Positions 1-64,000 of a stretch of 64,000 bases of DNA are shown piece after piece. Positions within the stretch are counted from its first letter, which is position 1. The number at the start of each line of letters is the position of its first letter. The stretch comes from Paragordius varius (lineage: Eukaryota > Animalia > Nematomorpha). Both the position numbers and the translations under genes were made by a program. Below the pieces are notes generated by a model. That model saw only the letters and a program-made list of their open reading frames with translations, was not told where the DNA came from and did not search any database. The stretch lies in the NCBI GenBank assembly GCA_964247055.1, contig OZ176050.1, forward strand, positions 7,440,001 to 7,504,000. The letters run 5' to 3'.

Positions 1-614
1 CTAGAGATGTGGACAACAACTTAACTACAAAATTTAGGGGGGACCCTGTGAATTGTACCTATCATCCCAATATATTTTTGATGAAACATTACTCATAGAT
101 ATTTATGTTACTATATATATGTATGTATATACGTTAAATTAACTTGGGCTTAAAATTTAGTTAATAATATATTAATTAATAAAGTATGTATAGCTTTTAA
201 GATAAATGTAATTTTGTATTGCATATCATATGATTTTATAATGCACACTGATTCTTTCTTCATTTATATTATGTATATATTTAAATTTACATGTGTGATT
301 CATACCAAAAGTGCCAATAAATTTATTTTTTCAAAATTTATAAAATTATCTAACCTTCTCATTTTTTGAAGATTGGATGGCAATGTTAAGCAGCCCTCAA
401 TTTAATCAAGTTAATAATTATTTCACCTTTAAAATGGATCCTAAACATTATAAGAAGGGGTGTTCAACTTAAATTGCTTGGGCCGCATTTTTGATTTAAA
501 AACCGGCCACATTCGAAAAATATGCATTAATAAATATTTTATTAGATCCTACACACAAAACTATAAAATAATTACTATCTATATCATTAATTGCTAGTTT
601 TTTGTCGATTGGTG

Positions 615-1060
615 AGACTTATTTGGAAGATTTGTTTGATGATGATGGGTATCTTTTAGTTTGATGCAAATACTAGGACAGTTGAGACAGACCATAGCGT
701 TCTGTTTATACAAATCGTGCAATTGATGGATATGTGCCGCATTTTTTAGATCTGATCTAAATAGCGCAATAGGCCTTCCGCGTTTTCTACCCCTTCTACT
801 GGGCCTAACATGGTCGCTTCTATGTTATCGGCTCTGATCACGTAACCTGGTGCGTGTGTATTTTTTGAGATAGGCTTAATGAACTCTGGTATTTTAAGAT
901 ATGTTAGCAAATTCGCCTGTTTAAGAAATAACAAATTCGTCTTTTCTCGGGTCGCACATAATACTCGGCGAATCACGGGCACCCTGTTTATTTTACATGT
1001 AAGTTTAATGGTTAAAATTTGTTTTTTAATTTCAGTTACAGACTTTAAAACAGACGACAC
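615..1060 (-). mobile_element. Decayed 3' fragment of an RTE-clade non-LTR retrotransposon
   Basis: Minus-strand translation gives GYVIRADNIEATMLGPVEG, then after a frameshift RKRGRP, then LRYLDQI. This matches the RTE ORF C-terminal pattern GHxxR...EKxxxxGxVEGKRxRGRPxxRWxDxI. A short (CAT)n-like tail lies at ~636-647. Confidence 0.75.
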
Positions 1061-2898
1061 TGTTTAAACAAGTACCGATAACTTTCTGGTATATCTGATC
1101 CAATTTTATTTTCTCCTAATAATGATCTAAAGCAAAACCACGTGAACTTTCAAAAAATCATTTAGTTTGCTTTTAAGTCACAATGACACATAATTTTTTT
1201 AATTTTAGATTGATAATATTACTAAAGAAATCTTATTAAAGGGTCATAATGCGGATATTGAGTCTTTCATCCATGATTATATGAGAGACAGTCCTCCGTG
1301 GGAAAGTTAAGAATTAAATATGTAATATTTTTTACCCTAAAAACTTAAAAACACGTTTGTTTTCGTGGGACCAAAATTTACAGTTCAAATTTAAAATTAA
1401 ATTTTTAAAAATGTTTGAACGGTTATATAAATGTGTTATAACGTCTTATATCTACACATTTGATTTTTTTGTTTTAAAATTTATAATTTTGATTACCTAT
1501 TGAGCATCTCTTTACCAATAAAGACGATATACATTAAAGAAAAAAATTCAGTCTAACAACTGTCAAATAATATTTTACCGCTATATAATATTCTTTTGTT
1601 TTAAATTTTATTATTAAAATTCAATAATCCCTAGCTTGTCATTTTATATATTGTAGAAATAATAAGATTCAATGATAGAATACTGTTTTAATAATTCCTT
1701 TGATCAATCAAAACAAAATTATTGTACTTACTATTTTTATTAATAAAAATATGCCGCTATTAAATGCTAATCGTAAGTTATATTACAAATATGTTTAAAT
1801 TAAAATTTATATTTTTATTTATATTTTTATTTTAATTAAATATATTATCATAATGTAATTGGAACAATGCATAATTAAAAAAATTATAGCTTTATAATGT
1901 TTTAAAAACAATGACCGTTAGATATTATTAATTAACACAAATTATATTATATTAAATCAATTAAAATTTTAAAAATTTACACTTCAAAGTTGTTCAAAGT
2001 TTATTTTAATCTCGCCTAAAAAACAATGCACAGTGCCTCTCATAAAATAATCATACAGTTTAATATGGATTATGTTTTGCTATCATCCTATGATACCGTT
2101 GTTTATTACAAAAATTTTTTCCCTTTGATTAAGTCATGGAAAAGATAAATAATGAGTTCTTTTAAACTCATGCTAAGGTTATTACGCAGCTAAGAACATA
2201 CATATCTGATATATTCTTGCCAAAAAGATTTTAATTTCAGGCATAAAATTTGCCAGCAAAATTGCTATACTTATCAATTTCTCAAATAGTCAAAAAGCGT
2301 AAAAAATGTAATTATATCAATAAAGATTGCTAATCACATTATAATTAGACATATGTGAATCTAATAATATAAGTACACCAATTTTTATTAGCGATTTATG
2401 CCTTTTTGTATTAGTGTTTTTCAAATAATAACCTAAAACCAGGTATAAAAGGTGATACATAATTTATTGATATGGGAAAAATGATGCATTTACAAGTCAT
2501 GAGGAATGTTTATAATTGTTGCGTTAATATAATAATAATTGAAAGGAGATTTTTCATATATTTTGGATCCATTTAGCATCATTTCCTCTAATGTATTGTT
2601 TCAAAAGCAATTGCCAACCAATTAAAAATATTAGAAATGCGATGTAAATTCTATCTCTCCAGGAAATGTGTAATAAATTTTCATGGTTCAAAATATGATT
2701 TTACTGGTCTGTTTTATATTAAAGTTTATGTGCTAAAATTTAATTGTAAATTACATATATAATTATTGTTTTTAAATTGCTAATTGCATATTATTGTGGA
2801 GTGTCGTGGTAAAATTCATTCAATATGTATCATTATATTTTAATATTAAATATACATTTTATGACTGAAACAACCTAACATCACCTAAAAACTTAATA

Positions 2899-3113
2899 CA
2901 GTCATCTATCCTTTATTAGATCAAAAATTTACTTTTTTTCTTTAAATGGGTATAAATATTTGGTAAAGAATGGAAAAAACAAGAGCTCTATGATATTCAT
3001 CAAAAAAGTATAAGAATTACCATGAAGCTCTTGTTTTTTCCATTCTTTTCCAAATATTCATACCCATTTAACGAAAAAAATAAATTTTTGATAAAATAAA
3101 GGATACATGACTG
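2899..3113. mobile_element. Hairpin MITE, Tc1/mariner-like (TA-CAGT termini)
   Basis: ~90-bp imperfect inverted arms (2899-2988 vs 3025-3113) starting CAGTCATCTATCC and ending GGATACATGACTG; TA on the left flank. Confidence 0.7.
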
Positions 3114-3180
3114 TGTATTTTACAAGGATGTGAATCATGGCTTTTAATCGGCACGTAAATACTGGGTAACAGATCATGGA

Positions 3181-3368
3181 TTTTACATGCATTTTAATGG
3201 TTGCTTATTTTACACTTTAGTAGGGCAATTTGCAACACAGTAATGTATGGAAAAAACTTCAAATGATGAATGGCCAATTATTTTCTTTCTTTTTTCCATA
3301 CACTCCTGTGTTGAAAATTGCCCTACTATAGTATGAAAAAAGCAGCCATTAAAATGTATACTGTAAAA
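3181..3368. mobile_element. Second hairpin MITE next to the first
   Basis: ~75-bp imperfect inverted arms (CATTTTAATGGTTGC...TAGTAGGGCAATTTGCAACACAG vs CTGTGTTGAAAATTGCCCTACTA...GCAGCCATTAAAATG); right end reads TA-CAGTA on the minus strand. Confidence 0.65.
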
Positions 3369-5044
3369 TTTGACCAAGAACCGGTTCTATTGTTAGGGGT
3401 TACATAATTCTGTTCTCCATTTTCTTAAGAATTACCATGTGGTGCCAATTTTCAAAAATTATAAGATTTTCTTTTCAAATTTTGACAACCAACTTGATTC
3501 CAGATCCGTCCGTCCAGGAACCATGGCTCTCTTTTTTGCCTTGTTCGAAGCTCTTTTAATACCTATACTTTAGCATATTCTTTATATTGTGGTGAATAAA
3601 GTACGGGTTATGATTGGAATGGACTGGCCTTGGTTATAAACACTTGTCTTATCTCAATATAGTGTACATACAATAATATTGATATAATCATTTTTTTTAT
3701 ATTTATCCAATTTAAATTCACTTAAAATCAATCATTAATATACTTTTAAATAAATCAGTAGCATATATTTATAATGTGAGATGATGGCTGTGAGGCATTC
3801 GTCTAATGTATTATTCATTCAATTCGCTGAGAGTAGTCGAGCCATCTTTTTTATTCGCCATCAATTTAGCCCAACCCCATGTAAAAGAGGGGTCTGCAAA
3901 AAAACCCTAAAATTTTTATTAAAGTATTTTTTGGAATAATTATTAGAGTAAGAGGATCCAGATATTTCCCTTATAAAGAAGATGCAAACTATAGTTGAAC
4001 ACTTTTTTCAGCGGGGAGAGCCACATCCTATGAAAATACGCATCAACACAAAATATTGTGCCCATAAAACAATTTTCTGGACGTATGTGTGGTAACCCTA
4101 CCCCTTGTTATTTAGTTTTTCGCAAAATAAGTTTCCACAAATATTTCGTAGAGTGTCCCGGGTGGAGCCCCGACTAATATAAAATCGCATTCACATAAAA
4201 AATCGTGACTTTTATGAAAACCTATGACTTTGTGTGAATTCGAAACATGCATCCCCTTTATTGTCGATAATGGCCGAGCCATTTTTTACAATCCTTTTAT
4301 TCAACCCATCCTGTGAAATTTGAATTTTTTGAAAATAACTAAGTATCCGCATTTTTTTAACGCGATTCGAAAAAGTTACGGAATTATATCAATTTTAAAA
4401 GGGTTATAGGTTTGCACAAACTGATTATCCTTCTTGTATATAATACGCTGGCAATAAAAAATCGTGACTATGAAGCGATGTTCGGGAAAAAGTGTATGCC
4501 ACTTTAATTCCATTATATCCATTTACATTTCTTCCTTAAAGTCGCCAATAATCGAACATTATTATGAAACCCGAATTAAAAATCCAGATTTTGACTAAAT
4601 CACAGCACGCGTAGCATACTCAGCTAACTAATAATAAATAACTTAAAGTTTGATCTGGCCAGGACATGCAATATTTATGGTTATTACTTTATACAACATA
4701 ATTTAATTAATCTAACTTTGGGTCTACAAGTGACCACTGGAAAATATATAAATAAAAATGTTAGGTTATAATCAGATTTTGCCGTTTAAATGGGGGTTTT
4801 ATTTTACTTTAAAATGTTCTACTATCTACAAAAGATTTGTTCATATCTGTTTCCACTCATCTATTATTTGGAATTCTATATTTTAAAATTTCAAACTTTA
4901 ACATCAAGTCACCATACAAAGAAGTGGTGATTCATTTAATTATGGCAGTTGTCGATTGCTGTTTATTATTATCTAATTGGACACAATAAATACAGTGTTA
5001 CCTACCTTGGTGTCTCACTATTCTAACTTTAAGTGGACATAGAG

Positions 5045-5355
5045 CAGGGGTTCAACACGCTGCCCTATACAATATTTCGGCCCCGCGAGAAATTTTAAAA
5101 ATTTACCAAATACAAATTTTATAATTAAAAAAATGCTAATTTTCAAAATCTAAGTCAAATTGATATTTCTTAATTTAATTTTGACAATGAAGTAGCAAAA
5201 CTGTTCAAATAAATAGTAGTTATATTGAATTCGCGTAAATTTTTTACATTCTTATGTACAAAATCTAAAATTTTTGATCATATAATATAGGCTAAGCGAC
5301 CCATTTTTTGAGTTATAAATCTAGCCCTCGAAGCCATTCGTGTTGGACACCCCTG
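5045..5355. mobile_element. hAT (Charlie-like) MITE
   Basis: TIRs CAGGGGTTCAACACG / CGTGTTGGACACCCCTG with an internal GGCCC motif. Related copies at ~42036-42295 and ~59662-59922; fragments at ~465-520, ~8321-8390 and ~31050-31100. No clear TSD. Confidence 0.65.
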
Positions 5356-8300
5356 GCGAGTTTTTTTCGAAAGTACTTTAAACCGGTAATTCTCAATTTT
5401 TTAGATAGATATAACTTTTATGTATAATTTAGACAACCAATATTTCAAGACGCGCGGACTTTATCATAGAGGGATCACATTTATTATACATTAAATATTA
5501 CCATCTTTTTCTGGTTTATTAGTTATTTTTTAAATAATATACCTACATAAAACAGAGTGTATTCCTAAACATATAAAATGTAAATTATGGTAATTTTAAA
5601 ATTTGCATATTTACCGTAAATTACACTAATATGCATATAAGAGGGGCATTATATCATCTCTAATTTGCATGACAATATTAAAGGGCTAACCAATATCAAG
5701 GAATAGGAAAAGGGCATTAAGCACTCCTTAATTAGTGAATGTAAAACCTATTAAATATCAATTTATTTTCATAAATATTTAATTTTGCACTAATAAAACA
5801 TTACTTACTACCTACCATTTGGTTAAAATTGAATTTGTGTTTTAACCATGACCAAAATATTGGCTAATCTATTATTTTAATAGCTCCAATCATTATTAGT
5901 ATTATCACAACACTAATGGAATTTAAAATCCAGGTGTAATCATTTTTACATTAAACAGAATCAAAAGTTACAAATTTATCGTATTTTATATTAGCACGCA
6001 TCTAATGTATATGCTAAATAGATGATAATTAGCTTAATTTAAGAGCTATTTACTTCCATAAAACTGTACTCAAATGATATCAACATTACATCATATGTAA
6101 TTGCATGGGTACATTTTAATAACTTAAAATTAATAAGTGAGTTTTATATTTACCAAGTGCTTTATGGTTTTTTAAAAATCGACCGGCTGCATAGGACAAA
6201 TTTTTAAATTTAAAATGAGAATCGTGCGTTTATTATTAGTTTTAAAATTAATTATGTTGTTTTAAAGCATGGGCAATAATTTTTTGGATTGCTGGTCTAA
6301 GATGATCATTAAAAAAAAGTTTAGGCAATATGTGGACTTCGGTAAAAACTACAAATACCTTCTGATTGTTTTAACGCATTTTTTTTACATAAATTAATCC
6401 TCCTCCTTAACTAAATTCAAATTTTTTTGTTTGAGCAGAGAATTAGAATAGAAACGGGCTGGTAATTACCGAAAAATTTTCCTATATTTGGAAGCGCCTA
6501 CAGATTAATTCCGTTATTTTGCTTTCGGTACCATTTTTTAGGCCAGTTACAAGTTTTTAATATCATAACATTTTTCATTATTTTAATGCTTTGAAGCCGA
6601 TTCAAAGATTAGCGCAAAATCATTTATGCTTTTAAATATATTTTTTAGCGAAAATTTTTATTATTTTACTTACACCGCGCACAAAATATGGTTTCCATCA
6701 TGCTTCAAAATTCGTTTTTACTCGCTTCACCAAAATTTTGATTTTTAACACTTCATGACTTTTGGGGAGTTTCATTCCTCAGAACCATTTAAATTTAAAT
6801 ATCTATAAAATAATATAAGCATTGGGCCAAAATATATTTTAGCCTTTTAGCATAATAAAATTTTTTAAAAAATATTACATTGTAAAAAATCTTCATCTCA
6901 AACCTTTTCGCCTCTTTTTTTTATTTTATTAGTTCGTGAAAGACAAATAAAGGTATGTTACAATTAAAAAACACACATAATATTTTTGTGAAATTTTAAA
7001 TTATAATTTACCAGAATATTATTTTTGATATTTATTGATTTTAATATTTAGCTGTTCGTTTTTATCATGTTTTGGAGGTATCTAAATTTGGCCTATAAAA
7101 GTTAAAAACCCATAAAAATTGTAATTTATCTATTGTCGGAGAATAGGGTTTGATAATTAAATAACCAACTTTCAAAGCAGTAGTTTTGGTACTTTAAGCT
7201 CCCCAAGAAAAGTCCCCAAAATGTCATCGTGCACAAAAAAAATGCAAATGTAATGATGTGTTAAGCAGAATATTTATTTGTCTAAAAAAAATTGATACAT
7301 AGCATATATTTAAAAATTTTATCGCGCCATATCGGCATTTTTGCGACTAATTTAAGATGATTATTTCAGATGGGTCCAAAAATTAAGAAAAATTGCTTTG
7401 CTTTTTATATATTCTGACATATTTTATTGATAATTTTTGGATTGAAGCATTAACCAAAAATTTATATTAAACATAATATGTGCAAGTTTTGCGATTTTCT
7501 ATGATGTTACAACAAAAAGGGTAATAACTACATGAATTCATGAGGCCAAACTAAAAACACCATAAACTATCTGATTATCTATTAGATCACATATATTTCA
7601 TAGGGATTTTTTTTGCGTGGACAGTGTTAATAGTCCGAAAATATTAATTGTGGGCTTTAATTAAACAAAAATATAAAATTTAATATGCATGGTAAATTTG
7701 AAAATTCATAATTTTAATATAGATCTCAATTAAATATATCTCACTTTATAGTGAATAAGAACCAAAAGATTTTAAAAAAGCGGGTTCCTTTTGAAAACCA
7801 ATCCCCGAATCTCGGGCAGTTAATTCTAAGCGATTTCGGTTCGTAGTTCTTATGCTTGAGGAAAGCAGAATAATCCTACTCCCAAATGACGGTATGTTCA
7901 AAATATCTTTTTTAAAAATAGACACCATCATTTTTAATATTTTTCAATTTTCAAAAGGTATTCGAATTTATTTGAAAGGTGCAATAATAACTCCAATGTT
8001 TAATGATTTTTCTTATCATACATATTGGTAGATAAGGGTGCCCTGCCAGCGTTATCAAGGGAAAACATGAATTTTAGCATATAGGATGTTATTTAAGAGA
8101 AAAGATTTGATTACAATTTTAACAATTGCACTTTTTGGCACACGAGTTTAATGTTTGCGGCCTAGTAGGTTTTTTAGGATTAGAATTAAATTATAATTAA
8201 CTTATAATAAGTGGCTTTATGTTGCGCACCAAATGCGAGAGTCTTAAAAAGGTACGTTTTTCTCCGTTTTTTCAATAAAGCCACACTTATGATACTTTAA

Positions 8301-8579
8301 CCTTAGGCCTAAGTGTAAATCAGGGATGTCTAAAATTTTCTTTATGGGCCGCATTTTCGACCCAAAAAATTGGCGGGCGGTACATGGTAAAAATATGTTT
8401 TATTACAAATTGTTTTATTAATTATAATTTTATATAATTATATTTAATTTACAACTATATTGATTTGCTTTAATGTTTGTTATATTATGAATATTAGTCA
8501 GATAAAAACAAAAATTTAGCCCACATTGTTTTCATAATGAACCTTTTTTGAAAATCAATCTGCGATTATCGGACACAAT

Positions 8580-9074
8580 TAGGGTTGTGCATTTGACTGC
8601 TTTTTCAAAAAAGTCCGGTCAGACCGTGGTCATGACCACTTTACCTAAGTAAATACCATGCGATATTGGATTATGAAATTACTTCTGAATCTTCAAATAC
8701 CTTGCTTTTAATACTGGATATTTCAAATAAAATTTTTCCTGTTTCTTTTACACTTGCTTTGATCATTGAAATATCCAATTATAAAATGTATTTTCATTTT
8801 ATCAATTCACATATATGGAATAATTGAATATTTTATAAAAAGTTGGATTGTTTTCTTTTTCGAAATAATTAGATATGCTTAAATGCTAATGTTTTAAGGA
8901 TGCATGTTTAACATTTTAAATTTTTAAATAAGCAAATTTAAATATTTATATATTTTTTTTAAAATATATTAAAAAATAACTTACTATTATTCTTCCAAAA
9001 AACTAACAATTTCTCAAAAAAAAGCTGAAATGACCATGGTCAAAAAAAGTCATAACTTGGTCAGCACAACCCTA
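8580..9074. mobile_element. Non-autonomous hAT element with intact 8-bp TSD
   Basis: Perfect 11-bp TIR TAGGGTTGTGC / GCACAACCCTA flanked by the direct repeat GACACAAT (8572-8579 and 9075-9082). Confidence 0.85.
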
Positions 9075-9967
9075 GACACAATAATAATGCATCTTTTCCG
9101 TCATAATTGGAGCATCAGTTATAAGACATAGAAAAGTATGTTCACATGTAGTATTTTTAATAAGCTTATTCGAATACACCCGAGGGATTGAAACCGGTAC
9201 TGGTTTAGGATAATTTTTTGAAGCTGGATCCAGTCTCACACACGTTTTATAAAAAAGCTTTGGGCCAAAGAATGCCGAAGGTACGAGTGTATAATTACGG
9301 AATTTTTTTGGACATAAAATGGATATAGTTTACAAAATAATAATCAAAATTTATGTATGCCATCATTTAAAAAGTATTCGGTTATTCGAAAATTGTAAAA
9401 CAATTTATTGTTGTATCAAAAATGAAAAAAAAAATTGAACTGTTTTTGGATTCTAAACTCCCAAAAGTTAATGACAGGTCCGGTTTTTTCTTTTTATATT
9501 AAAAATATTTTAAAAATTTATTTTTTTCCAGCTAGCCGCAGAAGTCGCTGAAGGCCGCATGCACCCCTAATAAAAATCGCCATGCTGAGTTATATTTTTA
9601 TTTCGAAATCTTATATTAAAGCATCAAAACTGTAAATTAATTACAATGTATTATATATGCAAGCGAAACAATTTTTTTAAAAATTTTAGAGTTAATATAT
9701 GTTAGCTTTAGTAGAGTAAACAGCCATATTATTGGTTATATGGGACTTTAATTAATAAAAGAACTAAGTTGTAATTTTATACCCCATAACCATATAAAAC
9801 ACTCATGTATTAATTGGTTGATATTGCGGAATTTAATGGTACCAATCATTATTTGACCGCAACGAATATTTATTCTACAGAAAAAGTGCAATTTAACAAT
9901 AGAAGGTTATAGTTTCATCAAATTTATAACTTCTATAGAGCCGGTTTTGACTGCTTTGTAAATTACA

Positions 9968-10500
9968 AATTAAGGTCATACAAATAGTTTTAAACACGCT
10001 CAAACTTATAAAATATTTCAAGTGATAATCTTATATATTCAAAGTGCGGGATTTTGCAGTAAAACCACAAATAATTTTAGGGCAAAATCAATTTTGATAT
10101 TAAAATAATAAATTTAAGGATATTGCTCTAACAACAATGAGTGTCTTATAAATATAAATAAATCCCTACTTTAAAAATAATATTTTTTGTCATCTGGTTT
10201 ATGAGTGTATAATTGTTACTGTTTAATTTTGGTTCTTACATGAGTGGGAAATATAAAGGCTACATATAATGCAAAATAGGATTTAAATACGAATTAAGGT
10301 CAAGCAAATAGTTTTAAACACGCTCAAACTTATAAAATATTTTAAGTGATGAAATTTATATATTCGAAGTATGGGATTAACCCCAAATATTAGGGAACAA
10401 TCCATTGTGATATAAACAATATATTAAAGGATATTTCAAACATAACATTGAATGTTTTCTTCTGAATATTAATTAAATCCCCACTTTTAAAAATAATATG
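9968..10500 (+). repeat. Imperfect direct duplication, ~325-bp period
   Basis: AATTAAGGTCA..CAAATAGTTTTAAACACGCTCAAACTTATAAAATATTT occurs at ~9968 and ~10292, with similarity continuing to ATCCCYACTTT..AAAAATAATAT. Confidence 0.75.
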
Positions 10501-10930
10501 ATCCAAATAAATAATATATTATTTATTTGAAAATAAATTTGAGAAACTTGAAAGGAATAAATAATTTGTTGTAAAAATTAGAGCGTTAAACATTAAAATA
10601 ATCATAGCTCTAAAAGTTGCACATGTGAAGAAGCTGTTTAAAAATTTGTAGGGCAAATAAAAACCACATTCATATTTCTGAATAATTAAAAATAAAAGAT
10701 AGGGTCGAATTCATACAGAAAATTTTACAAAAAATTTAAGATAAATCTTTTATAATTTTTTATCATACTAAATCTATGTTCGCGCATGTAACACTAAATT
10801 TTATATTTTTATATAAATGATAAAAATAAATTAATATACATGTACAATTAAAGGTGATATTTTTGTATGGAATAATTAGAGATATAGATAAGAAATTTTT
10901 CATTATGATGAATGATTTTGTAGCCATAAA

Positions 10931-14021
<3,091 letters not shown>

Positions 14022-15109
14022 ATGTCATCTAACTCAGAAAATGAAAATTCAAGTTTTTTTTATTTAAATAATTTAATAGATTCCGAAATGGAAGAAGATA
14101 ATATTGGAAATGAGATACAACCCAATCAGGATGTAAAATTGTCAGATATTTTTGGAAGCGATAATGAAGAAGAGGAATGGGTATTTTCGATTTCTATAGA
14201 AGAATACTTAATTATAATAGCTATTTTATTAATTTGTAACGGTTTAAGGCCGCAAAATATATTTATTTTGTCTTAAGAACCATGTAAATACCGATAAAAT
14301 TTTATTGTTTGCCACATTCATTTTTATTTATAATCAAAATAAGTATATAAAAAATTTAACAAATAATTCGGCGTCATAAAAAAACACTTTTAGGCCGAAT
14401 ACGGCCCGTGGTTTGAGTACCATTGGTTTAGTATATAATAATATGCAGAATATTAATAATTACGTTTACAACTTGAATATTTTTATTAATTTTTTTTTCT
14501 TACATTTTTCTAAACAATGCTGTAATTAGGAATCTCCTAAAAATCCGCAAATTTCTCCTCATCAAAGTCCTAAAAACTTGCAGTCGTCGCCGTTTAACAC
14601 GGAAAATGAAAATTCAATGGGTTATAGAGAACAAAAAAATGATATAGATACTACTAATCCGAATGCCAATTATGACAATAATGACAATGCTAATAACGGG
14701 GTTGACGAGGGTTTAGTCACAGAAGGACAAATAGATGACATAATAATCGATGCAGAAATGCCTCGTGTCCAACCCGAACATTATTTTTCACATAAAGCTC
14801 ATACAACAGATGAAACATCCACCCAATCCAAATCATCAAATGAGCTCTATTTTGTCAAATTACCCAATTTTTTGAGTGTTGAACCAAGGTTTTTATTACA
14901 TTTTTTATTAAATTAAACATATAATTTAGGCTTTTTTATTTTTGTTGTTATTTTTCAAAAAAAGCTGTATAAAAGTTGTGTCTTTTTGATAATACATTTA
15001 TAAGTTAACCCTCTCTGACAATGCCTATAACAATCAATAAATGTTTTTACCGTAATTCTTAATTTATTTAACCATAAATTCTTCTTTGGATTACCATCAT
15101 TATTAATAA

Positions 15110-15159
<50 letters not shown>

Positions 15160-18100
15160 TGCAATTTTAGACCATTTGATCCAATGTATTATGAAAATGA
15201 AGCTCAAATCATTCGTAATGCCGGTGTTAACAACTCCGAAACCGGAACTGCTGGTTATGATTCAGCTGATGAGGAACAACGAACCCGCGTGAAATTACGG
15301 GTAGAAAATACGATTAGATGGAGATATGTTCTCCCCTCTGAAGCCAAAAACAACATGTTGAATGATGCCCTCAAACATCGACCCAAGGAAAGCAATGCCA
15401 AGATTATAAAATGGTCGGATGGGAGGTATGTATATATGTATATAAGTTTTCATATTTAAAGAATTTATGGTTTTGTAGTCTTGAGTGGAGATATATTTAA
15501 AACAATGCAATTTTTAGCTAATTATCCCTAATTATTTATAATCCCAAATTGTAAGTCGCGTTTGGCTTAATACGTATGTTGTAAACTAAAAAATAGGCAT
15601 AGTTGCTGAAAAGTTTAAAGTTTATACTATATTTTATGAATTTGCATCCATATTGACTTATCATTTTAGAATAAATGAAAATTATTTGATATATTTTCTG
15701 ACACATCAAATTTGTGTTACATAGCATGTCCCTTCAACTTGGATCCGAATATTTTGACATTTACAAAACCCAAATTACTAACGATTATAACCATTTGTTT
15801 GTTCGCCAGGGTACTGGCTTGCAAGGGCAAGCAATATTTAAAGAAAAACTTTCCTTTAGGTAAATTCAACCTTATTAAATACTTTAATTTGCTTCATAAT
15901 AAGAATTTGGATAAAATTAATAATCATAAAGTCAAAAGTAAAAAAATAAATAAATTTTTTAACAACACAGACACTTTAAATCTAAATTTTTTTTATAACC
16001 TTAATGACAAAACTAATGGATAATATAATTGAGTTTTGCCATACTTATTTCTTTATTTTGCAATCCAAAACCAAAGGTTATATTTAATAAGGTTAAAAAA
16101 TATGGTTATCTTTTTAAAAATGTTAGTCTTTTGTTTTTTTTACGTTTTGACTTCTATTTTTATCCGTATTTTTTTATGTTTAGGCCACATTCAACCAACT
16201 CCATAACACATCGAAAAATGACGTTATCTTTGGCAGACCGATGTTCAAAAACGCGTAAATCTATCAAAGTTTTAGCAACTACGGAAAAACAAAAAGGCGA
16301 TCCTGAACTTATAAAAGCTGAATTGTATAAAGTATATAGTTTTCTTGATTTTTATTTGAATATATAATATATTTCTCTCATTATTTATGACATAAACAAT
16401 CATAGTAAATTTTTTTATAAGTAAGACTAACTATATAAAGTATGTCTTAGGGTTTTAAAGTCCGTAATTTAGGGGGTAAAATATTGTCAACTTTATTTTA
16501 TAAAGTTAACCATATTTTTATATTATAAATTTTGTTTTGTATAAGATAGATTAAGATTGTTTACAATGGTGTATAGCAAGACTTAATTTTATATTTTACA
16601 CATTATTTTTTGGCCTTCTAATAGTAATAAGTTATTCAAATTAAATTATTGAAAATTAAATTTGTTTTGATGAAAATTGTCAAAATTTTGTTTCTTTTCC
16701 CGATAAACTTTGAATTGGCTTTGCATATTTTATTGTAACTAAATTTGAGGAACAGGAAGATGTCACTCTTTTAATTTTATATTTATGTTCACCTAAATTT
16801 GTTAAGAAAGAGGAAGAAAAATTAAGAGCCGCCATGAAATCACAATACATCGGTTCCCGAAAATCGACTGGCAATCGAGCACAAAACAGCCGAAAATACC
16901 AAAGGGGTAAAACACTTTTCGAAATTTATTTTATTATCTATGCTTATATGTGCCGATTTAATTATTATTATTACCGATATACATATACAACTTTATTGTA
17001 AAATGTCATGATTGTATAAATAAATTTACATTAATCAAATAATTAGAAATTGTCATAAAATGTTTGTCTTAAAGACTTTAATAAAAAATTATTTTTTAAC
17101 TGCTTTAACTGTATCAAAATGAAACTCACTTTGTAAAATTGATGGGAAATGTTAATTGTTTTCGAAATGTATATGATTGTAGATGTACCATCCTCAGATT
17201 TATATAATTAATTCTATCTTTTTCTGATTTTTCCGCGTAACCATGTAATATGTAAGATGAATTATTTTGACATTTAACCATTTCACACCCTTTAGCTAAA
17301 TCAATAATTAAAATTTCATATGTATTTATTACATATACTCTTTGGTCATAACTCAAAATTTATGATATAAAATTAAAATATTGTTTTTTCCCGGTAAATA
17401 TTGTTCAATATATATGGTAATAATTGTTTAGCACACTTTAATACTGTTTCAACTTTAAGTTTAATAAACTCATATATTCAGATGATTTGTTTGAACCTGA
17501 AGATTTTTATGAAGCATCAGAAGGAACTTCCATATCTGCCATCAAGAAAAATGTCATGTCTAACTACGCATCTGCACTCAAAGGTTAGATATATTTTGTT
17601 ACGTTTTTAGAGTTCTTAGTTTATATTTTTTTTTGATTTTAAATGATAATTAATGTATTTTACCAAAACATACATTATTAAATGGAAATTATTTTTGCAA
17701 TTAAAGTTTATAGAAAACATTATTACTACTCTAAAGAATTAAATTGTTCAATGTGTATATTAATTTTAATTTCTACTTAGTTCAAATGTGTTCTTTTAAT
17801 TTACCTTAACCGCCTTATGCATAAACTTAAAATAAAACCTATATTTATTTACAATATTTTCCATAAATATTATTTCTAGATTCTTCAAGACCAAAAATTT
17901 ATTCTTCAGATAGTGAGGAAGATTATTCCGATTCAGAGGTATGTCGCATTAAATTTTTTGAAGTTTCATTACACTGGACAACAAATTTTTCTGCCACTCG
18001 AGTTTTTCTGATATTTAATATCATTTTAATAGTAAATCCGAAATAAAAATTATAACTCGTTGGAAGAATTTTGTATAATTTGATTTTTTTGATTATGCGC

Positions 18101-19708
18101 CCTCTTTATCAAAATTTTACTAAAAAATATTTCTCTTTGAAAATATTCAAGTAATGCCCATTTGTAATATATCATTCGAAAGAGTAATAAAAACTCTATA
18201 AAATGCATACTAATATGTATTACATTGACAGTTAATATTGGACACAAAGAGCGACAAACGCGCGAAGCGAGAGCATTTTTTTTAATTATTATATTTTTAA
18301 AACCAATGGATGAAAATAGCTCGAACTTTGTTTAAATGGTGATGAATGTCCAAAAAAGATAACACAAGAAAGTTTTTTTGATTAAAACATTTTTTTATTG
18401 CTTTTATGTCACTCAAAACAGCCATTTTTAAGTTTTTTGTTTTTTAAAAATTACCATCTCATCAATATTAATTTATTTTCTTTATAAGGCTGATAATTTC
18501 GAAATTTTAAAGATAAAAACAAAGTTTAAGGTATTTTTGATCTTTTATAGCCATTATGTAATAAATTAACAGTTATAACTATGCATTTTAGTATCCACTA
18601 GGTAAAATATTTATGATAATAATAATTTTTATTAAAAAAGCAAACCAAAAGCTTTTTCAAACATTTTTTTTAAATTAAATACTAATATAACCCTAATAAT
18701 TATATTAAAATAATTTATATGATTTTCAAATTAGTTTGTCTGTGAAAATTCTTGACTTATTTAAGGATTGAAAATTTCGACCATTTAAATCCAAATAACT
18801 TTTATATCCGATTGATTTAAATGACTTACTACCATTTAAAAGATGCAGTTTTTTGTGCTCTTTCGAATGATATAAAATACATGGCTTCATATCTAAAACT
18901 TTTATTTTTGGAAATTTCGAGTTTAATGTTAAATCGGGGCCAAAAATTATCGATAAACTCTAATATAAAAAAATTCTTCCATGCTGGACCATTTTTCTTT
19001 TCAGATATACTAATTATGTACTTTAATGAAATAAATTTTAAATTTACAAGAATGGCAGTTTAAAAAAGTTAAAATTTGTTGTCTAGTGTTATATATTAAC
19101 TAAAATCACGCATATGTATTAGCCGATTATATGTTTTGTGTAATACTTTAGATTATGTTTGTGTAAAGTAAATATTCAAGATATATTTATAAATTTTAAT
19201 TATATGTTCCGATTTTTTATTTTTTTGCAAATGGAATTAGACAACATTTTTATGTGTTATTGCATCACATAGCATTTTTAAACTGCAAGTTCAGTGGAAA
19301 GAACCAAATATCTCTCTTTGATTGAAAAAAATATATATATAATATACTTAAATATAATATACTTAAAAGCCAAATTTATAAAAAATCAGACTTAAATGAC
19401 TTTGATACCACAGTTAGTTTTTTCGCTTAAACGTTCAAGCTAAATGTTAATATATTAAAATAGACCCATTTGATAGGTCCATATTTTACATCCGATAAAA
19501 TTTTATGTTATAATTTTCCAAATTGTTTAACTCCAAAAATTTATTTAAAGGACACATTATTATTATTTGTATATCCCTTATAAATATATTTAATATTTAG
19601 TCAATATTTCAAACAATAATATTAATTTATGCCAAATTCAATTATTTTAAATTATAGCGCAAAGGACACAAGAAATCAGCCAAAGTGGCAGAAAGTGATG
19701 AAGAATAA
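14022..19708 (+). CDS. LEO1: RNA polymerase-associated protein LEO1 (PAF1 complex), ~446 aa, 10 exons
   Basis: Exons 14022-14052, 14080-14180, 14530-14888, 15171-15425, 15725-15859, 16184-16331, 16807-16906, 17482-17583, 17880-17938, 19658-19708 with consistent phases. Leo1-domain motifs: [102 protein letters not shown]. The 5' exons are less certain. Confidence 0.93.
15114..15156. repeat. (TA)n microsatellite in a LEO1 intron
   Basis: About 21 uninterrupted TA units. Confidence 0.95.
17972..19088. mobile_element. Non-autonomous CMC-superfamily (Chapaev3/CACTA-like) element in the last LEO1 intron
   Basis: 18-bp TIRs CACTGGACAACAAATTTT / AAAATTTGTTGTCTAGTG (1 mismatch) and a 3-bp TTA TSD (17969-17971, 19089-19091). 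No transposase ORF. Confidence 0.8.
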
Positions 19709-20279
19709 TTTATACATAATAAATGAATTTTCATACATTTTTTTAAATTAATTCTACGCTCAAATTATTGTTGGGACATTTTTTTAAAAGTTTGTTTGTT
19801 TAATAAACAAAAATAAATTATCAATATATACAATTAGATTGTACTCATAATACCCCTCCTATCATGAAAAAAATACAAGGCCGGTATGCGGTAAACTTTT
19901 TTAAATTTAGGGCTTGAACTGTTATGTTTTAATTTAAGGTGGTTTTAAAGCGATTTCTTAAATGGAAAAAGATCTCATAAAACTGCCTAAGGCTTAACCC
20001 ACTAAACCTTCAAACTTGTTAAAATACGGGTTTTATTTTTTCATTGTGGTTTTATGCCTTGCTTTAAAATTAATCTAAATAATTAACTAGCTGGACTTGT
20101 TACGTCTCGCAGAATCACAAATAAACTTAGGAATCGAAGATAAAAAGAATGGAATTTAAAATTATTTATATTAAAATTGTCTCTTATTCACCTATTCACA
20201 TTTATAAGAATGTTTAATTATAAAAATATTAAATCTAAGAAATGTGTTTTACACCATATTTTTAAAAAGAGCCCCACAC

Positions 20280-21150
20280 AGAGGCTAATTATGAAAGCGT
20301 TTCTTTAATTTTTACCTAAGATAAATGTAGGTCCATAATCCATATGCCCGTATATTTTTACGGAATATTGTTTAAAAGATTTTTTTGGATTTAGTTTTTT
20401 ATGCAAACACTACGATTTTAGGGGGCAGCTTAATACAGGGCCATATTAAAAACGGTTTCCCTTGGGGCATTTATAAAAAATCCATCGGCCTAAAAATTCG
20501 AAAAAATGGTTTCTTACCCAATATTTGTTTAAACCTTTAAGGGTGCGGGACTCCGAAAAAAATGGCTATCATCTTCGGCACATTTATAATGAATATGAAA
20601 TTTCCCATAAATTTGAGGCGCACATGTTTTCGGGAAAATTGCTTCTAAACCAATATTTGTTTAAAACCTTATTTTTGGCGATTTGCGTTGGTACATTTAT
20701 AAAAGATTCCACTTTTAAATTCTAATGAGCCTACTCGTTTTCCGGACATTTGCTTCAAAGACATTATCGTTTGAACCCCATTTTCAGACGGGCGACTGAA
20801 CTATGGTGTTTTGGCGCACCAGTAAAAAATCAAAAAAATTATTATATTCGAAAACGCCTCTTTTCAGAAAAATGCTAACGGTAATTGGAGGATTTAAAAC
20901 CAGCCACCGTCGGTATCTTGAAGATCATTGGATTTGAATTCCTGTGGATTTTAAAATACCCTGAGGTAATTTTACTCAAAAACCCCCAGAACTAAAAATA
21001 CCATACCTTTTTTCGGAAAGGAGTTTTAAAGCAAAATTTTTGGGACGTCTTTTCGCCAGGGATTGAGCAGAGGGTCTATTTAAAAAAACGGCGTAGTGAC
21101 CCTCAGCGCATTTATAAGTGCTAAAAAAATTCACTTTGGTATTCTGGATA
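20280..21150. repeat. Degenerate ~130-150-bp tandem array
   Basis: CAATATTTGTTTAAA recurs at ~20519 and ~20651 with a variant at ~20365. It is the reverse complement of the units at 39030-39790, and the 3' part resembles the 43280-44520 array. Confidence 0.55.
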
Positions 21151-21694
21151 AGTGCTTCTACATTTATAACATATATTAATTATATAAGGCATTTATTATT
21201 ATGGAATTTATAAAAAAACTCACACAAAAGATATTATGTAATTAATTAAATAAAAATCATTTACTTATGCATAAATACATTGATTTCAAATAAAGTGTTG
21301 TTGCGTTTTTCATGGAGATATAATAGACCCACAAAAATAGTATAAAAACGGTCAAATGAATAGATTAATTATTTTGCAAGTATATAATATAAATAATTTT
21401 GCTATTTATGCATAGACTGTAAAAAATGAATGCGACGTCATTATTTTCAATTTTTCTAACAAAAATATGTCATGGATGAGCAAAACCATAAAAATTACCA
21501 AAACTAAAAATGGCACAACATATATTGATTGAAAAAAAAGATGGATGTTTTAAATAAATTACGTATAATCCATGATAAAAACATTGAGCTTTACTTCAAA
21601 ACAAAAATATACATGAATAAAAAAAATATGGTAAATATATTTACTTATAAAAAATGCGAAATTTTTTTAACGTTTACTTGTGTTTTTTTATTTA

Positions 21695-24600
21695 TTAATT
21701 ATATAATGTTGGTGACATCAATGTATCATTGCAAGTTTCATCCATTTCACATTGCAAAATTTCGTTATACGGATGATCAGGTAAGGACATATTCAAATTG
21801 CTGTAATCCAAAAAAGAAAAATCTGTATTAGAAGTTTCGGCCTCTCTATTTAACATATTGTATTCAACCATATTGTTTTGCGCATCAATATTTTTTCTAC
21901 TATTATCTGTATTATTTACGTTGGTATATAAAGAGACTGGAAGGTTCAATACATGTTTACCAGCAATATTGGTGGCTGAGTAGTCATTTGAAAGGGGATA
22001 ATTGTGACCAAAAGTAGAGAATTTAAATTTATTGAAAGAATTATTATTATGATTAATATTATTAGACGTTGTTTCATGAAGCGAAGAATTTGTTTGGTTG
22101 GCTGAAAAATTAAGAGGTGGGTTTTGTAAGCATTTGTATCCATTTGTAATATCTTCACCGGTTTTGAGCAAATTGACTAAGACACTATTTGTGCCGAGTT
22201 TTGGGACATTTTTACCATTTAATAGCTTTGATGGTCCAACATTGGAATTTAAATCCCCTATAATTTTTTTTGGTTTTTATGTAATAAAGAATGAATATAA
22301 AAATAAAATGGTTAATATAAAAATAACAAAGGAGGAAAAAACAGGTATTCGAAAAACGCCATCAATCATTAAATTTTATTGCCACTTTCGTCTGCTTATT
22401 AATTAAGTACATCTAGTGTGATTTTTCCTTTCATTTTCAAATATCATTATTTATTTTCGAATGCATATATTTTGTACTATAATTTTTTGTGCTTACTGTA
22501 TAAAAACATTAATACAGCAATTTGCCTAATTGGGAAAATACATCTGACTAACGTTTGTAACTTTATAACTAAGACCTTATTTAGGTACATCGAATGATAT
22601 ACAGAATTTAATTGTTTAGGGGCTTTTAAAAGGTTAATTATTAAAAGCGATTATAAGGCAGTGGGGCTTGTGTATTTTAAGTTCAAAGAATTTGAAAGGT
22701 TTTTATCTTAGGAAGTGTTTATGAGTGGATTCCATATCCAATCAGTTTTTATCTTTCCTTGATATAGTTTTTCTATAACCTTAAAATCGGTTCCAAAAAA
22801 TGTTTAGTAAAAAATTTATAAAAGAAAAAACATTCTTCAATGTCTTTAATTCAAAATTATAATCGGTTTGTTTAAAACCATAGTATCGATAAATTATAAT
22901 AATTTTGTGTCTGCATTTTTTTTAAATGTTGGCGCTATAGTGACTAAGAAATACAAACTGTAAATAGATATGAATACGTTAAAGCTTACGTTTCCTTGCA
23001 CCAGAAGAAAATAAGGCATTATTTTCCAAAATATCATGTTTGTATAAATCAAATCGTTTGAATCGGTCTCCATTGTTTATAAGGTTGTTACCGTTTATTT
23101 TATCAATATTATCATTCAAAATCCTAAAAACAGGTACGCTACCATTTAAAACCGCTTGATAAGTATTTGTTGCATTCAAAGACGCGCCATTTAAATTTTT
23201 GTACCTAGAATATCATTTAGTATAGTGATATAGAGCTAAATTCTGTAAAATAAGTGATAGGTGATACCCTTGGTCACAGTACAACCCAACTATTTGGAAT
23301 GTCACTTTTTATTATTGGTTATATGAGTGTTTAAGATAAATTGAGAAAATAACAATGAGAGCAAATATATACCTTAATCCTTATTTCTTGCTTAAATTAT
23401 GGGAATTACGTACAATTAAGAAATAAAACATAAACTTGCTAAACAAATTTATTATCTTTATTTACCTGTTAAACCTTATAACCAACAATGTATCATTCAC
23501 TGTATATCTAACTTAAAAGATGAACTCCTTAATTTGTTAAGGTAATATAGAATTATATATGATTATAAAATTGAACAATTTAACACAAAAATATACTGAA
23601 TTGGAGTTCCCGTTCTAATAACTTGTTGCATAACATATAAAGGGGGAGGGGAAACACAATTTTTTCCTTGTTGTAGGCTTTGTGATGCAGTTGAAAGTAA
23701 CAAAGTTTTTTTAATGTCATCAACACACTTTGATTCATCTTTCGTCGGGCTGTAAAGCACAGTGTTAAAGGGCATGTTTTTATCATTTATCTTACCCTTA
23801 CAATCCTCCTGTAAACTCATTATATCCTCAATAATATTCTCCATACTATCCCGCCGTGCACCGTTAGAAAGTTGGGATTCTTGGTAACCACTGTCATCCT
23901 ATATATCAGAATAAAAAAAGTTTTTTCGCAAAGTTTAATATGATCTTGCGAATACATAGTGTATAAGTTAAAGTGAGGGTATATTATTCTTAATATATAG
24001 TCATTTGTTAAACTTCTGCAAAATAATGATTTTACAGATTAAAAAATCATTTGAAAATTAACTGCAATAATTTGTATGATATAAATAATCGAGTAGTCAT
24101 TATATAGTATAAACTTAAGAAAAATGTATATACTAAATCTTACATGTAAAGAAGATGATGAATCGATTGGGCTTATTAAATTGGTTGATCCATTAGAGGC
24201 TGTATATTAAAAAAATAATTAAAATTTTATATAAGAAGACTAAAATAACCTATTTATATATTATTTTATTTTTTTAAATTTATTCAAAATCACAAAACTT
24301 ACCAGTACCACGTTAAACAAAGATTTAGAAAAAGGGACAAATATAACTGTACAGAATACCTGAATCCATTAAATGATTTATTTTAGCTATATTCCTAGAA
24401 TTTTGTGCCAATACATCTTCAATGGATGATGGATATTCGGCGGCTTTCACCACACCATTGTTCACATTTATGGTTTTATAAGTTTTATAGGGATATTTCA
24501 TATAATTACCATTAGCAAGAGAGGCGGATAAATCATAATTTGCCATATCAGTCAATGCATAATTATTTTTATGTAAGTTGTTTGAATTGTAATAAATGGT

Positions 24601-27600
24601 GTCAGGCCTTTCCATTTTGGAATACAAGCCAACCGAAGGTACATTTATATCTTTAGCCAGGGAACTAGAAAACTTTTTATTTATTCTTTTGGCCGTATTA
24701 ATGTTATTCGTATTTGTGGTATTGATAGAAAATGAATCAATATTGTGCGAGGAATTTCGTTTAACACTTCGATTTATGGATGCTTTTTTAAGGCCATTAT
24801 GCGTTATATTTGCATGTGTACTCTTTTTACCAAACGTGGGAGCGTCCAACAAAAATATGTCATCTTTAGAAACGTATTTTATGTTCGCCTGTTGAATAAG
24901 ACTAGGTGCTCTATGGCAAAGTGTTTCATCAATCGATTTTTCTTCCTTATTCCTCCTTAGCGATGTGGTATTACCACAAAAGTTAGAATGATAAAAAGGA
25001 TTTTGTATTACAAGGGATGGATCAGATGGATTAACTTCAATAAGGTCGTTTGTATTTGGATTGGTAGTTACAACCAAATTTTGTCTCCAAAATTCTGGGT
25101 GAACTTGTACAATGTTTGATGGATGAACGGTATCAAGAGAATTATTAGCCTTAATAGTTTGACTATCATCTTTTTTCTTCTCCGATGGGATGGGACGAGG
25201 TGATGATTTTATATTCAAAAGATTCTTTGTGTTGAGCTTAATGGCTCGCCAAGATTTGACCGCAGATTCAGGCGTTTGGAAATCAGACAAAATATATTCA
25301 GGATTTTCGCGAAATCTGAATTAAAAGTTATGATAAAGACACCGAAATTTAGATAAATGCTATATTAAGAATAAACGCTTAAAGGGGAAACGATTGGCAG
25401 GTAAAAAGGGAACAAAACATATACTAACTCGCATAGATTAACCCAAATTAGTAAACTGTGTTTGATAAAATTTACAAAATAGTATTACGGAAATATCGCT
25501 AATATTATATAATTATTTATATAATAATCATCTCTATCATATTTCATTCACACAATCAAAATATTTTGTAAGTAAGCAACACTTGATAACTTAATAAATT
25601 TTGTCAAACTTTTTCATATTTTTGTGTGTGCCTACCAGCATTATTTTTCGATTGATTAAATACTTAAATTTTTCCCAAATATTTATATTTTTTCATATTT
25701 TCCCACTAAAAACAAACAAATGAATATCACTAAAAAAGAAATCAATAAATATTTTTTTGATTTGAAGAGAAATAAGTTATGTAAAAAAAGAAAACAAGAA
25801 ATAAAATTATAATTATAATATTTTTTTGACAAATCTATCTATCGTTAATATTGCATGTATGTAACGCATGTTTATATCATATTTTAGCAATATAAACATA
25901 TAACGCAGTTAGATAATAAAATTAAAAAAAATGTTTTTGTTGAATATTAAATGTCAAGGTCTGAGCTATACGCGTTAATATATAGGAAAAGGGTGTTTTA
26001 CTTCCAAAAATATAAATGTACGGTCAGGTTAGAATGAATAGGCGTTTTTTTGAAAAATAGGCCAAAAGAACTTTAATTATAATAAATAGCGATAAAATTT
26101 TAAAAAATGCTTACTGATAAAATGAAATCATATTAATTGCCTAAAACCATTTTAATAGGTTTAAAAAAAGATGTTATCTATTTTTAGACAGAATTTTAAT
26201 AACGTATAATTTAAGTAATATAAAAATAAATAAATATTTTGTTCAAGTTTAAAATCTAATCCTTCATAAACTTTAAATTTCCAAAATTTGATATATAGGC
26301 CAATTATAAAGGACGATATAAATATTCTTAAATGATATAGGCCAATTATAAAGGGCGATATAAATATTCTAAAAAATACTATTCCTACAAACACAAATAT
26401 TTCATAATTAGATTCGTAAAATAAATAAAAATAGGCATTAAATGACTGTACTAAGGTAAATACTCTTATAATTTAAGGATAGTTAGGATTCTTAAACTAT
26501 CAAATGCTCAATTATTTATCCTAAATTTTTAAAAAAATGTTCTTTAAACACAAACCTATTCAATGTATCGTATGATAAATATTTATAGACGTTTGACAAA
26601 AAAAATTGGTTTTTCATTTTGTAGTCAAAAATTTGTTAACTAAGATCAAAGAATCATTGATTACGATTTTAAAATAAAAGCTTTTATATTTATCCCTTCT
26701 GCGATTATTATTTTTATACCCATATAGATTTAAAACGGTTTCATTAGGTGCAAATAGATTTGTATTTGTTAAAAAACTTATCTGATTTGAGATGTTCGGA
26801 GAATATTTGTTATATTAAATCGATAAATATATTATCAAATATTTTATCGTGGATAAATTTGGTAAAATATTAAATTGATATTTTTACTGCTATTTAATAC
26901 AAATAAAGAAAAATTTACAATTCTATTTAAATAACTTGTAATAATTTTTAAAGCTCAAGTAAATTAAATTTTTATCATATCGATATTTAAATTGTTAAAA
27001 ATATGTTATATTAATATATTTTATCGCACATTAACATACTCCAAAAAAATGGTATTAATAATAAATTGAATTGACATATAGAATATTTAATATAATATTT
27101 TTAGAAATTTAGGTAAAAAATACGATATTTCAAAAAATCTTAATTACTATCCAAAATTTAACAATTAAAAAATATATAAGAAAAAATTATTTATTTGTAT
27201 AACTTAAAAACTTACCCCACAATATTATGCAGACACACTATGTAACAAGAAGGTGAAAAAGAGGATCGATAATGTTGAAGTTTACTATTAAGGTTATTTG
27301 ATTCAGGGTTGTTTATTTTACCATTCCGTGATATTTGGTGAATATAAGGCGATAGTTTAGCATTCATAAAATCATTATTATTATTATCGTTGTTTAATTT
27401 ATGGAAATGTTGTGAGCCATTTATATTGCTATAATCTGCAGTATTTAGTTTATAGGATGATGAAGTAGAAACATTAAAATTTTTGTTTAAAGAGACGTTA
27501 TGATAACCATTCTGATTATTAAATTTATTATTAGCCAAACCGTTTTTGCTGGTAACATCATTATTTGTTGGTAATTGCCCATTTTTCAAATCTCCATTCC

Positions 27601-30600
27601 ATTTGTTGTGATTAAATACAGTTTGAGATGGGCTTTGAGTCCCATTATATGTTGGTTTTGTTTGTGGGTTTAAATCAATTTTTTGTTGTATGAAAGTATC
27701 GTTGTTATTAACATTGGAAATTTCAGGTTTTTCAGTTAAAACTCCCCCTGAATCTATAGCGTTATCAACAACGCAAGCCTGGGTACTTACCCAAGCAAAC
27801 CCACCCTGTTTAACCAAAAGCCTATAAATGCCAGTTTTGATTTGTCCAAAAACATTCACTGTAAAAAATTAAATAAAAGATTATATATATAAGCGCGTTC
27901 AATAATTTTTTAATGTGTTAACAACATTGAGCAATACTTTTATCCATCCATTTTTTCGAAAATTGATAGGAATCAAAAATTTCAGCATAAATGTTAAAAT
28001 AACTGTAAAATTGTTGCTAATTATAAACAGACATGGCGTGATAATGAAAAAGAAAATTTTAGCCGTTACGTTTTTTAAATTAAATGAAAATGTTTGGATA
28101 TATAATAAAATTTTTATCTTATTCACGATAAGGCAATAATTTAAACCAAATTACTTAATTTTTCGTCAAATTAATAAGGTTGTACTTATATGTATCTATC
28201 AAATAATTATATATTATACATCGTTTCATATCAGATCTAAATCGTTCGAGATCAAGAATGTGAATCAAATCGTAGAATGAACGTCCAACCAGTTGCCAAA
28301 TATCGTATCCCAATACATCGGCAACTCTAAAGCGTGATAATTTATTTTATGATATTTGTATTAATATTTAAATAAGTACTTAAACGATATAACATTATTT
28401 AATCATTACAAAATATGTAGTTCCAATATATTACTTATTTATTACACTAAATTTAAAGTTTATAAGGTTTTTCAAATTCTTTAAAATGATATTAATTCGT
28501 AATTATCATTACAAAATTTATAGTTCCATATATTACTTATTACACTAAATTTGAAGTTTATAAGTTTTTTCAAAATCTCAAAAAGGTAGTATATTATACG
28601 GGTTATTTTTGCAAAAAAAGGTATATTAAATTAAATAAAATTCAACAAATACAACTTTAAATAAAATTTACCGTTCATCAAAATACATGATTTTCATATC
28701 AATGCGATGTTTACTCAAAAGTGTAGCAACGGGTTTTAAAAGCCGAGAATTTGCCTTAGACTGCAATTTGTATTGTTCGTTATGGACAATATTATTTTTG
28801 AAAATTGTAGGGGTTTTATGAACAATATTTTCATTGATTTGTGGATATGGTTTTATATCATTCAAATATTTGACGTTTACTAAATATAATAATTAAAGTT
28901 AACATATTATGGGGGTGATGAAAAAAATATAAATTACTAATATTTTAATTTTATATTTTTTAATAACGGGGGGGGGGGGGGTTTATAAGCTTGCACTTTA
29001 GATTTGTTTTTAACGGACAAAAAATACTGAGATTTTTTCGAAATTTGAGTTTTATTTTAAAGTAAGCGCCAAGATTTTTAAAATATTAGATAAGTTGGCT
29101 TTTAACAATATATCATGATAATTTTCATACATAATTATTTTGAAATGTAAAATAAATTTCCAAAATATTTCATTAATTTTAATCAATTATTTGTATAAAC
29201 AATATATGTATATGAACAATTATTTAAACTTCAACTATATGGTAAAATGTAAAGATAAATTTTTTTCCTTTAAAAATTAACACAAAAATAAAATTTCTAA
29301 AAAATAAACTTTGCAATTTTTCCATTTCATCTTTCAACACTGCATCCAACATTAGTGATGAGATTAAATTGCTATTCGGATTTAGGAGTTTAGATTTTAT
29401 GATAGCATTTTTAAAGTCAATATTACAAACTGGTGTCGCTATTAGCATAGTACAAATAAGTCGTTTGGGTTCAGGACTCAATATATCGTTTTTATTTTCC
29501 ACTTTCGTTTTATCAGTAATGAGATTAGATGTTAAATGGTTTTTAAAGTTTTTCGATGTTTGCTTATTGGGGTAGAAGTGAGAATGACCAAAAAAATGTA
29601 AGACCTACAGATATGTGACAAGTTATATATCAATTAAAAATAGAGAGGCTCGTAAAATAATGTCTAAATGAGAAGGCTTTTAATCATAAAAAAATCTTTA
29701 AAAATAAATCATAATCCAATAAATTAAGCGCCATTTTTCATTTAATTCCAAATATTTTGATATTTAGCACAACCTATACATTCTTTTATCGTGTTTTTTA
29801 AATAGCACCATTTTTAACAAAATTTGATATTATTATAAAAAAATTGGTAAATTTTATAGATACAATTTATTGCGTAATCTCTTAACCTTATACTGTTGAT
29901 GATTGAAAACGGATTTATTCAATCGGCACACCGGATGACTGAGAGTTATATGGAAAGGAGATTGAGTCATATTACTAGTAGGAGATTTCGATTCCATATT
30001 TGCATTGTTTTCGTTTTTAGAACTGCCATCATTTTTATAGCCTTGTAATGGGTCAGCTAAACTATCTGTTGTGTTCCCACTCTTGTCATTTATATCGTAA
30101 TTGGATATATTGGCGTTAGTCAAGTTTGAAGTGTTAGTATGGGGCACACAAATGCGATTATAAACGTATTTAAAACGAAGTATCGTATTTATCGTACATG
30201 TTAGTAGGGTATTGTGATCATCTCTTCTCCTATCATGATTAGTATATTCATCTTGCGAGTTTTTACTACTTTTTTCCAATAAACCATCATTTTTTATGTC
30301 TCCCCTGTTAGTAATAGTTGCGTTTATGTCCTTAACTTTAATACCATCGCTTGAATTTATTAACAAATCATTCGTGTTATTTTTGTCCAAAACCTCTGAC
30401 TCTTTTTTGAGTTTAGCAAGAAAATCTTCCACATCATCAGGATGAATGAATTCTGTTATACTTTGGCCCAGCAAACAAATCTAAAAAAATTCGAATATGA
30501 GCCATAATTAATTAATAATAGAGAGCAAGTATCATAATTTTTTATCTAATAAATAATTAATTAGATGCTGCTAATAATAATTATCAATTGACTATAAGGA

Positions 30601-32422
30601 AGATATAATGACGTCAAACAAGCATCGCATCGATTTTCTTTTTTAGGGTTCTTTAATAATCAAGGGAAAACAGGGAGGTGGATATAGTAAATAAAATATT
30701 ATATTATGTACTACAATACATGTATTTTTTTAAAAAATAAATTGTATATGAGAATGGAGGCTAGGTTATAATTATTTTTTTAAAAAAGCCTTATTTTAGT
30801 AAAAGGTTATTAATAAACCACATATATTAAATTCTAATCTTGCTAAATCATTATTTTGGAATATATACGAAAAATTAAATTTTTTACATTTGATTGTGTT
30901 TAAACCGTGTAAGGCAATATTATTGGTTATAAAGAGATTAAACGTCTAAAAGACATTAATATTTTTCTGTATTCACCAATTAAAAGGCCCTTTAAAACCA
31001 ATAATATAACTCATTACTGTACATTCAAAAACAGAGCTATTCAACACAAATGGCTTCGTAGGCCGCATTTTCGACTCAAAAAAGGTGGGGCTAACTGCAA
31101 ACACAATATTAAAAATTTGTGTCTAATTTGTTGCTAAATAAGATAGACATAATCAGAAAATTCGCTTAAGAAATATCAATTTTACTAAAATGTATGTGCA
31201 TATTTTTGCATATTACGGATTTCCCGCGGGCGGTGTGTTGAAAACCCCTGATCCAAAAAATACATAAAAACTCAAATCGCATATAAAGTTAGTGTAACAA
31301 ACCTTTGAAAGACCCAAGTAATGTTCAACATTGTTTGAGACATACAGTATAATACCATTTTCCGATAGGATAAGAAAAAAACTATCCAATAACTTCAGTA
31401 AATTAGTCGCATCGCATGGCGTAGATAACAACTTTTTGCAATATTTATCATTATTTGAGTTTTCTTTTTCAAAAGGTATGGAATTATAATTATAACTTAA
31501 TGTTGTGGGCCAGTGTTCTACGTAAAAAGTAATGTATTGAAACGTATAAATAAATTTAAATTTACAACTGACATGTTGAGAATGAAAATAAAATAAGATT
31601 AATCGCTAAACATTCCATGATCGTTTCAATTAAACAACTGTTTTAATTTTAACAAACTAAAATAAAATATAACGTTTTAAAAAATTAACAAATTAATTTA
31701 TTATGAGTAAAAAATTTAAAAACATTAACTATTGCTTAAAATCTTTATTTTTCCAAATTTGTTTAAATTTTTAACATGTTTACTTTTTAACAAAAATAAG
31801 TTTTAATTTGTAACACGATAGCACATACCATACTAAGAAGATAAAATAATAAAAAACCTACATTGCATAAAAAAACATAAATCTACATGTAATAAATTTT
31901 ATTTTTCATAAATTATATTTTTACCACACCTCCGCAAACTAACTAAGACAAAAAACATCTTCTAAATATAATTATGCAACAAGCATAAAAATGTCATTTG
32001 CTACTAAAACAACAGTAAAAATAATAAGTAAAAATATTAAATGTGTCTGGTACACAAAAATAATTAAAATTTGAGTTAAAATTTGTTATATAAATTTAAA
32101 AAAAGCAACAAAATAAATTTTGCCATATGTGCCGTTATAAATTTATCTTACCATATTGCAGTAACTGCCGCAACTTTATGTAAGCTAATGATATTCGAAC
32201 CAATGATATTTTATCAATATGCATGTTTGATGATAATGAGTCGCATATCTTTCCAATGTTACTATAGTTGTGACACGGAAGAATAGTTAACATTTCCTTA
32301 AAAATTTGTGTTTCACAACTCCGCCTCTGTCTAGCGGCATTTCTTGAAGTCTCCTTTCTATTATCCGTCTTTAATCTATAAATAATTATATTATATAAAT
32401 ACTTGTTGCTTTTTTTAGGCAT
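21695..32422 (-). CDS. HIF1A: Hypoxia-inducible factor alpha (bHLH-PAS; HIF-alpha/Sima-like), ~1465 aa, 13 exons
   Basis: Exons 32422-32403, 32375-32152, 31517-31303, 30480-29887, 29604-29310, 28879-28672, 28326-28220, 27858-27216, 25315-24360, 24199-24144, 23898-23597, 23204-22990, 22257-21695 sum to 4398 nt in frame. bHLH RKETSRNAARQRRSCETQIF has the HIF/Sima-type RRSxETxIF, not the SIM/Trh-type RRxKEN. PAS-A: FFLILSENGIILYVSNNV...GQSITEFIHPDD. PAS-B: LLSKHRIDMKIMYFDER...LVGRSFYDLIH...GQIKTGIYRLLVKQGGFAWVSTQA. Several intron positions/phases match human HIF1A. Confidence 0.9.
26293..26372 (+). repeat. ~43-bp tandem duplication in a HIF-alpha intron
   Basis: ATATAGGCCAATTATAAAGGRCGATATAAATATTCT occurs twice. 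Confidence 0.85.
28403..28573 (+). repeat. ~103-bp-period tandem duplication in a HIF-alpha intron
   Basis: ATCATTACAAAAT.T.TAGTTCCA..TATATTACTTATT..ACACTAAATTT.AAGTTTATAAG occurs twice. Confidence 0.8.
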
Positions 32423-32968
32423 TATAAAAGGCAAGAGGCAGTGGGCTAAAAGTCAGCCTAATACTCATCTGAAATAAATGGACGAATGAAACGGTAACCC
32501 TTATAGTTAAATTATTTAATATTTTCCCGGAGATAGAAATATATAAGTACAATCAAAAAAAGCTTACTAGGCGGTGACAAATTTTCCAATAAAATAATTA
32601 TTCAAAACCGCTTGAAAGGGAGGTGGGTCGACCATTTTTAAAAAATCTGGTAGCAAAAAAATATTCCTATCGAATATTTTTTGAGGACTACAAGTCAAAA
32701 AGGATATTTTTTTATTTTTGATAAAATTTAGATAAAAATTCGAATGCGATTTATTAATTCGATTTGAATATCTAAACACCCCAGAAACTTTAGATTTTAA
32801 AAAAACTACTAAAAAACGGTCACAATTGAAATTTATTCTTCTATCCTCATAAAAATTATATAAAAACGCCGAAATATCTCAATAAAATTTAGTTTTAAAA
32901 AAGTTTTGTATCAAACTGCCTGGGTACCATCTTAATTTGACAAAATTTTCGCAAAATATCGTGTTTAA

Positions 32969-33502
32969 CACCTGGATACAACACATTTATTTTAGTCCTT
33001 CGATTCAAAGTTGGATAGTTGGATCCAGGCCTGTTTAAAATTAAATTCTTTAAAAAATATGGATTGAATCAAAACCATTGCAAAATTTTGCAGTTATATA
33101 ACATTAATAAACCGAAATATAAAAAAAAATTTATTCAAAAATACTTGATTTTACTTATTTTAATCTAAAACCCAAAAGTAAAAGCTTATCAACGTGACAT
33201 GTCTTAAATGGTAAAATTGAAAAATAATACAAAATAAACCACTTTTTATTTCTATCAATGTTAGATTTAATTTAAATAAAAAATTAGCTTTTATTTTGCA
33301 AAAACTTTGTAAAATAAAAATGGCGTCCAAGTAGTTTGACATGGAACTTTTTTGCAAACAAAATTTTATTTAGATATTTAGGCTTATTTATATAGGATAG
33401 AAACAAAAATTTAAATTGGCACCGTTTCCTTCAGTATTTTTTTAAAAATACCAAATGTAATTAAGTCTGGGGTATTTAGATACCCCAATTTAAATCGAAG
33501 TG
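32969..33502 (-). mobile_element. piggyBac-like TTAA MITE (full copy) inserted into an older copy of the same family
   Basis: TTAA at 32965-32968 and 33503-33506; ends CACCTGGATACAACAC / AATCGAAGTG. Flanks (~32750-32964 and ~33507-33620) are the two halves of an opposite-orientation copy. Confidence 0.8.
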
Positions 33503-34199
33503 TTAATTGATTCTAAGCCTAATGGTATTTACTTTAAACTTATTCACACATGTGATGTTGGTTAATTATTATTTTGGGTTTTACCTCTGAACATGCAACA
33601 TCAAGTATTTTTGAATGATATGTTATTGTATTTCGTATCATTAATGTTTTTAAATGTAATCAATATGTTTATCCAATCTTTAGCACTTGAGCACATTATG
33701 GGTGGGGTGATATACAAAATTGACTTGCCTTGCAATATTTTCAAATCATGGCTTGCTTTCATTTGATAAAAAAAATTTAACATTAGACCACTTAAGTCAT
33801 GCAAGTAAACTTGATTCGGAGGTGATAAAAAATCATATGATCAAGTAATAGATTTTTCAAATGTGGTGTTGGTCACACTTAACAGTTTTTAAAATATGGA
33901 TAAAATTATTTTAAACTATTTATGTATGTAATTTAGGCTTTATATGTAATTAAAACCTTTGTTAATCATATAAATTTTTATATGATTAATTTGGCTAATT
34001 AACCTATCCAATGAGGTTTTAAATATCCTTCTGATATTTAAGAACAATACATATAAAAAGCTAAATTTGCGGGTTCACGTAATTGATATAGCATATTTTG
34101 CATTGCTCCTAAATATTAGCAGAGTTTTTCTAAAAATATATCCTCTTTTGTATCTACCTAATCTAAATAAAAAATTTATCAAATAAACAATTTATATCA

Positions 34200-35340
34200 T
34201 TAACAATTCGATTTAAATTGGGGTATCTAAATAGAATATATTTAAGTTAGGATTTTTAAAAAACTACTGAAGGAAACGATCCCTATTTAAATTTATGCTT
34301 CTATCCTAATAAAAATTATATAAATATGCCAAAATATCTTAATAAAATTTTGTTATGAAAAAAAGTACCATGTCAAACTACTACGACGCCATTTTTATTT
34401 TACAAAATTTTAAAGGTAACTTTAAAGCTAATTTTTTATTTAAGACTTGAATACAACACATTCATTTTAGTCCTTCGATTCAAATTGGGGTAGTTATATA
34501 CCTTAGGCCTGTTTAAAATTAAATTCATTTAAAAATATGGAAGGAATCGATACCATGGCAAAATCTTGCACTTGTATAACATTAATAAACACAAATATAT
34601 AAAAAATTTTGTTCAAAAATACTTGATTATACTTATTTTAAGCCAAAACTGAAAGGTAAAAACTTAGTCAACGTGACATGCGTCCAAAAGTAAAATTAAA
34701 AAATAGTACAATATAAAGAGCTTTTTCTATTTCTATCAATGTTAGATGTAATTTAAATAAAAAATTAGCTATAATTTTACTCTTAAAATTAAATGAAGAC
34801 GATATTTTGCAAAAATTTTGCAAAATAAAAATGGCGTCGAAGTAGTTTGACATAGAACTTTTTTTCATAACAAAATTTTATGTAGATATTTTGGCATATT
34901 TATATAATTTTTATTTGGATAGAAGCATAAATTTAAATTTGGACCGCTTGCTTCAGTAGTTTTTTGTAAATCCTAATTCAAATTTAGTCTGGGGTATTTA
35001 GATACCCCAATTTGAATCGAAGTGTTAAATTACATCTAACATTGATTGAAATAGAAATAGCGGTTTATTTTGTATTATTTTTTAATTTTACCATTTCACA
35101 TATGTCAGGTTGACGAAATCTTTATTATTCGGTTTTAGCTTAAAATAAGTAATATCAAGTATTTTTAAATAAATTTTTTTATATATTTCAGTTTATTAAA
35201 GTTACGTAAGTGCAAAATTTTGCCATGGTTTCGATTCCTTCCATACTTTTTAAAGTATTTGATGTTAAACAGCCAGGGGTATCCAACTAGCCTAATTTGA
35301 ATCGAAGGACTGAAAAAAACGTGTTGTATCCAAGTGTTAA
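34200..35340. mobile_element. Nested pair of piggyBac-like MITEs forming a ~1.1-kb quasi-palindrome
   Basis: A plus-orientation copy (34200-34440 plus 35030-35336, ending CCAAGTG-TTAA) is split by a minus-orientation copy (~34445-35026, ending GAAGTG-TTAA). The outer halves rejoin to match the intact copy at 46865-47447. Confidence 0.8.
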
Positions 35341-35739
35341 AAAAGGTTTTAAATGCATATAAGGCCTAAAATACATAAATAGTTTCCAAAATAATTTTAT
35401 CCATATTAAATCTGTCAATTGTGCCCTATATCACATTTGCAAAAGCAAGTTTGACTTGACCATATAATTTTTTATCACCTCCGAATCAAGTTTTCTTGCT
35501 TAAGTCGTCTAATGTTAATTTTTTTTATCACATGAAGGCAAGCCATAACTTGAAAAACTTGCAAGTCAAGTCAAAAAAATTTTTTTTATTACCCCACCCA
35601 GTATGACATGTATGCATTAGCCAAATAAAAATTATATAATATAAACAATTTCTTCTGTTTTTATCAATAATATATGTGATTTTAATAAAAACTTAAGTTT
35701 AAGTGTTAGGATTAAATAAGCACGATATGTTAGAAAAAT

Positions 35740-36470
35740 GTCTAAAATAATAATGGCGTTGAAGTAGTTTGATTTGAACGTAAACTAAATTTTATTTTAA
35801 GATTTTAGCTTATAATTTTTATTGGGATCAAAGCACATTAAAATGGATCCGTTTCTTTCGGTAGTTTTATAAATTATCAAATAAAATATATGGGTCCCTA
35901 AGCGCTCCAATTTGAATCAAAGTGTACATTTTTTTACGTTGTCAAAGCTTTATTAAAAATGTTTTGTTAACACTTGGATACAACACATTCATTGTCCTTC
36001 GATTCAGATTGTATTTAATATTAAATTAATAAATATTGAATAAATTGAAACTATGGCAAATTTTGCACTTATATAACATTAATGAACAAAATATATTATA
36101 AATTCATTTAAATTATTGATAATATTTATTCAGAGGTAAAACTCAAAGGTAAAAATTTAGCCAACATTTCATAAACTAAATATAATAATAATCCAAAATA
36201 TATCACTTTTTCTTTTTATATTAGTTAAGTGGGTTTAATAAATAAATTAATTTAATTTTAGGCTTAGAATCAAATAAAGACGATTTTTTCAAAAATGTTG
36301 TAAAATAAAAATGGCATCAAATGGTTACTAAATTTTAATAGAAATTTTGGCTTATTAATATAATTTTCTTAAGGATAGAAGTATAAATTTAAATTGGAAC
36401 GGTTTTATTTAAAAATATTAATTTAATTGTCTAGGTTATTTATGTACCCCAATTCGAATAGATGTGTTAT
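35740..36470 (-). mobile_element. Older, diverged copies of the piggyBac-like MITE
   Basis: TTAA-CACTTGGATACAACACATTC at ~35967; AAAATGGC...GAAGTAGTTT and GGATAGAAG internal motifs. A further decayed copy lies at ~38420-38800. Confidence 0.6.
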
Positions 36471-39029
36471 GCGTCCGAAATAGGGGATAAAAAAATCTGA
36501 TGAAATATGTGTGTTAAAAAAATGCATTAGGGGTTTATCATCCTGCTTCTGATTTTGGCTTTACGAGCGTGTAAGAAAGTTATTCAAACTTTTGTAATAA
36601 CTGCTTCATATAAGATAATGGGAAAATTTGCCCACATGTCAATAAAATTTTTATGTGAAAATTAAATGCGCCATTGCTAAAAATATACGCAAAGTATATT
36701 AAAATTATATAAAAAATAGTATTTTTAAAAAATTTAAATTTTAGGGCTCTGAAAGTCCTAATATTTGCCATTCTATACTGGCGATGTCTCGTAAAATGAA
36801 CGCTAAAGTTCCGACATTTGGAGATAAATTAATTTTTTTATAATGTCTCAAAATTGTAGGGAGTGAGCTTAAACAGATTTTGAAAAATTAAATTTTTTTA
36901 AAAGTGTATGTATTTTTAAAAAATTTATTTAGTAGTATCTAATTTAACACATAAAATTTTTTATCGCGCAACCCCGGCATTTTTGGGTTTATTTTAAGAG
37001 AAATAGCCATTTTTGCAAAGCAAAAAAATTTGGGAGTTTCGGAGCCTACATCTAAAAATAAAATTTTATTGTTTTACTTTTTAGATGGCGTTTTTTATAA
37101 TGAAGCATTTAGCTTTGGCCAAAAAAATTTATTTAAAAAATGTGCACATTTGCCTTTTTTGGAGCAGTTACCAGAAAAGTTTAAATAACTGTCTCAACAC
37201 TCTATGACCTTTTGGAATAGATCTCTATCCATTATTAATTAAAATTTTATCATATAATATATTAGAGGTATTAGGCACTTTAAAAAAAATGTATAATTGA
37301 ACAAAATTATCTCAACTTTTTGGCCGCCATTTTTTTTCTTTAATTTCAAATCGCTAATGCAATAGGCTAATAATGTTATGGTTAGAAAATGTAAATAATT
37401 AAGGCTACATTTTATCAGCAAAGCTTGATATATATTGATTTTAATATCAGCTATTCCTTTCAATCCTGTTTTGGGGCTGTCCCAAATTTTAACAATAGAA
37501 CACAAAACTGTAAAAAAATAAGACCTTTTTTATCTAATAGAGAGCCATGTTTGATAATTAATTTTAACTAATTAAACTCTCAAAACCATAGTATACAAGT
37601 TTGAGCCTCAACATAAAAACTACCCAATATGTCTCGCGGACAAAAATTTAAAAGGTCATGAAGTGTTAAATGACTTTTAACGGTCGCAATAAGGCACCAT
37701 TTGATACATTTTCCTACCAAAATATGTATGTTACATCGGATTTTTTTGCACTGTCTTATTATATGTAGTTTATGATACACTTTAGCTATATTTTTTGGAA
37801 GGAGTTTATCTTATGCCAAAAAAATTAATTTTACAAATGTGAACATATTTTGCCATATTCTGATATGGTCAAGTTACCAATAAGTGTAAAAAACTTATTC
37901 AAATCACTCGTAAAAGCCGAAACCAAAAGCACCATGAATATTATGACACTTTTCTATGAATATATATTTTTCTTCAGGATATTTTTATATTATCCCTATT
38001 TCGGACGCAGTATATATTATTTTAAAATGTTAAATGTTTGCTTTAGCAATCCAAAAAATATCTGAGGTCGTCCAAAATAGAAAAATAAAATTTATAAATG
38101 CACCGCGGGGACTAAGCCGTTTATATGGAATCAATCTACCGTTTTGTCCTATTGGTAAGATAATAGGGGTTTTTGAAAAATACATGTACTAAAATTTTGT
38201 GTATGAAGCACATTTCTAAAACAGTAGGTCCTTCAGATTTGATAACGATTTGTTTTTACAAATATGCATGGGATAGAATTTATATACAACACCCCCTCAG
38301 TTAAGACCCAAACGCCTGGAAATGGGTTTTTGACCAATTATTATTGAATTGAAGCAACTCTTCCGAAAAGGTATAAACAGGTTCAAATTTTAAAAAGGAT
38401 TTATAATTTCAACAGTCTTTTTATGCAAATTGGGGTCTATAATAAAATTCATTTTAAAAGTTTGCACTTATGTAACATTAATGCGCAGAAACATAAAAAA
38501 ACATTTATTTTAAATGACTTATTTTGTATTTTATTGAAGGCGAAAATATAAATATGATGTATGTCCATTAGATAGATTTAAAAATGTGAATTAAACCACT
38601 TTTTTGCCAGTATATATGTTAAATGTAATTTTAAGAAAGAATTAAATAGCCTTTGAATCTAAAGATTTTCACTAATTTATTAGAAAAAAATGCCACCGAA
38701 CTAGTTCGATATGGATTTTTTTCACAAAACTAATTACTAATATATTTTGGTTATTTTTATCAAGATAGAAGCGTATAATTTAAATCCACCCGCTTTAATT
38801 TTAAAAATGATCAATAGAAAGTTGCCACAATTTGTATCAAACTGTAAGGCGCTGAGAAGTCATTTTTTTGAATATTCAGTTCAAAATTAATCGGGATTTC
38901 CAATAAATAAGCGCATTTCAGCAATTTTACTAATAAGAGCATGTTTAGATTAATTATTTTTAAATTACATATGCGCCTAGGTAACTGTGCCATTTTTCTA
39001 TATATTACGGTTAGTTTCTATCCATCTAC

Positions 39030-39790
39030 TAAAAATGGGTTTTTCAAACAAATATTGGATTGAAGCATATTTTCGGAACACACGTGTAGGCCCATTCGAA
39101 GTTAAAAAATATATTCATTTATGAATATGCCGAGGGTGACCGAGTCATTTATTTAAGTAAGCTTCTTAAATTATCTCCATCCTTTTAAAAAAAAGGTTTT
39201 AAATATCGAGTGAAAAAAATTCAAAACGTGTAGACTCATTATCCAATAATAGTTTTTTTATGAACAAAGGTTACTTGAGGATTTTTTGAATTAGCGCTTC
39301 AGTCCGCCCCAACACTATAAAAGGGTTTTTAAACAAATATTGGTTTAAGCAATTTTTCGGGAAACCTGTAGGGCTAATTAAATGTAATAATAAATTTTCT
39401 TATTTTCATATGAATGCCCCCATAAGTGGCTGCGTCATTTTGTTAATATTGTCCCTCTGTTTAGCCACATCCCTAAAAATAGATTTTTTAAACAATTATA
39501 GACATTGAAACAATTTTTCGGAATAATAGCCGATTTGTCATCCAATGATGGTTCTTGTAAATGCGCATAAAGTGACTAAGGCTATTTAAATTTGCCCAAT
39601 AGTTTGGCCCCAATCCTCTCAAAATCATCTTTTTATACATATATTGGGTTTGGAGCTATTTTCTGGAAAACGAGTAGGCCAATTTATATTCCAAAGGATA
39701 TTATTCATCTATAAATAGGTAATTGATGGCGAAGCCATTTTGTCTCTTGACCCCAGTTTAACTCAACCTTGTAAAGCTATTTTCAAATGT
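39030..39790. repeat. Degenerate ~147-bp tandem array
   Basis: AAACAAATATTGG.TT.AAGC.ATTTT-like units at ~39047, ~39200, ~39331, ~39490 and ~39635. Confidence 0.6.
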
Positions 39791-39888
39791 TTTTCTTGGA
39801 ATTATTGCAAAAAAAGAGTTCTGACACTGATTAATAACTTTTGTTTCGTTTAAATGATAGCAACGGTGACCGATGACGCCAGTTATAT

Positions 39889-41945
39889 CACTGTGCGCAA
39901 AAAAGGGAAGTAAAAAAATAAACAAACATGATTTTTATTAAGAATAATAAAAAATCCCTTGGAAAAGGAGACCCCAAAAATTTTGGGGCAAAAATGCGCC
40001 CCAAAATGGAAATATTCCATTTTTTCATTTTTGACTAGAAATAGATTTTTGTCCATATTTTTAAAACTTATTGAGCAAACATGATAAAACTTTTATATAT
40101 TATATCCTAATATATTCTTAAGAAAAATACATAAAATTATTTTAAAGTATCATAATTTTTTTATTATACAAATATAGAAATTCGTAAATTTTATGACATT
40201 GTCAAAATATATTATAAAAAAATTATTTGTAAGAACTCCATATTGTTATTATTATTTAAGTTTATGACTTATATATAACATACCAAAGAGTTGGTATATA
40301 TAATAAAGGCTATGTATCCTTTTAAGTCCCCCAAAAAATTTGTATTTGTTAAAAAATTTTCGCGATTTTTGTTGCATATTCCTCACATGCTTCTCACTGT
40401 TTCATAAATACAGTATCAGTATCAGTAATCCGCAATTTTCAAATGCGAATACTGAAAAAACCAATAAAACTTTAAGATTATGAAATTCCCTTTACTTTGG
40501 ATAAAAGTATATATATATTATTTAATAACATAGTTAATAAATTCAATTGCAAATTGAATAAAACCTTTTCTGCTATATATGTGGAAGGTATCATCGCCCT
40601 ACAAATATGATTAAAATAACTGAACAAATAATTACCTATTACAACATGTATTTTGCTGGGAAATTAGTTCATTACAAGGAAATATGAGGCCACAGCAAGG
40701 TAATTATACTAATTCCGGTGGAGGGCTACAGACCAGGATGGAGAACGGTTCCATCAAACGCTCAAACATATAGAAAAAAACTATACTAGTTCCAATAGTT
40801 GGTGAATACTATTGGAATCACTTTATGTCTGACTAATATATTCATTATGTATAAATAAATTTAAATTCTTATTTGTATTTTAAGTGTTGTTGTTGGGTTA
40901 GACTTGAAGAGATGTTGCAGGAGCAATTTTTGCAAACGAAGTTTGTATTTGACAATATCTTGATAAGACCGGAACATTTTAATTTTAAAATTTTGTAGAA
41001 ACCCAATTAAATATTCTTATTGTAAAAGAATGCTAAAAATTCTATCGAATAAAAACAAATCCATTTATTATCAGTTTTTCAATATATATAATTGTAATAA
41101 TTGTTAGATTTATAATTTGGCAATAGAGTTTCTGGAAGTAGATTATTTACAAATGTCAGAATTTTGGTGCAAGGAAATTTCTATTTTGTAACTAAAATTA
41201 TATGAAGAAAATATACATGAATACAAATAGAATTTTACTTAAAAAGCTTATAGTGTATATAGCAAAAAAAGCTATTTATATTTCCGATGCTGCTTTCTGT
41301 ATATCAAGAGGTCTTTAATTACATTTATTATCTATAGATTAAATAGTATAACATTTATCCAAAGTAATGTAATGGGAATTTCATATTCTTGAAGTTTTAT
41401 TGGTTTTTTCAGTATTCGCATTTGAAAATTGCGGATTACTGATACTGTATTTATGAAACAGTGAGAAACATGTGAGGAAAATGCAACAAAAATCGCGAAA
41501 ATTTTTCAAAAAATACAAATTTTTTGAGGGACTTAAAAAGATACATAGCCTTTATTATATATACCAACTCTTTGGTATGTTTTATATAAGTCATAAACTT
41601 AAATAAAAACAATATGGAGTTCTTACAAATAATTTTTTTATAATATATTTCGACAATGTCATAAAATTTACGAATTTCTATTTTTGTAGAATAAAAAAAA
41701 TTATTGAAACTTTAAAATAATTTTATTTATTTTTCTTAATAATATATTGGCTTAAAATTTTTTTCATGTTTGCTCAATAAGTTTTAAAAATATGAAAAGT
41801 CTATTTCTAGTCAAAAATGAAAAAATGAAATATTTCCATTTTGGGGCGCATTTTTGCCCCAAAATTTTAAGGGTCTTCTTTTCCAAGGGATTTCTTATTA
41901 TTCTAGATAAAAATCATGTTTGTTTAATTTTTTGTGCGCACTGTG
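39889..41945. mobile_element. 2.06-kb non-autonomous long-TIR (foldback-like) element with CAC(A/T)GTG termini (CMC/Transib-like)
   Basis: ~600-bp inverted arms (39889-~40510 vs ~41355-41945), highly similar by eye, around a ~840-bp spacer. Termini CACTGTGCGCA / TGCGCACTGTG; TAT on both flanks. No transposase ORF. Confidence 0.85.
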
Positions 41946-42958
41946 TATTATAAAAATATATAATAATAATTTTTAATAAGATCTGAAAGTAACAAAATTT
42001 TTTAAATTTTTTAACGAGATAAGTATTTTTCTAGATAGGGGTGGCCAACGTGCGGCCTCTGAAACATTATGTGCGGCCCGAAAAAATTCGGAAATATACC
42101 ATAAAATCTTAGAAATATCGATATTTAAAAAATTTTCTGCATAAAACTCGAAAAAATTGTTATATTGTGGTTGCATTTATATTGCCTTATGCTTGAAATT
42201 TAATAAAATATTTATTATTTGCCATATATATTTCATGCGGTCCGCCGGATTTGTTAAAATAATGTGGCTCGCAAAGCTATTTGTGTTTGCCAGGATATTA
42301 AATGCATTAACATTTAAAAAAATCACCTTTATTCTTTAACACTTAATTACCTTTTGGGGTGGTTTTATACCTTATGACCATTTTGTATTTCAATATCTTA
42401 AATATTTAAGATATTGGGTTTAACTTAAAAATGCATTATTTCTTTTAGGCGCATTTTTAAATGAATTTTTTTAATGTAAAATTGTAAAATCGACTTATTT
42501 CACCGCCATTTTTATTTTTTAAAATTTTAATATAACAGGCAAATAAGTTGTGGCTCAAAATGTAAATTAACATTGAAAAGTTTTTAAATAACATTTATGG
42601 AGTAAAATTTTTATAATTTTCAAATCAGGTTTGTTTTAATCGGCTTTGGGACCTATTCGAATTTCAGATTCTAGAGGTAAAAAATAAAAATACAATCAAA
42701 ACAACTTTTAAAACAGTTTTAATTAAAAATTTAAGCACAAACTCCCCGAATTTGATTTTAAATAATAATATTGCTTCGTCGTTACCTAAACAGGTATTTT
42801 TAATTGCAACTTTGTTAATCAATTTTTGTCATTCAGAATTTTAATTATTAATAGGTATTCGAAATTTATCAATCATATTATTAAAAGCAAACGCCAAAAA
42901 ATGACTAATGATTAGCTTAAAATAAATGAATACTTTATAATAAATTGTACTAAAAAAA

Positions 42959-43060
42959 TATTGCGTTTGGATGAAAAAATGTTGTGTTTGCTTGAAAAAT
43001 GTTTCGTTTGATTAAAAACATGTTGCGATTGATTAAAAAATGTTGCTTTTGACTGAAAAT
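42959..43060 (+). repeat. ~20-21-bp minisatellite, about 5 units
   Basis: TGTTGCGTTTGATTAAAAAA-like units; source of ORFs 42912-43106 and 42950-43159. Confidence 0.7.
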
Positions 43061-43279
43061 GGTATATAGCACTATCGAAAATAATATCTTTTTCTGATTT
43101 ATACACATTCTTAAATATAACCCTTCTGAAAATGTATTAAACTTTTTAACATTTTCCAAGGCTTATTTTCTTGATATCCAAATAGTGTACACGGTTACAA
43201 CTGTCATACGAACCAAATCACATATTTTATTGAAGTATAAGGAAAACATTATTTATTACGACGGATGAAATTAAAAAAT

Positions 43280-44520
43280 AATAATACAGGAAATACACAT
43301 CGGGTGGAGCCTAACCAATGAGCCAATATAAAAGTTTTCACTGAATAACTTACGTTACATTAAAAATTAGTTGGAGGTGCTTGCGGAAATAAAAATCAAT
43401 ATTTTATAGAAAACTTCATTTTCACACGGCGGTGTGTCACAGAGAAAAGCTACAAAGTTCTGCGGTGTTTTTAATAAATTACATATAGCTATTGAAACTG
43501 AATTCAACCTTTTTAAAGCTTTTTACAGATTGCTGGCCTGTTTGTTAAAAGACAATATTTTTGTTGAGAGGCTAATTAAAAAATAGGGTTCATTCATTTT
43601 CGAGGCAACAATTAGAAAAATTATTTATTAAAATGCACGTTTTTTGGAATCGTGTGTCAAAGCAAACAATTGTTCAAAAAAACCTTTTTTACATCAACGA
43701 ACTGAGGGGCTAATTCAAAAAAGGTCAAGGTCACCATACCACAATCATAAATTATTTTATTACTGTATAGGCCTCTACGTTTACCAAAGGGTGATTTAAA
43801 ATCAATTTGTTATAGAAATCCATTTTTACACAGGCGGGTCTGGAGTGAGTGGCAAAGTTAAAAAATAACTTAGTCATTCTCGGAGTTATCGCAAAATAAT
43901 TAAAAAACACTATTGAATTTGCATGGGTCTACACGTTTTCCAAAAAAAATGATTCAGTATCAATATTTTTTAAAGCCCCTACTTTCAAACAAAGTAATTG
44001 AGAGGTTAAATTAATAAAAGGATTTAGTCACTTACGGTCCAATTGCAAAACAAGGAAAAAAGTATACCATTGAGTTTGCTAAGGTCTACACGTTTACCAA
44101 AAAATTGATTCAACGTTAAAATTATTTTAAAGCTCCTATTTTCTTACTAAGCGGTTCTAAATTGAGGTTCTATGTCAAAAATAGGGCTAGTCACCCTCGG
44201 CGCAATTGTAAAACAATTAAAAAAGCGCAATATAAAACTGACTGTGCCCCAAGTTTTTCGGATTAATGTTTTAAAATTTTTTTTAAGGCTGGGCGAAACT
44301 GAAGGGCTAATTCAACAAATGGGCTTAGGTACCTTCAGCGCATTTGAAAAACACTATACAAAGTATAAGTGAATCGGCCATCACGTTTTCTGGAAACGTC
44401 GTTCCAACTCAAAATTTTAATTACTTCATATTTTTTGAAAAACCCGATTTTTAACATTGAATGGGGCAAAACTGATGACCTAATTCAAAAAAACTTAGTC
44501 ACTTTGGATTTATAAATGAT
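43280..44520. repeat. Degenerate ~155-bp tandem array
   Basis: GGTCTACACGTTTACCAAA-like motif at ~43771, ~43926, ~44083 and ~44378; recurring TAGTCAC motif. Confidence 0.6.
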
Positions 44521-44987
44521 TAAATAAATTATTTAAATGGAGATAGGGTTATCCGTTTTTCCCAATCATTTCTTAAAGCTCACACCTCTTATTATTCATA
44601 TATGGATTTTGGCTTAATTATATAATTAGGTAAAAATCATGAATTCAATTTAAAACCGTCTCTTTAATAGTTTTTGAATATTATAAAATATGGTCTGAAG
44701 TTATTAAATACCACAATTCTAATCGAAAATTTAAGATATAATTTGGTAAAAATTAGGATTTCATGGTAAAAATAATTTTAATAAACATTATAAAAAATAT
44801 GTAAAGAAGATTGTCGGTAAAAATAAGTTTTATTTTGATTTTAATAAATGTATTTTTTGTTGTCAAAATAAAGGACAGTTTTCCCCGTTGAAATATATAA
44901 GAGTGAGATAGAATCATTATATAAAATTTATATCATTTATTTAATTAAAGTAGTGTTATAAGTAAAGCATAAATTGATACATCGTTA

Positions 44988-45542
44988 TCAGGAAACATCT
45001 AAAATATAAATTAAAATCGTACAACTAAAGGAAATATCACGGTGTTTTCGATGCAGATAATCATGGTTAAACTTTACAAAAGATTCATATTGTTCTAAAA
45101 TTATGTTTATCAAATACCAGTTAGTTTATTTTGTAAAACATTTTCATAATCTTCTTTAATTTTTTCTTCGCGATCCTTTAATAATTTCTCACAAATAAAT
45201 TTGACATCTGAAAAAGTAAAAATGGGTTTTTCAATAAAATGCCTAAAATAGTACTATATAATACTTTTGAAATGTAAAAGCTTTATTCTTTTCTTCATCA
45301 GGTTGAATTTTTTTTAAAAACTTTCCATAAGAAAGAATAGATTTTTCAATGTCATCTAAATATTAATAACAGTGTATACCAGAGTCAAATTTAAAGGAGA
45401 AAATATCATTTGGCAGAGTAAAAGTAGTTGAAGATTTATTTGAAGTGGGACTACAACGAACTCTTTTAGTATGAGCAGATGAAGATGGTGACGAAGGCAA
45501 TTGATCTATTTCTAACGTCCTTTTTATGGCCAAACAAGCCAT
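44988..45542 (-). CDS. AKIRIN: Akirin (153 aa, 5 exons, all four introns 22-24 nt)
   Basis: Exons 45542-45380, 45355-45265, 45242-45118, 45094-45023, 44998-44988 translate to MACLAIKRTLEIDQLPSSPSSSAHTKRVRCSP...EKPIFTFSDVKFICEKLLKDREEKIKEDYENVLQNKLTEQYESFVKFNHDYLHRKHRDISFSYVS*. It has the akirin N-terminal MAC..KR..D and KRxRC NLS motifs and the C-terminal SYVS. The last two coding exons (72 and 11 nt) are the same sizes as in human AKIRIN2. Not in the ORF track. Confidence 0.95.
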
Positions 45543-46399
45543 TATTATGTATTTTTTTTAAATCCACTCATATAAACATAAGTTTTAATACTCGGATTGC
45601 ATAGTATACATTTATAGCATACCATTTAAAGTTGATTTTCACTCTTGGATTAGAATTCGCCCTCGAATATATATGTAAATCATCCTGAAATAAATTATGT
45701 GTTTTTAGAATTAAAAATTACTTATATCTATATTTTTAACAAATGAACCTTTGTCTAAAATAAATATGATACTGAAAATATATTAAACTATGTCATTAGA
45801 GTATATTTCATAGCCATGATGAGTTATAATAGCCCGAGAACTCTTAAATTAAGGGTGAATCTGAATTTTAAACGATATTATCTTCATATATAATTTTCAA
45901 TATAAATCAACATTGAGTAATTTTAAGTATGTGATACTAATTGGCACAGTTAAGAATGAGGCCTCTTTAACACTTCCTTACATTTTCACTTTTTTGCTTT
46001 AACTTTCGGGGTGGTTTATCCCAGCAATTTTGTAGATGAAATGTTATGAAATATATTTGAGTTAAAATTTAAATTTACATTGTTCTCATTTATGATATGA
46101 AATCTTATAGTTTTTAGATTTTAATTCTAGAATCTATAATGCAGCTAAACAAAGTTGAACGAACAGTTTTTATTAAAATAAATAAATATCTAGTTTTACA
46201 GATGAAATGTATCCTAGAAGCTTTTTAAAGATAGTTTTACATTTAATATGCATAATAAACATTTATTTGCCCTTTGCAATAACGACTTTGAAAAAAGTTA
46301 GATAATGGTGGCAAAACAGTTAGAAATGAGGCGTTTCGATAATTTTAAATTCTTTTAAAAAACTTTTTATAATGCGCATATTTTCAATTCCTTTATTAA

Positions 46400-46860
46400 C
46401 ACTTCAATTCAAATTGGGGTATCCAAATACCCTAGGCTAATTTTGAGTTAGGATTTTAAAAAACTACTGAGGAAACGGTCCCAATAAATTTATGATGCTT
46501 CTATTCTATAATAATATAAATTTGCCAAAATATATAAATAAAATTTTGTTTTGAAACAAAGTTCCATATCAAACTACTTCGACGCCATTGATAGAAATAG
46601 AAAAAGCGTTTTATTCTGTATTATTTATTTTACCATGCACACATGTCACGACTAAATTTTTACCATTCGGTAAAAAAGTTATATCAAGTATTTTTGAATA
46701 TTTTTTTTAAATATTTAGGTTTATTAATGTTATGTAAGTGCAAAATTTTGCCACGGTTTTGATTACTTCCAATTTTTAAAATAACTTAATTTTAAACAGG
46801 CCTAAGGCATTTTACTACCCCAATTCGAATCGAAGGATTAAAATAAATGATTTGTATCTG
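46400..46860 (+). mobile_element. piggyBac-like MITE with internal deletion, head-to-tail with the next copy
   Basis: TTAA (46396-46399) then CACTTCAATTCAAATTGGGG; the right end shares the TTAA at 46861-46864. Confidence 0.75.
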
Positions 46861-46864
46861 TTAA

Positions 46865-47447
46865 CACTTCGATTCAAATTGGAGTATCTAACTACCCCAG
46901 ACTAAATTTAAATTAATATTTTCAAAAATAATACTGAAGGAAACGGTCCCAATTAAAATTTATGCTTCTCTCCTGATAAAAATTATATAAATATGCTAAA
47001 ATATCTTGATAAAATTTTGTTTTGAAAAAAAAGTTCCATCTCAAACTACATCGACGCCATTTTTGTTTTACAAAATTTTTGCAAAATATCGTCCTCATTT
47101 AATTTTAAGGGTAAAACTAAAGCTAATTTTTTATATAATTTACATCTAACAATGATAGAAATAGAAAAAGCGGTTTATTTTGTATTATTTTTTAATTTTA
47201 CAATTTGACACATGTCACGTTGACGAAATTTTTACCTTTTGGTTTTAGCATAAAATAGGTAATATCAAGTTATTTTGACTAAAATTTTTTATATACTTCG
47301 GTTTATTAATGTTATGTATGTGCAAAATTTTTCCATGGTTTCGAATACTTACATACTTTTTAAAGTATTTGATTTTAAACAGGCTTGGGGTATCTAACTA
47401 CCCCAATTTGAATCGAAGGACTAAAATGAGTGTGATGTATCCAAGTG
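46865..47447 (+). mobile_element. piggyBac-like MITE, reference intact copy (583 bp)
   Basis: TTAA TSD on both sides (46861-46864, 47448-47451); TIR CACTTCGATTC / GTATCCAAGTG. The internal inverted repeat TTCGATTCAAATTGG lies at the left end but ~30 bp inside the right end, like the asymmetric piggyBac end structure. A third right-end fragment follows at ~47465-47629. Confidence 0.85.
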
Positions 47448-47680
47448 TTAAAGGAGTGTAAAATAAATAATATCAAGTATTTTACGATGTTTTTATTTCT
47501 TATGAATTTTTGCCATGGTTTCTATTCCTTTCATGTTTTGAAGTATTAATTTTAAACGGAGTGGCGTACACAACTACCCATTTAACGGAGGACTAAAATG
47601 AATGTGTTCTATTTGTATCCAAGTGTTAATGACATATAAACATACCTCGTGTAATATTAAATCATATAGATTATTGTCCA

Positions 47681-50019
47681 ATGCATCATTTCAAGATTAT
47701 TATAAATGAAAATCATGACAATATCCGTCGATTATCTCTAGACGAACTGTCATACAATGCACTTAAACGTAAACTTGAGACTACATATCCAAATTTATAT
47801 ATTTCCAAAATATGCTACAAAGGTTAAATATAATTTTATTGTTAGATGATGAGCAGGATTTAATTTCCATTTTAAGTGATGACGATTTGCAGATAGCATT
47901 TGATATTTCAAATACAAATGCTCTAAAATTATTTTTAGAAACTAGAGACAATGTTAAAAGTGAAGCTGAGAAAAAATTGTTTCACCCTAGGATTATTTGT
48001 GATGGATGCGATTCACCAATATATGGTGTAAGATACAAATGTTCGAATTGCAATGATTTTGACTTATGTTCTGATTGTGAATCTAAGTCAGATATTCACC
48101 AAACTGATCATATATTTTTAAAAATAAAGAAACCTCTTGTACCTGGAACAATATTTCGTCAAATCCAAGTAAATACATATATTAAATTTAAGCCGAAGAA
48201 TACACAGTTTAGTGATAAGGAGCCGGTTAACAATCGCTACAATCAGTGAGCTTTTTATAATAATTTTATAGAAATTATGGGGGTCTTAATTTTGGAACCA
48301 ATTATTCATCTGCAAATACTTTTGATTCCTTGAATTTTGGACCGGGAGGATTTTGGTTTTCCTTTTTGAGAAATATTGGTCAAAGCTTTTCCACCCTTTT
48401 TGATCCTTTGGGTATATTTAATGATTTTATAATGGTAAATGAAGGATTGATTATGTTTTGTAATAACGTTCTTAAATCCCTAATATGATGATAAACGAAA
48501 ATTAAATAGAAATTAAATTGAAAAATATATTTATAAACTGAAATTATAAATAATATGTGAAATTGTTTGGTCAATAGTAATTGTAGACTAGTTTTGTGCT
48601 TGTTAGCACTCATCAGTACGCCCATATATGCTTTACGTTATTTAAGGACAATTATATAATTAAGCAGTGGCGAGGTATTTTTACCCCTCTTTGTCATTTT
48701 TTTATATACATTGTTACACAACTCCAAGCTAATTTATGTTTTGACACTATTTTTTATTTTATTATTTATTTGATGTGTTCAAAATAGGAGGATTTGATTA
48801 TGGTACAGGTGTATATTCTCCAAGCCATCACAATAATCAAACTGTTGATCAACCTATCCATAACCCTTTTTCATATACACCATCTCCTGGAACTAATGTT
48901 ACAAATGGTTATCACAATTGTTCGCAAAGTAACACAACAAATAGCAATAAAAGTTACAATGGAATAAAATGTAGTACTTTGGAATCTTTTGTTAGCATGC
49001 CGCTTACAACATCTATCTCTCCTATGATTACAACATGTTCAACAAAAATGACAAAAAGTGTTGGCAATAGCTGTGATTTAAATGGCCATATCTCCACGTC
49101 AGAAGAGGCAACCATACTAGATAATATAGTTGTTCCTGGTAAGACAGTTTTGACAAACACCACAACCACTTCTCTCATACTTCCCAAGGATGAGATTGAT
49201 TTTGATTTAAAAAATCTTGAAAATAATATACAAGAGAATTCGGAATACATGGACATTAAATCAGCTAGCCTTACTTCTCCGTCAAGCGTGTCTGAAATTG
49301 AAAATGATGAAGAAAGCACGACGAATGAAAAAGTATTGTCCTTTTCTGATAGCGGATCTGATTTCGAAAATAGCATAGAAATTCTGGTAAGTGACCCCTT
49401 GGAGGAATCAAAGAAAAGGGTTGTTGAAGATCTGGTAGATTTACCGTCTGAATGGCTTGTCGTACAAGATGAAGACATTTTAGAGGGTACTTTTTATAGA
49501 TTTGTTTCTTAATATTCTTTGTCGTTCCTGTTTCCAATTTGTGACGAATAGAGTTTTTTAGCTCATAATGTATACTTGGTATCTTTTTGCTGAGGTATTT
49601 ATGACTAAAATTTAACATTAATTTATCTGTTTAATTCTGTTTCCACAAATATTCATAGAGACGATTACATATCAAAATAGTTATTATTAATTACATTTAT
49701 TTATTATAAAATATCAGAGAAAGACAAGGACGATACAAAATCTGATTTGGTAGAGTTTGTTGTTGCCAGTATTTTTCCCCCTATTCAAGAAATTAAGAGT
49801 ATAAATAAAGGTAAATCGATTACAAAAGATGGACACGAAAGCATAGATTTTGATAATAATAAGGATTTTGAAACACCTGAACAAAAAGTCAAGTTAAATG
49901 AAGCGCTTGATCGATTACAGAAAATGGGATACGTTAATGAGGGAGAATGGTTAACCATTTTATTGCGTATGAAACAGTATGATGTGGCAAAAGTGTTGGA
50001 CATTATACATCCATATTAA
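47681..50019 (+). CDS. SQSTM1: Sequestosome-1 / p62 (Ref(2)P-like) selective autophagy receptor, ~552 aa, 6 exons
   Basis: Exons 47681-47822, 47846-48168, 48193-48245, 48272-48411, 48788-49486, 49718-50019. PB1: FKIII...NIRRLSL...CYKDDEQDLISILSDDDL. ZZ: HPRIICDGCDSPIYGVRYKCSNCNDFDLCSDCE...H...H. Conserved FLRNIGQSFSTLFDPLG. LIR-like SEWLVV. UBA: LNEALDRLQKMGYVNEGEWLTILLRMKQYDVAKVLDII. Confidence 0.95.
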
Positions 50020-51103
50020 ACAACTTGTTTTTTTCTTTTACACATTGATTTTTATTATACTATTGTAGTCATTTTTGTAATTATTTAATCGTATTGTGCA
50101 TATTTCTTTCTTCAAAAAAATGTAGTATTTTACATACAAATCTAGTGTTTACCTTAATGTATCTCATATTATTTATTTTTAATTATAGAGTAGAAATTTG
50201 TTTATAAAAACAATAGTTAAAATCTAATATATAAATATCATAAAATATTTTAAACATAATCTATTATTATGATCAATGTTTCATCATTACACGTATATAT
50301 TTTAATATTTTAGAGATTTTTATTGCAGTGTTTTACGCATAAAATTGTATTTTTACACCCGCCCTTTTTTATTATGTCAAAGTTTATTTAAAAAAAATAA
50401 ATTATTTACACTTAGATATGAATGTTTGTTTGCATTACTAGAGTTTGGACCAAAAAAATCATTTTTGTCGTACTATATATATTTCGTTTTATTTTAGTAA
50501 AACTGACATGCGAGTTAAATATTGAGAAATAATGTTTGTTTTATGATTAAACCAGGCAAAAAATTAATTGATAAATATTTATTTTAAGCCGTAACGAAAT
50601 TGTTAAAATTCCCACCCATTAATAAATTTACGTGAATAATCAAAAAGCCAATAGACAAAATAAATGCACTTTGTCAAATAAGGTAAGAATTAATATTCAA
50701 TGGTTCTGGCATGGAATAGGTAAGCAACGCTAAAAAAACCTTTTAAGATGTTTACTATATAAAATTTAAAAAGTCCATATATAAAAACACGATATATTGC
50801 TAAAAACTAAATTTATTTCGTTAAATGGTGAATTTTTTGAGCAAAAATAAACATATATGCTATCATTGTATTGCCAATATAAGGAAGATAAACGGGGAGA
50901 AAAATATAGCAAAATTATGCACACAATAAAAATATATATAAAACTTTTTTTGTGAAAAAGTATAACAAAAGTATATATTGGCACCAATTATTAGTTAATA
51001 CGAAAAAAGATAATTTTATACAAATTTATCATAAAAAGAAAAGGAGACTTATTTGTTTGGAAATATATCATTATAATTGTTTTAATTTTTTTCGTAAAAT
51101 TTT

Positions 51104-54100
51104 TTAATCCCAACCAGAACCGCTTGATTGATGATTGTTTGTGGCAGTTAAAGCCAGAGATTGTGATTCCTCAATAAAATTATTAATCAAATCATTATTA
51201 TTGTTGTTTTGATTAGTCACATCTTGTATTGCAGATGTAATTGTAAGAGGTTTACAATCGCTAAAATTGCCATTGTTGAATGAAGTTTCAATATTGCCAC
51301 AAATTTTATTATCAATATTTATATTCCAAACAGTTTCACCGGGGACTATTGAGGTTTCATTTATGCTATTTAAAAATAAAAGATTACAAAAGTTAATTAA
51401 TATTAAATTGACTATATATTAAAAATGTATGCAAATAAACATTGGGTAGAATCATAATTCCTCTTATAATATTAAAAATTTATCATAACTTTCAAATTCC
51501 CCACTTTTTAATAGTATAAGGTAAGAACAAAGTCATAGGAGCCCTTAAAATATTTTTGCATAATCTAAAATATAATTAATGATTTTAAATGCCTTCTATA
51601 ATTTCAAATTAAAACCATTTATAGGCTAAATGTTATAAATTTAATTTTCAAAAACCGAGCCAAATCTAATGGTAACTAGTTTAATAACCTTTAAAATTTT
51701 ATTGAACGCCAGACACGCAATAATGTTCACATATAAACCATTATAAATGCTAAAAAATACTAATGGATATTATTGATTTTAACATATAAATCAAAATTTA
51801 TAATATATGAAATATAACAAAAAACTTAATAAAAAAAAAGTACGCGTTTGAGGTTGAAGGAATAGATTCTAAAAATTTAACATATGAATCCTCTTCTGGG
51901 GATAGGGCTTGATTCTAAAACAATAAATTAGATGATTTTATTATCATTATTTCGCTATTTACGGTAAAATTTAAAGTTATGCAAAAACAATATTTTTTAA
52001 TAAACTTGATTTTTTATACCTATGATTGCCATCGTGATATAAAATGATATTACCAGATTACATACCTATTCCATATTTCATACACGAAAAAGATTATTAA
52101 AAAATAAAACTATCATTTCAATTTTTGTTTTTATAATTTTATAAAAAGAAACTATATATTAAAGATTATACAATCATCTAATGTGTTTCCAAAATTCAAA
52201 AAAAGTCTACCTTCTTTTTCCTACTATCATAATCAGGATATAACAAGTTTAAATCACCAGTGGTCCAAGTATTAAATTCATGAATTTCCATCAATGCTTT
52301 AGAGAGGGGCGAAACAGCATCTATAATTGATTTTGATGGCTCTTCCTAATTTTAGAAAAATATTCATATTGGTTATATACCATTTGCACTTCAAAAGTGC
52401 CCTTGAACACTTCAAGTTGGTCCTTTGACTATTTTGTTTTGTTTTTAGTTTTTATCAATCAAATCGTATATCCATCTATTTTATTGTTTTTAACCTATTT
52501 TTTATTTAATATAAATTTTAAAATCAATATCAACTTTTAATCATTGAGATATCATATATCTTTATTAATTTCTTAAAATTATTTTGGATATTTATAAGAT
52601 TTTAACACCTAAACAAAAATTATATAAGTTTGGGTTATTATTTACAATTTTTCATCGAAAACAATTGGAAATTAGTTTGATAGGTTAAAAAATAATAAAA
52701 TAAAAAAATACATGCAAAATTTATGGTTAAATTAAAATCTAAAAATTTGAAGGATCAACTTAAAGTGTTCAAGGACCAATTTGAAATGTTAAAGGATTAA
52801 CTTGAAGTGTGATACTCTAGCAGTGCAAATGGTATATCTTGAGTCTAATTAATTATTCAATCGTGATTGTAACTGAAACCAGCTTTTTGGCATCAATTAA
52901 CAGTGTGTATATTGAAATAATAAAAACTCTAATACAATTTTTTGTAATTCCAATATATTTTTTAGTTTTGCTTAACTGAATCAATGCATAAATCAGCCGT
53001 CGGGCCAGTTACAATTCCTCCCATTAGATGTAGTATGCATAATGATAAAAAACGGCAACTAATTCTTAAAAAATTAAAAAACTTTTTTGAAGGTATTTAT
53101 TGTTTGGGGTAACAATAATTGCTAATCTGGTAAAAAGAATTTGACAATCGTAAAAAATACTTAAATATATTATTTCAATGGCTGTTATTATATTTATCTA
53201 AATAAATTTATCACATACGTTAACATATTGAAGTTTTTGAAAATGATTAGGTATAAATTTGATTTATACAAATGTGTATAGGGATAAGTTGAAAAATTGT
53301 GCGGACAAAATTTTCATTATACCAAAACTCATTATGGATTAGGTAATTTAAAAAATATAAAGCCATATAAAAGACAAATTAAGTATGTGTAATAGTTTGA
53401 GATAATTAAGTATAAATGTCATAGTAACTGAGATATGTTATTATTAGAAAGGTTGTGGACTAGCACTATTTTATAAACCAAAATTCAAAAACATAGCATA
53501 AATTTCGGTTTATTAAACAATATCTGAAGTTTATCAGCAAACGTAATTTATATTACCTTTGATTCCAAATTTAAATTCTCCAAAGTCCAAGTCGTATCAA
53601 TTAAAGGATCCGAATTCGGGATTTCATTTACTGTTGCGACAGGTTTATTCTCTTCCTACATGCCAAATTTTTTATAAAGACATATTCATTCATATAAAAT
53701 AAATGTAAGTATAATTATTTTATATGACAATACGAACATAGAAATTTAAAATAATACTTCTTTTGGCATTGCGTTATTATCTCCCCAACCCCCAGCATTT
53801 TCATCAACCTATAGAAAAAATTTATTAAAAAAAATATTAATCTATATGCACCTATATATTTTCAAGCTTAAATTCAAGCTAATACCAAGAAAATTATCAT
53901 TTTTAAATAATAAACAAGTCTCAATCTGTTTTATGTAAAAAGGTTAAAAGGGCTTTAAAAATAAGAATAAAATCATATGTATATACTGGTGGCTTCCATT
54001 CATCAATAATTTGGTATTCGGTTTTCTATATGATAAGAAAATTGAATTATTTATAAATACTTAAAAACGGTAAATTAGTTATATAGTCAATTTTTTTTGA

Positions 54101-57100
54101 AAAGGGAATACCAAGTAATACCTCTTCAATTGTGACTGAATAATTAGTAAATGGATTTAAATTGGTTGAAGTTATGCTTTTATCTTCATTGCCAAAATTA
54201 TCAACCCCATTCTGACCTATTAATTTGTCAGCGCCATTTGCGTCACCATTATTTGCCCACCCATTTGTCTAAAAAATTGATTAATATTCAGTATAATAAT
54301 ATTTTTAAACTATATAAGGCTAATATATTTTTTAAGTCATTATATTCAAAATTATGATTTTTATCTAAAAATTAATATTCATTAAGTATAAAACATTATG
54401 AATTAAATTTTACGAATTCGAAATTTTTAGTAAATGGTGACATATTTTGATACATTTTTTTGCGTGTTTTCCATTTCAAAAGCAATTGAAACACAAAATA
54501 TAAGACTTAATGATCATTTATTTAATAAAATTAATAATCTATACTATTTAAATAATGCGTTTTATTCTTATTTATAATAAAAACTTATTTTTTACAAAAA
54601 ACGAAAATCATTCAAGATTCAACCGACCAACCTCTTTTATTGTTTCAACTTCAGAGGTTTTGCTGTTATTATCTGAAGAGAAAGCACCCCAACCGCCTTC
54701 ACTTTTTTCCTCAACGATATTGTTTTTATCGGAACCTCCCCATGCAGATCCGGTATCGTTGCCACCCCAACCACCACCACTTGTACTAACCTGAATATAT
54801 GCATTAATATAAAATGTGTGATTTAATTAATACGCTTTTCTTTTACATATATACCATTTACAGTTCAAATTCACCCTTAAACAATTCAAATTCATCCTTG
54901 AAAAATTCATATTCACCCTCGAACAATTCAAATTCACCCTTGAACAATTAGATTTCACCCTCAAAAAATTCAAATTCATCCTGAAATAAATTATGTGTTT
55001 TTGGAAATTAAAAATTATCTATATTTAATTATATTTATAAAAATGAAATCTTGTCTAAAATTAATATAACACTAAAAAAATAATAAACTATGCCATACGA
55101 ATATATTTTAAATTAATGATGAGTTATATTAGCCGGAAAAACTTTTATTTTTAGGGTGAATTTAAATTGTTCAAGGGTAGTTTTGAATTGTAAATGGTAT
55201 AGTTGTAATATGTTCAACGATATCTCTCCGAATCAAGTGTTTAAAATATAATTGATAAAAAATAAAAAATTTTTTTTACTTAATTATGTTTAATGAAAAA
55301 TTACGTAAGAGTTGTTTTTTATAGTATATCGCCAAGGCAGATTTTGTTTTTAATTGCAGTTAAAAGCTAAAGGACCATTGTTTATAATATATTCGTAAAC
55401 ATCTCAAAAATGTCAAATAAATTTAATATATTTTATGATATACTAAAAATAAATGAACAAAAAACATTTTCTATAACGTTTCTAGATTATCAAATTATCT
55501 TAAACGTAACGAAAATGTTATAAAAATTCCAAAAAATCTAATATATTTGATATTATACTTAAAGTAAATCAAAAAACATCTTTTACATTTTTTATTATTA
55601 TTATTATCATATAGAACCAGTGTTTATTGCTAAAATTATAATGGACATATCAAAATGTCAAATATCCAATAACTTTTTCGGTAATTTAATATAAAATCAA
55701 CCAAAACAAATAGATTGGAATTAATTTAAAAAGGTTTCATAAAATCCATCTTATTCGCCAACGTATAAAAATTCAAATTACCGAAAATATTATAAATAAG
55801 TGGCTAACAATTTTGGTTGTTAAATAATGTTAATCAACAGCATATGTAATACACCGGGAAAAAAGGAGAAAAAATCATGACAATCTTCACACATCCTTAA
55901 ACATATAATTATGTTTAATTATTTAAATCAGGGCTTCTTAAACTTTTGTAATTCCCGACCCCATTTATGATTGCGAGTTTCTTAACGCCCCAACAAATAT
56001 CAAAGAAAAATAAATTAATATTTTTTGATGATATATTTATTGGGTAACAATATACATATGAATATCAAAATATATAAATTTAGAATTCGTTTTGAAACCA
56101 GAACATTTTATGATGCATTTAACTATGATTTTTGCCATTTTTCTTTATAACAATAATTTTACAAGTTAAAAAACATTTTTTTATCACTCGCGATAGTTTA
56201 AGAAGCCCTGATTTATATCAATTTAATATAAAATTAAACTAAATACTTCATCCGTTTTAGTCGCCGTGTTCGTGACAGATTTATTAGTAGTATCATTAGT
56301 TGAAAACGATTCTTTGTCTTTATTATTATTACTAGTCCAACTAGTTGAATCACATTTAGTATCACCACCGGATGCCCCCCAACCAGATTCATTATGCATA
56401 GAATTATTCGTATTAGACGCGTTGCCCCAACCCCCTGAGGAGAAATCATTGGATTCATTATTCGTGTTACCAGTAGCCAAGTTTTTTTTATTATCGTTGT
56501 TACCACTAAATTGTGTTGGGGCGCCTCCATCACCCCAACCCCCAAAACTATTTCCACCATTATTCGAAGAGGATTCAGGATTAAACATTTGTGAAGATGA
56601 TGAACTGTTGTATATGTATATGTTTATATATATACCATTTACAGCTAAAATTTATCCTTGAACAATTCAAATTCACCCTCGAACAATTCAAATTTACCCT
56701 TGAACAATTAATTTACAAGCAATTCAAATTCACCCTGGAACAATTCAAATTCACCCTTGAACAATTCAAATTCACCCTAAAATAAATTATGTATTTTTTA
56801 AGATTAAAAATTGCCTTTTTTATATTTTTAAAAATAAAATTACGTTTAAAATTAATATAATAATAAACTATGCCATAAGAATATCTTTTACATTAATGAT
56901 GAGTTATATTAGCCTAAAAACAATTGATTTATATTTAGCGTGAATTTGAATTGTTCAAGCGTGAATTTGTGTAAATGGTATATATAAAATACGGTATGCA
57001 CATTAATGTTGGTCTATTAATAATACGGTGGTGTGTAATAAAAATCTATCTTTTTGTGTCCATAATTTATTAAATGTTGTAAGATAGTAAAACAATGTTG

Positions 57101-60100
57101 AATTTGAAACATTTGTTATTTTTTGCCCATACGCTATACTGTATTGCCAATTGACCAAAAATAATGTAAATTGGCTAACATATATGCTCATCCTGTAAAT
57201 GAAATATTATCAACATAACATAAAAATCCTTTCAGCTAAAACCATCAGGAACCGGATTTTAGTTACGGTTCTATAAGATTTTCGTTTTGCCATTGTGTTT
57301 TTCAGTCAAATGGTTCTAATTTTGGTGTTCATTTAAAGAATCACCATTATTTTATACACAAGAGGATAAAATGTGACAAAACATAAGTATATCAAACTAT
57401 GAAAATTCGTTTTTTTCTTAAATGGAAAAATTTTATTATAGAGGTTTTGGTTTTTTTCTTTTAGTTCTGAAACGGTAAAAATTTTACAAAAATGTTACGG
57501 TTCCAATAACTAAAAAATATGTCAAACCTGGGGGTATTTTAAGAGTGTTTTTTAATGTGCTCAACTATATATGCATGATCGTGAAAACATTGTTAAGAAA
57601 AATTAAGAAAAATCACTAATATACCAACCAATAGTAAATGTGAAACAGAATAAATTACTAAGATAATCATGTTGTTCAAAAGTATGGCAATGGCACTTCT
57701 TGCGGCCAATTTAATCGATGAATTTTGCAAAAAATATGATAATATTTTAAGATTAACATGAATAAATATATAAAAAGGAAAAACAACACATTAACCTAAT
57801 ATAGTTATAGGAATAAATTTGTATTTAATGAATGCTTTGATCGTTTGTGCAAAGCGCCGGACTCTATCACTGTCAGCCATGGGCAAGCAAGTGTTAAAAC
57901 TTCCAAAAATTCATCTTAATACAATTCAAGTTATTACCCTAATACAAAATGATTTAAACAATTTTCCAAAATTCGTTTAATTTTTTTCCTAAAAAAGCAA
58001 ACGATATACTTATCATTATCCCGAGATCCAAAAGCACCGCCATATGAAGGGGAGGCATTGTTGTAAGATCCGCGCCCACGACCACGGCCTCGACCTCTGC
58101 CTCCTCCTCCTCGACCTCGGCCTCGAAATGAAGAACCATCAAATTTGTCGCTTGATTCCCATTCTCGCTGACCTAATTAATAAATATTGCACCGTAGTAA
58201 AAAACAGTATATTTTTGACTACAAAATGAAAAAAAGATCAAATATAAAATAGATAAAAAACAGCCATGTGTTAGATGCGACTTTTAACTAAAATTATATA
58301 TAAGAAAGTAAAAACAGTAGATTTCACAGAGAAAATGATTATTATTATGCCGTAAACATGCATTTGTTAGTGTCATAATATGACTTTTAATTAATGATTA
58401 GAAAAAAATTAATGGGAAAAACATTAAAATTAAGTAAGTAATTTTATTATTTTCCTCTGTTCATAAGCCTTTCTAGTATGCCATATTTATCTCTTGTCTT
58501 ATCACTTTTTCGTTTTAAATTGATTATTTAAATAACCATAATTTTATTGATATTATCATTTTTTGTATTTACAAATGGGCGCAAAATTATGCAATTACAT
58601 GGTGTACGTTTTCCAAAAATTAAATGTTTATCTTTAAGATTTAATAAAATAAAAAATGCAATATATACTAAAAAAATTTTTAATTTGATTCATTGTTAGG
58701 TCGAATAAAGATAGATACAAAAGAAAAGCTGTAAACTAAGTTTTATTTGTTAATATGTGTCAAAGATAATCATAAACGCAAAATATCAAAAGTTACTTAA
58801 AACCCTTAGTAAATTAATGCTAAAAAATGGCACTTTGGCAGTTTAAATCACAAAAACATGGGATTATGATGTAAAACATTTGAATTTTTATTTTAACTAT
58901 CAATGATTCCTCAAAATTTTATAATAAAGTATGGTTGCCTATAATGGCAATATCTTATAACTAGACATTTATGTAAAAATCGGAAAAATTGCATAATGTT
59001 CATTAATTATTACACACAATTCATTATTTAAAAAAAACATAGAATATGTATGCACATATACCACCGCCAAAATCGCGTCCATTCTGTTCATTAGATCTAT
59101 CCTTCCATTCAGATCGATAACCACCGCTAAAACCATTATTATTGTTTTCACCATCAAACGAACTTTTATAATTATTGTTCCATTTTGAATCTGATGAATC
59201 ATTCCGGTTATTTCTACCATTAGTATTAGTAAAAGCACCGCGACTACCTCCACCACGTCCAGCACCCCTAGAAGCACGATAAACTGGGAAAGCCATATTA
59301 TCCCCCTCATGATCATCATTATCATTATAAGAATTTGATTCAAAATTTCTCTCATTATAAGATGATTTATTTCGACCGCGTCCAAAATCATTTTCAGTAG
59401 AGGAAGAAAAGTAATCCCTATTACTACTTTTACCATATTGATTATTTTGATGGTCGACAATGTCGGCAGGTACACCGTATAAGGGATCGGGATAATCAAA
59501 TGATTCATCTTTCCGACCAATAGAATTGCTATTATAATTTTTACGAGCAGGTGTCTAGTAGATATGAATATAAAAAAGCAATAAATTTAGGGTCATCAAC
59601 GTTTAACACTCATGTATTGAATTGTTGGTTATAATTGAGATACAAAATTAACATACTTTAAAGGGGGTGTAAAACACGCGACCTCCGAGATATTATGTGC
59701 GGCCTGCAAAAAATTTGGAAAACTAAATATCAAAATTTGAAATATATAATTACAAAATCTTATGAATAGCTTTTTCCCGATGGTACCGGACTAACAATCG
59801 GCTAAATAAATATTTATTTTTGCCATTTTCACAGACTTATGTTTTTGTCTAATGAATTATTTTATAATTTCCCTGTATTTTTAGAATGCGGCCTACAAAG
59901 CTATTTGTGTTGGACACCCCCGCTTAAGACATATGGATGCCAGTAAATATTTAAAGGAGCTTTATAAGGGAGGAAAATATTTAAGGATCCCCTGCAAGAA
60001 ATTACTTCATCATCATCATTGACAAAATATCCATTGAAAAGCGGTTTCTTTGGTTTTTGTTGAACCTTAATAATTGTATAGTAACATTAATTTTTAAAAC

Positions 60101-62625
60101 AAAGGCTTATAGGTAAAAAAAATTTGACATAAAGATATCTTAAATAACCTATCGTTCATATATAATAAATATTTGCACTAAAAGAGTAAATATTTTAGAT
60201 GTAGGTTAAAGTTGGGACATTGATATGTTGACCACTAGCTAAACTTAGATAAGATAGACAAATTATAATGTATGTATATTAAATTATTTTATTGACTATA
60301 CATATATATATATATATTATATATAATTAAAGGTTTTTAGGTAATTTTAGTTTTAAAAAACCATTTCTACTTTATTCTCATCAACTGGGGCCATAATGGG
60401 AAGCGGGTTCTGAGCCATATCCAACATTTTGTAGGCATTTAATCCAAACTGCTTTGAATATTGTGCCAATCTATTTGCAAATAAAAATTTTATTCGTAAA
60501 GGGCATATATATATGATAAACAAAAAATCAAGGTATATTATGAAAGTTATGATTGGTGAATCGCATAAACTGTGACTGTAGGCGCTTAATAAACCAGTTA
60601 AATATATATTTATCATCAATGGATTAAATTATGATTAAATAATGACATAAAACAACTTAAATTAGATAGAAAAAAATTCTGTAATTTGTCATATTTTCAT
60701 TACTATTTATACTTTTTGATTGTTTGATGTAGTTACAACATATATTTTCATTTGTGGTAATGATAGCCGATTATCATAAATATATACAGTAGCGTATGTC
60801 ATAATACAATGCTACTCCATACAAAAATAACATTTTTTATAAAAAAAGGAGATACTATTAATATGTGTGTATACAACTAGGGTTATTTTATAAAAACATT
60901 TTTTTAATTCTTTTATGGACTAACATTGTTTTATACCATATGTAACTGTAAATTATAAACGGTCAAGTCTGATTTTAATTCAATAAAAAGACGGACTAGG
61001 TCATAAAAATTTAAAAAAATGATCATTAATAAATCGTATAAATTAACATCTGCTGTAATAAAAGAGTAGTGAAAAAATATACCTTTCAAAGATTACACAT
61101 ATATCCGCTCAAATAAAAAATACAAAAGCGGTATTTTAATATTCTTTTAAGTAATCATTTTATAAAATTTAATTTACATTGTATTAGTGGTGATATATCA
61201 ATCAATAATGCAAAATATGCAGTGTGTGATCAAAGTGATTAACATAAAATGGAAAATACCTCAAAAGAAAAAGTAACATGTCGATTATCTGACATAAGTA
61301 TAAAACAGAATTATTAGTGTGTCAAAAGGGAAATGTAAAAGCAATACATTTGTTATACATCAAAGAATACCGTAAAAATTAAATTAAATTGGTATGGTAA
61401 ATTTTTTCCTATTACAGTAGCGTATGACCTAAAACATTATTAGTCCATAAAAGAAAAAAAAACTTTTTTTTAAAAAAACAAGGCTATGGGTTTATACACA
61501 TATCCATAATATCCCCTTGTTCTTTTATAAAAAAACATTTTATTCTTTAGAGATTAATGTTTTATACCATACACTACTGTAGTATTCAAATGCCAATATT
61601 TATTTTGAATTTTACCCGTACAGAAATATAATTATGTTTTAGAAAAAAAATAAAACAAATTTCTAAAGTATTTGTAAAAAGCAATAAAGAGACATACTCT
61701 GGACGATTATTGACACAAAATTTTTTGTGTCTGGCCCAATCTGAATAACAGCATGGTTCCGAACAATAAATGGCTTGACTGCAACAACCGGCAGTAAACA
61801 TGGCTAAAATATATTTTATTAAATTAAAGCTTGAATTTTTGGCTTTTTAAAAAAATAAGATGGAACGGGTATTTAGTATATAATTACCTGGTTTACTGCA
61901 ATTAAAACAAAGATTGACATTCAAATTAGGAGGACATGCTTGTGGTACCATTGTCGGCAAAGATATATTCTTTATTATATATAGAAAAATAATGAATACT
62001 CTTTCAAAAGTAATATTTTGTTCTTCCGGATTAAAAGGCCCATTCCGATAAATGTTCAAATTTTGATTTGCTGCATGAGATGAATCTTGATCTAAAAATT
62101 ATACCCATTACGATAAACTTGAATAGTATATAACTTTTGTGTTTGTTTGAGATCTATTAAATTAAAAAGGCAAATACCTCATCATGGCTAGTGAGTTGTT
62201 GAAATTATCTTTGTTTTCAACAGATCTGCTTTGGCTTAAAAACGTATTGGCAATCTGAACCTTTAATTTTGGGTAAGGTTTCTTAAATTTACAAATTTGA
62301 TTATGAAAATTTTTTATGGCTTCAGAACATTCTTCATTGGTGCTAAAAGTAATCAAACTAAATTTTAAATTATTAAATACGCAGTAGATTTATCATTTTT
62401 GTCAGTCTTATGTATTCTTTTAATATTTCCAACATTTTCAAATATTTCTCTTATATCATCCTATAATTTTAAATAAGTAAAACTTCCGTCCAAGCTAAAG
62501 GTATCAGGTCCACAAATATAGTGGCACTTAATATAAATTAAAATTGTTTACTCATTTCGATGATAATTTTTAGATGGTAAAAAGGATTTGCTTTGGACGT
62601 ATGCTTCACACTCGCCTTGGAACAT
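51104..62625 (-). CDS. RRM + MYND zinc finger + RGG + GW/WG-repeat protein (~945 aa, 21 exons); candidate small-RNA/germ-granule factor
   Basis: Exons 62625-62552, 62526-62484, 62460-62381, 62357-62178, 62153-62119, 62091-62000, 61969-61888, 61803-61698, 60470-60362, 60065-60006, 59554-59062, 58172-58010, 56604-56247, 54790-54632, 54268-54122, 54025-53987, 53808-53758, 53655-53557, 52345-52211, 51914-51844, 51365-51104 join in frame (2838 nt). RRM: ATIFVDLIPLAWTEDDIREIFENVG...KSTALITFSTNEECSEAIKNFH...LKVQIA. MYND: CFNCSKPAMFTAGCCSQAIYCSEPCCYSDWARHKKFC. RG tracts: SRGAGRGGGSRG and FRGRGRGGGGRGRGRGRGRG. About 9 GW/WG motifs; ends SGWD*. The start codon and the single-gene join are inferred. Confidence 0.75.
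52380..52832. mobile_element. TA-flanked MITE (CCATTTGCACT TIR) in an intron
   Basis: TATA-CCATTTGCACT ... AGTGCAAATGG-TATA with CCTTGAACACTTCAAG-like subterminal repeats. Confidence 0.75.
54854..55197. mobile_element. TA-flanked MITE (CCATTTACA TIR) carrying 21-bp tandem repeats
   Basis: TATA-CCATTTACA ... TGTAAATGG-TATA with about 6 units of AACAATTCAAATTCACCCTTG. A sister copy is at 56635-56978 and a decayed copy at ~45620-45880. Confidence 0.8.
55929..56210. mobile_element. hAT (Charlie-like) MITE with near-perfect 8-bp TSD
   Basis: Perfect 16-bp TIR CAGGGCTTCTTAAACT / AGTTTAAGAAGCCCTG; flanks ATTTAAAT and ATTTATAT (7/8). Confidence 0.85.
56635..56978. mobile_element. TA-flanked MITE (CCATTTACA TIR), second copy
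   Basis: Same TIR and 21-bp tandem units as 54854-55197; source of the spurious LEQFKFT ORF. Confidence 0.8.
60787..60948. mobile_element. Tc1/mariner-like MITE (TA-CAGTAGCGTATG)
   Basis: TA flanks; termini CAGTAGCGTATG / CATATGTAACTG. Opposite-orientation sister of 61415-61579. Confidence 0.65.
61415..61579. mobile_element. Tc1/mariner-like MITE (TA-CAGTAGCGTATG)
   Basis: TA TSD (61413-61414, 61580-61581); TIR CAGTAGCGTATG / CATACACTACTG (1 mismatch). Confidence 0.75.
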
Positions 62626-64000
62626 ATTTAAATTTAAAATTTGGAAAATGGGTCGAAATACCGAACACTCTAAATCAACTGATGATAAAAAATTATTTAA
62701 AAATTAAATAAATTTAGATACACTAAATAAATGATTTCTTTCAAAAATTTGGGATTTTAAGGCTTTTTAACCAATTGTTAAATTAATTATATTTTCTGAT
62801 GTGGGGTATTTTAATACAAAATACATTACAAATGTAGTTTAGAAATATAGGCTTAAAACAAATTGTGTCATGGGGGGTATTTCAAAATATGCAGCAGACA
62901 ATGAACCATATAATTCCCAAATAAGCACAATTATCTACAAATATTGCTAATTATACCTTGTTCATTAATACTGATGTTTTAATATGATAAATTTAATTAT
63001 CTATTAAAAATAATTAGAAAAACATTTATATGTTGTGCATAAAAAATTTTTTAAGTTTTATAAAATATAACTTTCGTATTTCCTCTAACATATATTAGTA
63101 AATGTTTGATATATTGGCTCCATATAGAAAAATATTTTAATAAGTAACACAATGAAGACAAAAAATACTAAAAGACATATTCTGATTGGATATATCAGGA
63201 TTCTCATGATGGTTTTGTTTTTGTACTTTAACAAGCATAAAAAAAATTTAGTTCTGTGGCAATTAGTCGATATCTAACCAAACTTAGCGCACATGAAAAT
63301 TATTTTTGATAAAAGCTAAATGCTCAATAACATATAACACTGTGTTCGAATCGGGGGGTTCCTAACGAAATATATATTCTGATAAGTAAGGTTAATTGTT
63401 TTGCTTTTAGTTGTGGCTTTGCTAGTTTAAGAAATTTAATTAGTGCTGCATATCAGAAAATGGCAAAATTTGCGTACATTTTTATTTTTTGGTGAAAGCT
63501 AAATGCTTATCAAAAAATATCTCTTAAATATAAATATAAGCTATATAAAACAAAATATAAAAAATTGATTTCAAGATGTTGGCTTCCAAGGTTCGAAAAT
63601 TTTTCGCTCTTCTAAAATGGTCTATAAATAAACGCAAAAATATAGAGATTGTGCGATATGATATGCTATATTTGGTATCACCTAAATTTTTTTAAAAAGG
63701 TGCATGTTTGGTCACAAATTTACTTTTTAAAAGTTTTGTTGAAGCGTACTAGCTATTATCTTTAGGTACGATGGAAACGGTATAAAAACGCTTTTTGATT
63801 TTGTAAAAATACCATTTCTATATAATTTGATGAATTAAAATTCTGAGGTAATAGAAATGTTGACCATCATTGAATGATATAAAACATGTGTTTTAATAAT
63901 ATGTTAAAGTGTTTTTTAACCGTTAGAATTCTTCAAACTAGTATGAAGTGCGCTCCAAATAAATTTTGCTAAAAATTTATTTTGTAAAAGTATGCATTTA

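Follow-up and report, generated by a model that had tools for sequence, protein, structure and literature searches.

A spliced minus-strand gene predicted to join a probable RRM and a MYND finger to an RG- and GW-rich tail: a candidate Argonaute-binding adaptor

Do the coding motifs that lie between positions 62625 and 51104 of the window (the whole stretch of 64,000 nt that was analysed) belong to one protein, and could that protein act as a scaffold for Argonaute or Piwi? A preliminary description of this DNA had placed all the motifs in one continuous frame. For the DNA itself this turned out to be wrong: the motifs, all on the minus strand, are split over about 20 exons, which between them occupy all three reading frames, with 23-1456 nt of non-coding sequence and stop codons between the coding pieces, and they are connected only through a spliced GT-AG model (Table 1). 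This model is free of stops, its phases match at every junction, and an in-frame stop (62706-62704) lies upstream of its ATG. It encodes 922 aa when the optional exon E8b is included and 880 aa when it is left out. Introns 1-7 are 23-30 nt long except for one of 84 nt, and the remaining introns measure 96-1456 nt. The donor sites are of the GTA type; that of E12, GTTGGT, is weaker, and if it were unused the protein would stop 7 codons further on. E5-E6 were chosen as the longest among 969 stop-free paths from E4 to the MYND exon, so that their exact form is uncertain.

Table 1. Exons of the spliced gene model and the motifs that they encode. Positions are those of the window.
Feature	Position	Strand	Description
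Whole gene model	51104..62625	-	20 GT-AG exons; CDS 2769 nt, 922 aa; ATG 62625-62623, TAA 51106-51104
E1	62552..62625	-	N-terminal 24 aa; donor GA/GTAAAC; followed by a 25-nt intron
E2-E4	62178..62526 (62526-62484, 62460-62381, 62357-62178)	-	Probable RRM (aa 26-105), interrupted by two introns of 23 nt
E5-E6	62000..62153 (62153-62119, 62091-62000)	-	Linker; intron lengths 24 nt and 27 nt
E7-E8	61698..61969 (61969-61888, 61803-61698)	-	84-nt intron; MYND finger, aa 189-226
E8b (optional)	60371..60470	-	33 aa (LAQYSKQFGLNAYKMLDMAQNPLPIMAPVDENK); bridges the E8 donor (phase 2) and the E9 acceptor (phase 0, strong)
E9	59062..59554	-	164 aa; disordered, N/S/G/D-rich; tracts GRGRNK, RGAGRGGGSRG
E10	58010..58172	-	53 aa; GAR tract at aa 445-465 (21 aa with nine RG dipeptides)
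E11	56247..56604	-	119 aa; first GW exon; FGGWGD, SGGWGN, SGWGA, STSWTS
E12	54632..54790	-	53 aa; GGGWGG, SAWGG, EGGWGA
E13-E15	53758..54268 (54268-54122, 54025-53987, 53808-53758)	-	All phase 0; NGWA, DEWK, AGGWGD
E16-E19	51104..53655 (53655-53557, 52345-52211, 51914-51844, 51365-51104)	-	Acidic C-terminal part; TTWTL, NTWTT, TVWNI; end SGSGWD and stop

Sequence variation provided evidence on the reading frame. Nine of the 16 haplotype variants listed in E9-E11 are synonymous in the frame of the model, compared with two and none in the other frames; against an expected synonymous fraction of 0.22 this corresponds to P=0.003. In E10 five of seven listed variants are synonymous, and in E9 two are synonymous and three are not. 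The X4 contig, compared over 669 nt, shows 16 differences and one gap, whereas 469 nt of intron contain 25 differences and 17 gaps. Divergence in the exons is about half that in the introns, and indels are far fewer. Read depth over E4-E11 is at the single-copy baseline. The locus is thus a genuine protein-coding gene, spliced and present in one copy; it is encoded on the minus strand, in the AT-rich genome of a parasitic animal whose introns can be ultrashort.

The preliminary description had assigned to the N-terminal part an RRM followed by a MYND finger, and of these the MYND finger reached the Pfam threshold while the RRM is probable. An RRM consensus was restored by reading over three tiny GT-AG introns: RNP2 (IFVDLI) retains its aromatic residue, in RNP1 (KSTALITF) the aromatic positions 3 and 5 are replaced by T and L, and the spacing as well as the helix TEDDIREIF agree with the beta-alpha-beta-beta-alpha-beta consensus. 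The domain, divided among three exons that encode 14, 26 and about 40 aa, was scored exon by exon only. The exact exons E3 and E4 gave no RRM match in Pfam and E4 gave none in the PDB; the best score for RRM_1 (PF00076), 12.7 bits (E=0.12) with a gathering cut-off of 20.7 bits, was obtained with an E3 piece. By its ESM-Atlas features, E4 has RRM_1 clusters as neighbours (0.89). Because of the consensus pattern, the weak Pfam match and the language-model neighbours, we consider that the head probably carries a divergent RRM whose RNP1 lacks two usual aromatic residues. The MYND finger follows the pattern CFNC...AGCC...YC...C...H...C, its first CxxC (CFNC) being contributed by E7. With E8 alone, Pfam zf-MYND (PF01753) scored 22.7 bits, equal to its cut-off of 22.7 (E=1.1e-4, profile positions 14-39), and the best PDB match of this half was the MYND domain of SMYD2 (E=0.02), with ETO and DEAF1 also matched. 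Seven of the eight zinc ligands (C4-C2HC) are canonical; in the alignment with SMYD2 the third Cys is replaced by Ala, and a Cys stands one residue ahead of the fourth ligand (AGCC vs CGRC). Judged by its sequence, the MYND finger is confirmed.

Whether the head and the tail belong to one transcript turns on the link between E8 and E9. This link is ambiguous, with two in-phase solutions, one via E8b and the other directly from E8 to an acceptor at 59528. Of the 52 candidate exons with compatible phases, E8b is the most protein-like and, among the longer ones, has the highest GC (0.40). Going by the splice phases, the head and the RG/GW tail probably form a single transcript. The four sequencing runs compared with the locus consisted of genomic contigs, none of the runs listed is recorded as RNA, and words sampled from the locus were nearly absent from the runs that we guessed to be RNA. 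Intron length switches abruptly past the MYND exon: introns of 23-84 nt give way to introns of 96-1456 nt, and short introns are reported to tend to have short neighbours (PMC13644364). The E8-E9 gap spans 2.2 kb and includes high-copy repeats, and E8b, besides being one among 52 candidates, contains in-frame ATGs. These features would fit two neighbouring genes that share the strand. The first would be a compact RRM-MYND gene with its tiny introns, finishing shortly after 61698; the second would be a separate orphan gene for the disordered RG/GW protein, with its start either within E8b or at the ATG of position 59296. The fused architecture would then be an artefact. Several observations make this rather unlikely. 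E8 ends in a strong phase-2 donor, GTATGT, and both read-through and use of the nearest acceptor lead to a hydrophobic junk tail, whereas E9 can be reached by two independent in-phase routes. Moreover, the frame of E9 is open for 86 codons before its first ATG and both of the listed variants in that part are synonymous; an upstream coding exon is therefore needed.

The tail was described beforehand as a disordered region with RG tracts and nine GW/WG motifs, and all of these were recovered on the minus strand. By charge and hydropathy it falls on the disordered side of the boundary; its net charge is -21. The model has 25 RG/GR dipeptides in all, and besides the tract of E10 there are RG tracts at aa 322 and aa 360. 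Along the roughly 650 residues, the RG/GAR tracts occupy the first third, the middle third holds eight tryptophans with Gly neighbours, at intervals of 9-66 residues within acidic G/S/N/D sequence, and the last third contains further tryptophans, S/T-flanked, before the C-terminal GWD. In the tail (aa 265-922) nine of 17 tryptophans touch a glycine and six are in GWG, compared with shuffle means of 3.8 and 0.24, respectively, the expectation for GWG ranging over 0.13-0.24 in the shuffles; among 20,000 shuffles the observed number of G-touching tryptophans was reached 104 times and the observed number of GWG never. The clustering of GW/WG is non-random and far above what the composition gives. 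Pfam results for E16-E19 included no family match, and E19 had no usable Atlas match. The proposed likeness of the terminal W-D to Vasa, in which a C-terminal tryptophan is invariant (PMC10378496), amounts to a two-residue resemblance and extends no further.

Tryptophans flanked by G/S/N/D in a disordered region are a known Argonaute hook, and it is reasonable to regard the protein as a candidate Argonaute-binding adaptor. Our working proposal, which we hold tentatively, is one protein of about 900 aa with a folded RRM-MYND head and a disordered RG/GW tail of about 650 aa that bridges to Argonaute or Piwi. The head would anchor it to RNA or to a partner protein. The RG tracts, as substrates of arginine methylation, could bind RNA or Tudor readers and promote condensates, and the GW tryptophans would enter the tryptophan pockets in the PIWI domains of Argonaute-family proteins. 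Small-RNA-loaded Argonaute or Piwi would in this way be bridged to an RNP granule or effector, much as by GW182. Taken on its own, Argonaute binding by the GW region is possible but doubtful, and a germline or transposon-silencing role would be pure conjecture. The same tail might instead belong to a general RNA-binding protein of RNP granules or condensates, in which W, F and R serve as stickers for phase separation and RNA binding, and Argonaute, Piwi and Tudor proteins have no specific part. RGG together with a G/S/N-rich tail bearing aromatics is the usual make-up of granule proteins, and G/S-rich low-complexity proteins and RGG proteins are a recognised source of error in GW/WG prediction. 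One genome-wide GW screen caught RGG RNA-binding and glycine-rich proteins, and it named G/S-rich repeats, for instance hornerin with its eight GW motifs, as probable false positives (PMC2910046). Furthermore, no relatives with which to compare the tryptophan positions were found. On the other hand, the strict GWG context and the enrichment of tryptophan in an otherwise non-aromatic acidic tract exceed composition, and the six other N-rich ORFs of the window have no GW/WG at all. We view the general granule protein as an alternative of low probability, although not a negligible one.

The architecture had earlier been called unfamiliar; the domain scaffold is not known from earlier descriptions, and no relative was found. 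The order of the RRM-like region and the MYND finger, which in the model are separated by a linker of about 80 aa, does correspond, as had been noted, to the head of Vreteno of Drosophila and Bombyx, an RRM followed by MYND (PMC10711660, PMC12526068), and a MYND finger is also common to TDRD1 and our model. However, extended Tudor domains, of which there are two or three in Vreteno and four in TDRD1, are absent from the model, which contains RG and GW low-complexity sequence instead; it resembles a ligand of Tudor and Argonaute proteins, unlike the Tudor readers Vreteno and TDRD1. The reported lack of Tudor and helicase domains held in Pfam results for all exons of at least 20 aa and for ten intronic ORF pieces, and a domain of 180 aa could hardly be hidden in the introns. 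The layout of the head would also fit descent, by degeneration, from a piRNA factor of the Vreteno/TDRD1 type, the Tudor domains having been given up in a reduced-Tudor lineage and low-complexity sequence gained later, and Tudor gene sets are strongly reduced in extreme parasites, including Dicyemida and Myxozoa (PMC12147562). Such descent is nevertheless improbable: the defining eTudor domains are missing, Vreteno is described in insects only in the cited literature, and sequence kinship was not seen, the MYND half being closest to SMYD2, ETO and DEAF1 and half of the probable RRM having no relative among 1.84 billion representatives. No relative of the pieces of the protein was found in large sequence searches. 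AGO, Dicer and Piwi-like genes are expressed in Myxobolus (PMC10454682).

GW182/TNRC6/Gawky share with the model a long disordered region with many G/S/N/D-flanked tryptophans and further S/T-flanked tryptophans towards the C-terminus, and their RRM resembles the probable RRM of the model in its non-canonical RNP residues. Yet the model does not fit the GW182 architecture of an N-terminal GW domain, UBA, Q-rich region, PAM2 and C-terminal RRM: its probable RRM is N-terminal, which reverses the order, and UBA, Q-rich and PAM2 regions were not detected in its exons, nor was UBA or any other GW182-family domain in Pfam. The MYND finger and GAR tracts are foreign to GW182, and sequence similarity to it was not found. 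Fission-yeast Tas3 and ciliate Nowa1/2 are functional analogues of GW182. Like the model with its probable RRM, RGG/GAR RNA-binding proteins, which include the FET family, nucleolin and the Sm-tail type, combine an RRM and a zinc finger with a disordered region that bears RG/RGG tracts, but their finger is of the RanBP2 type where the model has MYND, the model has no SYGQ domain, and its acidic GW cluster is foreign to these families. Among plant proteins, NRPE1 and SPT5L are GW proteins analogous to GW182 in function, and Arabidopsis RGGA was flagged as a GW candidate (PMC2910046).

If binding to Argonaute or Piwi proved true, the GW hook would have been invented independently once more, on a scaffold not previously described and in an animal group whose small-RNA machinery is almost unstudied, and the gene would offer a handle on the silencing effectors of these parasites. 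A still bolder version, which we consider highly improbable, is the independent origin, in parasites whose Tudor repertoire has shrunk, of a GW182-like Argonaute/Piwi adaptor built on an RRM-MYND head of the Vreteno type. A ligand-only scaffold that unites methyl-arginine Tudor ligands and tryptophan Argonaute hooks in one polypeptide would there replace the usual reader-type germ-granule scaffolds. If there were no binding, the protein would be one more lineage-specific low-complexity RNA-binding protein. Introns of 20-30 nt can conceal whole domains from gene models, and the probable RRM of this locus is invisible to searches at the level of ORFs or exons. The 23-30 nt introns of the gene resemble those described for genomes with ultrashort introns (PMC13644364).

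The preliminary description had placed the RRM-, MYND-, RG- and GW-bearing peptides in one continuous frame. On the minus strand (62625-51104), these peptides are spread over all three frames in separate, stop-bounded pieces, and the AT-rich stretches that part neighbouring pieces measure from 23 nt to 1.5 kb, so a continuous frame is not true of the DNA. In the 5′ part of the gene, base-by-base reading identified three GT-AG introns (25, 23 and 23 nt), whose excision joins three pieces into ...ATIFVDLIPLAWTE / DDIREIFENVGNIKRIHKTDKNDKST / (A)LITFSTNEECSEAIKNFHNQ...KLKVQIA (slashes mark junctions), with the RRM consensus followed over every junction. From E9, the first RG-rich exon, onward, the open piece at each junction carries a donor of the GTA or GTT type close to its end, the next piece is directly preceded by an AG, and the splice phases agree at 10 of 10 junctions. 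The gene model comprises 20 exons (E1-E8, E8b and E9-E19), all GT-AG, from the ATG at 62625 to the TAA at 51106-51104, and its stop-free coding sequence of 2769 nt encodes 922 aa. Two parts of it are less certain. The linker between E4, the last exon of the RRM-like part, and the MYND finger is the longest of 969 stop-free paths. The other is the link from E8, a MYND exon with a strong phase-2 donor (GTATGT), to E9, which can be made directly to an in-phase AG at 59528 (giving 880 aa) or via the 100-nt E8b (60470-60371), the most protein-like among 52 phase-compatible candidate exons, to a strong phase-0 acceptor at 59554. That the locus holds two separate genes is one of two main rival readings, which we consider rather improbable.

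Among animals, introns this short are known only from myxobolid myxozoans and Dicyema, both with a reduced 'GTa' donor signal (PMC13644364). The GC content is 23-31% along the whole window (26% overall); the genomes of Henneguya salminicola and Dicyema japonicum have 29.1% (PMC13644364) and 36.7% (PMC6736024), respectively, and the former is the better match. A ciliate reading with reassigned stop codons, prompted by the tiny introns, was rejected because the long exons lack TAA and TAG and the neighbouring p62-like gene is of animal type.

None of the listed sequencing runs is recorded as RNA, and those aligned to the locus (X1, X3, X4 and X5) are genomic contigs colinear through the introns, informative for polymorphism and copy number only. 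Read depth over the exons covered (E4-E11) is at the single-copy baseline, and several intronic stretches are high-copy repeats. The E9 contig differs from a second haplotype or strain by about 2.4% with one gap, and the intronic contigs by 5-8% with many gaps. Nine of 16 exonic differences, a small sample made up of the best-supported ones listed, are synonymous in the model frame (expected fraction 0.22; P=0.003), as against two and none of the 16 in the other two frames. A 205-codon ORF overlapping E9 (58972-59586, minus strand, frame +1 relative to E9) was dismissed as a composition shadow: it encodes only a hydrophobic peptide rich in I, L, V and M, it stays open because AAT, GAT and GGT codons are abundant in the real E9 frame, and the synonymous-variant pattern (0-2 of 16 in non-model frames) rules it out as the coding frame. 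Between 56380 and 62379, X1 contains two haplotypes, each at about half depth, and X4 and X5, from another sample with the same species label, carry alternative alleles throughout; divergence in this interval is about 2% in exons versus 5-8% with many indels in introns. In E10, a 3-nt insertion variant falls within the GAR tract, at 58099.

The domain reading proposed earlier held in outline, with the MYND finger at the Pfam cut-off and the RRM only probable. E8 alone, which encodes the second half of the finger, scored 22.7 bits against zf-MYND, equal to the gathering cut-off, and its best PDB matches were the MYND fingers of SMYD2, ETO, DEAF1 and ZMYND8. The first CxxC comes from E7, and the third zinc ligand is displaced in the alignment (AGCC versus CGRC in SMYD2). 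An RRM is probably present in the head. Single-exon Pfam queries gave a sub-threshold 12.7 bits on the E3 piece and no RRM match for exact E3 or exact E4, and PDB searches with E4 and E3 returned no RRM and nothing meaningful. As a lead only, the 10 nearest named neighbours of E4 by language-model features were all RRM_1 clusters (0.89). RNP1 reads KSTALITF, with two usual aromatic residues missing. In agreement with the preliminary description, no Tudor or helicase domain was found in the exons of at least 20 aa or in ten intronic ORF pieces. Insect Vreteno has an RRM-then-MYND head followed by two or three extended Tudor domains (PMC10711660, PMC12526068). The head order is the same here, but Tudor domains are absent and sequence kinship cannot be shown, so what had been called a Vreteno-like head is a resemblance of layout and not membership.

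By the charge-hydropathy criterion, residues 265-922 of the model class as disordered. There are RG tracts at aa 322 and aa 360, and one at aa 445-465 that contains nine RG in 21 aa. Nine of the 19 tryptophans are adjacent to glycine (aa 506, 542, 558, 610, 619, 636, 659, 725 and 921), spaced 9-66 residues apart with the exception of the last, and these are the very nine GW/WG motifs listed before. Their clustering is not random, as GWG occurs six times where 0.13-0.24 are expected (0 of 20,000 shuffles), and GW is absent from the six other N-rich ORFs of the window. In composition and spacing the cluster is like known Argonaute hooks, which makes it a candidate hook. Screens for GW motifs are also known to return RGG proteins and low-complexity proteins rich in G and S (PMC2910046), which speaks for the other main rival, a granule protein of general type that lacks a specific connection to Argonaute, although we hold this to be unlikely. 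We tentatively propose, as a possible function, that a single protein acts as an adaptor of the ligand type whose partners would be Argonaute-family proteins and possibly Tudor proteins. AGO, Dicer and Piwi-like genes are expressed in Myxobolus (PMC10454682), and Tudor sets are reduced in extreme parasites (PMC12147562).

No relatives of the protein were found: phmmer, run exhaustively on E4 against 1.84 billion representatives, returned neither an orthologue nor a self match and only three spurious tandem-repeat proteins, and word-indexed protein searches with E9 and E11, limited to proteins of similar length, had no matches. This limit, which also applied to a matchless search with the first exon of the p62-like gene, excludes full-length relatives, and these three null results are thus weak evidence. 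An Atlas search with E19, the last exon, gave no usable match, and scanning the whole window for Rfam families and tRNAs yielded nothing. The protein remains a GW-type candidate adaptor, still far from demonstrated.

Introns of the gene, repeats within them and neighbouring features in the window
Feature	Position	Strand	Remarks
First seven introns		-	25, 23, 23, 24, 27, 30, 84 nt
Remaining twelve introns		-	1227, 816, 889, 1405, 1456, 363, 96, 178, 102, 1211, 296, 478 nt
MITE-like element, three copies	56624-56969, 54843-55208, 52380-52795		~350-420 nt each; all in the same orientation
Inverted pair, E8-E9 intron	60886-60951 / 61412-61477		79% complementary; depth ~150x baseline
High-copy stretch, E8-E9 intron	59780-59979		depth ~20x baseline
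p62/sequestosome-1-like gene	47812-50019	+	convergent with the gene under study; read by eye
140-aa ORF	12033-12455	+	probable retrotransposon remnant
Several long N/S/T-rich exons	21695-30474	-	one with a PAS-like start, by eye

The MITE-like element has terminal inverted repeats of 21-nt subrepeats (AATTCAAATTCACCCTTGAAC type), ending in TATATACCATTTACAG; its copies lie 20-52 nt upstream of the acceptors of E11, E12 and E17, and its read depth is about 10,000x the single-copy baseline. The p62-like gene encodes a ZZ-type zinc finger in one exon (CDGC...CSNC...CSDC) and a UBA-like end in its last exon, with a long N/S/T-rich exon between the two. The 140-aa ORF is probably a retrotransposon remnant, its tail resembling the C-terminus of LINE-type reverse-transcriptase ORFs. 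The start of one of the N/S/T-rich exons on the minus strand looks PAS-like on visual reading (...SITEFIHPDDVEDFLAKL...), which suggests a gene of the bHLH-PAS type that carries very long inserts of low complexity.
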